This document shows positions 1-64,000 of a DNA stretch of 64,000 bases, in pieces; position 1 is the first letter of the stretch, and each line of letters begins with the position of its first letter. The stretch covers positions 7,070,001-7,134,000 of the forward strand of contig CM075993.1 in NCBI GenBank assembly GCA_038087875.1, in the 5' to 3' direction. The notes under the pieces were generated by a model, which had not been told where the DNA came from, made no database searches, and was given only the letters and a program-made list of their open reading frames with translations. The position numbers were made by a program, and so were the translations under genes. This DNA is from Malacoraja senta (Eukaryota).

Positions 1-865
1 CCCTGAAACGTCCTCTATTCCTTCTCTCCAGAGATGCTGCCTGACCTGCTGAGTTACTCCAGCATTTTATGTCTAATCCTTATCGGATTGACTTGGTTCT
101 TGAATAAAGGGCTTTAGGAAGCAGTTGTCCTTCAGGGTTGCGTGTCAGCATGAAATGTAAGTTGAAAAGGTTGCCACCCGGTATCATGGTGTATCTTGAC
201 ATAAGGCGACCAAATACCTGTCACCGATTTCTTCAGGGATGTCAAATTATTGGGGAATTGTTGGATAGGCAGCCACAGACTCAACATGGTTTGTGCTTTC
301 AAAGAGAAATGGAAACAATCAGAGTGCCTTTCTTTCCTTTGACATGCCATAGGGCGTAAACGCAAGCTAAGAATGTTCTTATTATTCATCCACCATTACA
401 AACCAAAGGTGATTGCAATTTTTTAATTAGAAGAGGTGCCATTTTATTCTCCAGTGAAGAGAAATGTGGCAGCTCCCAGTTGTCGGCTATTATTTTAGAT
501 TTTTGAATGCTAGCTGCAATTTTTTTTGTCCTGTGAAGCATGACTCATTAAATAGATTCACTGTAACACCCAACATATTTCTGCAGAAAAATGAGACTGG
601 ATTTGTACTAAATGCATGTTCACTGTTTACTTAAACAGTGAAGCATTTGACAATCAATTAACTGCTGTGTGCGAGACCTACCTGGGAACATCTCCGTTTT
701 TCTTTCCTTTTCTGTAGATGTACTCTGAAAGCATATCACTCATTCATGTCCCTGCAAGTGTGATGATAAGGATCCTTTCTTTGGCATGTGGAGTGATCTA
801 GAATAGTTGCACTGAATTTCACAATCAGGAGTGTAAAACGTTCAATCAAACTTCCAAAGTATTTG

Positions 866-2507
866 ACAGTCATAGAATCATACAGCACAGAAACAGGCCC
901 ACCAGCCCAATGTGCTCAGAATCTAAACCTTTCCTGATCAATGTACCCATCGCAAATGTCCTCATTCTTCAGGGAACAGGGGTTCCCCTCCCCCATTATA
1001 GATGAGGATCGCACCAGGGTCTCCTCCATACCCCGCAACACTGGCAGAGTCTCTCTCCCCATCCCCCCCACTCGCAACAAGGGCAGAGTCCCCTTGGTCC
1101 TCACCTTTCACCTTTCACCCCACTAGCCGGCACATACAACAGATAGTCCTCCGTCAGTTTCGCCACCTCCAACGTGACCCCACCACGCGCCACATCTTCC
1201 CATCTTCCCCCCCCCCTGCCTTCCGCAAAGACCGCTCCCTCCGTAACTCCCTTGTCAATTCTTCCCTTCCCTCCCGCTCCACCCCTTCCCCGGGCACTTT
1301 CCCTTGCAACCGCAAGAGATGCTACACGTGTCGCTTTACTCCCCCCCCTCGACTCCATTCAAGGACCCAAGCAGTCGTTCCAGGTGCGACAGAGGTTCAC
1401 CTGCACCTCCTCCAACCTCATCTATTGCATCCGCTGCTCTAGATGTCAGCTGATCTATATCGTTTCGCCGAACATCTCCGCTCGGTCCGCACTAACCAAC
1501 CTGACCTCCCGGTGGCTCAGCACTTCAACTCCCCCTCCCATTCCATATCCGACCTCTCTGTCATGGGCCTCCTCCACGGCCAGAGTGAGCAACACCGGAA
1601 ATTGGAGGAACAGCACCTCATATTCCGCTTGGGGAGTCTGCATCCTGGTGGCATTAACATTGAATTCTCACAATTCCATTAACCCTTGCTGTCTCCTCCC
1701 CTTCCTACCTCTCCCTCAGCCCTCGGGCTCCTCCTCCTTTTTCCTTTCTTCTCCCCGCCTCCCCCCACCCCCTATCAGTCTGAAGAAGGGTTTTGGCCCG
1801 AAACGTTACCTATCTCCTTCGCTCCATAGATGCTGCTGCACCCACTGAGTTTCTCCAGCATTTTTGTGTACCCATCTAAATGTCTTTTAAATGTTATTCA
1901 TAATACCGACCTCAACTACCTCCTCTGGCAGCTCGTTCCATGTACCCACAATCCTCTGTGGAAAAAGGTTGCCTTTCGGGTTCCTATTAAATCTTTCTGC
2001 TCTCACCGTAAAACTATGTCCTCTGGTTCTTTATTTCCCTAATCTAAGTAAAGGACTCCGTGCATCTACTCTATCTATTTCCCTCATTATCTTTTACACC
2101 TCTGTAAGATCACCCCTTATCCTGCTGCATTCCAAAGAATAAAGTCCAAGCCTGCCCAACCTCTCCCTGTAGCTCACGCTCTCCAATCCTGACAACATCC
2201 TCGTAAATCATCTCTGCACTCTTTCCAGCTTAACAACATTTTTCCTATGAAAGGCACAAAATGCTGGAGGAACTCAATGGGTCAGGCAGCATCCCCGGAA
2301 CATCCCCAGATGTTCTGACCCAAAACATGTTCTCTGTTCCATGTTCTCCAAAGATGCTGCCTGACCCACTGAGTTACTGCTCCCTTCTGTATCTTTCTTT
2401 GGTATAAACTAGCATCTGCAGTTCCTTGTTATCACAGCTTTCCTAAATCAGGGTGACCAAAACAGAACACGTTACTCCAAATGTGGCCTCACAAACATCT
2501 TGTACAA
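866..2507 (-). mobile_element. CR1 (HER1-type) LINE 3' fragment, interrupted by a Penelope copy (952-1866) and a Penelope terminal-repeat insert (~2250-2432)
   Basis: CR1 3' tail near 866-915; reverse-strand CR1 ORF2 C-terminal-like DNA 1877-2507 similar to other CR1 copies here (e.g. 4358-4822). Confidence 0.75.
952..1866 (+). mobile_element. Penelope-like retroelement, 5'-truncated (GIY-YIG endonuclease remnant plus terminal repeat)
   Basis: Frameshifted translations NLIYCIRCSRCQLIYI and VAQHFNSPSHS...RKLEEQHLIFRLGSLHPGGINIEF; 10-bp flanking duplication TGTACCCATC at 942-951 and 1867-1876. Confidence 0.9.
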
Positions 2508-2926
2508 AGAACACATTGGGATTGTTGACTATTTTACCTGTCTAAGTTCATTCAGTTTGGTCTTCAGTAGATTCAATCAAAGCATTGAAGTATTAAAGAA
2601 TATCCGGGCCACTGGTTTTCTGCACTGAAAACTTGTGCACCGAGTGATTATGCAAATAATATTTCTTTGAGGTGCAACAACAAGAAAAATCTGTAATCTG
2701 TCTGAACAGCTGCAGCACCGTCGCATTAATAGAAGGATATCATTTCACAAATACAAGCCTGAGAATTTGTCAAGAATATGTTTATAGAATATGATGTTCA
2801 TAAGTTATAGGAGTAGAATTGGGCCATTCAGCCCCACGAGTCTCCTCCGCCATTCGATCATGGCTGATCTATCTTTCTCTTTCAACCTCATTCTCCTGCC
2901 TTCTCCCCATAACTCTTGACGCCCTT

Positions 2927-3262
2927 AGTTCAAGTTCAAGTTCACAGTTATTGTCACATGCACCAAATGATACAGTGAAATTTGAGTTACCATGCAGCCA
3001 TACGAATAAAAAGAACACAATACACAATGGAATTTAACATAAACATCCACCACAGTGGAATCAACATTTCTCACTGATGGAAGGCAATGAAGTTCAGTCA
3101 CTCTTCCTCCTTTTGCTCACCCGTGGTAGTCGGGGCCGAGAACCCTCCGCAGTAGCCTCTACGGACGGCCCGATGTACAGGCCCTCTCGCCGGGATAATC
3201 GGAACTCCGACGTCGGGACGGATCGGAACACACTCTGCAGCTTGGAGTTCCTGAATCGGCCT
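2927..3262 (-). mobile_element. Non-autonomous GC-rich retroelement with Rex/Babar-like 3' tail, same family as 55514-55830
   Basis: (AGTTCA)n tail and near-collinear similarity to 55514-55830; no credible ORF. Confidence 0.6.
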
Positions 3263-3674
3263 GCGCTCCAAGGAATAACGACCCTTACTAATCAAGAATG
3301 ATAGAAAGCTATTTAATCCGCAAATCATAAGTTTAAAATCCTCATTCTCTCTTTGTGAAGTTATTGGCAGACCAATCGTTAGCACACCGTTGTCTGTCAG
3401 CACATAACTCGTCAGCAGTTTGTACAGTTATATTCAACACCAATATAATCTTGGCTGGTTTCACTTGCACTAGCCAATCAACTACAAAAAATGATGGAGA
3501 GAGTAAGAATCTATTAACCGTTCATTTTTTACCTTTCATGTTTCCTAATCTCCCAAGTGTATATATCGATATGTTTACATTGTGTTCCCATTCATACCAT
3601 GCCTCACCTCATTCATTTATCATTCTGTTTATATATGACATCAAATAAACATTAGAGGACACACAGTATTTACT

Positions 3675-3850
3675 TCTTCTTCTTATCGAGTCCTCACACA
3701 AGATTAGAAGTTGTTCTGCCAGAGCTGAACACACTTCTCTGCATCTGCATACAATGGTGTCTGTCTTGTCGCTTCTTGTGCTTCTTGTGCGTGGTGGTGG
3801 AAAGATTGGTGGAAACAGGGCCGCGGCGTGAACGCTCTTTCCTTGACCCC
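3675..3850 (-). mobile_element. Short non-autonomous retroelement (probably Vingi/Ingi-derived) with a 5' HDV-like ribozyme and (GAA)n tail
   Basis: TSD ACAGTATTTACT at 3663-3674 and 3851-3862; minus-strand tail ...GATAAGAAGAAG; ribozyme fold at the 5' end. Confidence 0.8.
3799..3850 (-). ncRNA. HDV/CPEB3-like self-cleaving ribozyme (predicted)
   Basis: Minus strand reads GGGGTC-AA-GGAAAGA-GCG-TTCACGC-CGC-GGCCCT-GTTTCCA-CCAA-TCTTTCC: P1 with G1-U wobble, 7-bp P2, 3-bp P3, L3 TTCACGC, J4/2 C-C-A-A. Confidence 0.8.
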
Positions 3851-3908
3851 ACAGTATTTACTGAGTAAATTAATCAAATTCCTGACTCCAACAGAGCATT
3901 TCACTTGA

Positions 3909-4120
3909 GTAGACACAAAATGCTGGAGTAACTCAGCAGGTGAGGCAGCATCTATGGAGAGAAGGAATAGATGAGGTTTTGGGTCGAGACCCTTCTGTCT
4001 GAAGAAGGGTCTCGACCCAAAACGTTGCCAATTCTTTCTCCCCATAGATGCTGCCTCACCCGCTGAGTTACTCCAGCATTTTGTGTCTACCTTTGATTTA
4101 ACCAGCATCTGCAGTTCTTA
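3909..4120. mobile_element. Penelope terminal-repeat insertion in inverted (head-to-head) arrangement
   Basis: 19-bp flanking duplication AACAGAGCATTTCACTTGA at 3890-3908 and 4121-4139; the two halves are reverse complements and match the 3' end of 952-1866. Confidence 0.8.
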
Positions 4121-4357
4121 AACAGAGCATTTCACTTGACCTTTCTCCTCCGAATTACGTGTGGAAGAATGACTCAACATGCAGCATGCATTGATGTTGG
4201 CTAACACATCATGCAGCACGAGTGTCTGGGTGTTAGGTGAAGGCTGAGCCTGACTCCTTGTGATTTTAATTTCTTCAAGCACCCACTTGAGCATCGAGAG
4301 CTGCTGGAGCAATTGGGAGCTGTGTGGAAAGTTGGTGTGGGAAATGGGAAGGATACT

Positions 4358-4822
4358 TAATAGAGTCATACAGTGTGGAAAGACTTCGGCCTAACTTGCC
4401 CACGCCGGCCAACATGCCCCATCTACACTCGTCCCACCTGCCTGCTTTTGACCCATATCCCTCTAAACCTGTCCTATCGATGTACATGTCCAACTGTTTC
4501 TTAAACGTTGCAATAGTACCTGCCTCAACTACCTCTTCCAGCACCTCGTTCCTAACACCTACCACCCTTTGTGTAAAAAGAAAGTTATCCCTCAGGTTCC
4601 TAATAAATCCATGTCCTCTGGTTCTGAATTCCCCTATTCTGGGCAAAATACACTGTGGATTTACCCAATCTATTCCTCTCATGATTTTGTACACCTCTAC
4701 ATAATCGCCCCTGATCCTCCTGCGCTCCAAGGAATAAAGACCTAGCCTGCTCAATCTCTCCCTATAGCTTAGGCCCTTGAGTCCTGACAACATCCTTATA
4801 AATCTCTGTACCCTTTCCTGCT
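4358..4822 (-). mobile_element. CR1 LINE 3' fragment
   Basis: ORF 4275..4793 reads GLSYRERLSRLGLYSLERRRIRGD...FTQRVVGV, typical CR1 ORF2 C-terminus. Confidence 0.88.
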
Positions 4823-6780
4823 TGAAATATGAAGCTGTTTAATTTTGTACCAGATGTTTGCATGGTCAAAATGATCATTCACATGGGGGAAAAGAAACTT
4901 ATTACCAAATGATTTCATGGAAATTCTAACAAGGAACTGCAGGTGCTAGTTTATACCATAGAAAGACCTGTATCTTTTGATGGAAATTCTATCCTGTCCA
5001 ATTGTCAAAAGAGTACACCTTGAATCGATTTGAATCCCTAACTCAAATGATATAGGTGCAGAAATACTAAGTCAATTAAAAAAAAAAAAAAAGGTCTTGG
5101 GCTTCATCCCACCCCCACCTTTTTTCCAACTTTCTCCTCTCTACTGCAATCAATCTGAAGCAGGATCCCAATCTGAAGTGTTGCTTATCCATGTCCTCCA
5201 CAGATGCCCGCTGAGTTGCTCCAGCACATTGTGTTCCATGCAGGATGCTGGCATCTGCAAATAACTGATTTGTTTTTGATAAAAGCAATAATTTGAATTA
5301 ACTCCAACAAAACATTATTGTAATTGATAACATTCTTATTAAACTTACTTACCCCTGCCCCTATCCTTTGGAGGTAGCTGAGATTTGATTCCCCCCTCAC
5401 CCTACTCCCTCCATCCCCTTCTTTATTTTCACATATAAATGGTTGGCAATCACCCATTTAGCACAAAGAGAATGGGATGTGATAAGGTATCCATCTTCTG
5501 AATCTAGATCCTCTTCATTGCAAATTCTTCAGGGAAAGGAAACAGCACCTCAATATTATCCAAGAGGTTCCTCTCAGAACCATGTACTCCTTGCTGAGGT
5601 AACCTCTCATTTGTCTAAACTCCAGCAAGCAGAAGCCATAATCTTATGGGAAAATTCACTCATCCCAAGAAAATGTCTAACTTAAACCACCTTCGGGCAA
5701 GTATATCCTGCTGATAGGTGTATTGTTCTAGTTCAGACACTATATTGCCAACTTACAAAATTTGGAAGCAGAAAACCAGATTGGATTACTTTTATATGCA
5801 TCCCACAGCCTGGAAATGAGTTCCAGAAGAAGTAGTGTTTAGCATTTATTTTACTTAACAACTGCAGTTGCATCTTTGCCCTAATGGACTGAGGATAAAA
5901 CTATCTAAGTATGCACTTGGAGTTCTGTTTTAAAGAAATATGATAGTAAATGAAAGTTAACAAATCTCGCCTTGCAAAGCAGATCAAGTTCTCGCTGGTT
6001 GGGTGGTATCTATCCACAGAAGAAACGCCTTTCTGAAAAACCCTTGAAATACTTCCAAAAATGCAGACTGAATTAATGGAAAAAGTGGCTTTTTTTGTGT
6101 GGGTGTTCTCTTAAAAATGGATGCTCACCCACTTCCTGAGAAATTTTGTTTTCAACATTGTTTCCATTCAACTATTTACTGTGTGATGCCTGTAAATGTC
6201 AGTTTGGCTGCCTAATAGGTCACGTATACCTGGAATTTAATCGTCAATCAAGTTTTCTATACAAACCTGTAACTGCAATCTAAATAAAAAATAACTGAGC
6301 TCTAACCCAACTGTTTACTGGACTTTAGACAGTGTGGGGGGAAAGCACTGTCCTGCTAAGCAGTAAAATATTAGAAGGTATTTATATTTTTACTAGGAGT
6401 CCTGAGTGATTTGATATCACTTTTGTATCTACAACCTCCATTTAAAAATAAAATAAAAAATTGCTCGATTAACTGATCAGGCACATTTGCATCTTACAAT
6501 TTGTCTTGATTGTGGAAAGCTAAAACCTGGTTTTAATTACTACCCGCGGTTTAAAGGCAATATTGACGTTAGCTTTGATTAGTAGCCTGCTGGTCTTCAC
6601 TATCTTGGCTTGGTTAAAAATAGATCATCTGAGTGAATGATACTACAGTCTGCATTATAACTCTCAGGAGCCACTCTCTTGGAGAAAATAATTTTGTACG
6701 GGTAATATATTTAAGCAGAAATTAATGTTATCTTTTGTTAAAATGTTTTTAAAAATGCTGATAAAAAAATTATATAAATT

Positions 6781-6960
6781 CAGTAAGGAGGACCCGGCAT
6801 GGGGGAACCGCAGTAAAGGGGGGGGGGGAAGGACCTGGTGTGGGATACTTTATCTTTGTGGCGCCCTTTAGGTGGCGACTCTTTGCCTACCTTGGATTTG
6901 CAAAACAAAGAATGTCACTGTGACTTGTCACTTGTGACAAAGTATCATTTAATCATTCAA
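6781..6960 (+). mobile_element. 3' end of a non-autonomous element with Rex/Babar-like tail
   Basis: Ends ...GAATGTCACTGTGACTTGTCACTTGTGACAAAG followed by ATTCA-like repeats, resembling other tails in the window. Confidence 0.45.
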
Positions 6961-7139
6961 CTTTACATACTGAATAAAATCCATTTTTTAATTGTAATTG
7001 GTTTAAAGTGCATTAATTCATTTAGATTTTTTTCTCAGCCACGGCCATTGCTAGTTAACCAAATCTCACAGATCTCTTAAAGATTGTGCTAGTTGAGAAT
7101 CAATTGTGCCTTGTTAAAAAATAAACCGCATTGTGACCT

Positions 7140-7252
7140 TCAGTCTCCAGGGAGAACGTACAAACTCCGTACAGACAGCACCCGTAGTCAGGATCGAACC
7201 CAAATTTCTGGCGTTGTAAGGCAGCAATTCTACCACTACACCACCATGCCTC
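7140..7252 (-). mobile_element. HE1/V-SINE 5' fragment
   Basis: Reverse complement of the tRNA-derived head of the full copy at 53149-53463. Confidence 0.75.
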
Positions 7253-7472
7253 TCAATTGGCCCGAGATTCTCCAGCCGCATGATATAATAACTTGGAAGA
7301 TATATTCACATATGTATGACATCTGTACTGGAGATGTATGCTATTTGTAGGACTTTTTAAAGGTAGCAATTTAAAAGTATAAAATGAAAAGAACTCTGGT
7401 TTTTATTTCTCCATCATTCCTTACAGCTCTTAAATGACCACCATGCAATGTAACTATTTACAGTATTCATTA

Positions 7473-7942
7473 AGGGGCTGTCCCACTTGGGCGACCTAAT
7501 TGGCGAGTTTAGGAGAGTTTGAAAAAATGTCAGGTTGAAGACCTCCTTCGACTAGCTACTTTGTGAAAATTGGACACCGAATAGTGGAGAGTGAAGACGA
7601 CCTCCTTCGACCTCCCTTTGACTATGATGAAGACTATCTACGACTACCCTCGTTTACCTACGACTAACATGCCGACCTACTACAACCTACTACGACTAAA
7701 CCTACGAGTGAAAAAGTATCGATTTTTTCCATGGCGACCTTTTTTTACTCGTGGGCATTTTTCAACATGTTGAAAAATACGCCGCAACCTAGCTGAGGCC
7801 TCGAGTACGCGGGGACTACTCTAGAGCATGAAGGAGAGTTACAAAGACCTCCTACAACCTCGTGTCGACCGTGCTGCGAGTATGAGTCGAGAGCAAACTC
7901 GCCAGAACTCGCGGATTAGGTCGCCCAAGTGGGACAGCCCCT
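7473..7942. mobile_element. Non-autonomous DNA transposon (MITE, PIF/Harbinger-like)
   Basis: TIRs AGGGGCTGTCCCACTTGGGCGACCTAAT / ATTAGGTCGCCCAAGTGGGACAGCCCCT; TTAA context on both sides; internal ACGAC-type short repeats. Confidence 0.8.
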
Positions 7943-8133
7943 TAACTGTAAAGAATTTCTGGTAAAAATAAATCATGTGTTCTATCAAGTTTATAGGACT
8001 GGAATCATAAATGAGCACGCAGCTGAATTGTCCACACTATGGGTAAAACATGTGTAAGTAATTGCTGGTTTTGTGCAGGGACGGAGCAGGTAGCAATCAT
8101 TTTTGTGCCTTAAGTTGATTTGTGTCTGTTTTA

Positions 8134-8337
8134 AGGGCCTGTCCCACTTTCACAACCTAATTCACGACCTCTGCCGAGTTTGCCCTTGACTCATACTCGC
8201 AGCATGGTCGTAGGAGGTCATAGGTAGGTTGTGATGCTAGTCGTAGGTACTCGTGGCATCAAGTAGGTCGGGGCGTTTTTCTAGCCTGATGAAAAATGGC
8301 CACGAGTAAAAAAGGTCGTGAAAGTGGGACGGGCCCT
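8134..8337. mobile_element. MITE (PIF/Harbinger-like), related to 7473-7942
   Basis: TIRs AGGGCCTGTCCCACTTTCAC / GTGAAAGTGGGACGGGCCCT; TTA on both flanks. Confidence 0.75.
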
Positions 8338-8777
8338 TTAATCTGTTCAACAATTGATATCTTTGGATGTAGTGAAAGGGAGTTATTGAAATGGGAAATA
8401 ATGAGATGATACCAAAAAACCTGTGTTTTCTCAAGGATTACAGGCATCCAGGAATGCAGCTCTCTGTCTTTGGATGATGGTTAGGGGTATCTGTAAATTT
8501 GTGAGTGTAAATACTGTAGCAAATTCATGGAGGTCCAGTCATCTTTGTCTTGTTTTTTCAATTCAAAATATCAGTGAGAATTCCTCCTTGGATCTACATG
8601 AGCTTTAACAGTGTACGATTTAGTGTCAAGAAGGTGAGGAATTGCCAGAGACAATTCTCCAAGATCCACGGGTGTAAATTTGGATTAGTAATCAATGGTG
8701 GTTGTAGTTGATAGATATGCACACTTGAAATGTTTGAAAAATGTTACATGGAGTATGATTTGCAATAATAAATGGGT

Positions 8778-9112
8778 GAGAGGTATACAAAATCATCAGA
8801 GGAATAGATCGGGTAAACACACAGTCTTTTGCCTAGAGTAGGGGAATAGAGAACCAGAGTTTAAGGTGTGGGGGGGAAAGATTTAATGGGAACCTGAGGG
8901 GTGACTTTTTGTACACAAAGGGTGGTGGGTGTATGGAACGAGCTTCCGGAGGAGGTAGTTGAGGCAGGTACTATCGCTAAGTTTAAGAAACATTTAGACA
9001 GCTACATGGATAGGGTAGGATTAGAGTGATATGGGCCAAAAGCAGGCAGGTGCGACATGTTGGTCAGTGTGGGCAAGTTGGACCGAAGAGCCTGTTTCCG
9101 CCCTGTATAAAT
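8778..9112 (+). mobile_element. CR1 LINE 3' fragment
   Basis: Reverse-complement similarity to 4358-4700 including the ...GCCTGTTTCC tail. Confidence 0.8.
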
Positions 9113-9733
9113 ATGACTTTATGAGAGGCACTCTATAACATAACTACGCTTCAGTTATATTGAGCATTGTTGTGACCACAATAGCGTATTATGCACGGTA
9201 ATCAGGGCCGGTCCTAGGCCGATTGGACCGATTTTTCCAAATTGGGCCCCGCGCCCAAGGGGGCCCCGCGTTAATTTTCCGTATTTCATATGGAAATACA
9301 AATTCGCTATGTTAAATAAAGATTTTTAAAAAACATACGTATTTTTACAAAACGAAAATGGATAACAATCGATGTGTTAACTGCTACTGTAACACTTGCA
9401 AACTGCCAGTAGTTAGCAAGTAGTTATACAATGCATCGATCCACATTCCTCAGTAAATGCGTTAAATTGTGTCACTCGCTGCCGCCGGAGCAGACCCGGG
9501 GGGGGGGGGGAGTCTACAGGGCAGCAAGCCCCAGCACCGCAGCGAACTCATTCGTGAGTATTCAACGCTAAACGCCGGGAGCGGGCAGACGGGCCATGTG
9601 TGAGTGGGGGGGGGGGGGGTTGTGTTAACTCGTTCGGGGCCGTACAACAGCAGACCTGGTTGGAGGTTTGAGTCTGTGTTAACATTGGTGTCGGGGTTAA
9701 TGTCCGGGCCGGGGTACGGGTGGGATTTAACCC

Positions 9734-9875
9734 TGTGTGTGTGTGTGTGTATGTGTCTGTCTGTCTGTCTGTGTTTCTGTGTGTGTGTGTGTCTCTGTGG
9801 CTGTGTGTGTCTGTGTTTCTGTGGCTGTGTGTGTGTCTCTATCTGCGTGTGTGTCTGGGTGTGTCTCTGTGTGTG
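9734..9875. repeat. Imperfect (TG)n/(TGTC)n microsatellite
   Basis: Directly visible. Confidence 0.95.
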
Positions 9876-10061
9876 GGGGGGGGGACAGTGGAGAGACAGA
9901 GAGAGGGGATTTTCAGTTTGCAAACCACTCGTTTTCAGTTAAGAGTTGGATACGATTACTGTCAGTACGAGCAGCTCACGGAGCAGAGTCACGGCTCGGC
10001 TCTCACACTGCTCGGCTCTCACACACACACTCGTGGGGTGAACTTCAGATATAAACGTGGC

Positions 10062-10219
10062 TGGGGGAAGAGGAGTGGGGGGAGAGGGAGAGGGAGAGAG
10101 AGAGAGAGAGAATTGAGAGAAGAGAGAGGAAGGGGGGAAAGAGAGAGAGAGGTGGGGGGAGAGAAGGGGAGAGAGAGAGAGAGAATTGGAGAGAGAGAGA
10201 GAATTGGAGAGAGAGAGAG
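10062..10219. repeat. Polypurine (GA)n/(GGA)n tract
   Basis: Directly visible. Confidence 0.95.
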
Positions 10220-10771
10220 TTCTCCCTTCTGCCTCACCACCCCTGTTGGCTGCCCTTTGTAAGGTGATTGGAGACCAAAGCCAGTTACCCTTTAGATCTC
10301 CCTCTCACTACCTCCCTCCCCCTCCCTCTGCCTCCTTCAGAGAGGGGGGGAGGATGAGGGAAGGAAGGGGGCAGAAGGGAGAGAGGAGTGTGCCTTGCTT
10401 GGTGGAGAAGAGGGATGTGGGAACGCTGTACGCAGGTGGTGACACTCTCACACTGGGATCCCCCTGTCATTGCGCAGTCTATCTGCCCCCCCCCCTCCCC
10501 CCTCCACTATGGAGTGAAGGAAATATGCAACGTTTCAGGTCGAAACCCTTCTTCAGACCCGGCCCGAAAAGTTGGCTAATTCGTTCGCTCCATAGATGCT
10601 GCCTCAAGCCCTGTCCCACTGTGCGAGTTCACCCAAGAGCTCTCCCGAGTTTAAAATCTCTGTGTAGCATCTCTGTCCCTATCTTCAAATTCCCACTTTG
10701 AAATGAAATACAATTTTCGACTTAAAAACTTCGCAGCAGGATCGCGATTAGTCGATTCCCATGCATTTTCA

Positions 10772-11415
10772 ATCAAGTCAAGTGAGTTTATTGTCATGTG
10801 TCTCTGATAGGACAATGAAATTCTTGCTTTGCTTCAGCACAACAGAACATAGTAGGCATTGACTACAAGGCATTCTATAAATATATACACACATGAATCA
10901 ATATACTGACAAAGTGCAAATAACAGTATTGGCTAATAAAGTTCAGTGTTATGTCCGAGCCAGGTTTAATAGCCTGATGGCTGTGGGGAAGTAGCTATTC
11001 CTGAACCTGGTCGTTGCAGTCTTCAGGCTCCTGTACCTTCTACCTGAAGGTAGTAGGGAGATGAGTGTGTGGCCAGGATGGTGTGGGTCCTTGATGATAC
11101 TGCCAGCCTTTTTGAGGAAGCGACTGTGATAGATCCCCTCGATGGAAGGGAGGTCGGAGCCGATGATGGACTGGGCAGTGTTTACTACTTTTTGTAGTCT
11201 TTTCCTCTCCAGGGCGCTCAAGTTGCCGAACCAAGCCACAATGCAACTCTACTGTGCATGCTCTCTACTGTGCACCTGTAGAAGTTAGAGATAGTCCTCC
11301 TTGACAAACCGACTCTCCGTAATGTTCTCAGGAAGTAGAGGCGCTGATGTGCTTTCTTAATAATGGCATCAGTGTTCTCGGACCAGGAAAGATCTTCAGA
11401 GATGTACACGCCCAA
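10772..11415 (-). mobile_element. Rex1/Babar-type LINE 3' fragment
   Basis: Translations GVYISEDLSW...KKAHQRLYFLRTLRR and SIIKDPHHPGH...LPSGRRYRSLKTATTRFRNSYFPTAIRLLN. Confidence 0.8.
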
Positions 11416-12552
11416 TCATCGTTCGATTCAGTGTAATTTTCACACCTGGTTGATATAGTTGTTTTTTTTAAAGATACAGTACATTACAATAAATAGTTTC
11501 AAGCATACCCGGTACTAAACGCACGATCATTAAGGTGGTTACTGATGTTACAAACGGTTATAATGAATATAATTTCAAAGTGAAATAGGAGATTTCCGTG
11601 GAAAGAATATTTAACCAGAATATGGTGAGGTCGCTGCAAAATGCTCACTTAAAACAATCAAACTTCTCCAAATGCAAACGCTTCAAGTTACGCTCTTGTG
11701 AGGTGGTAAAGGGGGGGGGGGGGGGGAATGCTAGGATAAAATACCATATATTTGCATTTATATAGCGATCCTGCTTCTGCGAAATTTTAAAGTCAAAAGT
11801 TGTATTTTATTTCAAAGTGGGAATTGGAAGATAGGGACAGAGATGCTACACAGAGATTTTGATAGGAAGGAAACATTACAGCAGCTGAGTAAAAGATCGG
11901 TCAAATGGTAGGTTCAATGAAGATCGGGCGAGGGGGAATTGGGGGTGGGGGAAAAGTATCTATAGCTTGGGACTTGCTTAAATGAGTACTGAGATGGATT
12001 ATCATTCCACACCAAATTTCTTAGACAATAATACCTTTTATGCCATTATCACAATAGTTTGTTGGATATGGATCAACAGACTCTGCATGGTACATGCTCG
12101 TAAATTAGGAAAACAAATGTTCATCTTTAAGTACTGTTGTTTCTGGGATGGGGGTGACTGATAACAAATAACCTACATTCTATATTTTGTCATAATGTGA
12201 TATTTATTGAGATAGAAAGATACAACTGAGTTTGGGCAAGATATTACCTTGCAACATTCTGTATGTCTGATAGATATTGTGAAATGGAACTCAGAAATTA
12301 TGGGAGGATTACATAAAACTACAATTCAAAAGTAATGAATATACAGAGTATTCTTATTTCCATCTTGAACATACAATAGTGATATAGGACAGCAGGTCCT
12401 ACTACGGTAAACTCACGAGCTACTACGGTATGACTATGTGTTAAAAAGTATCACATTTTTACATCCTGAGTATATTTTACATGTGGACATTTTTCAACAT
12501 GTTGAAAATCTTCACGAGTTACCACGTTTCCCGAGTACCTGTTGTTAGCGCT

Positions 12553-13188
12553 AAGAAATGGCATGTTGGCCTTTATAACAGGAGGAATCGAATATAGGAG
12601 CAAAGAGGTCCTTCTGCAGTTGTACAGAGTTCTAGTGAGACCGCACCTGGAGTATTGTGTGCAGTTTTGGTCCCCTAATTTGAGGAAGGACATTCTTGCT
12701 ATTGAGGGAGTGCAGCGTAGGTTTACAAGGTTAATTCCCGGGATGGCGGGACTGTCATATGCTGAGAGAATGGAGCAGCTGGGCTTGTACACCCTGGAGT
12801 TTAGGAGAGGATATCTCATTGAAACATATAAGATTTGTTAAGGGCTTGGACACGCTTGAGGCAGGAAACATGTTCCTGATGTTGGGGGAATCCAGAACCA
12901 GGGACCACAGTTTAAGAATAAGGAGTAAGCCATTTAGAACGGAGACGAGGAAACACTTTTTCTCACAGAGAGAGGTGAGTCTGTGGAATTCTCTGCCTCA
13001 GAGGGCGGTGGAGGCAGGTTCTCTGGATACTTTCAAGAGAGAGCTAGATAGGGCTCTTAAAAATAGCTGAGTCGGGATATGGGGAGAAGGCAGGAACGGG
13101 GTACTGATTGTGGATGAGCCATGTTCACATTAAATGGCGGTGCTGGCTCGAAGGGCCAAATGGCCTGCTCCTGAACCTATTGTTTATT
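12553..13188 (+). mobile_element. CR1 LINE 3' fragment
   Basis: LLQLYRVLVRPHLEYCVQFWSP...VQRRFTRLIPG; FFSQREVSLWNSLP. Confidence 0.9.
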
Positions 13189-15222
13189 GAAACGTCCCGA
13201 GCTCCGACGTACCCGCTACGTTCATTCTACGTGTTTACCACGAGTTTTGATTTTTTTTTAACTCAGGAGGAGAGTTCTTGGGTGAACTCACACAGTGGGA
13301 CAGGGCTTCACACCCGCTGAGTTTCTCCAGCATTTTTGTCTACCTTCGATTTTCCAGCATCTACAGTTCCTTCTTAGACGTTTTGCGGTGACGGCTGCAT
13401 CTGCGGTTCCTTTCTGTTGGGGGGAGGGCGGAGAGTCCTGGCCCGTGGCGGCTCCTGATAAGTGATATGTTCCCTCCGCGGGTGCTGCCTTGCCCGCTGA
13501 GTTCCTCCAGCACTCTGTGTTTTTTGTTTGGCTCTGAAGTTGAAGGTGGACCCCCCTGTGTCTACCTTCAACTCCCTGTCTGTGGTGGCTCAGCGGGACG
13601 GGCTGGGACTCTGGGGAGAGAGTTGCGGTTCTGATCGAGATCCTTCTTCAGACAATCACAAGTACTCTCACCGACGAGAGTTCAGTTCAGTCTGAAGAAG
13701 GGTCTTCTCTCCAGAATCGCTGCGTTGCCTGTCCTGCTGAGCTACTCCAGCTTTTGTCTATCTCCAATTTCAGAGTTAGAGAAATTGTAGACTTGATTTT
13801 TTAAATCTCAAAATTTTGTAACATTGCTGGAAAATGTACCCGCATCTTGGAGGCCGAAGGTTAGGTTGTTAGCCAAGAAAGATAGACTTCGTTATCCCTC
13901 AGTACAGCAACATCAAGAACGTTGCTGCTGATGGGAAGCGGCTGTAAAGTGGGAAGCGGCTGTAAAAGGACAACGCTGCTGGGGGGGGGAGGGGGGAGAG
14001 GGGGGGGGTGGGAAGAGGGGAGAGTTCCTTTCACTGCGTGTGGGTAGTCTGTCCAGGGGTAAAGTTGCGGGGAGGGCAGGAGGGTTGAGGAGGGGGTCGG
14101 CCGGGGATCATCCAGCTCAAGAGCGGGTCAGCGGGCGATGGATAACAGGACAGCGGGCGGTGGAGCTTACTCCATATGTCAGTGCGAGTAGCCTCAAGTG
14201 ATCCCTTGTTCGCGCTGACACAAGAGTAAGCTCCACCGCCCGCTGTGATGTTATCCATCACCCGCTGACCCACTCCGCTCTATGATATTTGCTCTTGAGC
14301 TGGTCCCCTCACTGTTCAGACGGAGAGCACTGCCAGAGGTGAGCGGGCCGGCAGAAGGCGCTGAGATGGCAGTCGGTTCCGCTGTCCGGTGATGGAGGCC
14401 GCTCGTAGCCTCCATCACCGGTCACAATGCGGTGGCGCCCGGAGCGCCGCGGCAGCGGTGAGTGAGTGTTACTGGCATGAACACCGACCCCCTCCTTCTC
14501 AACGCTCCTTCCCTCCTCGCAACTTTATCCCTGGCTAGACTCCCCACACGCTGTGAAAGGAACTCTCCCCTGAATTGTCATGTTACTCACGACACGTGAC
14601 TCATTTATAATTATTTATTTATATTTCTACGAATTTTTTTCCCAATTGGGCCCCGCACCTCCAAAGGCCGGCCCTGACTGTAATGACCTCTTTATTTGCG
14701 GAATCATTTAATGCATTGGAAACAGTTCAGAGGAGATTTGCCAAATGGGATAGGTTGTGGATTGCTATAGCATCTCAAAGCTGCGCAGTGATGAAGTGTT
14801 GTGTACCATCAGCAGAAAAAGTATATTCCACTGTCATCTGTAACTTCATGACCTGTAGTTTCCCTTATTGTATCGTGAAGCTGAGGAGCTGACCCAGGAT
14901 CAAGGAGGAGTGTTGAAGGCAACGTCAGGAACACCACAACAATGAAGTCCCAACCCAGCCCAGCGCAGCTGCAGCACAGAACTAAGTGCTAAACATCAGA
15001 ATAACCGAACGAGGTCGAGTTAAGAATACATGGCAGCACTTCTGGGAATGGGGTGTAAAAGAGGTGTTTGGTTCAGGAGTCAGACTGCAGTGGGAAGAAT
15101 CTGTTCTTGGAGCTGGAATCAGACGCCCAAGCCAAGTTAGGTTTTAACTGTGTAAAGGCATTGGGATTGGGTTTATTGGTTAAACATTTAGCTTGTGTAT
15201 TTGTTAACCTGTAGATAGCTTA

Positions 15223-16840
15223 CAGTGGCTTGCAAAAGTATTCATACCCCTTGAACTTTTCCACATTTTGTCACGTTACAACCACAAATGTAAATGTATT
15301 TTATTGGGATTTTATGTGATAGACCAACACAAAGTGGCGCATAATTGTGAAGTGGAAGGAAAATGATACATGGTTTTCAAATTTTTTTACAAATAAAAAA
15401 CTGAAAAGTGTCGCGTGCAAAAGTATTCAGCCCCCTTTACTCTGATACCCCTAAATAAAATCCAGTGCAACCAATTGCCTTCAGAAGTCGCCTAATTAGT
15501 AAATAGAGTCCACTTGTGTGTAATCTAATCTCAGTATAAATACAGCTGTTCTGTGAAGGCCTCAGAGGTTTGTTAGAGAACATTAGTGAACAAACAGCAT
15601 CATGAAGCCCAAGGAACACACCAGACAGGTCAGGGATAAAGTTGTGGAGAAGTTTAAAGCAGGGTTAGGTTATAAACAAATATCCCAAGCTTTGAACATC
15701 TCACGGAGCACTGTTCAATCCATCATCCGAAAATGGAAAGAGTATGGCACAACTGCAAACCTACCAAGACATGGCCGTCCACCTAAACTGACAGGCCGGG
15801 CAAGGAGAGCATTGATCAGAGAAGCAGCCAAGAGGCCCATGGTAACTCTGGAGGAGCTGCAGAGATCCACAGCTCAGGTGGGAGAATCTGTCCACAGGAC
15901 AACTATTAGTCGTGCACTCCACAAATCGGGCCTTTATGGCAGAGTGGCAAGAAGAAAGCCATTGTTGAAAAAAAGCCATAAGAAGTCCCGTTTGCAGATT
16001 GCCACAAGCCATGTGGGGGACACAGCAAACATGTGGAGGAAGGTGCTCTGGTCAGATGACCAAAATTGAAGTTTTTGGCCTAAATGCAAAATGCTATGTG
16101 TGGCGGAAACCTAACACTGCACATCAGCCTGAACACACCATCCCCACTGTGAAACATGGTGGTGGCAGCATCAGGGAAGCTGTGGGGATGCTTTTCTTCA
16201 GCAAGGACAGGGAAGCTGGTCAGAGTTGATGGGAAGATGGATGGAGCCAAATACAGGGTAATCTTGGAAGAAAACCTGTTAGAGTCTGCAAAAGACTTGA
16301 GACTGGGGCGGAGGTTCACCTTCCAGCAGGACAACGACCCTAAACATACAGCCAGAGCTACAATGGAATGGTTTAGATCAAAGCATATTCATGTGTTAGA
16401 ATGGCCCAGTCAAAGTCCAGACCTAAATCCAATTGAGAATCTCTGGCAAGACTTGAAAATTGCTGTTCACAGACGCTCTCCATCCAATCTGACTGAGCTT
16501 GAGCTATTTTGCAAAGAAGAATGGGCAAAAATTTCAGTCTCTAGATGTGCAAAGCTGGTAGAGACATACCCCAAAAGACTTGCAGCTGTAATTGCAGCGA
16601 AAGGTGGTTCTACAAAGTATTGACTCAGGGGGCTGAATACTTTTGCACGCGACACTTTTCAGTTTTTTATTTGTAAAAAAATTTGAAAACCATGTATCAT
16701 TTTCCTTCCACTTCACAATTATGCACCACTTTGTGTTGGTCTATCACATAAAATCCCAATAAAATACATTTACGTTTGTGGTTGTAACGTGACAAAATGT
16801 GGAAAAGTCCAAGGGGTATGAAAACTTTTGCAAGCCACTG
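15223..16840 (+). mobile_element. Full-length Tc1-family DNA transposon (~210-bp TIRs)
   Basis: TA-CAGTGGCTTGCAAAAGT ... ACTTTTGCAAGCCACTG-TA; long, nearly identical TIRs; transposase inside. Confidence 0.95.
15602..16623 (+). pseudogene. Tc1 transposase with two frameshifts
   Basis: Three overlapping frames give [44 protein letters not shown] and GGSTKY*; shifts near 16058 and 16175. Confidence 0.92.
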
Positions 16841-17089
16841 TATATGAAGTCATACCTGAAAATGAAGTTACTTATTGTCCTATAGCATTAGTGTGCACAG
16901 GTAGTTTAGAAACTACTTTGGCATTGGGCTTGGTTTCCTTGGTTGAGTGCTTATCCTTGTGTTATATCGCAAGTACTTTGTGTTTTAACAGTAATTCAGT
17001 AATGTGATTTTAGGTTTTCTTCTCAAATGCATCTAGATTAGATAGTTTTATTTTGAGCTACCTTTACATTGTCGTTTATTTACTTTGGA

Positions 17090-17397
17090 TTAGAAACAGA
17101 AAAATAGGTGTAGGCGTAGGCCATTTCCCCCCCCCCCCCCCCCCCTCGATCAGCCAAATGATCATGGCTGATCATCTAAAATCAGTACCCCATTCTGGCT
17201 TTTTCCCCATATCCCTTGATTCCTTTGGCCCTAAGAGCTAAATCTAACTCTTGAAAACATCCAGTGAATTGGCCTCCACTGCCTTCAGTGGCAGAGAATT
17301 CCAAATTCACAACTCTGAGTGAAAAGGTTTTTCCTCATCTCAGTCCTAAATGGCCTATCCCTTTATGCTTAAACTGTAGCCCGTTGTTCTGGAATTC
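17090..17397 (-). mobile_element. CR1 LINE 3' end
   Basis: Collinear with 44240-44555 and reverse of 41640-41940. Confidence 0.75.
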
Positions 17398-17849
17398 AGG
17401 TTCTGATGGTACCCATTTATTCAAATTGTATCCACCCCATTCACTCCAGGTAAGAATTGTCGATGATGTTGTCATGAACTTATGATCCTGTGTTATTTGC
17501 GCAAGCTAAGCAATTGAATGCAGGGAGTCGTTCACAAATGTCAATCTTCCAGAATCTTAATTAGGCAGGCAAAATGGGCAAAGACAATTTAATCCAATTT
17601 TAATAATTGGCATTCATATAATCGGTTAATTTGTCTGCAAAAAGAATGTTCACTATCTATTACAAAGCATATATATTCTTCAGTAGATTTTGTAGAAATG
17701 GTACACTGCTTAGTTTTAGCAATTTGGATAGCCTGAAAAAGGGTCTCGACCTGAAATGTCACCCATTCCTTCTCTCCAGAGATGCTATCTGTCCCGCTGA
17801 GTTACTGCAGCTTTTTGTGTCATGTATGGATTATGAGTTTGTTCATCCT

Positions 17850-18510
17850 GCAACTGCAACTTTATTTATTTATATAGCACATTTCATACACGAGGCAGAC
17901 TCAAAGTGCTTCACATAAAAACATGTCATACAATTAAATGAAATAATAAATGAAATAAAATAGAAGAATTAAAATAAAATAAAAGCAAAGTTAAATATGC
18001 ATTATAGAAAAGTGCAAAAGTTAAAAGTGCAATGTAGTTAAGATTTAGCTGAAAGCTAAAGTAAACATAAAAGTTTTCAGTCTTGTTTTAAAAGTGGTGA
18101 ATGTAGGGGCAAGTCTTAAATCTCCAGGAAGTTTATTCCAGCTATTTGTTGCATAGTAACTAATCCTGCTTTCCCATGTTTTGTATTTACTCTGGGAATC
18201 ACTAACAGATTGGTCTCAGAAGATCTTAGCGGTCTAGAAGGCTTATATAGTGGAAGCATGTCAGTGATATACTTTGGCCCTAAACCATGTAGTGATTTAT
18301 AGGTGAGCAGCAGGATTTTGAAATCAATTCTCTGACATACAGGGAGCCAATGTAAGGATTTAAGAATTGGTGTAATGTGTTCAAATGTTTTGGTCTTTGT
18401 TAGAACTCTAGCACCAGCGTTCTGAACAAGCTGTAGCTGCCTGACAGTTTTTTTCGGAAGACCTGCAAGGAGACCGTTACAATAATCTAGCCTACTAGTA
18501 ATAAAGGCAT
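17850..18510 (-). mobile_element. L2 LINE 3' fragment
   Basis: Manual minus-strand translation from ~18510 gives AFITSRLDYCNGLLAGLP...LQLVQN..ARVLT...HITPILKSLHWLPV, typical of the L2 ORF2 C-terminus. Confidence 0.8.
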
Positions 18511-18898
18511 CATTCAGAGATATAACTGCATTGGAGGGTGGGAAATTCTAGGAAGAATGTAGGTAATCTGTAGCCTTTTAAATTCCGTCATGGGACATGA
18601 ACATTACTGGTATGGTCAGTGTTTATTAATATTCCATAAGAAATCATAAGTAATCCATTTTGATCTGCCTTCTTGATTTACTGTGGTTTCTTTGGAAGGT
18701 GCACTGGTGCTTTCTCTCTGCTGTTTGTATTCCGGGATTTTGAAAACAACATTTTTAACCTTTATTTACTCATTACCTTTTACACTTTATTGGACAACGG
18801 CAGCAAAGGTATGATTAACGAGTTTGTCGATGACATAAAGATAGGTTGGAAACTAAGTTCAGAATAAGGAGGCAACAAAGAGATACAAATTATCTAAT

Positions 18899-19227
18899 GG
18901 CCCTGTCCCACGATGCGAGTTCATTCAAGAGCTCTCCCGAGTTTAAAAAAAAAATCAAACTCGTGGTAAGCACGGAAAATGAACATAGCAGGTACGTCGG
19001 AGCTCGGGGACGTCTCTTAGCGGCTCGTAATGCTAACGGCAGGTAGTCGGGAAGACTCGCTAACGGCAGCTAAGCTCAAGAAGACTCATGAAGATTTTTC
19101 AACATGTTGAAAGATGTCCACGAGAGCCCCGAGTACCGATGAGCAGCCATTACCGTAAATCTCTGAGTTCGAATCACGGCAAACTCGGGAGAACTCTTTG
19201 AATGAACTCGTACACTGGGACAGGGCT
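18899..19227. mobile_element. PIF/Harbinger-like MITE
   Basis: GCCCTGTCCCA ... TGGGACAGGGC termini with imperfect inverted repeats of ~45 bp. Confidence 0.75.
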
Positions 19228-19434
19228 TTAAGTGTAAAGAATCAGGCAATTGGAATATAATGTAGGAATTGTCCATTTGGCAAGAAAAATAAAAATAAAG
19301 TATTAAATGATGAGTGAGTTAATTTAGTTTATTGTCACGTATACCGAGGTACAGTGAAAAGCTTTTGTTGCGTGCTAACCAGTCAGCGGAATGACAATAC
19401 ATGATTACAATTGAGCCATCTACAGTCTACAGAT

Positions 19435-20063
19435 AATTGCAGAGCTCTAATACAGAGTTCTGGGTGTTCTATGCATGATTGCAGAGGGCTAGTATGCAAG
19501 TAAAGGAAGTAATTAGGAAAGCTGACGTTTTGTTAGTTGTTGGGAGGAGAAGTGAATGTAAAGTAGGGAGGTTACGCTTCAGTTATATTGAGCATTGTTG
19601 TGACCACAATAGCGTATTATGCACTGTAATGACCTCTTTATTTGCGGAATAATTTAATGCATTGGAAACAGTTCAGAGGAGATTTACTAAATGAATACCT
19701 GGAATGGCTGTCTGAGAAACAGTTGTACAGGTTAGACTTGTATCATCCTCTGGATTTTAGAAGCTTTAGGTGACTTGATTGAATCATAAGATCCTCTGGG
19801 ATCTTCATGGGGTGAATGTAGATAAGATGCTTCTTTTTGAGGGAATATCTAGAACTAGGATTTATTATTTGAGAACTAGGATTTGCCTGATTAGGATAGA
19901 AATGAGGTAAAATAATGTTTCTGAGGATCAAGAGTATTTGGAGTTTCTATACTGTAAGATTGATTCGATGACATGCGTTAAAATAGAAATTACAGTCAAA
20001 TTAGACCATATTATTGAATGGCAGGGCAAGTTGAAGGGTCTGAGTGTCTTACTCCTGCTTCTG
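19435..20063 (+). mobile_element. Old, decayed CR1 3' fragment; contains the empty-site copy of the hAT target and is the Vingi target
   Basis: Degenerate CR1 motifs (AGTAGGGAGGTTACGCTTCAGTTATAT, GTTCAGAGGAGATTTACT, 3' ...GAAGGGTCTGAGTGTCTTACTCCTGC). Confidence 0.65.
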
Positions 20064-20899
20064 GACCAAACTGAAGTATGCCCCCACTCCAACCTACCTC
20101 GGAGTGACCCTTGACAGGACCCTATCCTTCAAGGAACATCTCAAAAGAACAGCAGCTAAGGTGAAGTCCAGAAACAATCTCCTCAGTAAGCTTGTTGGTT
20201 CAAAGTGGGGGGCAGCAGCCCCCACACTGCGCATTTCAGCACTAGCCCTTGCATTTTCTTCAGCCGAATATTGCGCCCCTGTTTGGTCCAGGTCATCCCA
20301 CACACATCATGTGGACACCCAATTGAACTCAACAATGAGGATCATCACAGGAACAATCCGCTCAACACCACTCCCCTGGCTCCCTGTCCTATCCAATGTA
20401 GCCTCTCCACACATCCGGCGAGTAGCCCTCACTCAAAGGATGCTCCAAAAGACCAAAAACTCCCCTCATCTGCCAATTCACATGGACATCTTCAACCCAC
20501 CCACTGCTCGACTTCCATCTAGACGACCAATTTGGAAGAACCCACCACCAGCTGATTTCACCACCCAATCAGCTTGGAAAAAGGAATGGGAGTCCAAGGA
20601 CGTCCCAAATAAACATCTGGTGTCAGACCCAACCCTACCGGTCCCTGGCACCAATCTCCCAAGGAAGCAGTGGACGACGCTGAATAGATTCAGGACTGGA
20701 CATGGCCCTTGCTTGGCCGGCCTTCACAAATGGGGCAGCAGCCCAACCCCACAGTGTGCTTGTGGAGAGCAGCAAACAATGCAACACATCATTGAAGCAT
20801 GCCCACAAAAAAGACTTAAAGGAGGACTTGTCACCCTTCATACAGCAGATCAAGAGGCAACTGCTTGGCTAAAGGACTTTGCATTCGCTAAATAAATAA
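20064..20899 (+). mobile_element. Vingi (Ingi-group) non-LTR retrotransposon, 5'-truncated, reading frame still open
   Basis: Uninterrupted PTYLGVTLDRTL...WGA...SALAL..S.AEYCAPVW...TPLPWLPVLSN...WTTLNRFRTGHG...CACG..QTMQHII; (TAAA)n tail; 13-bp TSD ACTCCTGCTTCTG at 20051-20063 and 20900-20912. Clade assignment is from remembered motifs. Confidence 0.82.
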
Positions 20900-23240
20900 A
20901 CTCCTGCTTCTGATTCCAATGTTCACATTTCTTAATTAGAAAGGTGTACAATTCGGAGTGGTGCTTGTTTTATCAAATTCTGCAGAAAAAAGCAGCAATT
21001 GGATTTGGATCAAAAGGAGAGACAACAATTGGGCTGCAAGATGAAGAAAGGAGGGTATGGAATTGAGGTGGGTGTAACTGGGACGCCAGGTATCACCGTA
21101 GAGCCCCTCTGGAGATGTTGTGGGCTTATCAATGAAACATCAAAGAAGGAGGGTGCCCACCTGATGACCCCGATGACGTACCTACCCTACCTTTCACCAC
21201 TCCAATCCCACTGCAAATAGCAAGAGTGCCGACTTATTACAGGGATTGAAACATCAAGTCCTATTAGCTCTACTATGCCACCTTTTACCTTTGTCTTCTG
21301 GTAGCCAGAGATCATGGAGCACAAAGATACTGTTAAAGAAACCTTGGTGAATCGCTGCAGTGTGTTTTGTCGGTGATGTAACGAATGAATGGTCAAGGTG
21401 CTGAACGGTGTGTTAATCAAACAGAATGTTTTGCCTCAAATACTCACAAAACTGCATGAGTGCTCCTGGTCTTGGAGTTAACCATGCAAGTGGAGAGTAT
21501 TTTCTCACACTCTCGATGTGTCTCATTGATTGTGGAAAGGCTTCAGAAACTCAGAGGTCGGTCATAGGATGATTTTCATGTGAGTAACCTATTAATGTGA
21601 AATATGAAGTTTATCAAAATCTTGGCATAGTATGAGGATGATAATTGAAACAAATGCATGCTGAGGAAAGAACTGACTTCATCCAGTGAGTCAAGGAAAG
21701 CTTATTTGATTTACAGGAAAATGAACTGATTAAAGTTTTCAAATTTAACATCCAAAGTGGTATATTCGCCAGACTAATATTCCTGCCACTTGCAGAAACT
21801 ATTGGCCAACTGCAGATATCCAATCTTATGTTTTGGATGATTGGATGTACTATAGAAAGGATCATTGAATATAAAAAAGTGCAGTGCAAGAACAAGCCTT
21901 TCGACCCACAGTCTGTGCCGATCATGATGCCAAGACCTACACATAATTCATGTCCTGCATATCCATACGCCTACCCAAAAGTCTCTTAAATGCCACTATC
22001 ATATCTGTCTCATCCACCACCCTTGGCAGCGTGTTCCAGGCACTCATTAACATCAGTGTAATTATTTTTAAGTTATACCATACCGCACGATCATGTATCA
22101 GTACAATAATATATTGGTACACTGTGAATGGCTTGACTGTAATCATGTATTGTCTTTCCGCTGACTGGTTAGCACGCAACAAAAGCTTTTCACTGTACCT
22201 CGGTACACGTGACAATAAACTAACTAAACATATCTCCTTTAAACTTTGCTCCTCTCACCTTAAAGCTACTGTATGTCCACTAATATTTGATTTTCCCATC
22301 TTGGGGGGAAAAGGCTCTGACTGTCTACTCTATCTATGCCTCTCATAACTTTACATACTAACATGCATTAGTTCAAGATGCATCATAGCTTGGTTTGACA
22401 ACAGCTTTGCTAGAAATTGCAGAGTTGAGGTTGCAGCCTAGTCCATCCCACAATACAGCCTCGCCCATCAACTCGATCTACACTTCATGCTGCCTCGGCA
22501 AAGAAACCAACATAGACAACCAACATAATCAAAGATGTTTTACATCCTGATCATTCCCTCTTCTCCCATCAGGCTGTAGATACAATAGCTTGGAAGCACA
22601 TACCACAAGATTCAGGAACAGCTTCTTCCCTGTTGTAAACAAACTACTGAATGTTCAGCTCAGAAGCAAACAATGTAGACCCAATCGCCCAACCTTACTC
22701 ATTGTGACCCTTGCACTATTTTTATCTGTACTTTCTCTATAACATTATAATGCTGCAACATTATATTCTGTACTCTGGTATTTTTCTCTTTGCACAACCT
22801 GTTGTATTTGTAGCTTGATTGTACTCGAGTATAGTACTTTACTGGATAGCGTTGCTAACAGGTTTTTACTGTTGTTCAGTACATGCAACAGTAATAAATC
22901 AATACCAACACCACAAAGCAAGTTGGCAAGCAAGGACTGTGCCACTGTTGACAGAAACCAAGACCCAGCTCATAACACACACACAGAGTGGTTGTACTGT
23001 CAAAGGACTTTTCCACCATTTCCAAAAGTCAATAAACCCTCCCTCATCCTAAACTCCAACGAGCGCAGATCCAGTGCCATCAAACACTCCTCATTCGTTA
23101 AACCAGTCATCTCCGGGATCATTCTCGGTAACCTGGATCCTCTCCAACATCAGCACATCCCTCCTCATATGTGGGGCAAAAAACTGCTCACAATGCTCCA
23201 AAGGCAGTCTGATCAGTGGCTTATTAAAGCCTCAGCAATA

Positions 23241-24548
23241 CGGTACATTCAGAAAGTATTCAGACCCCTTCACTTTTTCCACATTGTTACGTTACAGCCT
23301 TATTCTAAAATGGATTAATTTTTTTTTAAATCATCAATCTACACATAATATCCCATAATAAAAAAGCGAAAACAGGTGTGTTAGAAATTTTTGCAAAGTA
23401 ATTAAAAATAAATAACTGGATTACACAAGTATTCAGACCCTTTACTCAGTACTTTGTTGAGGCACCTTTGGCAGCGATTACAGCCTCAAGTCTTCTTGGG
23501 TATGACGCTACAAGCTTGGCACACCTGTATTTGGGTAATTTCTCCCATTCTTCTCTGCAGATCCTCTCAAGCTCTGTCAGGTTGGATGGGGAGCGTCGAT
23601 CCTGACTAGTCTTCCAGTTCCTGCCGCAGAAAAACATCTACACACCATGATACTGCCATCACCACGCTTGGCATTCAGGCCAAAGAGTTCAATCTTGGTT
23701 TCGTCAGACCAGAGAATCTTGTTTCTCATGGTCTGAGACTCCTTTAGGTACCTTTTGGCAAACTCCAAGCGGGCAGTCGTGTGCCTTTTACTGAGGAGTG
23801 GCTTCCGTCCAGCCATTCTACCATAAAGGCCTGATTGGTGGAGTGCTGCAGATATAATTGTCCTTCTGGAAGGCTCTCCCATCTCCACAGAGGAATTCTG
23901 GAGCTCTGTAAGAGTGACCATCGGGTTCTTGGTCACCTCCCTGACCAAGGCCCTTCTCCTCCAATTGCTCAGTTTGGCCTGGCGGGCAGCTCTATGAAGA
24001 GTCCTGGTGGTTCCAAAGTTCTTCTGTTTAAGAATGACGGAGGCCACTGTGCTCTTAGGGACCTACAATGTTGCAGAAATTGTCTTATACCCTTCCCCAG
24101 ATCTGTGTCTCGACACAATCCTCCCTCGGAGGTCTACGGACAATTCCTTCGTCTTCATGGATTGGTTTTTGCTCTGACATGCACTGTCAACTGTGGGACT
24201 TTATATAGACAGGTGTGTGCCTTTCCATATCATGTCCAATCAATTTAATTTACCACTGGTGGACTCCAATCAAGTTGTAGAAACATCTCAAGGATAATCA
24301 ATGGAAACAGGATGAGCCTAAGCTCAATTTTGAGCGTCATAGAAAAGGGTCTGAATACTTATGTAAATGTGATATTTCAGTTATTTCTTTTTAATTACTT
24401 GGCAAAAATGTCTAAACACCTGTTTTAGCTTCTTCATTCTGGGGTGTTGTGTGTAGATTGATGATAAAAAAATGAATTTTAAAATAAGGATGTAACGTAA
24501 CAAAATGTGGAAAAAGTGAAGGGGTCTGAATACTTTCTGAATGCACTG
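23241..24548 (-). mobile_element. Internally deleted Tc1 transposon (second family)
   Basis: TA flanks; TIR CATTCAGAAAGTATTCAGACCCCTTCACTTTTTCCAC at both ends; KILWSDETKIELFG and AVIAAKGASTKY* present; most of the catalytic region deleted. Confidence 0.9.
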
Positions 24549-24734
24549 TACATCCCTGCTTTTATATTCTAGTCCTCATGAAAATGAGTGTTCCAGAACA
24601 CACAAGCTCTCTGATGATTCTGTACGTAAAAGCCAGCCATTGAATTATCAATCAAAACAATCTGGCCCAGTAATTCCAACCTGTGAAGTTTGTCAAGCGT
24701 TGAATTACGTTAAAGTATTTCAATTTCAACCGGA

Positions 24735-36852: not shown

Positions 36853-39246
36853 ATGGGTGACATGAAGACTCCAGATTTTGATGATCTTCTTGCTGCTTTT
36901 GACATTCCTGATCCAGATCTCGATGCCAAGGAGACTATCCAGTCAAGTAGTGAGGAATCCGAAGCTCATCTGAAACAAGCAGGGATGGGTATAGATGAGC
37001 TGTCTATCCATCAAGCCATACCTGACGTTCCAGTGGTGAGTGTCATTGTTAAGAACACCAGTCGACAAGAATCCTTTGAATCTATTACGGAGAAGGATGG
37101 CCATCAGCTCGGACCAAATCTGCTTCAAAATGGGTTTCGAAACGCTGACATTACCTCTGATTCCAATAACTACAACAAAATGGTCAGTGACTTCATCAAT
37201 GGAGATACTTCCAGAAACTACTCGAGTAAATTTGACACACCAAGGTCAGATGCCCTACCGACATTCAGTCAGTTTAGTCCCATTTCTAGCCCGGAGCCTG
37301 AAGAAGCCATGCCAAATGCTGGAATTGTGGATCATATTAAACCAGACAAAGGGCCTTACCTTGGTTCTGTCGGATTGTATATTTCTACCAATAGTTCACT
37401 GATGAACAATGCAAGAGAACAGCCTGAACAAGTTGTGACTGAGCTGAGCATGTTTGATGAATACTCCAAAAAGCGAGAGAAAGCAAATGAGATTAGAAAC
37501 TGTAAAATGAATGAAGTTTCATTGGGACAAAAGGCGAATTCAACAATGACATCTGAAGAAGAGCAAGAGAACAAGGACTTTGACAAAAGCAGTAGTTTGT
37601 TTGACAACTTGGAGTCTTCATGTAACCTGCATAATAATAGTATGGAAGAGCCAAAGACTCTTGTCAGTGCTCCGGAATTGAGCATGTGCTCCTCTGTGCC
37701 CTCTCGTCAACGTCTAAAGTCAGCGCATTCAAAACTCACCTCTTGCTTAGCAGCGTTGGTAGCTCTTAATCCCAAAAAAGTAGCAGAGTTCCCAAAGGAG
37801 GAACACAAGGAGAATTCTAAAGAACCGTTGTTGGGTTTGAAGGAGAGTGTCCGAGGCAGTCCCAAAATGGCAAAGTCGCCAAAGAGTCCGAGAAGTCCCA
37901 TGGAAGGAGTAAAGAAAATGGTGAGCAAGCAATCCGATAGCCCAAGGAGTGTATCCAGTGACTACAGCGGCAAAGGATCTCCATATGTTGCAACGGGCTC
38001 GCCGCCGGCCATCCCAAAAGTACGGATCAAAACCATTAAAACATCTTCCGGTGAAATTACCAGGACTGTGACCAGGATAATGCCAGACTCTGAACAGAGT
38101 GAGTCGAGGAGTTCACCTGAACAGTCGGTGACTGAAATGGCTTTAAGTGAGGAATTCAGTTTAAGATCTAGCCCTCTGGCCCATGCTTCATTAGCGATGG
38201 ATAATGTAAAGAGGCCATTGTTATACAATAACATGGCTAATGCTGTCACCGCACCATCTAATACATCTGTCAAGGGGACTCCTACCCTGATGTACGATGA
38301 AAACGTGAATGGCAACAGCAGCTTCAAAGCATTAGGTATAGCAAATATATCACCCGAGAGTGCGAGCAGTGCCATGTTGAAGGCAGCCAGCGTGGCCCAA
38401 CTACAGAAGCAGCTCGGGGCAAAGCAGCCGGTAAATCTCCCCAGCACGAATCTCCTACCGAAAGCGGTTCACTTGGCAAGCCTCAACTTGGTTCCACACA
38501 GCATTGCTGCCACTGCCACAGTCAGGTCCACTACTTTGCGGCAGAGCCACCACAAGATTGCCACTCAGGTAGTCACAGTGCCGCTGGTACAGCAAATCAA
38601 GAACGTGGTCCCACAGAATGATGAGTCTCCTAGTTCCGCTCAGAACGTTGTGGTTGAAGCTTTTAACAAGCTGTTAAACGGTACTAACCCTGTGCCAATC
38701 TACGCTCCAAACCTGAAGCCACCAGCAGACAGTAATGTGTCCATGCCAGCTCGTGGCTATCGCTGTTTAGAATGTGGGGATGCGTTTGCTCTGGAAAAGA
38801 GTTTATCACAGCACTATGAGCGGCGAAGTGTTCACATTGAGATGATGTGCAGCCACTGTTCCAAAGTTATTGTCTTCTTCAACAAATGCAGCTTGTTGCT
38901 GCACGCGCGGGAACACAAGGGCAAAGGTGCTGTTATGCAGTGCTCGCAGTTACAAATGAAGCCTATCCCATCCGACCAAATGTTTTCAACTACCCCAGTA
39001 ACCTCTTCTGTGACGTCAGGTACTCTTGCCCAAGATGAGACCTCTGGTGGTGGCCAGGACGATGGGAACTTGACAGTAATTGGAATGGGTAGCTCAGCTT
39101 TCAATCATCCTGCACTGCCGCTGCACTGCGATTCACTCAGATTAATACGTCATGGGTTAAAATGTCTCGAATGCGAGCAACAGTTCCAGGATTGTGCGAA
39201 TCTTGCAGGTCACTACCAGCGGGTTACAGAAGATGCAGAAACACTG
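36853..39246 (+). CDS. ZNF592: Zinc finger protein 592, first coding exon (798 codons; exon starts at 36840)
   Basis: Acceptor TTTCCTTTAAG ends 36839; MGDMKTPDFDDLLAAFDIPD...LDAKETIQ...PDVPVVSVIVKNTSRQESFE best matches ZNF592 within the ZNF532/592/687 family; C2H2 fingers; donor GTGAGT at 39247, phase 0. Confidence 0.92.
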
Positions 39247-39348
39247 GTGAGTACATTCAAACAACATTGGGGTTGCCATATCTTATTCAAGATGAATAGA
39301 ATAGGTAATGGAACCTTTGTATTGAAATGTATCAATATTTATTGTATA

Positions 39349-41237
39349 CAGTGCCCTCCATAATGCTTGGGACAAAGACCAACCATTTATTTATTTGCCT
39401 CTGTACTCCACACTGAGATTTGTAATAAAAAAAATCACATGTGGTTAAAGTGCACATTGTCAGATTTTAACAAAGGCCATTTTTATACATTTTGGTTTCA
39501 CCATGTAGAAAACACAGCTGTGTTTATACATAGTCCCACCCCCATTTCAGGGCACCACAATGTTTTGGACACAGCAATGTCATGTAAATGAAAATAGTCA
39601 TGTTTAGTATTTTGTTGCATATCCTTTGCATGCAATGACTGCTTGAAGTCTGCGATTCATGGACGTCACCAGTTGCTGGGTGTTTCTCTGGTAATGCTCT
39701 GCCAGGCTAGTTCCCTTCAGTTTCTCTTCAACATATAAATGGCATGCTCAATTGGGTTCAGATCGGGTGATTGACTTGGCCACTCAAGAATGGACCATTT
39801 TTTAACTTTGGAAATACTCCTTTAGCAGTATGTTTGGGATCATTGTCTTGCCGTAGAATGAACCGCCAGCCAATGAGTTTTGAGGCATTTGTTTGAACTT
39901 GAGCAGATAGGATGTGTCTATACACTTCAGAATTAATTATGCTACTACCATCAGCAGTTGTATAATCAATGAAGATAAGTGAGCCAGTACCTTCAGCAGC
40001 CATACATGCCCAGGCCATAACACCACCACCACCGTGTTCCACAGATGAGGTGGTATGCTTTGGACCTTGGGCAGTTCCTTCTCTCCTCCATACTTTGCTC
40101 TTGCCATCACTCTGATATAAGTTAATCTTCATCTCATCTATCCACAAGACCTTTTTCCAGAACTGTGGTCGCTCTTTTAAGTACTTCATGGCAAACTGTA
40201 ACCTGGCCATCCTATTTTTGCAGCTAACCAGTGGTTTGCATCTTGCAGTGTAGCCTCTGTATTTCTGTTCATGAAGTCTTCTGCGGACAGTGGTCATTGA
40301 CAAATCCACACCTGAAGAGTGTTTCTGATCTGTCGGACAGGTGTTTGGTTTTTTTTCTTTATTATAGAGAGAATTCTTCTGTCATCAGCTGTGGACGTCT
40401 TCCTTGGCCTGCCAGTCCCTTTGTGGTTAGTAAGCTCACCAGTGCTCTCTTCTCAATGATGTTCCAAACAGTTGATTTTGGTAAGCCTAAGATTTGGCTG
40501 ATGTCTCCAACAGTTTTACTCTTGTTTCTCAGTCTCATAATGGCTTCTTTGACTTTCATTGGCACAACTTTGGTCCTCATGTTGATAAACAGCAATAAAA
40601 GTTTCCAAAGGTGATGGAAAGACTAGAGGAAAGACTAGGTGCTGAGAGCTCTCTTATACCTGCATTAAGGAGGCAATTAAACACACCTGAGAGAGATTAG
40701 AGAGATTCCTTTATTTGTCATTCAGACCTTTCGGTCTGAACGAAATTTCGTTGCCTGCAGTCATACATATAATAATAAATGACAAAACACACAATAAACA
40801 CAAATTAACATCCACCACAGTGAGTTCACCAGGCACCTCCTCACTGTGATGGAGGCAAAAGTCTTAAAGTCTCTGTCTCTTCCCGCTTTGTTCTCCCTCT
40901 GCGCTGAGGCGATCCAGGCTTCTGATGCTGTGACCCCGCCGGGCGACGGTAAGCCAGTCCCGCGGCCGATTACAAACATGCATGAAGCCATGTGTCCCAA
41001 ACATTGTGGTGCCCTGAAATGGGGGGGAGGGGGGGGGGGGGGGGACGACTATGTATAAACACAACTGTAATTTCTACATGATGAAACCAAAATGTATAAA
41101 AATGGCCTTTACTAAAATCTGACAGTGTGCATTTTAACCACATGTGATTTTTTTTCTATTACAAATCTCCAATTGTGGAGTACAGAGGCAAATAAATAAA
41201 AGATGGGTCTTTGTCCCAAACATTATAGAGGGCACTG
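39349..41237 (-). mobile_element. Tc1 transposon (third family, decayed) with a nested insertion
   Basis: TA-CAGTGCCCTCCATAATG ... CATTATAGAGGGCACTG long TIRs; KVLWIDEMKINL, HGGGGVMAW, RQDNDPKH on the minus strand. Confidence 0.9.
40690..40968 (-). mobile_element. 3' part of a non-autonomous Rex/Babar-tailed element inserted in the Tc1
   Basis: Tail hairpin TTCAGACC-TTTC-GGTCTGAA; similarity to 56040-56200 and 2927-3100. Confidence 0.6.
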
Positions 41238-41619
41238 TGGTTGCCTTGCATCAGTCATAACTAAATGTAAAATTATTTATAATCTGTCCAGCGTCAGAGG
41301 AGGAATCGACCTCTGCTTCGGTTTTGGTACAACCTTGTGACTTTTTCAACTTCTCATTCCAGACATCTGTTGATTACTGTGAGGTTGTGCCGTGCCTAAA
41401 ATATGTGTTTCAATATGTTCATAAGCTATAGGAGAGGAATTAGGCCATTCGACCCATCAAGTCTACTCCACCATTCCCTCATGGCAAACATTCTTGTATC
41501 TACTCTGGTGCATTACATTTTTAGACTTGGGATCATTCCTATTTATGTCAAGTAATGTAGTAGTAACCTGTAACCGGCACTAATGTAGAATTAATTGTAT
41601 ACAAAATTGACTCGGTGGA

Positions 41620-43190
41620 AGGAGTCAAGGATAAAGGGGAAATCACAGTTTAAGGATAAAGGGGAAATCTTTTAGGACCGAGATGAGAAAAACATTTTTC
41701 ACACAGAGAGTGGTGAATCTCTGGAATTCTCTGCCACAGAAGGTAGTTGAGGCCAGTTCATTGGCTATATTTAAGCGGGAGTTAGATGTGGCCCTTGTGG
41801 CTAAAGGGATCAGGGGGTATGGAGAGAAGGCAGGTACAGGATACTGAGTTGGATGATCAGCCATGATCATATTGAATGGTGGTGCAGGCTCAAAGGGCCG
41901 AATGGCCTACGCCTGCACCTATTTTCTATGTTTCTATGTTTCAATGGGTGATAGTGGAGCATTGTTTTCAATTTGGACGCCTGTGATCTGTGGTGTGCTG
42001 CTGGATCGATGCTGAGTCCCCTGTTTGCCATATATTTTAACAATTTTGGATGAGAAAGAGATGGCATGATTAGTAATTTGCAGTTAGCACCAAAACTGGT
42101 GGTTTGGTGTTCAATAAAGAAGGTTGACTAAGTTGTAACAGGATCTAGATCAACAGGAAAAGCAGGTAGACAATAGACAATAGGTGCAGGAGTAGGCCAT
42201 TCGGCCCTTCGAGCCAGCACCGCCATTCAATGTGATCATGGCTGATCATCCCCAATCAGTACCCCGTTCCTGCCTTCTCCCCATATCCCCTGACTCCGCT
42301 ATCTTTAAGAGCCCCATCTAGCTCTCTCTTCAAAGTATCCAAAGAACTGGCCTCCACCGCCCTCTGAGGCAGAGAATTCCACAGACTAGATAGAGGTAGA
42401 GAATGCAAATGAAATTTAACTTGCACAAGTACAAAGTGATGCATATTGGGGAGTTCAACCTTGTAGGACATGCACTGTAAATGATATGGCCCTGGGGAAT
42501 ATTGTGGAACAGGGCGACCTATTGGTACAAATATACAATTCCCTGAAAGTGGCTTCACGGGTAGACAAGGTGGTGATGAGGTCCAATTTGCACACTTGCA
42601 TTCATCAGACAGCGCATTAAGTGCAAGAGTTGGTCATTTATGTTCTAGCTGTACTCGATGTTGATGAGACAGCACCTGGAATATTGTGTGTAGCTCTGGT
42701 CAACACACTAGAGGAAGGATGTGATTAAGCTGGAAAGGTTGCAGGAAAGATTCACAAGGATGTTAGCAGGTTCAGAGGCCTTGCATTGTAAGGAGAGATC
42801 TAATAGGCAGGGCTGTCTTCCTTGGAGCAAGGAGGCTGAGGGGTGATTTACAGAGGTTTATACATTCATGTGGGACATAGATAAGGTGGATGGACACAGT
42901 CTATTTTCCAGGATGGGGAAATCTAAAACCAAAGGGCATAGCTTTAAGATGAGAGGGGAAAGATTTAAAGGGCAGGTTTTTCCACACTGAACATAATAGA
43001 TACATGGAACGAGCTGCCAGAGGAAGTGGTGGAGGTGGGTGCAATTACAACACTTAAAAGGCATTGCGAAGGTTCATGTCCAGGAAAGGCACCAAACGCA
43101 GGCAAACGTGACCAGCTCAGTAAGACATCTTTGTGATCATCAATGAGTTTGGCCGAAGGGCCTGTTTCCATGCTCCAGAACTCTGACACT
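41620..43190 (+). mobile_element. Cluster of CR1 fragments: young 3' end 41620-41940, older copy 41945-43190, reverse insert ~42170-42390
   Basis: Repeated CR1 motifs (TTTTTCACACAGAGAGTGGTGAATCTCTGGAATTCTCTGCC; CACCTGGAATATTGTGTG) and tails. Confidence 0.75.
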
Positions 43191-44239
43191 AATTGCTTTG
43201 TATCAGATTAAATCCTTATGATCTACAGATGGAGATTTTTATACCATCATTATACGCTTGATTTCAACCAATATTCTATCGGGTCTCGAACCAAAATGTC
43301 ACTATTCTCCAGTTACTCCAGCTTTTTGTGTGTATCTTCCACAGGTAAAATGCCGATATCTAAATCTAATTAATCCATGTCATTTCAGAGAAATATGTGG
43401 TGTCTTCTGCCACTTCTGGTATGATAAGACTCGTGTTTTCAAAATGTTCCTCAAATATTTTGCCTCTCCTCATGACCATTCTCAGCCACACATTATCTCT
43501 GGTCTAAAGTGTTGACTCGAATAAGTATTTGATCCATGTGATTACAAGGAACTGCAGATGCTGGTTTATACCAAAGATGGACACAAAATGCTGGAGTAAC
43601 TCAGTGGGTCAGGCAGCATCCCTGGGGAACATGGATAGGCGATATTTTGGGTCGGAGCCCCTCCTCAAATGCCTGTCCATGTTCTCCAGGGATGGCGCCT
43701 GACTCACTGAGTTACTGCAACATTTTATGTCTATCTTAAGCATTTCTTCCAGTAAGCTTTCCTGGAATCAGTTGTGCACAATCAAATACATTAGTCAGAT
43801 CTAAAACATCTCCCTTGGCTTTGGGCTTTCTTGCTTACTAACCCTACCAAGCTAGTTCTCTGTATGACCCCGGCGTTATCTCCTGCCAAACAGTCCCATT
43901 ATTTTCTTCCTTGTCAGTGACTGTACTTCAAAAGTACGGACGGTGGTGAACGGTCCAAAGAGCTGTTGGCAGTAACTCCGCTGGCAAATGCCACTCGTGC
44001 AGCTTCTGGACTTTTGCACTGTTTTCAGACTAAGGGGTTGCCCAATTGTAACAGACGTGAGTGAATTCTTTCTGAAAGGTTGTGACTCCTTTGTATTATC
44101 TTCTCCTCGGAGATAGACTCACCATCAATCAACCATGATGTTTATTGATTGCTGGAACAGATTCCAGTATATTCTTGTGCCATTTTTTCATGTTAGATGA
44201 TGAGCAGCTCTTCTTGGGAGCAAAGAATCGATGCAAAGG

Positions 44240-45225
44240 TATAGAAACATAGGTACAGGAGTAGGCCATTCAGCCCTTCAAGCCAGCACCGCCATTCAAT
44301 ACGATCATGGCTGATCATCTAAAATCAGTACCCAGTTCCTGCTTTTCCCCCACATCCCTTGATTAATTTAGTCCTAAGAGCTAAATATAACTCTCTCTTG
44401 AAAACATCCAGTGAATTGGCCTCCACTGCCTTCTGTGGCAGAGAATTCCAGATTCACAACTCTCTGGGTGAAAAAATGTTTCCTCATCTCAGCCCTAAAT
44501 ACCCTACCTCTTATTCTTAAACTGTGACCCCTGGTTCTGGACTCCCCCAACATCGGTTACTTTCAGTAACTGATGTACAAGATCTCGTTGCACCTCCCCT
44601 TTTCCTAATCTGACACCATTCAGCTAATAATGGGACGCAGACCATCAGGTCCTGGGGATTTATCTGCCTTCAGTCCCAACAGTTTACCTAACACCATTTC
44701 CTGACTAATGTCGATTGCTCTGAGATGCTGGCTGCCTTTTTGAGGCGGTGACTCTTGCAGAGCCCTTCGATGGTGGGGAGGTCAGTACCAGTGATGGACT
44801 GGGCAGTTTTTACTACTTTTTACAATCTTCTTTGTTCCTGGCTGTTTGAGTTGCCAAACCAGGCAATTGGAGTTGCAGCCAGCCAGTAGAAGTTCAAGAG
44901 AGTATTTGTGGACACTCCGAATCTCCTCAATCTTCTAAGGAAGTAGAAGCGTTGTTGGGCTTTCTTTATGATCGCATCAATGTGCCGGGACCAGGACAGA
45001 TCTTCTGAGATAAGCATGCCCAGGAGTTTGAAGCTTTTGTCATTCTCCACCACCGTCCCGTCAATGAAGACTGGTTTGTGGATCCTTGTCCTTCCTCTTC
45101 CAAAGTCCAAGTTCCTTGGTCTCACGGACGTTGAGAGCAAGGATGTTGTTCTGGCATCATTTGGTTAGTCGATCGGTCTCCCTCCTGTATCTGATCATTG
45201 TCATCTGTAATTTGTCTAACAACAG
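44240..45225 (-). mobile_element. CR1 3' end (44240-~44700) adjacent to a Rex1/Babar fragment (~44715-45225)
   Basis: CR1 tail; FKLLGMLISEDLSWSRHIDAIIKKAQQRFYFLRRLRRFG. Confidence 0.72.
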
Positions 45226-46296
45226 TTGGTTATTATGTCAATTGCTAGCAATATATTTTCATAAATTCTGACCTGCCTTCATTCTCACTGTAGCTCTAAA
45301 TCACAATGAGTACAGGTCCACCACCGATTATGACAATAGACAATAGGTGCACGAGTAGGCCATTTGGCCCTTCGAGCCAGCACCACCATTCAATGTGATC
45401 ATGGCTGATCATTCCCAATTAGTAACCCGTTCCTGCCTTCTCCCCATATCCTCTGACTCCGCTATTTTTAAGAGCCCTATCTAGCTCTCTCTTGAAAGCA
45501 TCCAGAGAACCTGCCTCCACCGCCCTCTGAGGCAGAGAATTCCACAGACTCACCACTCTCTGTGAGAAAAAGTGTTTCCTCGTGACCGTTCCACCCTTGG
45601 TTCCAGAGCCTTACCGTATTATCCGTTTTGCCGAACCAACAGAGGTCAGGGCCTTGTGAGTGCCGAGACACCCGCCTGCAAAGTCAGCCACGAAAGTCGG
45701 CAATGGGAACAGATCTACCGGCTCCAGGGCTGGTCAGAGTTCCATAGCCCCGGCCGCAGGCGGTAAATTTGAACCACTAATCAGCTTCTGACATATCCCT
45801 CAAATCCCCAAGTATGTCAGTGTCTAGATTATCCCTCAAATCCCTAAATATATCCCTCCGACCCCCAAGTAGTTCTTCCCCATCAAGGGACATAATTAGT
45901 TCACATCTTCAGAATATTCAAAAGCAATTTGCAGACAAAGAAGATCTGATTAAATGTGGTCACAGTTCAAATCATGCAAATAATAGTCCATTTGTGGTCA
46001 ATGACTCAAAAATAAACAACAGACCAAGAACCAAATGATGTTTCTGATGAGGATGAATGAAGGGTAAAATGTTCACCATGACACACACAGAAAGTGATAG
46101 AGATCTGGCACATTGCCGGTGGCCATGGTTGCATCAGATACAATAACTGTCTCTTATATAGGCAGGGTTGATAGGGTGGCAAAATCAAATACTAAAAGGC
46201 ATAGCTTTAAGGTGAGAGGGGCAAAATTTAAAGGAGAAGTGCTTATATTTTAAACTACTTTAGTGTGGAGCACAAGGCAATTCACTGCAACCTCCA

Positions 46297-46598
46297 GGGA
46301 CGGCACAATGGCACAGCGGTAGAACTGCTGCCTTACAACGCCAGAGACCCGGGTACAATCCTGACCACGGGTGCTGTCTGTGCGGAGGGTACATGTTCTC
46401 CCTGTGACCGCACGGGTTTTCTCCGGATGCTCCGGTTTCCTCCCACGTGCCAAAGACGAACAGGTTAGTAGGTTAATTGGCTTCTGTAAATTGTACCTAG
46501 TGTGTAGGATCGGACTAATGTATGGGAGATCATTGGTCGGCGCAGACCCTGTGGGCTGAAGGGCCTGATTCCACACTTTCTCTAAAAATAAAAATAAA
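46297..46598 (+). mobile_element. HE1/V-SINE, near full length
   Basis: tRNA-like head, TCCGGTTTCCTCCCAC central domain, CR1-type tail GAAGGGCCTG. Confidence 0.85.
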
Positions 46599-48865
46599 AC
46601 TCCAGTAAAGGATTTTTTTCCAATCCATTTCATTACCAAACAAACATATTTTAATTCAGACAAACTATTAGCTTAATAATAAACTCATGACATGGAGCAT
46701 TCAGTGACTGAGAGAGCAGCAATGGGTAACTGTGACCTGCTGAGGAACAGGCCTCTGTCAGTAACTCAACAGACTCTGAGGCAGTTTTTTGGTGAGATTT
46801 GGAAATATTGTACAGAGAACCTTATGTAGGCAGACTGTTTTGAATCATTCTGCCTATATTGCCCTTTGTAATTGTGACAATCCTCAAGCTGTTTCCAAAG
46901 TACAGGTCCTCCCTGGTTTACGAATTATGGACAAATCAGTACAGACGGAGACTGTTGGGATGAATGGGAATGGATTTGCTGGTTGCTGCTGGGTTTCAGG
47001 CATCTTCTGTCAGATGGCAGCAAGGCATGCACTGCTTTCACTCTCCTCTCTCCACCCCCTCCCCCGAGCCGCCACTTTGGGGCTGGGCAGGCAGGCGTGC
47101 TCACCCACTGACTCAGTGAGACTGCTCTTCCCGTGCTGCTCACTCTCCTGTCACAGCTGGTTGTGATCCTCTCCCACGCACTGTTTATTCATTTATGACT
47201 TGGAACAATTTGTGTTGTGAACAGTTCTCAAGAACGGAGCCCTGTCTCAAACCAGGGATTGCCTGCATTTTGTTTGGCATTTTTCTATTAACATAATGCA
47301 AAATTCGCCTTTGGGAGTAAATCAGTAAATCAGAAAAAGAAAATCAATATCATGATTTGTCTGCATGTATGTGTGTGTATATACATATCAAGATATATAT
47401 TTGGTGTGTGTACATCCATATATATGTAGTGTGTGTGTATATATAATATATATATACACACACATGCACGCACACACACGCACGCACACACTCCAGAGAT
47501 GCTGCCTGACCAGTTGAGTTACTCCAACATTTTGTGTCTATGTATATATATATATATCTTGATCGTAGGTCTTGTGTGGATGCTTACAATTTACATAATT
47601 AATGTTAGTACGCTGTTACTTACACTCTCACTAAAAAATTCACACACAGATATGAATAAATACACTGCAACATTGAATGTAAGGAAAATAAAGTTCTCTT
47701 GAATAAATAGAGTACTTGGTTAGGCCTGAAAGAAGGATGCTCCCATACATTTTGCTTATGATATACAATAATCTTTTGCACCGTGTTCAATGGCAAACGT
47801 TTCCTAAACCTATACATTGGGTCTGATTCGTGAATGCAGCTGGTTTTCCCTCATCTGCACAATAATAGTTTATTTGGAACCAAGTAAGATGATTTGTGAA
47901 AATTACTTGTAAAAAAGATTGAATTGGCTGTTGTTGCTGGATTGAAGGAGGGTGAGATGTAACCTAATAGAGGTATATAAGATTATAAGGAGCATTGGTA
48001 AGATAAATGGTCACAATCATTTTCCCAGCATGGGGAGTCTAAAGGTAGGGGGTAAAGGTTTAAAGTGAAAGTAGAAAGATCTGAAGGGGATCTGAGGGGC
48101 AGGTTTTTCCACATGAATGCAGTGCTTTTATTGAACAAGCTTCTTGGGTGTGGATTACAAAACTCTTTATATATTCACAGATTTTGCATATGTAATTAGA
48201 ATCTGCATGAACATATTTAGAATTTCCAGCTGTTTCCTCATGACATGGTAGAGGTGGTTGAAGCAGGTACAGTTGCAGTGTTTGAAGATACACCTGGAAG
48301 GTTCAGGTGTATCAGAAAAGATTCAGAGGGGTATGGGCCAAATGCAGGCAAATGGGATTGGCACGGATAGGCATCTTGTTCAGCATGGACGGATTGGGTC
48401 GAAGAGACTGATTCTGTGCGAGAGAGGTAGATAACCTCAGGAAGGGTGCAGAACATAATGGCCCATTGTTGGCTGGGGAAGATGTGCTAACGAGAGGTAT
48501 ACAAGGATGCAAACAGTGGAACTCGTAGGATGACTATGGTGGGGGAGAGGAAGGGAAGAGAATGCAGGAGTTACTTGAAATTAGAGAAATCAACTTTCAT
48601 ACCGCTGGGTTGTAAACTGCCCAAGCGGAAAATTGGGTACTGATCCTCCAATTTGCGTGTGGCGTCACTTACAGTGGAGGAGGCTCGGGACAGAAAGGTC
48701 AGTGTGGGAATGGGTTGATGACCACAGGAAGGGTGGAGTCTGTAATGACCGGGGAAGACCACAGGAAGGGTGATATGACTCTGTGATATGACAATGAAGA
48801 AATGGCATGTATTTTTGCAATATTTTAAACTCTGCATTTCTTTGCTTCTCTTTTTTCTCTCCAAG

Positions 48866-49044
48866 ACGTGTCGTATCTGCCAGATGATGCTGCCCAATAA
48901 ATGTAGCTATGCTGCTCACCTCCGTATTCATACACACAAGTCCCCTTACTGCTGTCCGGAGTGCGGTGCAGTGTGTCGTTCAGCTTATTTCCAAACTCAC
49001 GTCAAGGAGAACTGCCTACACTATGCACGGACAGTAGCGTATAG
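48866..49044 (+). CDS. ZNF592: ZNF592 coding exon 2 (C2H2 fingers)
   Basis: Polypyrimidine tract plus AAG ending 48865; [34 protein letters not shown]...; donor GTCAGT at 49045; phase 0 to 2. Confidence 0.92.
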
Positions 49045-49206
49045 GTCAGTATGAAAAGGATATTCCAGCTTTCAGAAATAGCTTTTCTGAAAAATAGCAT
49101 TCAAATTACTACTCTAAAGCAATAAATACTTCAAAAATAGAAATATTAAGAAATTAAAGACAATTTTACTCCCTGCAGATAGATTTTGCTAGTAATGTTC
49201 CAAGAA

Positions 49207-49476
49207 AGGTGGCACGGTGCGATAGAGTTGCTTCCTTACAGCACCAGAGACCCAGGTTCAACCCTAACAACGGGTGCTGTTCGCCCCGTGACCACGTGGG
49301 TTTTCCCAGGGTGCTCTGGTTTCCTCCCACACTCCAAACATGTATAGGTTTGTAGGGTAATTGGCTTCCATAAAAATGATCCCTAGTGTGTCGGATAGTG
49401 CAAGTGTATGGGGATCGCTGGTCGGCAGTGGGCTGAAGGGCCTGTTTCCGGGCTGTATCTCTACACTAAATCTAAA
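49207..49476 (+). mobile_element. HE1/V-SINE
   Basis: Collinear with 53149-53463. Confidence 0.8.
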
Positions 49477-49869
49477 ATGCTAGCTCTAAAAGCTTTTCGC
49501 TGTACCTCGGTACACATGTCGATACTAATTTTACAAGCTATTTCCAGGTTTTTTTTGGTTTTACCTCAGAGATATAAATGTTGCAGTGCACTGAAAGTGT
49601 TGGAAAATTTGCTTTTCTGCTTTCTAGTACACTTTAGAACTTAGATCGCTGATGTAAAACAAAAATACACTGGAAAAAAACAGTGAAAGAGGTAGCATTT
49701 TTCTCAACTAATGTGCAACCAAGACTATTGCCCAAATCACTACATTAAGTGATACTCCTTTTATCAGTGATTGGCAGAGGTGAAAGTTAGTTGGTGTTTT
49801 GGGATCATCAGGCTCTGAATATCATTTATTTAAACAACCAGAGAAGTGTGGCATAGTGTTAAAACAGGC

Positions 49870-50160
49870 ACAGCACAATGCTGCAGCTAAATAGTGTTGC
49901 CGCCTCACGAATCCAACAACCTGGGTTCGATCCTGACCTCTGGTCCTCTCTGTGTGGAATTTGCATGTTCTCCCTGTGATCCCAAGATGTGCGCAATGGA
50001 GATAAATTGGCCACTGTAAATTGCCCTTAGTGTGTAGGTAAGGGTTAAAATCTGGGGGAGTTGATGGGAACTTGGGGGAAGAATAAAATGGGAACAGTGT
50101 AGGAACAATGTGAATGGACATTGGTGGGCTGAAGGGCCTGTTTCCATGTTGTATGATTCT
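49870..50160 (+). mobile_element. HE1/V-SINE, older diverged copy
   Basis: GGGTTCGATCCTGACC B-box region and GAAGGGCCTGTTTCC tail. Confidence 0.7.
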
Positions 50161-50906
50161 AAGTAGAATATTACTCACTGTTAATTCTTGGATGTGAATT
50201 ACACAAACTGTTAGATATTCTAGGAATTTTGCATATTCATGTAGTTGGAATCCTTATGAGCTCAATTATAATTTCCAGCTGTTTCCTCATGGCAAAGAGG
50301 TTCACCTGAAAGGCGTCATTTGGCCAAATATTCTTGACTCCTGCAAACATAGCAGACCTTTGAAAGGTGTTCAAAAGCCTTACATGGTGTTTTCAATAGT
50401 GCCATGGTGGCAACAAGGGAGACATTGTACTAGATTCTGATTATTCCACAAAGAGGCAATAACCATCATAGTGAAGTTAGAGTTTTATTTTGTTTGAATT
50501 TATGTTTAAGAAATATTTGTTCCTTTAAGATTTTCCTCCTTATTTTGCCTGTTTATTATATATAATTATATATTTTTCGCCCGAAGAGCTTGTGGGTTTT
50601 CTCCACCCATATCCCAAAGACGTGCGGGTTTGTAGGTTAATTGGTTTCTGTAAATTGTCCCTAGTGTGTAGGATGGAAGGTGATTACTGGTTGGCACGAA
50701 CTTGGAGGGCCGAAGGGCCTGTTTCCACGCTGTATCTCTCTAAACTCTATTTGAGTACAAGCCATTCTTATGATGTGTGGCTAAGCTGGGCTTTAAAGAG
50801 TTAGTGCCGTCTATTTACCAATGAAAAGTCAGGGTTTCTTTTTAACTTGAAATGGTCACAATGATTTGTACTGTTTCTTACATTTAGCTCTTTCTCCTTT
50901 GCACAG

Positions 50907-51083
50907 ATGTACGCATTGTGGGGGCATCTTCAGCGATACAAACACAATCAAGACGCACATCCAAGTTTCCCACTCTGAATCTTTCCACAAATGCACAATT
51001 TGTCCGATGGCCTTCAAGTCAGCCCAGAGCGCCAGTTCCCATTACAGTTCTCAGCATCCCTTAACTAAACATCCGCCACCTGA
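50907..51083 (+). CDS. ZNF592: ZNF592 coding exon 3
   Basis: TTTCTCCTTTGCACAG acceptor; (R)CTHCGGIF...HKCTICPMAFKSA...H; donor GTAAGT at 51084; phase 2 to 2. Confidence 0.92.
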
Positions 51084-53148
51084 GTAAGTTCAAGATACTT
51101 GCATGAACTTATCTGGATTAATAATAGGCTCATATGGAAATACAAACTAGGAAGGAACTGCAGTTGCTGGTTTACACCGAAGATAGACACAAAATGCTGG
51201 AGTAACTCTAAGCCTGGACAGGCTACATCCCATTCCTTCTATCCAGAGATGCTGCCTATCCCGCTGAGTTACTCCAGCATTTTGTGTGTATCTTCTATAT
51301 TGTTTGCTTACTTCAATGGATCATTTAAGGACACGCAATATTTGAACGGGATGGTCTAATTTAGCTATCAATTTATAAATAAATTATTCACCAAGTGTAA
51401 AACAAATGCCAACATCTGACTTGACTTCATTGTGAGGTGTTTTGCTCTCTATGGATCTGGTTTCATGATGGAATTGCTTCACTCTAATCAATTCTTTGAT
51501 GTAAATGCAACCATAGTTGTGATTTTTCTGCTTTCTCCTAAGGTTTTCCTTCAAAGTTAATTGCACAATCAATAGAATTTGTGTTTTCTAGATAATTTGT
51601 CCATCACTTTCTCTTGGATGTCAAAGCATGAAGAATATTATTCTGTGTGTGTGATGGGGTCCAGGGATGGAAAATGTTTTTAAGTGGATGATAATGTCCA
51701 CGAGCTACATCTTAATTGCTCCTGGCCCTCAACTGAGCGTATCGACATAACCTGTTTAATCACACCAATTAATTACATGAAGTAATTTACAATAGACAAT
51801 CAACGATCAACACAACTTTGCGATGTGGAATAAAACTGGACCATGTGGGGGGGAAACCACACAGTCACAGGGCAAACATGCAAGCTCCACACAGTCAGCA
51901 CCTAAGTCGGGATCAAACTCGGGTGCCTGGATGTGTTGGAAGGAACTGCAGATGCTATTTCAGTGTCAAAGTCTGCGTCTGTCTACCATAAATAGAGATG
52001 CTGCCTGATCCGCTGAGTTTCTCCACGTTTTCGTGTCTATCTCAGGTGCTTGGAGCTTTTAGGAGGGCAGCTCTAATTGCCACTACATTCTGTAGTCACT
52101 TTCCATTGAAAAAAAAAGGGTTCTATTTTAACAGCTTTTCTGTTCTTCATACTAAAGTGAACAACCGTGCATTTCTCATTGTAAACCATTTATTAAATTG
52201 TTTCCCTTGACCTACCGTGTGTCTTTGCAGGCTCTGCTCTCCTCACAGCTTGTTTTCCCATCTACCTTCCTAGCATCAGCAAATTTGGCTACTGTACTTT
52301 CTATTTTCATCTACATTATTAACAGTCGAACACTTATCCCTATTGTACCCCAGCTGGTTAACCTCAAAATGAACCATTCTAGCCTGACTGTGCTTTCTGT
52401 TAGTCCGACCTCTATCATGCTGCTGATATAGTAGATTGAATGTCATGAGCTCTTGCCTCATGCAGTAACCTTTTATGTAAAGTTTTATCACATGCCGTTT
52501 GGAAATCCAAGTATACTACATAAACAGCTTTCCCTTACCCATCCTGCTTAATACATCCTCGGAGATCTCTAACAAATACGTTGGATAAAATTTATTTTCC
52601 ATAGAGCAATTAAACTCTGCTTAGTTGACTTACAATTTTCCAAAGCCATTAATTTCTCATCGATGTCAAGCTTGCTCCCTTCTTGAATAGGAATGTTTAA
52701 GCCACAATTTACTTCATGCATTTAATCAATAATTTTAATTAGAAACACAATGAAATGTGTTTCATTTCAAATATCTCTGGCATCATAAGGCAGCAACTCT
52801 ACCGCTACACCACCGTGCCACCCGATCTCATATACAAGTTATTAATTTTAGTCTTTGGTCTTTTAAACTAATCAACAGACCTTTTTCTGTCCCTGATTTA
52901 ATGTGGACTCAACCTTGCTGCTGCACCTTGTTTCTTTGCCCCACTGTTTATTTATCTATCCTGCACTATCATTGGATGCTTCTACAGACACAGGGTTGTA
53001 TAATTGTGGATGCAATGCTTTCCTCGGTACCCTATAAAGCAAGTTTTGAGCTGGAGTGGCTAAGAAAATATTGAATTAATCAAGAGCCTCAGTTCAGTTT
53101 GCCCCCTCGTATTTACTGATGAGGAAGAATTCTACTGAAGGTTAAACT

Positions 53149-53463
53149 GGGCGGCACGGTGATGCAGCGGTAAAGTTGCTGCCGTACAGCACCAGAGATC
53201 CAGGTTCGATCCTGACTACGGGTGCTTATCTGTACAGAGTTCATACGTTCTCCCTATGACCGCGTTGCTTTTCCCCAGGTGCTCCAGTTTCCAGCCCACT
53301 CCAAAGACGTACAGATTTATAGGTTAATTTGGCTTTGGTAAAAATTATAAATTGTCCCTAGTGTGTAGGATAATCTTGGTGTACGGGGATGGTTGGTCGG
53401 CGGGGACTCGGTGGGCTGAAGGGCCTGCTTCCGCGCTGTACCTCTAAACTAAACTAAACTAAA
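53149..53463 (+). mobile_element. HE1/V-SINE, full length
   Basis: GGGCGGCACGGTGATGCAGCGG A-box region, GGTTCGATCC B-box, central domain, CR1-derived tail and (CTAAA)n. Confidence 0.9.
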
Positions 53464-54301
53464 GTGTTTTGTTTTCCATCCTAAATTTTCAAGTAATGAA
53501 TGTATCCCCTTGTCTCTTGTAACATCTGATGCTGAAGATAAATATCTGATTAATGGGAAAAAAATGTTAAATACCTAGTTGATGAAAATCCAAAATTCCA
53601 TTGGTCTTATTATTTTTCTACTCTTTTGCGTAACTTTTCAATGTGTTTTATTGCAAATTTTGTAAGCTGCCATATTTTAAAGCCAGTTAAAAACCAGTCA
53701 CATTTACTGGAAGAGTTTAGAAATTTGATAGTGAACTCTTAGCAGATTGCTGGGCACTTTTGCATGCCAAGAATCGATCAATCCAATTGCTTGATGCACT
53801 AACAGGGGTTCAAAGAACACCCAAGTTATCAGTCTTTCAGTCTGAGGAAGCAATCCGACCTGAAACGTCACCCTTCCCCTTTTCTCCGGAGCTGCTGCCT
53901 GACACGCGGAGTTACTCCAGCACTTTGTGTCTACCTTCGGTATAAAGCAGCATCTGCTGTTCCTTCCTCCACACAAGTTGATAAACCTGGCAAGAAAAAC
54001 AAACACATTCCTTGCTGCCTAATGATTCTATGTCCACTTTTCCATGGGTGAATTAGTGGGAAAATAGTCATTTTTTGCAAATGCAACACATCACAGCAGC
54101 GGTTATCATCATAATTTTGGTGATTATCTCTCACTAATTTACATTTAACTGAATTTTACCTCTTTCACTGCTCTCTAGAGAGCTATGGAGTTGGAGTTTT
54201 TAATATAAACAGAAATTAAAGAAAATGTGAGTTAGAAGAGAGTAAAGGAGAGAGCGGAGAAGTTATGTTGTTGGCAAGTGACCAAACAGGTTTGAGAGGT
54301 C

Positions 54302-54431
54302 CACAAAAATGCTGGAGAAACTCAGCGGGTGCAGCAGCATCTATGGAGCTCCATAGATGCTGCTGCACCCGCTGAGTTTCTCCAGCATTTTTGTGTACCT
54401 TCGATTTTCCAGCATCTGCAGTTCCTTCTTT
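54302..54431. mobile_element. Penelope terminal-repeat insertion containing a perfect 94-bp palindrome
   Basis: 17-bp duplication AACAGGTTTGAGAGGTC at 54285-54301 and 54432-54448; arms 54302-54348 and 54349-54395. Confidence 0.85.
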
Positions 54432-55513
54432 AACAGGTTTGAGAGGTCAATTGAAATGTTAGTGTTGCCTGACTGACAAATTTTCCTGTTATTAAATGGC
54501 ACTTTTATTAATACCCCAATACATTTTATTAAGATTAATATATGAAATGCTGTATAGGCAGGTAAGTTTAAATGGATAGCGGGAAATAAGGCCCCGACGT
54601 GTGGGAACTGTGAATGGAGAGAGAACACAGCAAACATGCCTGGTGAACCTCATGCCGAATCATAGTGTGTCCACATTTTTAGAGAGTGGATTGTCAGAGT
54701 TTTTACATAAACGTTAGTTTATCTTTTCCTTGAATCTTCTTGTTTTACCACATGTCCAAGTGCACGTTAACATTTCTTGAGCCCGAGGGTGGCGAATCTG
54801 TGGAATTCATTGCCACAGATGGCTGTGGAGGCCAAGTCATTGGGTGTTTTTAAAGTGAAGATTGATTGATAGGTTCTTGATTAGGAAGAGCGTCAAAGGT
54901 TACGGGGAGAAGGCAGGAGAATGGGGTTGAGAGGGCAAAACAGATCAGCCTTGATTGAACAACTGAGTAGACTTGATGGGCCAATTAACAAATTGTGCTC
55001 CTATGTCTTATGGTTATACTTTTATATTCAATTAATTTGCCAAACTTGGCAGAAGTATGATGGGGGGCGGGAATCTGACACGTCTCAGGAAGAAGGCTAA
55101 CAAATAGCAAAGATGTAGTCGGGAATGATATAAGGACATTTAGAAGTGCACATCAGAGAGGTAAGACAATATTGTGGTAAAATTTTAACCTGCACATTGA
55201 CTGGGCGTATCAAATTAATCTACATTACGTAGAGGATGAATTCCAGCCTTCTCCCCCCCCCCCCCCCCCCCCCACACACTATAATCAGTCTGAAGAAAGG
55301 TCTGACCCAAAATATCACCTTTCTATGTTCTCCAGAGATGCTGCCTGACCTGCTGAGTTACTCCAGCACTTTGTGTCATTTTTTATAAACCAGCATCAGC
55401 AGTACCTTGTGTCTGCAACTATAAACGTCACCCACTCCTCTCCAGAGATGCCGCCTGTCCCGCTGAGTTACTCCAGCTTTTCATGTCTATCTTCGGTTTA
55501 AACCAGCATCTGC

Positions 55514-55830
55514 AGTTCAAGTTCAAGTTCAAGTTTACATTTATTGTCACATGCACCGATTGGTACAGTGAAATTTGAGTTACCATACAGCCATACAAAT
55601 AAAAAAAGAACACAACACGATAGAATTTAACATAGACATCCCCACACAGCAGAATCAACGTTTCCCACTGTGAGGGAAGTCATCTTCCTCTTTGTTCATC
55701 GGTGGTCGGGGCCTCCCGAGCCCTCCGCAGTACGGATGGCCCGATGTTCAGGGCCTCTCGCCGGGATGATCGAAACTCCGACGTCAGAACGGAAGAACAT
55801 TCTCAGCGGCTTGGAGTTCCGAATCGGCCA
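55514..55830 (-). mobile_element. Non-autonomous Rex/Babar-tailed element, same family as 2927-3262
   Basis: Collinear similarity; (AGTTCA)n tail. Confidence 0.65.
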
Positions 55831-56027
55831 CTTCTTCCTTCCTACACCTACAATATCTGTGTTGGATTTCTGGATCAATCTGTTGAATAGCAGCTTATTT
55901 TTAGTTCTCATACAGGACAACAAGAAAGTGCAAAGCAATAATCTTGTATGAATGTCACTGGGATTAGACTTGGAAATGTAATACGGTGTTACTTGGCCTC
56001 ATACTTTTGGCTATGGTATCATTACTT

Positions 56028-56905
56028 TTATTATTATTATTATTTATTTGTCATTTGGACAAATTTGTCATTTGGACCCCTTGAGGTCCAAACGAAATAT
56101 CGTTTCTGCAGCCATACATTACAAAACGAAGAAGACCCGAGATACAACACAATTTACACATACATCCATCACAGCGCTGTGATGGAAGGCAAAAAAACGT
56201 ATCTCTCCACTGCACTCCCCCCCCCCCGATGTCAGAGTCAAAGTCAAAGCCCCCGGCGGGCGATGGTGATTATCCCGTGGCCATTAAAGCCACGCCGGTT
56301 AATGCAAGGTCGCGCACCGGGTCTTGGTGTTAGAGCCCCGGCGCGCGCTCGCAAAGGACCGCGGCCACTCCAAGCCGCGCGGGGCGACGATGTAAAGCCC
56401 CGCTCCAGGTGCTCTTCAACCCCGCAACTCGGGCGGGAGAAGTCGCCGCTGCGGAAGCCCCGAAAAGCGGTCTCCCCCCAGGGACCCGCGGGCTTCCGGT
56501 GTTGCCGTCCGCCAGACCCGCGTTGTAGCCTCCGAATCTCCGGGGGTCGGGTAGCAGCAGCGATTGTTTCCACCACAGCTCCACCCGCTCCGGACTCGGC
56601 CAGCCCCGTGACGGTGAGTAGTCCGCAGCTCTGCAACTGGAGCCCCAGGTCGTTCCTGCTGGAGGCCACTCCACGTTGCCCAGCCCCAACGACAACGGAG
56701 ACCCGACAAAGAAAAGGTCGGGTCTCGCGTGCAGGGGAAAGATTTTAAAGTTCCCCACCCCCACCCCCACCCCCACCCCCCCCCCCCCCCCACACATACC
56801 CCGACAAAAAAATAAATAAAAAACTACATAAAAACGAGACAAAAATAATTTAAAAACAGACGGACTGCAGAGGCCGCTGCTGACGAGAGTCGCGCCGCCC
56901 ACCGA
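56028..56905 (-). mobile_element. ~880-bp CpG-rich non-autonomous retroelement with a LINE-like hairpin tail
   Basis: (TAA)n tail, hairpin TTTGGACC-CCTTGA-GGTCCAAA, sharp GC/CpG contrast with flanks, 3' part similar to 40690-40968. Confidence 0.6.
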
Positions 56906-57083
56906 CTAGGTTTTAATTAGATAACAGATTTAAAGTTCTTCAAAGTGTTTTAAACAAAGTATTAAAGTTCTCTGTCTTGGACAACAGCTCCATTTGCTTT
57001 GCAATCTTTTTAAGAATTTATCATTTATTGTTAAGTTGTAATCACTAGCGGAATGCTAATACCAAATATTTCTCAATTTGCAG

Positions 57084-57246
57084 AGTTATCTTCAAGTGCT
57101 CAATGTGTGAAACTGTATTCAACCAGCAAGCCTTGCTACGCAATCACTTCGAGCAGCACAAAAACAAATTAAGAATGTGTGTTTACAAGTGTCCAGTGTG
57201 CAAACTGGTGTACATGCACAAACAGTTGATGATGGAACACTTCAAG
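57084..57246 (+). CDS. ZNF592: ZNF592 coding exon 4
   Basis: TTTGCAG acceptor; (E)VIFKCSMCETVF...HF...CVYKCPVCKLVY...MEHFK; donor GTAAGT at 57247; phase 2 to 0. Confidence 0.92.
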
Positions 57247-59794
57247 GTAAGTCCAGTGGTTTTGCCTTTACTTGTGGCTTTCAACCAAATCGAGATTATC
57301 AACAGCCCAGATGAAGTCCAAAGCATCGGCTGTCCATTTCCCTCTACCAATGGCGCAGTGGTAGAGTTGCTGCCTTACAGCTCCAGAGACTCGAGTTCGA
57401 CCCTGGATTTAGCTCCTGACTCCAGTATCTGCACTCTCTCGTGTCTTCATCTTATCCACAGACTTTATGGTTTGTGATGTATATGTGATAATGAGAGAAG
57501 GAAAATAATGAAGGTAACAGGCATGTTGTTACTTCTACTGATTTTGAGAATACCTTGTAAATTATAAGAGAGCTTCAGTTCGTTAAAGAGTAACCTGCAA
57601 CCCAACAGTGATCAGGAAAGCATTTATGAGCGGTCATTAATATAGCAGTTTTTAAGAAGTGGCAGGATGTTCAATATTTTGAGGGAAGATTGGATGATAG
57701 TTCATTGTAAAATTGAATTAGCATTTGTTTTTCATTTATTTCTCAAGATATGTCTTTTGCTCACAAGCGTTATTGCCCCTGACAGGAGTGGCCTGCTGAA
57801 CCTTTTAAGAGTTGACTACATTGCCGTGATTCTGGAGTCCATGATGCTTTACTTATGTGCAGTTGGCATATTAGCCACAAATATATTTTCCAAAAGCAGA
57901 AGGTAGACAAAAATGCTGGAGAAACTCAGCGGGTGAGGCAGCATCTATAGAGCGAAGGAATAGGTGACGTTTCGGGTCGAGACCCTTCTTCAATCTGAAG
58001 AAGGTCTTTTAACGGTCCTTTAATTTAGTTTAGAGATACAGCGTTGAAACAGGACCGTCAGCCCACCGAGTCCACGACGACCATCAATCACCTGTAAACC
58101 AGCATCTACCACAACCGGAGAACTGTGCTGAACTATTATCCACCTCATTGGTGACCCTCGGACTATCCTTGGTCGGACTTTGCTGGCTTTACCTTCCACT
58201 AAACGTTATTCCCTTATCATGTATCGATACACTATAACTGGCTGGATTGTAATCATGTGTTGTCTTTTTGCTGACTGGGTAGCACGCAACAAAAGCTTTA
58301 CACTGTACCTCAGTACACGTGACAATAAACTAAACTGAAACTGAAATGGAACAGTTCATTGTTTCTACAAATACACGAGGTCTAACGTAGAGATGTGGAG
58401 AAGGGGAGAGAGTCGGTTGCTCTTTCAAAACCTGAATGCCAGAACTTTGAGAGAGGAGGTTGTTTGCCCTTGAATCTGCTTTAGAGTTTAGAGATGCAGT
58501 GTGGGTACAGGCCCTTCAGCCCACCGAATCCCCACTCACCATCGATCGCCCATACACTATTCTATGTTATGCCACAGTCACAGGAAGGACGTACAAACTC
58601 TGCACAGACAGCACCCAAGGTCAGGATCGAACCCTGGTCTCCAGCATTGTGAGGCAGAAATTCTACTGCTGTGCCAGTGCAGCCCTCCTTGTTATTAAAT
58701 TTCACTCTGGCCACGATTTCCTGTCTCTGTAACATTATCAGCCACACATGCCTTTGAAGTCCAACCATGCTTTGGCCCTCGGCTCTGGAATTCCTTCTGA
58801 TCCTTATCCTCTTAGCAAGGTCCCAGTTCCCATGAAAATCAACATCATTGTATGCAACAAGGCTGCCCACTTTGTGCATGAGTTTGCCAACGTTACAAAG
58901 AATCGTGCTTCTACTTGCATTTGCATTCCCTCCCCCACCCAGCATTTGAAATAGCACAAACGCGGAATAGTGCAACTTCTCACACACATCCTGCCTTATT
59001 TCACACATTATGTATGCAATTCTTTGATTACTTTTTACATATTTGCCACCACTCTTTTCAGGTGTGAAACTCTCCGCAAGTGATGACAACAACAGTGTCC
59101 TTAAATTAATCATCGGACAAAGAACAGAATAGAGCTGTACAGCACAGGAACGGGCCCTTCGCCCCACAATGTTTATGCCAAACATGATGCCAAGTTAAAT
59201 TGATCTCATCTACCTGTACATGATCCATACATATATCCCTTGCACTTCTATGTGCCTCTTAAACATCACTATCATATCTGCCTCCACCACCATCCCTTAC
59301 AATACGTTCCAGGCCCCCACCATTCTCTGTGGGTTGACATGGTAGATACCGGATTGTCTAGAACGGGGGGGTCGCAATCTCAGAATAAGAAAAACACAAA
59401 GCTTTGTGACTCTGGCATTCTGAGCTCTGAGGTCTGAAGGCTATATTGCCGACAAGAGCTTGATTGTCTCTCTTCACGCAGCTGAAACCCTCAAATCCAG
59501 GTACTGTTCTAGTAAACCTCCTCTGCGCACACGCCAAAGCCTCCACATCCTTCCTGTACTGGGGCGACCAGAACTGCACGCAATACTCCAAATGCGCCCT
59601 TGTAGTCTTGTAGAGCTGCATCAGTGAGGACTTTCAACCACATTTTCTGATGAAAATCACAGATTATTGTGCGCTCACGAAAGAAACGGTTTTTACAACC
59701 TCGATAGTTCAGAAACCATGCCCACATGGGCAAATTACTCCAAAACTATATTCATAACCATTATACCATTCATAACTATATTCATAACCATTAT

Positions 59795-60172
59795 ACTGTA
59801 CACTGCAAGGGCCAGGAAGCGAGCAGGCAAGATCATCTCTGACCCCTCTCACCCTGGCCACAAACTCTTTGAATCACTTCCCTCTGGAAGGCGACTCCGG
59901 ACTGTCAAAGCTGCCACAGCCAGACATAAAAACAGTTTTTATCCATGAGTAGTTGCTCTACTCAACAGCCAAAAATCTGTAGCCTCCCTTTGATCTGGTA
60001 TTTTGTTGGTTCACATGCTTGATCAATGGTGTTTATCATTAATTAATTTATTATTATTAATGTTTAGTGTTTTCTGAGTCATTCGTAACTGTCACTATGT
60101 CATGTTACTTGTGGGCGGAGCACCAAGGCAAATTCCTTGTATGTGAATACTTGGCCAATAAACTTACTTACT
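59795..60172 (+). mobile_element. Rex1/Babar 3' end, same family as 34055-34380
   Basis: LYTARARKRAGKIISDPSHPGHKLFESLPSGRRLRTVKAATARHKNSF; (CTTA)n tail. Confidence 0.85.
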
Positions 60173-60474
60173 TATGCTGGATGACAGCTTATTCTAGACT
60201 GCTCACCTCAAGGCACTTACTGCAGTTCTTTATGGCTCTGGTGATACGACAGCTGGAATATTGTGTACAAGTTGTCTTTCTCTAGTTTAACAGAGGATAG
60301 AGGGAGTAAATGAAGGTTTACCGGATTCCTGTAATTAAAGCCAGTTTTATGATTATCCTATAAAGGGAATTAAGCAGACAGGATCAATGCTCTCCGGAAT
60401 TTCATCGATTTGTGTGTCGGCAGAACATAAGAAACTAGATGTTTACACCATGCTGCTTTAGGGGACCTGCTCTG

Positions 60475-60760
60475 ATTTAGTTTAGAAATGCAGCATGGAA
60501 ACAATGATCCCCACACACTAACACTATCCTACACACACTAGGGACAATTTACATTTATACCAAGCCAATTAACCTACAAATCTGTACATCTTTGGAGTGT
60601 GGGAGGAAACCGATCTCAAAGAAAACCACGCGGTCACGGGGAGAACGTACAAACTCCATACAGACAAGCACCCGTAGTCGGAATCGAGCCCAGGTCTCTG
60701 GTGCTGTAAGCAACCCAGGTCTCTGGTGTTGCAGCAACTCTACCGCTGCGCCACCGTACC
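60475..60760 (-). mobile_element. HE1/V-SINE
   Basis: Reverse complement of 53149-53463; further copies at ~58480-58680 (-), 50590-50745 (+) and 61190-61460 (+). Confidence 0.8.
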
Positions 60761-62354
60761 ACCCTATTCAAGAAGATATTCAAGAAGATCTGCTTGTGTC
60801 TTCATTTTACCATTCCACTGCAAATGCTCTTCAAAGCTCACTTTGAAGACATTCTGGAGTTCTGTGAGTCCCTCTCACTGTTGTCTCTTTTGTCATTTCA
60901 ACTGCTACTCAACAACGTACTCACCAAGACCTGGTCTAAAAAATATTTTTAGATTTGACAAGATAGATACTGGATTGCCTAGAATGAACAGTCGCAGTCT
61001 CTGAATACGAAAAACCCTAAACGTTTGTGAGTCTCTGGCATTTCAAGCTCAAGAGTTGTGAAGGCTAAGTTGTCGACAGAGATTGATAGATTTTTAGGAT
61101 AATAAGGTTCATCAAGGGATACGGGTTAGTGCAAGAAGTGGCACTAAGGTAAAAGATTATGTTTGATCTTCATGAATGTCACAGCTACTGCGACAGTGCC
61201 AGACACCCGGGTTCGATCCTGGTGCCGTTCTGTATGGAGTTCGTACGTTCTCCCCGTGACCTGCGTGGGTTTTCGCCGAGATATTCAGTTTCTCGGTTTC
61301 ACTCCAAAGACGTACATGTTTGTAGGTTAATTGGCATGGTGTAAATGTAAAAAAATTGTCCCAAGTGTGTGTGTGGGTTATTGTTAATGTGCGGGGATCG
61401 TTGGATGGTGCGGACTCGGTGGGCCTAAGTGCCTGTTTCTACCCTGTATCTCTCAACTAAAGTAATTTTGAAGCATCAGCATTTGTCACCTGTAATTGGG
61501 AATATACTTATCATTATGTAGAGGAACCCCACAGTTGTGGGTTGCTAGTGATAATATGGACTGCTCTCTAATGCCAGACTTCGTAAAATAACCTGATAGT
61601 CCATGTGACATTGTAGCATGCATCCCAGCTTGCTATCATGCATCTAGGCTTTGTATGATTGATGAAGATTATCTGAAGAATTTTCAAGGATCACATAAGA
61701 ATGGGACTTTATACAGCCGCATCAGATTACGGGAAGATGCAAGTGGCATTCATCTTGTGCTCTGTACAAACATTCTAATGCAGGGACTAAAATTATGCCC
61801 TGTGCCTACCATCAGTTAAATTAAATAGCTGCACTCTGCAAGGTCTGAAATAATAGAGCTATTGTAAATGTCCTCATTTAAAATGTGTTCAGTAGACATT
61901 TCATACTGCTTAAAATAGTTATTGCAACATATTAGTTTCTATGCATTACTGTCAGTTAACATAAAATACAATTTTAACTGATAGATATCGAGTAAGTAAC
62001 ATGAGAGACCGAGAGCTGCAAAAGTGTTCCTACTGCAGTCAATAGATTGAAAATCATTGGTTTAAAGATAGCATTAGAAATAAGAAATAGCTTACTATTG
62101 ATCTTATAAAGGATATCTCGTGTCTGAAGAAGGGTCTCGACCTGAAACGTCACCCATTCCTTCTCTCCAGAGATGCTGCCTGTCCCTTTGAATTACTCCA
62201 GCTTTTTTGTGTCTATCTGATGTAGTGTTTTTCATATTCCTCCAAACTGTCTGCATAGAGCTGGAACTGCTTTATCAGTTTGTGCAGCAGTTGCTACTAA
62301 ATACTTTCAAAGTACTGTTTGAGTATTTGTAACAATCCTTTTTCTTTACATTAG

Positions 62355-62621
62355 GATGTTCACAATGTTGTGGAAACCACTGAAAAGTCTCCAGGCTCCA
62401 GTTCTCCACCCAGGGCCAGGTCTTGTGGCCAGACAGCAGAGGCTTCCACAACACGCGTAGCTGCTAATGGCTTAAACAACGGCAAAAAGGATGAGGCTCC
62501 ACTGCTGAAGTCCGAGAGGCGGTCGAAAGTGAAGACACAGGGCTGGACTTGTGGTGAATGTCTCCAGTGGTTTGCAGAACGAGACCTCTATGTATCCCAC
62601 ATGAAGCGAAGTCATGGAAAG
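62355..62621 (+). CDS. ZNF592: ZNF592 coding exon 5 (gene continues beyond the window)
   Basis: TTTTCTTTACATTAG acceptor; [11 protein letters not shown]...[27 protein letters not shown]; donor GTAAAC at 62622; phase 0 to 0. Confidence 0.92.
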
Positions 62622-63107
62622 GTAAACGCCATTTTATTAATTAACTCCAGTTTGAATTGACGATCATTTTTATGGAATTATATAAAATTTGCAGGCAGGC
62701 AGAACAAATCCAACCAATACTACTATTCCTCTCACATCACCTATTTATTCTAACTATGTATAACCTATTCATTTTCCCTTTGTGCACGCTTTCCTGCTTT
62801 GTGATCACATCTATATTATTCATATCAATAACGTCAGCAGCAAACGTTTACATATTCACAACACTCTATGAACAAAGGATTTTCAAGAATTCCTTATTTA
62901 TTGATCGTTATCTTAAATTTACGATATCTGGTTTTGGACTCTTTCATGAGAGAAATTACCATCTACTTGTCTACCATATCAAATAATATTCTATAATTTT
63001 AACAATTTCATTATGTTTACCCCTCAGCTGTAACAAATATCCCAAGTCCTTGGTCTTTCCTGACGGTTATAGATAATGAGATATAGACTGGCAACCAGTG
63101 GTACTTA

Positions 63108-63251
63108 CAGTGCCCTCCATAATGTTTGGGACAAAGACCCATCATTTCTTTATTTGCCTCTGTACTCCACAATTGGAGATTTGTAATAGAAAGAATCACA
63201 TGTGGTTAAAGTGCACATTGTCAGATTTTATTAAGGGCCATTTTTATACAT
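63108..63251. mobile_element. Solitary Tc1 terminal inverted repeat, family of 39349-41237
   Basis: TA-CAGTGCCCTCCATAATGTTTGGGACAAAGACC..., collinear with 39349-39490. Confidence 0.88.
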
Positions 63252-63267
63252 ACCAGAATGTATACAA

Positions 63268-63630
63268 ATAATAATAATAATAATGATGGATGGGATTTAT
63301 ATAGCGCCTTTCTAATACTCAAGGCGCTTTACATCGCATTATTCATTCACTCCTCAGTCACACTCGGTGGTGGTGAGCTACTTCTGTAGCCACAGCTGCC
63401 CTGGGGCAGACTGACGGAAGCGTGGCTGCTAATCTGCGCCTACGGCCCCTCCGACCACCACCAATCACTCACACACATTCACACACATTCACACACATTC
63501 ACACGCAGGCAAAGGTGGGTGAAGTGTCTTGCCCAAGGACACAATGACAGTATGCACTCCAAGCGGGATTCGAACCGGCTACCTTCCGGTTGCCAGCCGA
63601 ACACTTAGCCCATTGCGCCATCTGTCGGCC
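63268..63630 (-). mobile_element. tRNA-derived SINE with an L2-type tail (possibly Meta-domain type)
   Basis: Minus strand TGGCGCAATGG A-box, GGTTCGAATCC B-box, GTGTCCTTGGGCAAGACACTT, GTCAGTCTGCCCCAGGGCAGCTGTGGCTAC, tail AAGCGCCTTGAG...AAGGCGCTATATAAAT and (ATT)n. Confidence 0.8.
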
Positions 63631-63649
63631 TTTAATAATGTACAGAATT

Positions 63650-63995
63650 GATATGTCAGAGAGGATTCTCTTGAACTACAGGTGTACAGTAGAGAGCAGA
63701 TTGACTGGTTGCCTCACGGCCTGGTTTGGCATCTTGAATGCCGAAGAACTAAGACTGCAAAAAGTTGTGAACACTGCCCAGTCCATCACGGGTTCTGACC
63801 TCCCCACCAACAAATGGATTTACGGGAATCGTTGCCTTAAAAAGGCAGACCCGCACCACCCTGGCCACACACTCATTTCACCCCTGCCATCGGGAAGAAG
63901 GTACAGGAGCCTGAAAACTGTAATGTCCAGGTTCAGGAACAGCTTCATCCCTACAGCCATTAGGCTAATAATCACTACAACCTCAAATAAACTCT
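63650..63995 (+). mobile_element. Rex1/Babar-type LINE 3' fragment
   Basis: YRCTVES.LTGCLTAWFG...DPHHPGHTLISPLPSGRRYRSLKT..SRFRNSFIPTAIRL. Confidence 0.82.
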
Positions 63996-64000
63996 GACCT

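Follow-up and report, generated by a model that had tools for sequence, protein, structure and literature searches.

A 176-nt retroelement on the minus strand of the window (the whole stretch of 64,000 nt analysed here), running from 3850 to 3675, was found to start with a 52-nt HDV-like ribozyme fold that has no P4 and to end in the 3' end of a LINE assigned to the Vingi type. We consider it quite probable that the element operates in the same manner as those internally deleted derivatives of R2 and L1Tc that have a ribozyme at their head, with cleavage of its RNA predicted 5' of the first base; new here is a form of such an element that is Vingi-derived, resident in a vertebrate, P4-less and built on a 6-bp P1. 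Established directly were the copy number, target site duplications (TSDs), a common start at G1, a tail derived from a LINE, and the fold together with its covariation between families. The larger yield of the analysis is a lineage of Vingi ribozymes and its link to the mammalian CPEB3 ribozyme.

The element lies between perfect 12-bp direct repeats at 3851–3862 (upstream copy) and 3663–3674 (downstream copy), which place its start at G1 = 3850, at the TSD edge where the earlier note had seen the minus strand begin. In contigs of a relative, organism G, position 3649 is joined to 3850 with 12 other letters and a single copy of the TSD, revealing the insertion to be absent from this relative although the family is present there. 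On the minus strand, the fold (3799–3850) is followed by a length-variable middle part (3751–3798), which is presumably a remnant of a LINE 5' UTR or ORF start, by the 3' end of the partner LINE (3685–3750), comprising the last ~15 codons, a stop at 3704–3706 and a short 3' UTR, and by a (GAA)n tail (3675–3684). The coding-like stub and the tail that had been noticed at the outset are thus both present in the sequence.

The copy-number search that the earlier note had proposed, carried out on 1.94 Gb of genome in 6182 contigs, found the first 24 nt 928 times without a mismatch and the reversed control not once, corresponding to at least 928 copies, and the best 40 full-length matches were 97–100% identical to the element. 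A 5' end common to all copies had also been foreseen: all 30 of the closest copies begin at G1, and no common sequence was found upstream of it among them. TSDs were present in 28 of these 30, with the edge either at G1 (15) or 1–3 nt inside the G-run (13), the latter reflecting microhomology with the target. Among 30 copies chosen by their 5' motif, the 3' end was present in 25 and a TSD in 22; in 17 of these 22 the offset was 0 to +2, and in the other 5 it was −1 or −2. Family TSDs are 8–15 bp long, the tail is (GAA)n, and 5' truncation was seen in just 4 of 38 distinct insertions chosen by their 3' end. Among loci L001–L090, the base following the TSD in the target is often a G, the same as the first bases of the element (13 of the 28 closest copies), which is likely to reflect microhomology priming of second-strand synthesis.

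The first 52 nt parse as a nested double pseudoknot with P1, P2, P3 and P1.1 in the HDV-like order. The 5' strand of P1 (3845–3850) pairs with 3817–3822 over 6 bp, including the wobble pairs G1-U34 and U5-G30, so that G1 is paired with U34 at the predicted cut site, which is the 5' end of the element. J1/2 has 2 nt, and all 7 bp of P2 are formed between 3836–3842 and 3799–3805. P3 (3 bp) and the 7-nt L3 are of CPEB3 type (3823–3835). The descriptor parse assigns 3810–3816 to the P1.1 strand (G35, U36) and to a 5-nt linker in place of P4; P1.1 itself consists of C21-G35 plus U20/U36. J4/2 (3806–3809) follows the C-N-R-A rule with the catalytic C first, here as C42-C-A-A, a C-N-A-A form with the predicted catalytic C42 at 3809. 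Of the fold described in the earlier note, the G1-U pair, the 7-bp P2, P3 and the C-N-A-A J4/2 were recovered, and two points needed correction, P1 being just 6 bp long and P4, for which a trace had been allowed, wholly absent. The 5-nt linker without P4 corresponds to minimal HDV-like forms; because P1 has 6 bp instead of the canonical 7, which CPEB3 and theta ribozymes have, the fold is a variant of the HDV-like fold and not a canonical member.

With the Rfam CPEB3 model (RF00622), the window copy scored 30.0 bits (E 2.4e-5), a match that supports the expected likeness while staying below the gathering score of 35; one copy with a single extra C reached 36.3 bits. The P3/L3 described as nearly identical to that of CPEB3 is so in most of the family, 26 of 29 copies chosen by their 5' end sharing with CPEB3 a T as the last L3 base; in the window copy, of a young subfamily, this base is C. 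Our own descriptor, written after seeing the element, gave 2 matches in the 64-kb window, both at the 5' ends of TSD-flanked elements, and none in 150 windows of equal length generated by a first-order Markov model. Nested-fold stability was ordinary (z −0.86), which is unremarkable since a pseudoknot is expected to score so. C42 is kept in 61 of 63 full copies (29/29 and 32/34), and all pairs and core bases are intact in only 37 of the 63. In the nested fold, the bases right after P2 form a competing helix that captures the 5' strand of P1 (G1–U5).

A search of the genome for the APE domain revealed about eight to nine further Vingi-like families (A–I) that start with an HDV-like fold; by inspection, all or part of the fold is found at their 5' ends, that of family E being clipped. 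The covariation set comprised nine families, namely seven of A–I, with E and F left unparsed by the relaxed descriptor, and two small elements. With a parse chosen to maximise pairing, and with P1.1 barely scored, 59 of 61 cells were paired in P1, 62 of 63 in P2 and 25 of 27 in P3, with 14, 27 and 6 double changes, respectively (47 in total). Strands swapped between families paired at 0.64 and 0.55, compared with 0.97 and 0.98 unswapped. P1.1 covaries as well: an L3 starting with TTC goes with GT, TCC with GG and TTT with AC, the exception being TCC with GT in family I. Covariation is a property seen across families; none is expected inside the young window family. An L3 ending in C, as in the window copy, recurs in family H, and the only other 6-bp P1 parse comes from decayed copies of family D. 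With RF00622, three of three family A copies tested passed the cut-off of 35 (59.7, 64.2 and 56.7 bits), the passing 5' ends being L283 (C1), L299 (C21) and L254 (C7); none of the seven other families tested passed, family E coming nearest at 34.4 bits. In the part of Kojima 2018 that was available (PMC5786205), six ribozyme-bearing clades are given, and Vingi is not among them. The family A copies L246/L296 and L252/L298, which have long open frames, carry the first ~26 nt of the ribozyme several times in tandem, which suggests slippage of reverse transcriptase between the P1 strands.

The element is filed under neither RF00622 nor the theta ribozymes. With drz-Mtgn, a minimal HDV-like ribozyme, and the theta ribozymes (PMC10879173, as far as available) it has in common the missing P4, a short L4, the C-N-A-A motif and a length of 52–55 nt, and minimal P4-less HDV-like ribozymes are described there to cleave in vitro. 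The same source places ~99% of the minimal forms in tailed phages, often after tRNAs, the eukaryotes searched being human, mouse and protists. The present element, by contrast, heads an animal retroelement, a vertebrate repeat with no tRNA in the window, so that neither the phage location nor the tRNA directly upstream applies; its P1 is 6 bp long and its P1.1 contains one C-G only. The commonest theta layout is 7/2/7/3/7/3/7/2/6/4/7 nt, with a 7-bp P1 and a 6-nt loop, against 6/2/7/3/7/3/6/2/5/4/7 with a 6-bp P1 and a 5-nt linker here. With CPEB3 it shares P3/L3, identical in the family majority, a P1.1 of one C-G plus U/U and the G1-U wobble, and it differs in being multicopy and mobile, in a P1 shorter by one pair, in the missing P4 and in a P2 altered by compensatory changes.

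As a retroelement, it resembles the R2 SIDEs of Drosophila (PMC3414825) and NARTc, RIME and SIDER of trypanosomatids (PMC4035085), which, in the sections available, combine a 5' HDV-like ribozyme with a LINE 3' end, have no ORF and feature TSDs, a precise 5' junction and no Pol III head; in Drosophila, such internally deleted elements are reported to cleave (PMC3414825). Unlike them, the element is dispersed in a vertebrate, 176 nt long and P4-less, with a Vingi tail. Vingi-1_EE, SINE2-1_ACar and SINE2-1_AMi (Kojima 2018, PMC5786205, in part) are likewise bipartite derivatives of Vingi LINEs, from which the element differs by having no tRNA head. A description of this element family was not found in the literature searched.

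The origin of the tail was traced from the unmatched edge at 3750 in DNA contigs, which gave 29 genomic matches. All 29 partner LINE copies continue into the last 55–77 nt of the element with 79–91% identity; upstream of the stub they carry the end of the RT and a C-terminal CCHC knuckle. Three partner copies reached 3'-end alignment scores of 115–121, compared with 25–40 for 16 loci of other families. The nearest proteins include APE+RT proteins of 900–1000 aa, encoded on contigs of ~3.2 kb and devoid of an RNase H domain; RNase H is absent from the reference protein P0002 and from L296, and the partner pieces are colinear with P0002 to its C-terminus. An APE-RT architecture without RNase H is what distinguishes Vingi from Ingi in the available part of PMC13708176, and the assignment of the partner to the Vingi type and not to Ingi is supported on this architecture. 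As to the claims of a Vingi-type element and of a missing Pol III promoter, the former agrees with the final ~75 nt of the element, which have a counterpart at the 3' ends of 29/29 copies of a LINE with RT and CCHC but no RNase H, and the latter with the outcome that neither A/B boxes (best boxes with 2 mismatches) in the element nor a tRNA in the window was found. Nor was there an Rfam match to a tRNA, 5S or 7SL head, so that the element does not class as a Pol III SINE.

Several other routes to the LINE were abandoned. A genome search with PF14529 led to another LINE clade, with 0 of 30 loci matching the element; the best matches to the 3' end were small elements throughout (30/30); two exclusion patterns gave 11 and 1 matches, none of them a LINE; and the unmatched edge at 3770 gave 3 matches, none a LINE 5' end. 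A pattern with a longer P4 gave 38 matches, and the 30 retrieved were all variants of the small element. Of those 38, 27 carry 4 extra nt in L3; the subfamily so defined (within loci L123–L150) is clustered in few chromosome regions, e.g., C2 86–90 Mb and 192–195 Mb. A short 3' fragment of the partner LINE was seen multiplied with its flanks on several small contigs (L172, L174–L179), likely by segmental or satellite expansion. Another APE-RT LINE family with many open frames of 1277 aa (L091–L120) is apparently young. In the window itself, at ~20070–20900 (+), a 5'-truncated copy of another Vingi-like family was found, with a (TAAA)n tail, a 13-bp TSD and a 3' end nearly identical to L309.

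According to the mechanism we propose, the element would be transcribed by read-through from outside, its RNA would fold co-transcriptionally, P1/P3 before P2, and a C42-driven cut would free the element RNA at G1. A Vingi APE-RT protein would then bind the tail and insert the element at new sites via target-primed reverse transcription. As the cut lies on the 5' side of the ribozyme, the latter is passed on to every full copy. Every partner piece seen is truncated or frameshifted, though the small element has copies that are 99% identical. Open frames of 986–1014 aa are present in families A and C, whose 3' ends show a similar short motif followed by (GAA)n; given these intact frames and similar 3' ends, cross-mobilisation of the small element by them is possible.

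The common start at G1 would fit a promoter as well as a ribozyme. It is somewhat doubtful, and still the foremost alternative, that the first 52 nt, like L1Tc Pr77, act both as a ribozyme and as an internal promoter for Pol II, so that transcription started at G1 gives most of the RNA. L1Tc Pr77 does both, its cut coinciding with the start site (PMC3185411 and PMC8256844, in their available parts), and Pol II transcription of bipartite LINEs is expected by Kojima in the accessible text of PMC5786205. The nine families, however, keep the pairings and not the letters of P1 and P2, which points to selection on RNA structure, and such a promoter would be compatible with the ribozyme-headed reading, shifting only the source of the RNA.

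In polyA RNA of organism G, 223 reads fell on the element, from ~6% of the run. Of these, 67 pass G1 into unlike sequence, and no pile-up of read ends was evident anywhere on the element. The reads are mostly 90–95% alike, thus from older copies, come in both orientations and derive from fragment libraries, which lose 5' ends; they do not support cleavage in vivo, yet do not refute it. Together with the short P1, the competing helix after P2 would speak against activity, as would the sensitivity of the CPEB3 P1 to mutation reported in the available part of PMC9901934. The missing pile-up and the 67 read-through reads, the 6-bp P1, the competing helix and the spread of the subfamily with the L3 insertion (27/38 matches) could all be accommodated if the fold were a weak or dead catalytic relic that serves as a protective 5' structure or protein-binding site, the 5' end being set by the transcription start. 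We regard this as unlikely, since most of the family has C42, J4/2, P1.1 and L3 intact and a second family, independently, combines the same linker length of 5 nt with a P1 of the full 7 bp.

The 5' half of the element would, on this reading, descend from the partner LINE by internal deletion. The partner pieces span residues 166–996 of P0002, mostly with 53–85% identity; the upstream walk along the LINE came to an end at residue 166 of this reference protein, and of the 150 APE matches in the genome, neither the 30 nor the 40 loci inspected yielded the partner 5' end. This leaves room, if little, for a chimera in which template switching fused the ribozyme of one Vingi family with the tail of a second, as in the R2/R1 hybrids of Drosophila; hybrid elements exist (PMC3414825, in part), and the first 36 nt of the element are ~80% like family A. 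No LINE family examined, however, has this P2 or is without P4, so that none offers a better donor, and simple deletion is the usual Vingi route in the available text of PMC5786205.

The comparison was extended to crocodilian sequences printed in the supplement of PMC5786205, Vingi-2_Gav (nt 2–74) and SINE2-1_AMi (nt 61–127). With position 1 and the 4 nt of the P4 loop excluded, they agree by eye with the Rfam CPEB3 consensus at 54/62 and 57/62 positions, respectively; in the alligator SINE2-1_AMi, 14 of 14 P4 stem bases and all of P2 are as in the consensus. Within the genome searched here, nt 2–47 of the family A end L283 were alike to Vingi-2_Gav at 39 of 46 positions by eye. Because J1/2, P2 and P4 also match, yet vary freely among the Vingi families of this genome, common ancestry of the crocodilian sequences and CPEB3 appears much likelier than convergence. 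Convergence forced by the fold, for which one may cite the similar L3 letters of phage theta ribozymes, R2 and HDV cores alike at 21/27 nt (PMC8256844, in part) and the restriction of the window element's own match to P3/L3/P1/P1.1, is improbable in view of the J1/2, P2 and P4 matches of the crocodilian sequences. The window element agrees with CPEB3 at 20 of 22 of these core positions by eye, with P2 and P4 not in common, and is a more distant cousin of CPEB3 than the crocodilian sequences are.

The CPEB3 ribozyme is, as judged from these alignments, likely an exapted 5' end of a Vingi element. The direction from mobile element to CPEB3 intron is likely, given that ribozymes of this kind stand at the start of many mobile Vingi families and that traces of Vingi are present in the human genome (PMC5753468, in the part available). 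The ribozyme of the window element would then be a shrunken member of the Vingi 5'-end lineage that likely also yielded mammalian CPEB3. Taken as a whole, we lean towards a history in which HDV-like starts are a clade-wide feature of Vingi, derivatives shrank at least twice to P4-less forms of 52–54 nt and the CPEB3 ribozyme is a domesticated amniote Vingi 5' end that has gone unrecognised in print. A CPEB3-Vingi link was not found in the literature searched, whose coverage leaves outside key earlier work (Ruminski 2011, Kojima 2011, Webb 2009, Webb and Luptak 2011) that possibly holds animal Ingi/Vingi examples; one apparent match was to 'Tvingi'. In the available text of PMC8233481, the main evolutionary study of the CPEB3 ribozyme, the words 'origin' and 'transpos' are absent, and the accessible parts of PMC10919898, PMC8256844 and PMC6765202 give no source for it. 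Domestication is suggested in general terms in PMC7761336, and the use of HDV-like ribozymes by some metazoan LINEs and SINEs is stated in the available part of PMC6765202.

These results provide a concrete, testable origin for the conserved intronic, memory-linked CPEB3 ribozyme. Vingi joins the LINE clades with 5' ribozymes, which would explain its bipartite derivatives. Vingi-1 of Anolis is used in gene-writing platforms with its native 5' UTR, which we take to hold the fold; RNA design would be affected if this UTR self-cleaves. The element family also offers ~1000 natural copies of a minimal ribozyme in one animal genome, and the origin and function of minimal HDV-like forms are given as open in the available text of PMC10879173.

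A second mini-element was found in the window on the minus strand at 35534–35673 (140 nt), with a 12-bp TSD and a GAA tail, and with a sequence unrelated to the first. Its P4-less HDV-like fold (35620–35673; 54 nt) has a 7-bp P1 and a 5-nt linker; no meaningful Rfam match was obtained, and 3 more distinct copies were present among the retrieved loci. Both mini-elements lie antisense to an 861-codon open frame at 36778–39363 (+), and the RNA of the gene concerned would therefore not be cut. This frame encodes a ZNF592-like zinc finger and is probably a large exon of the host, which it identifies as a vertebrate. Adjoining the first element, a ~230-bp palindromic repeat lies at ~3890–4140 between ~19-bp direct repeats; matches to miRNA families at 3931–4067 fall on this repeat, stayed below the cut-offs and were dismissed. 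Remnants of Tc1/mariner transposases were detected at 15590–16623, 23577–24062 and 39758–40381.
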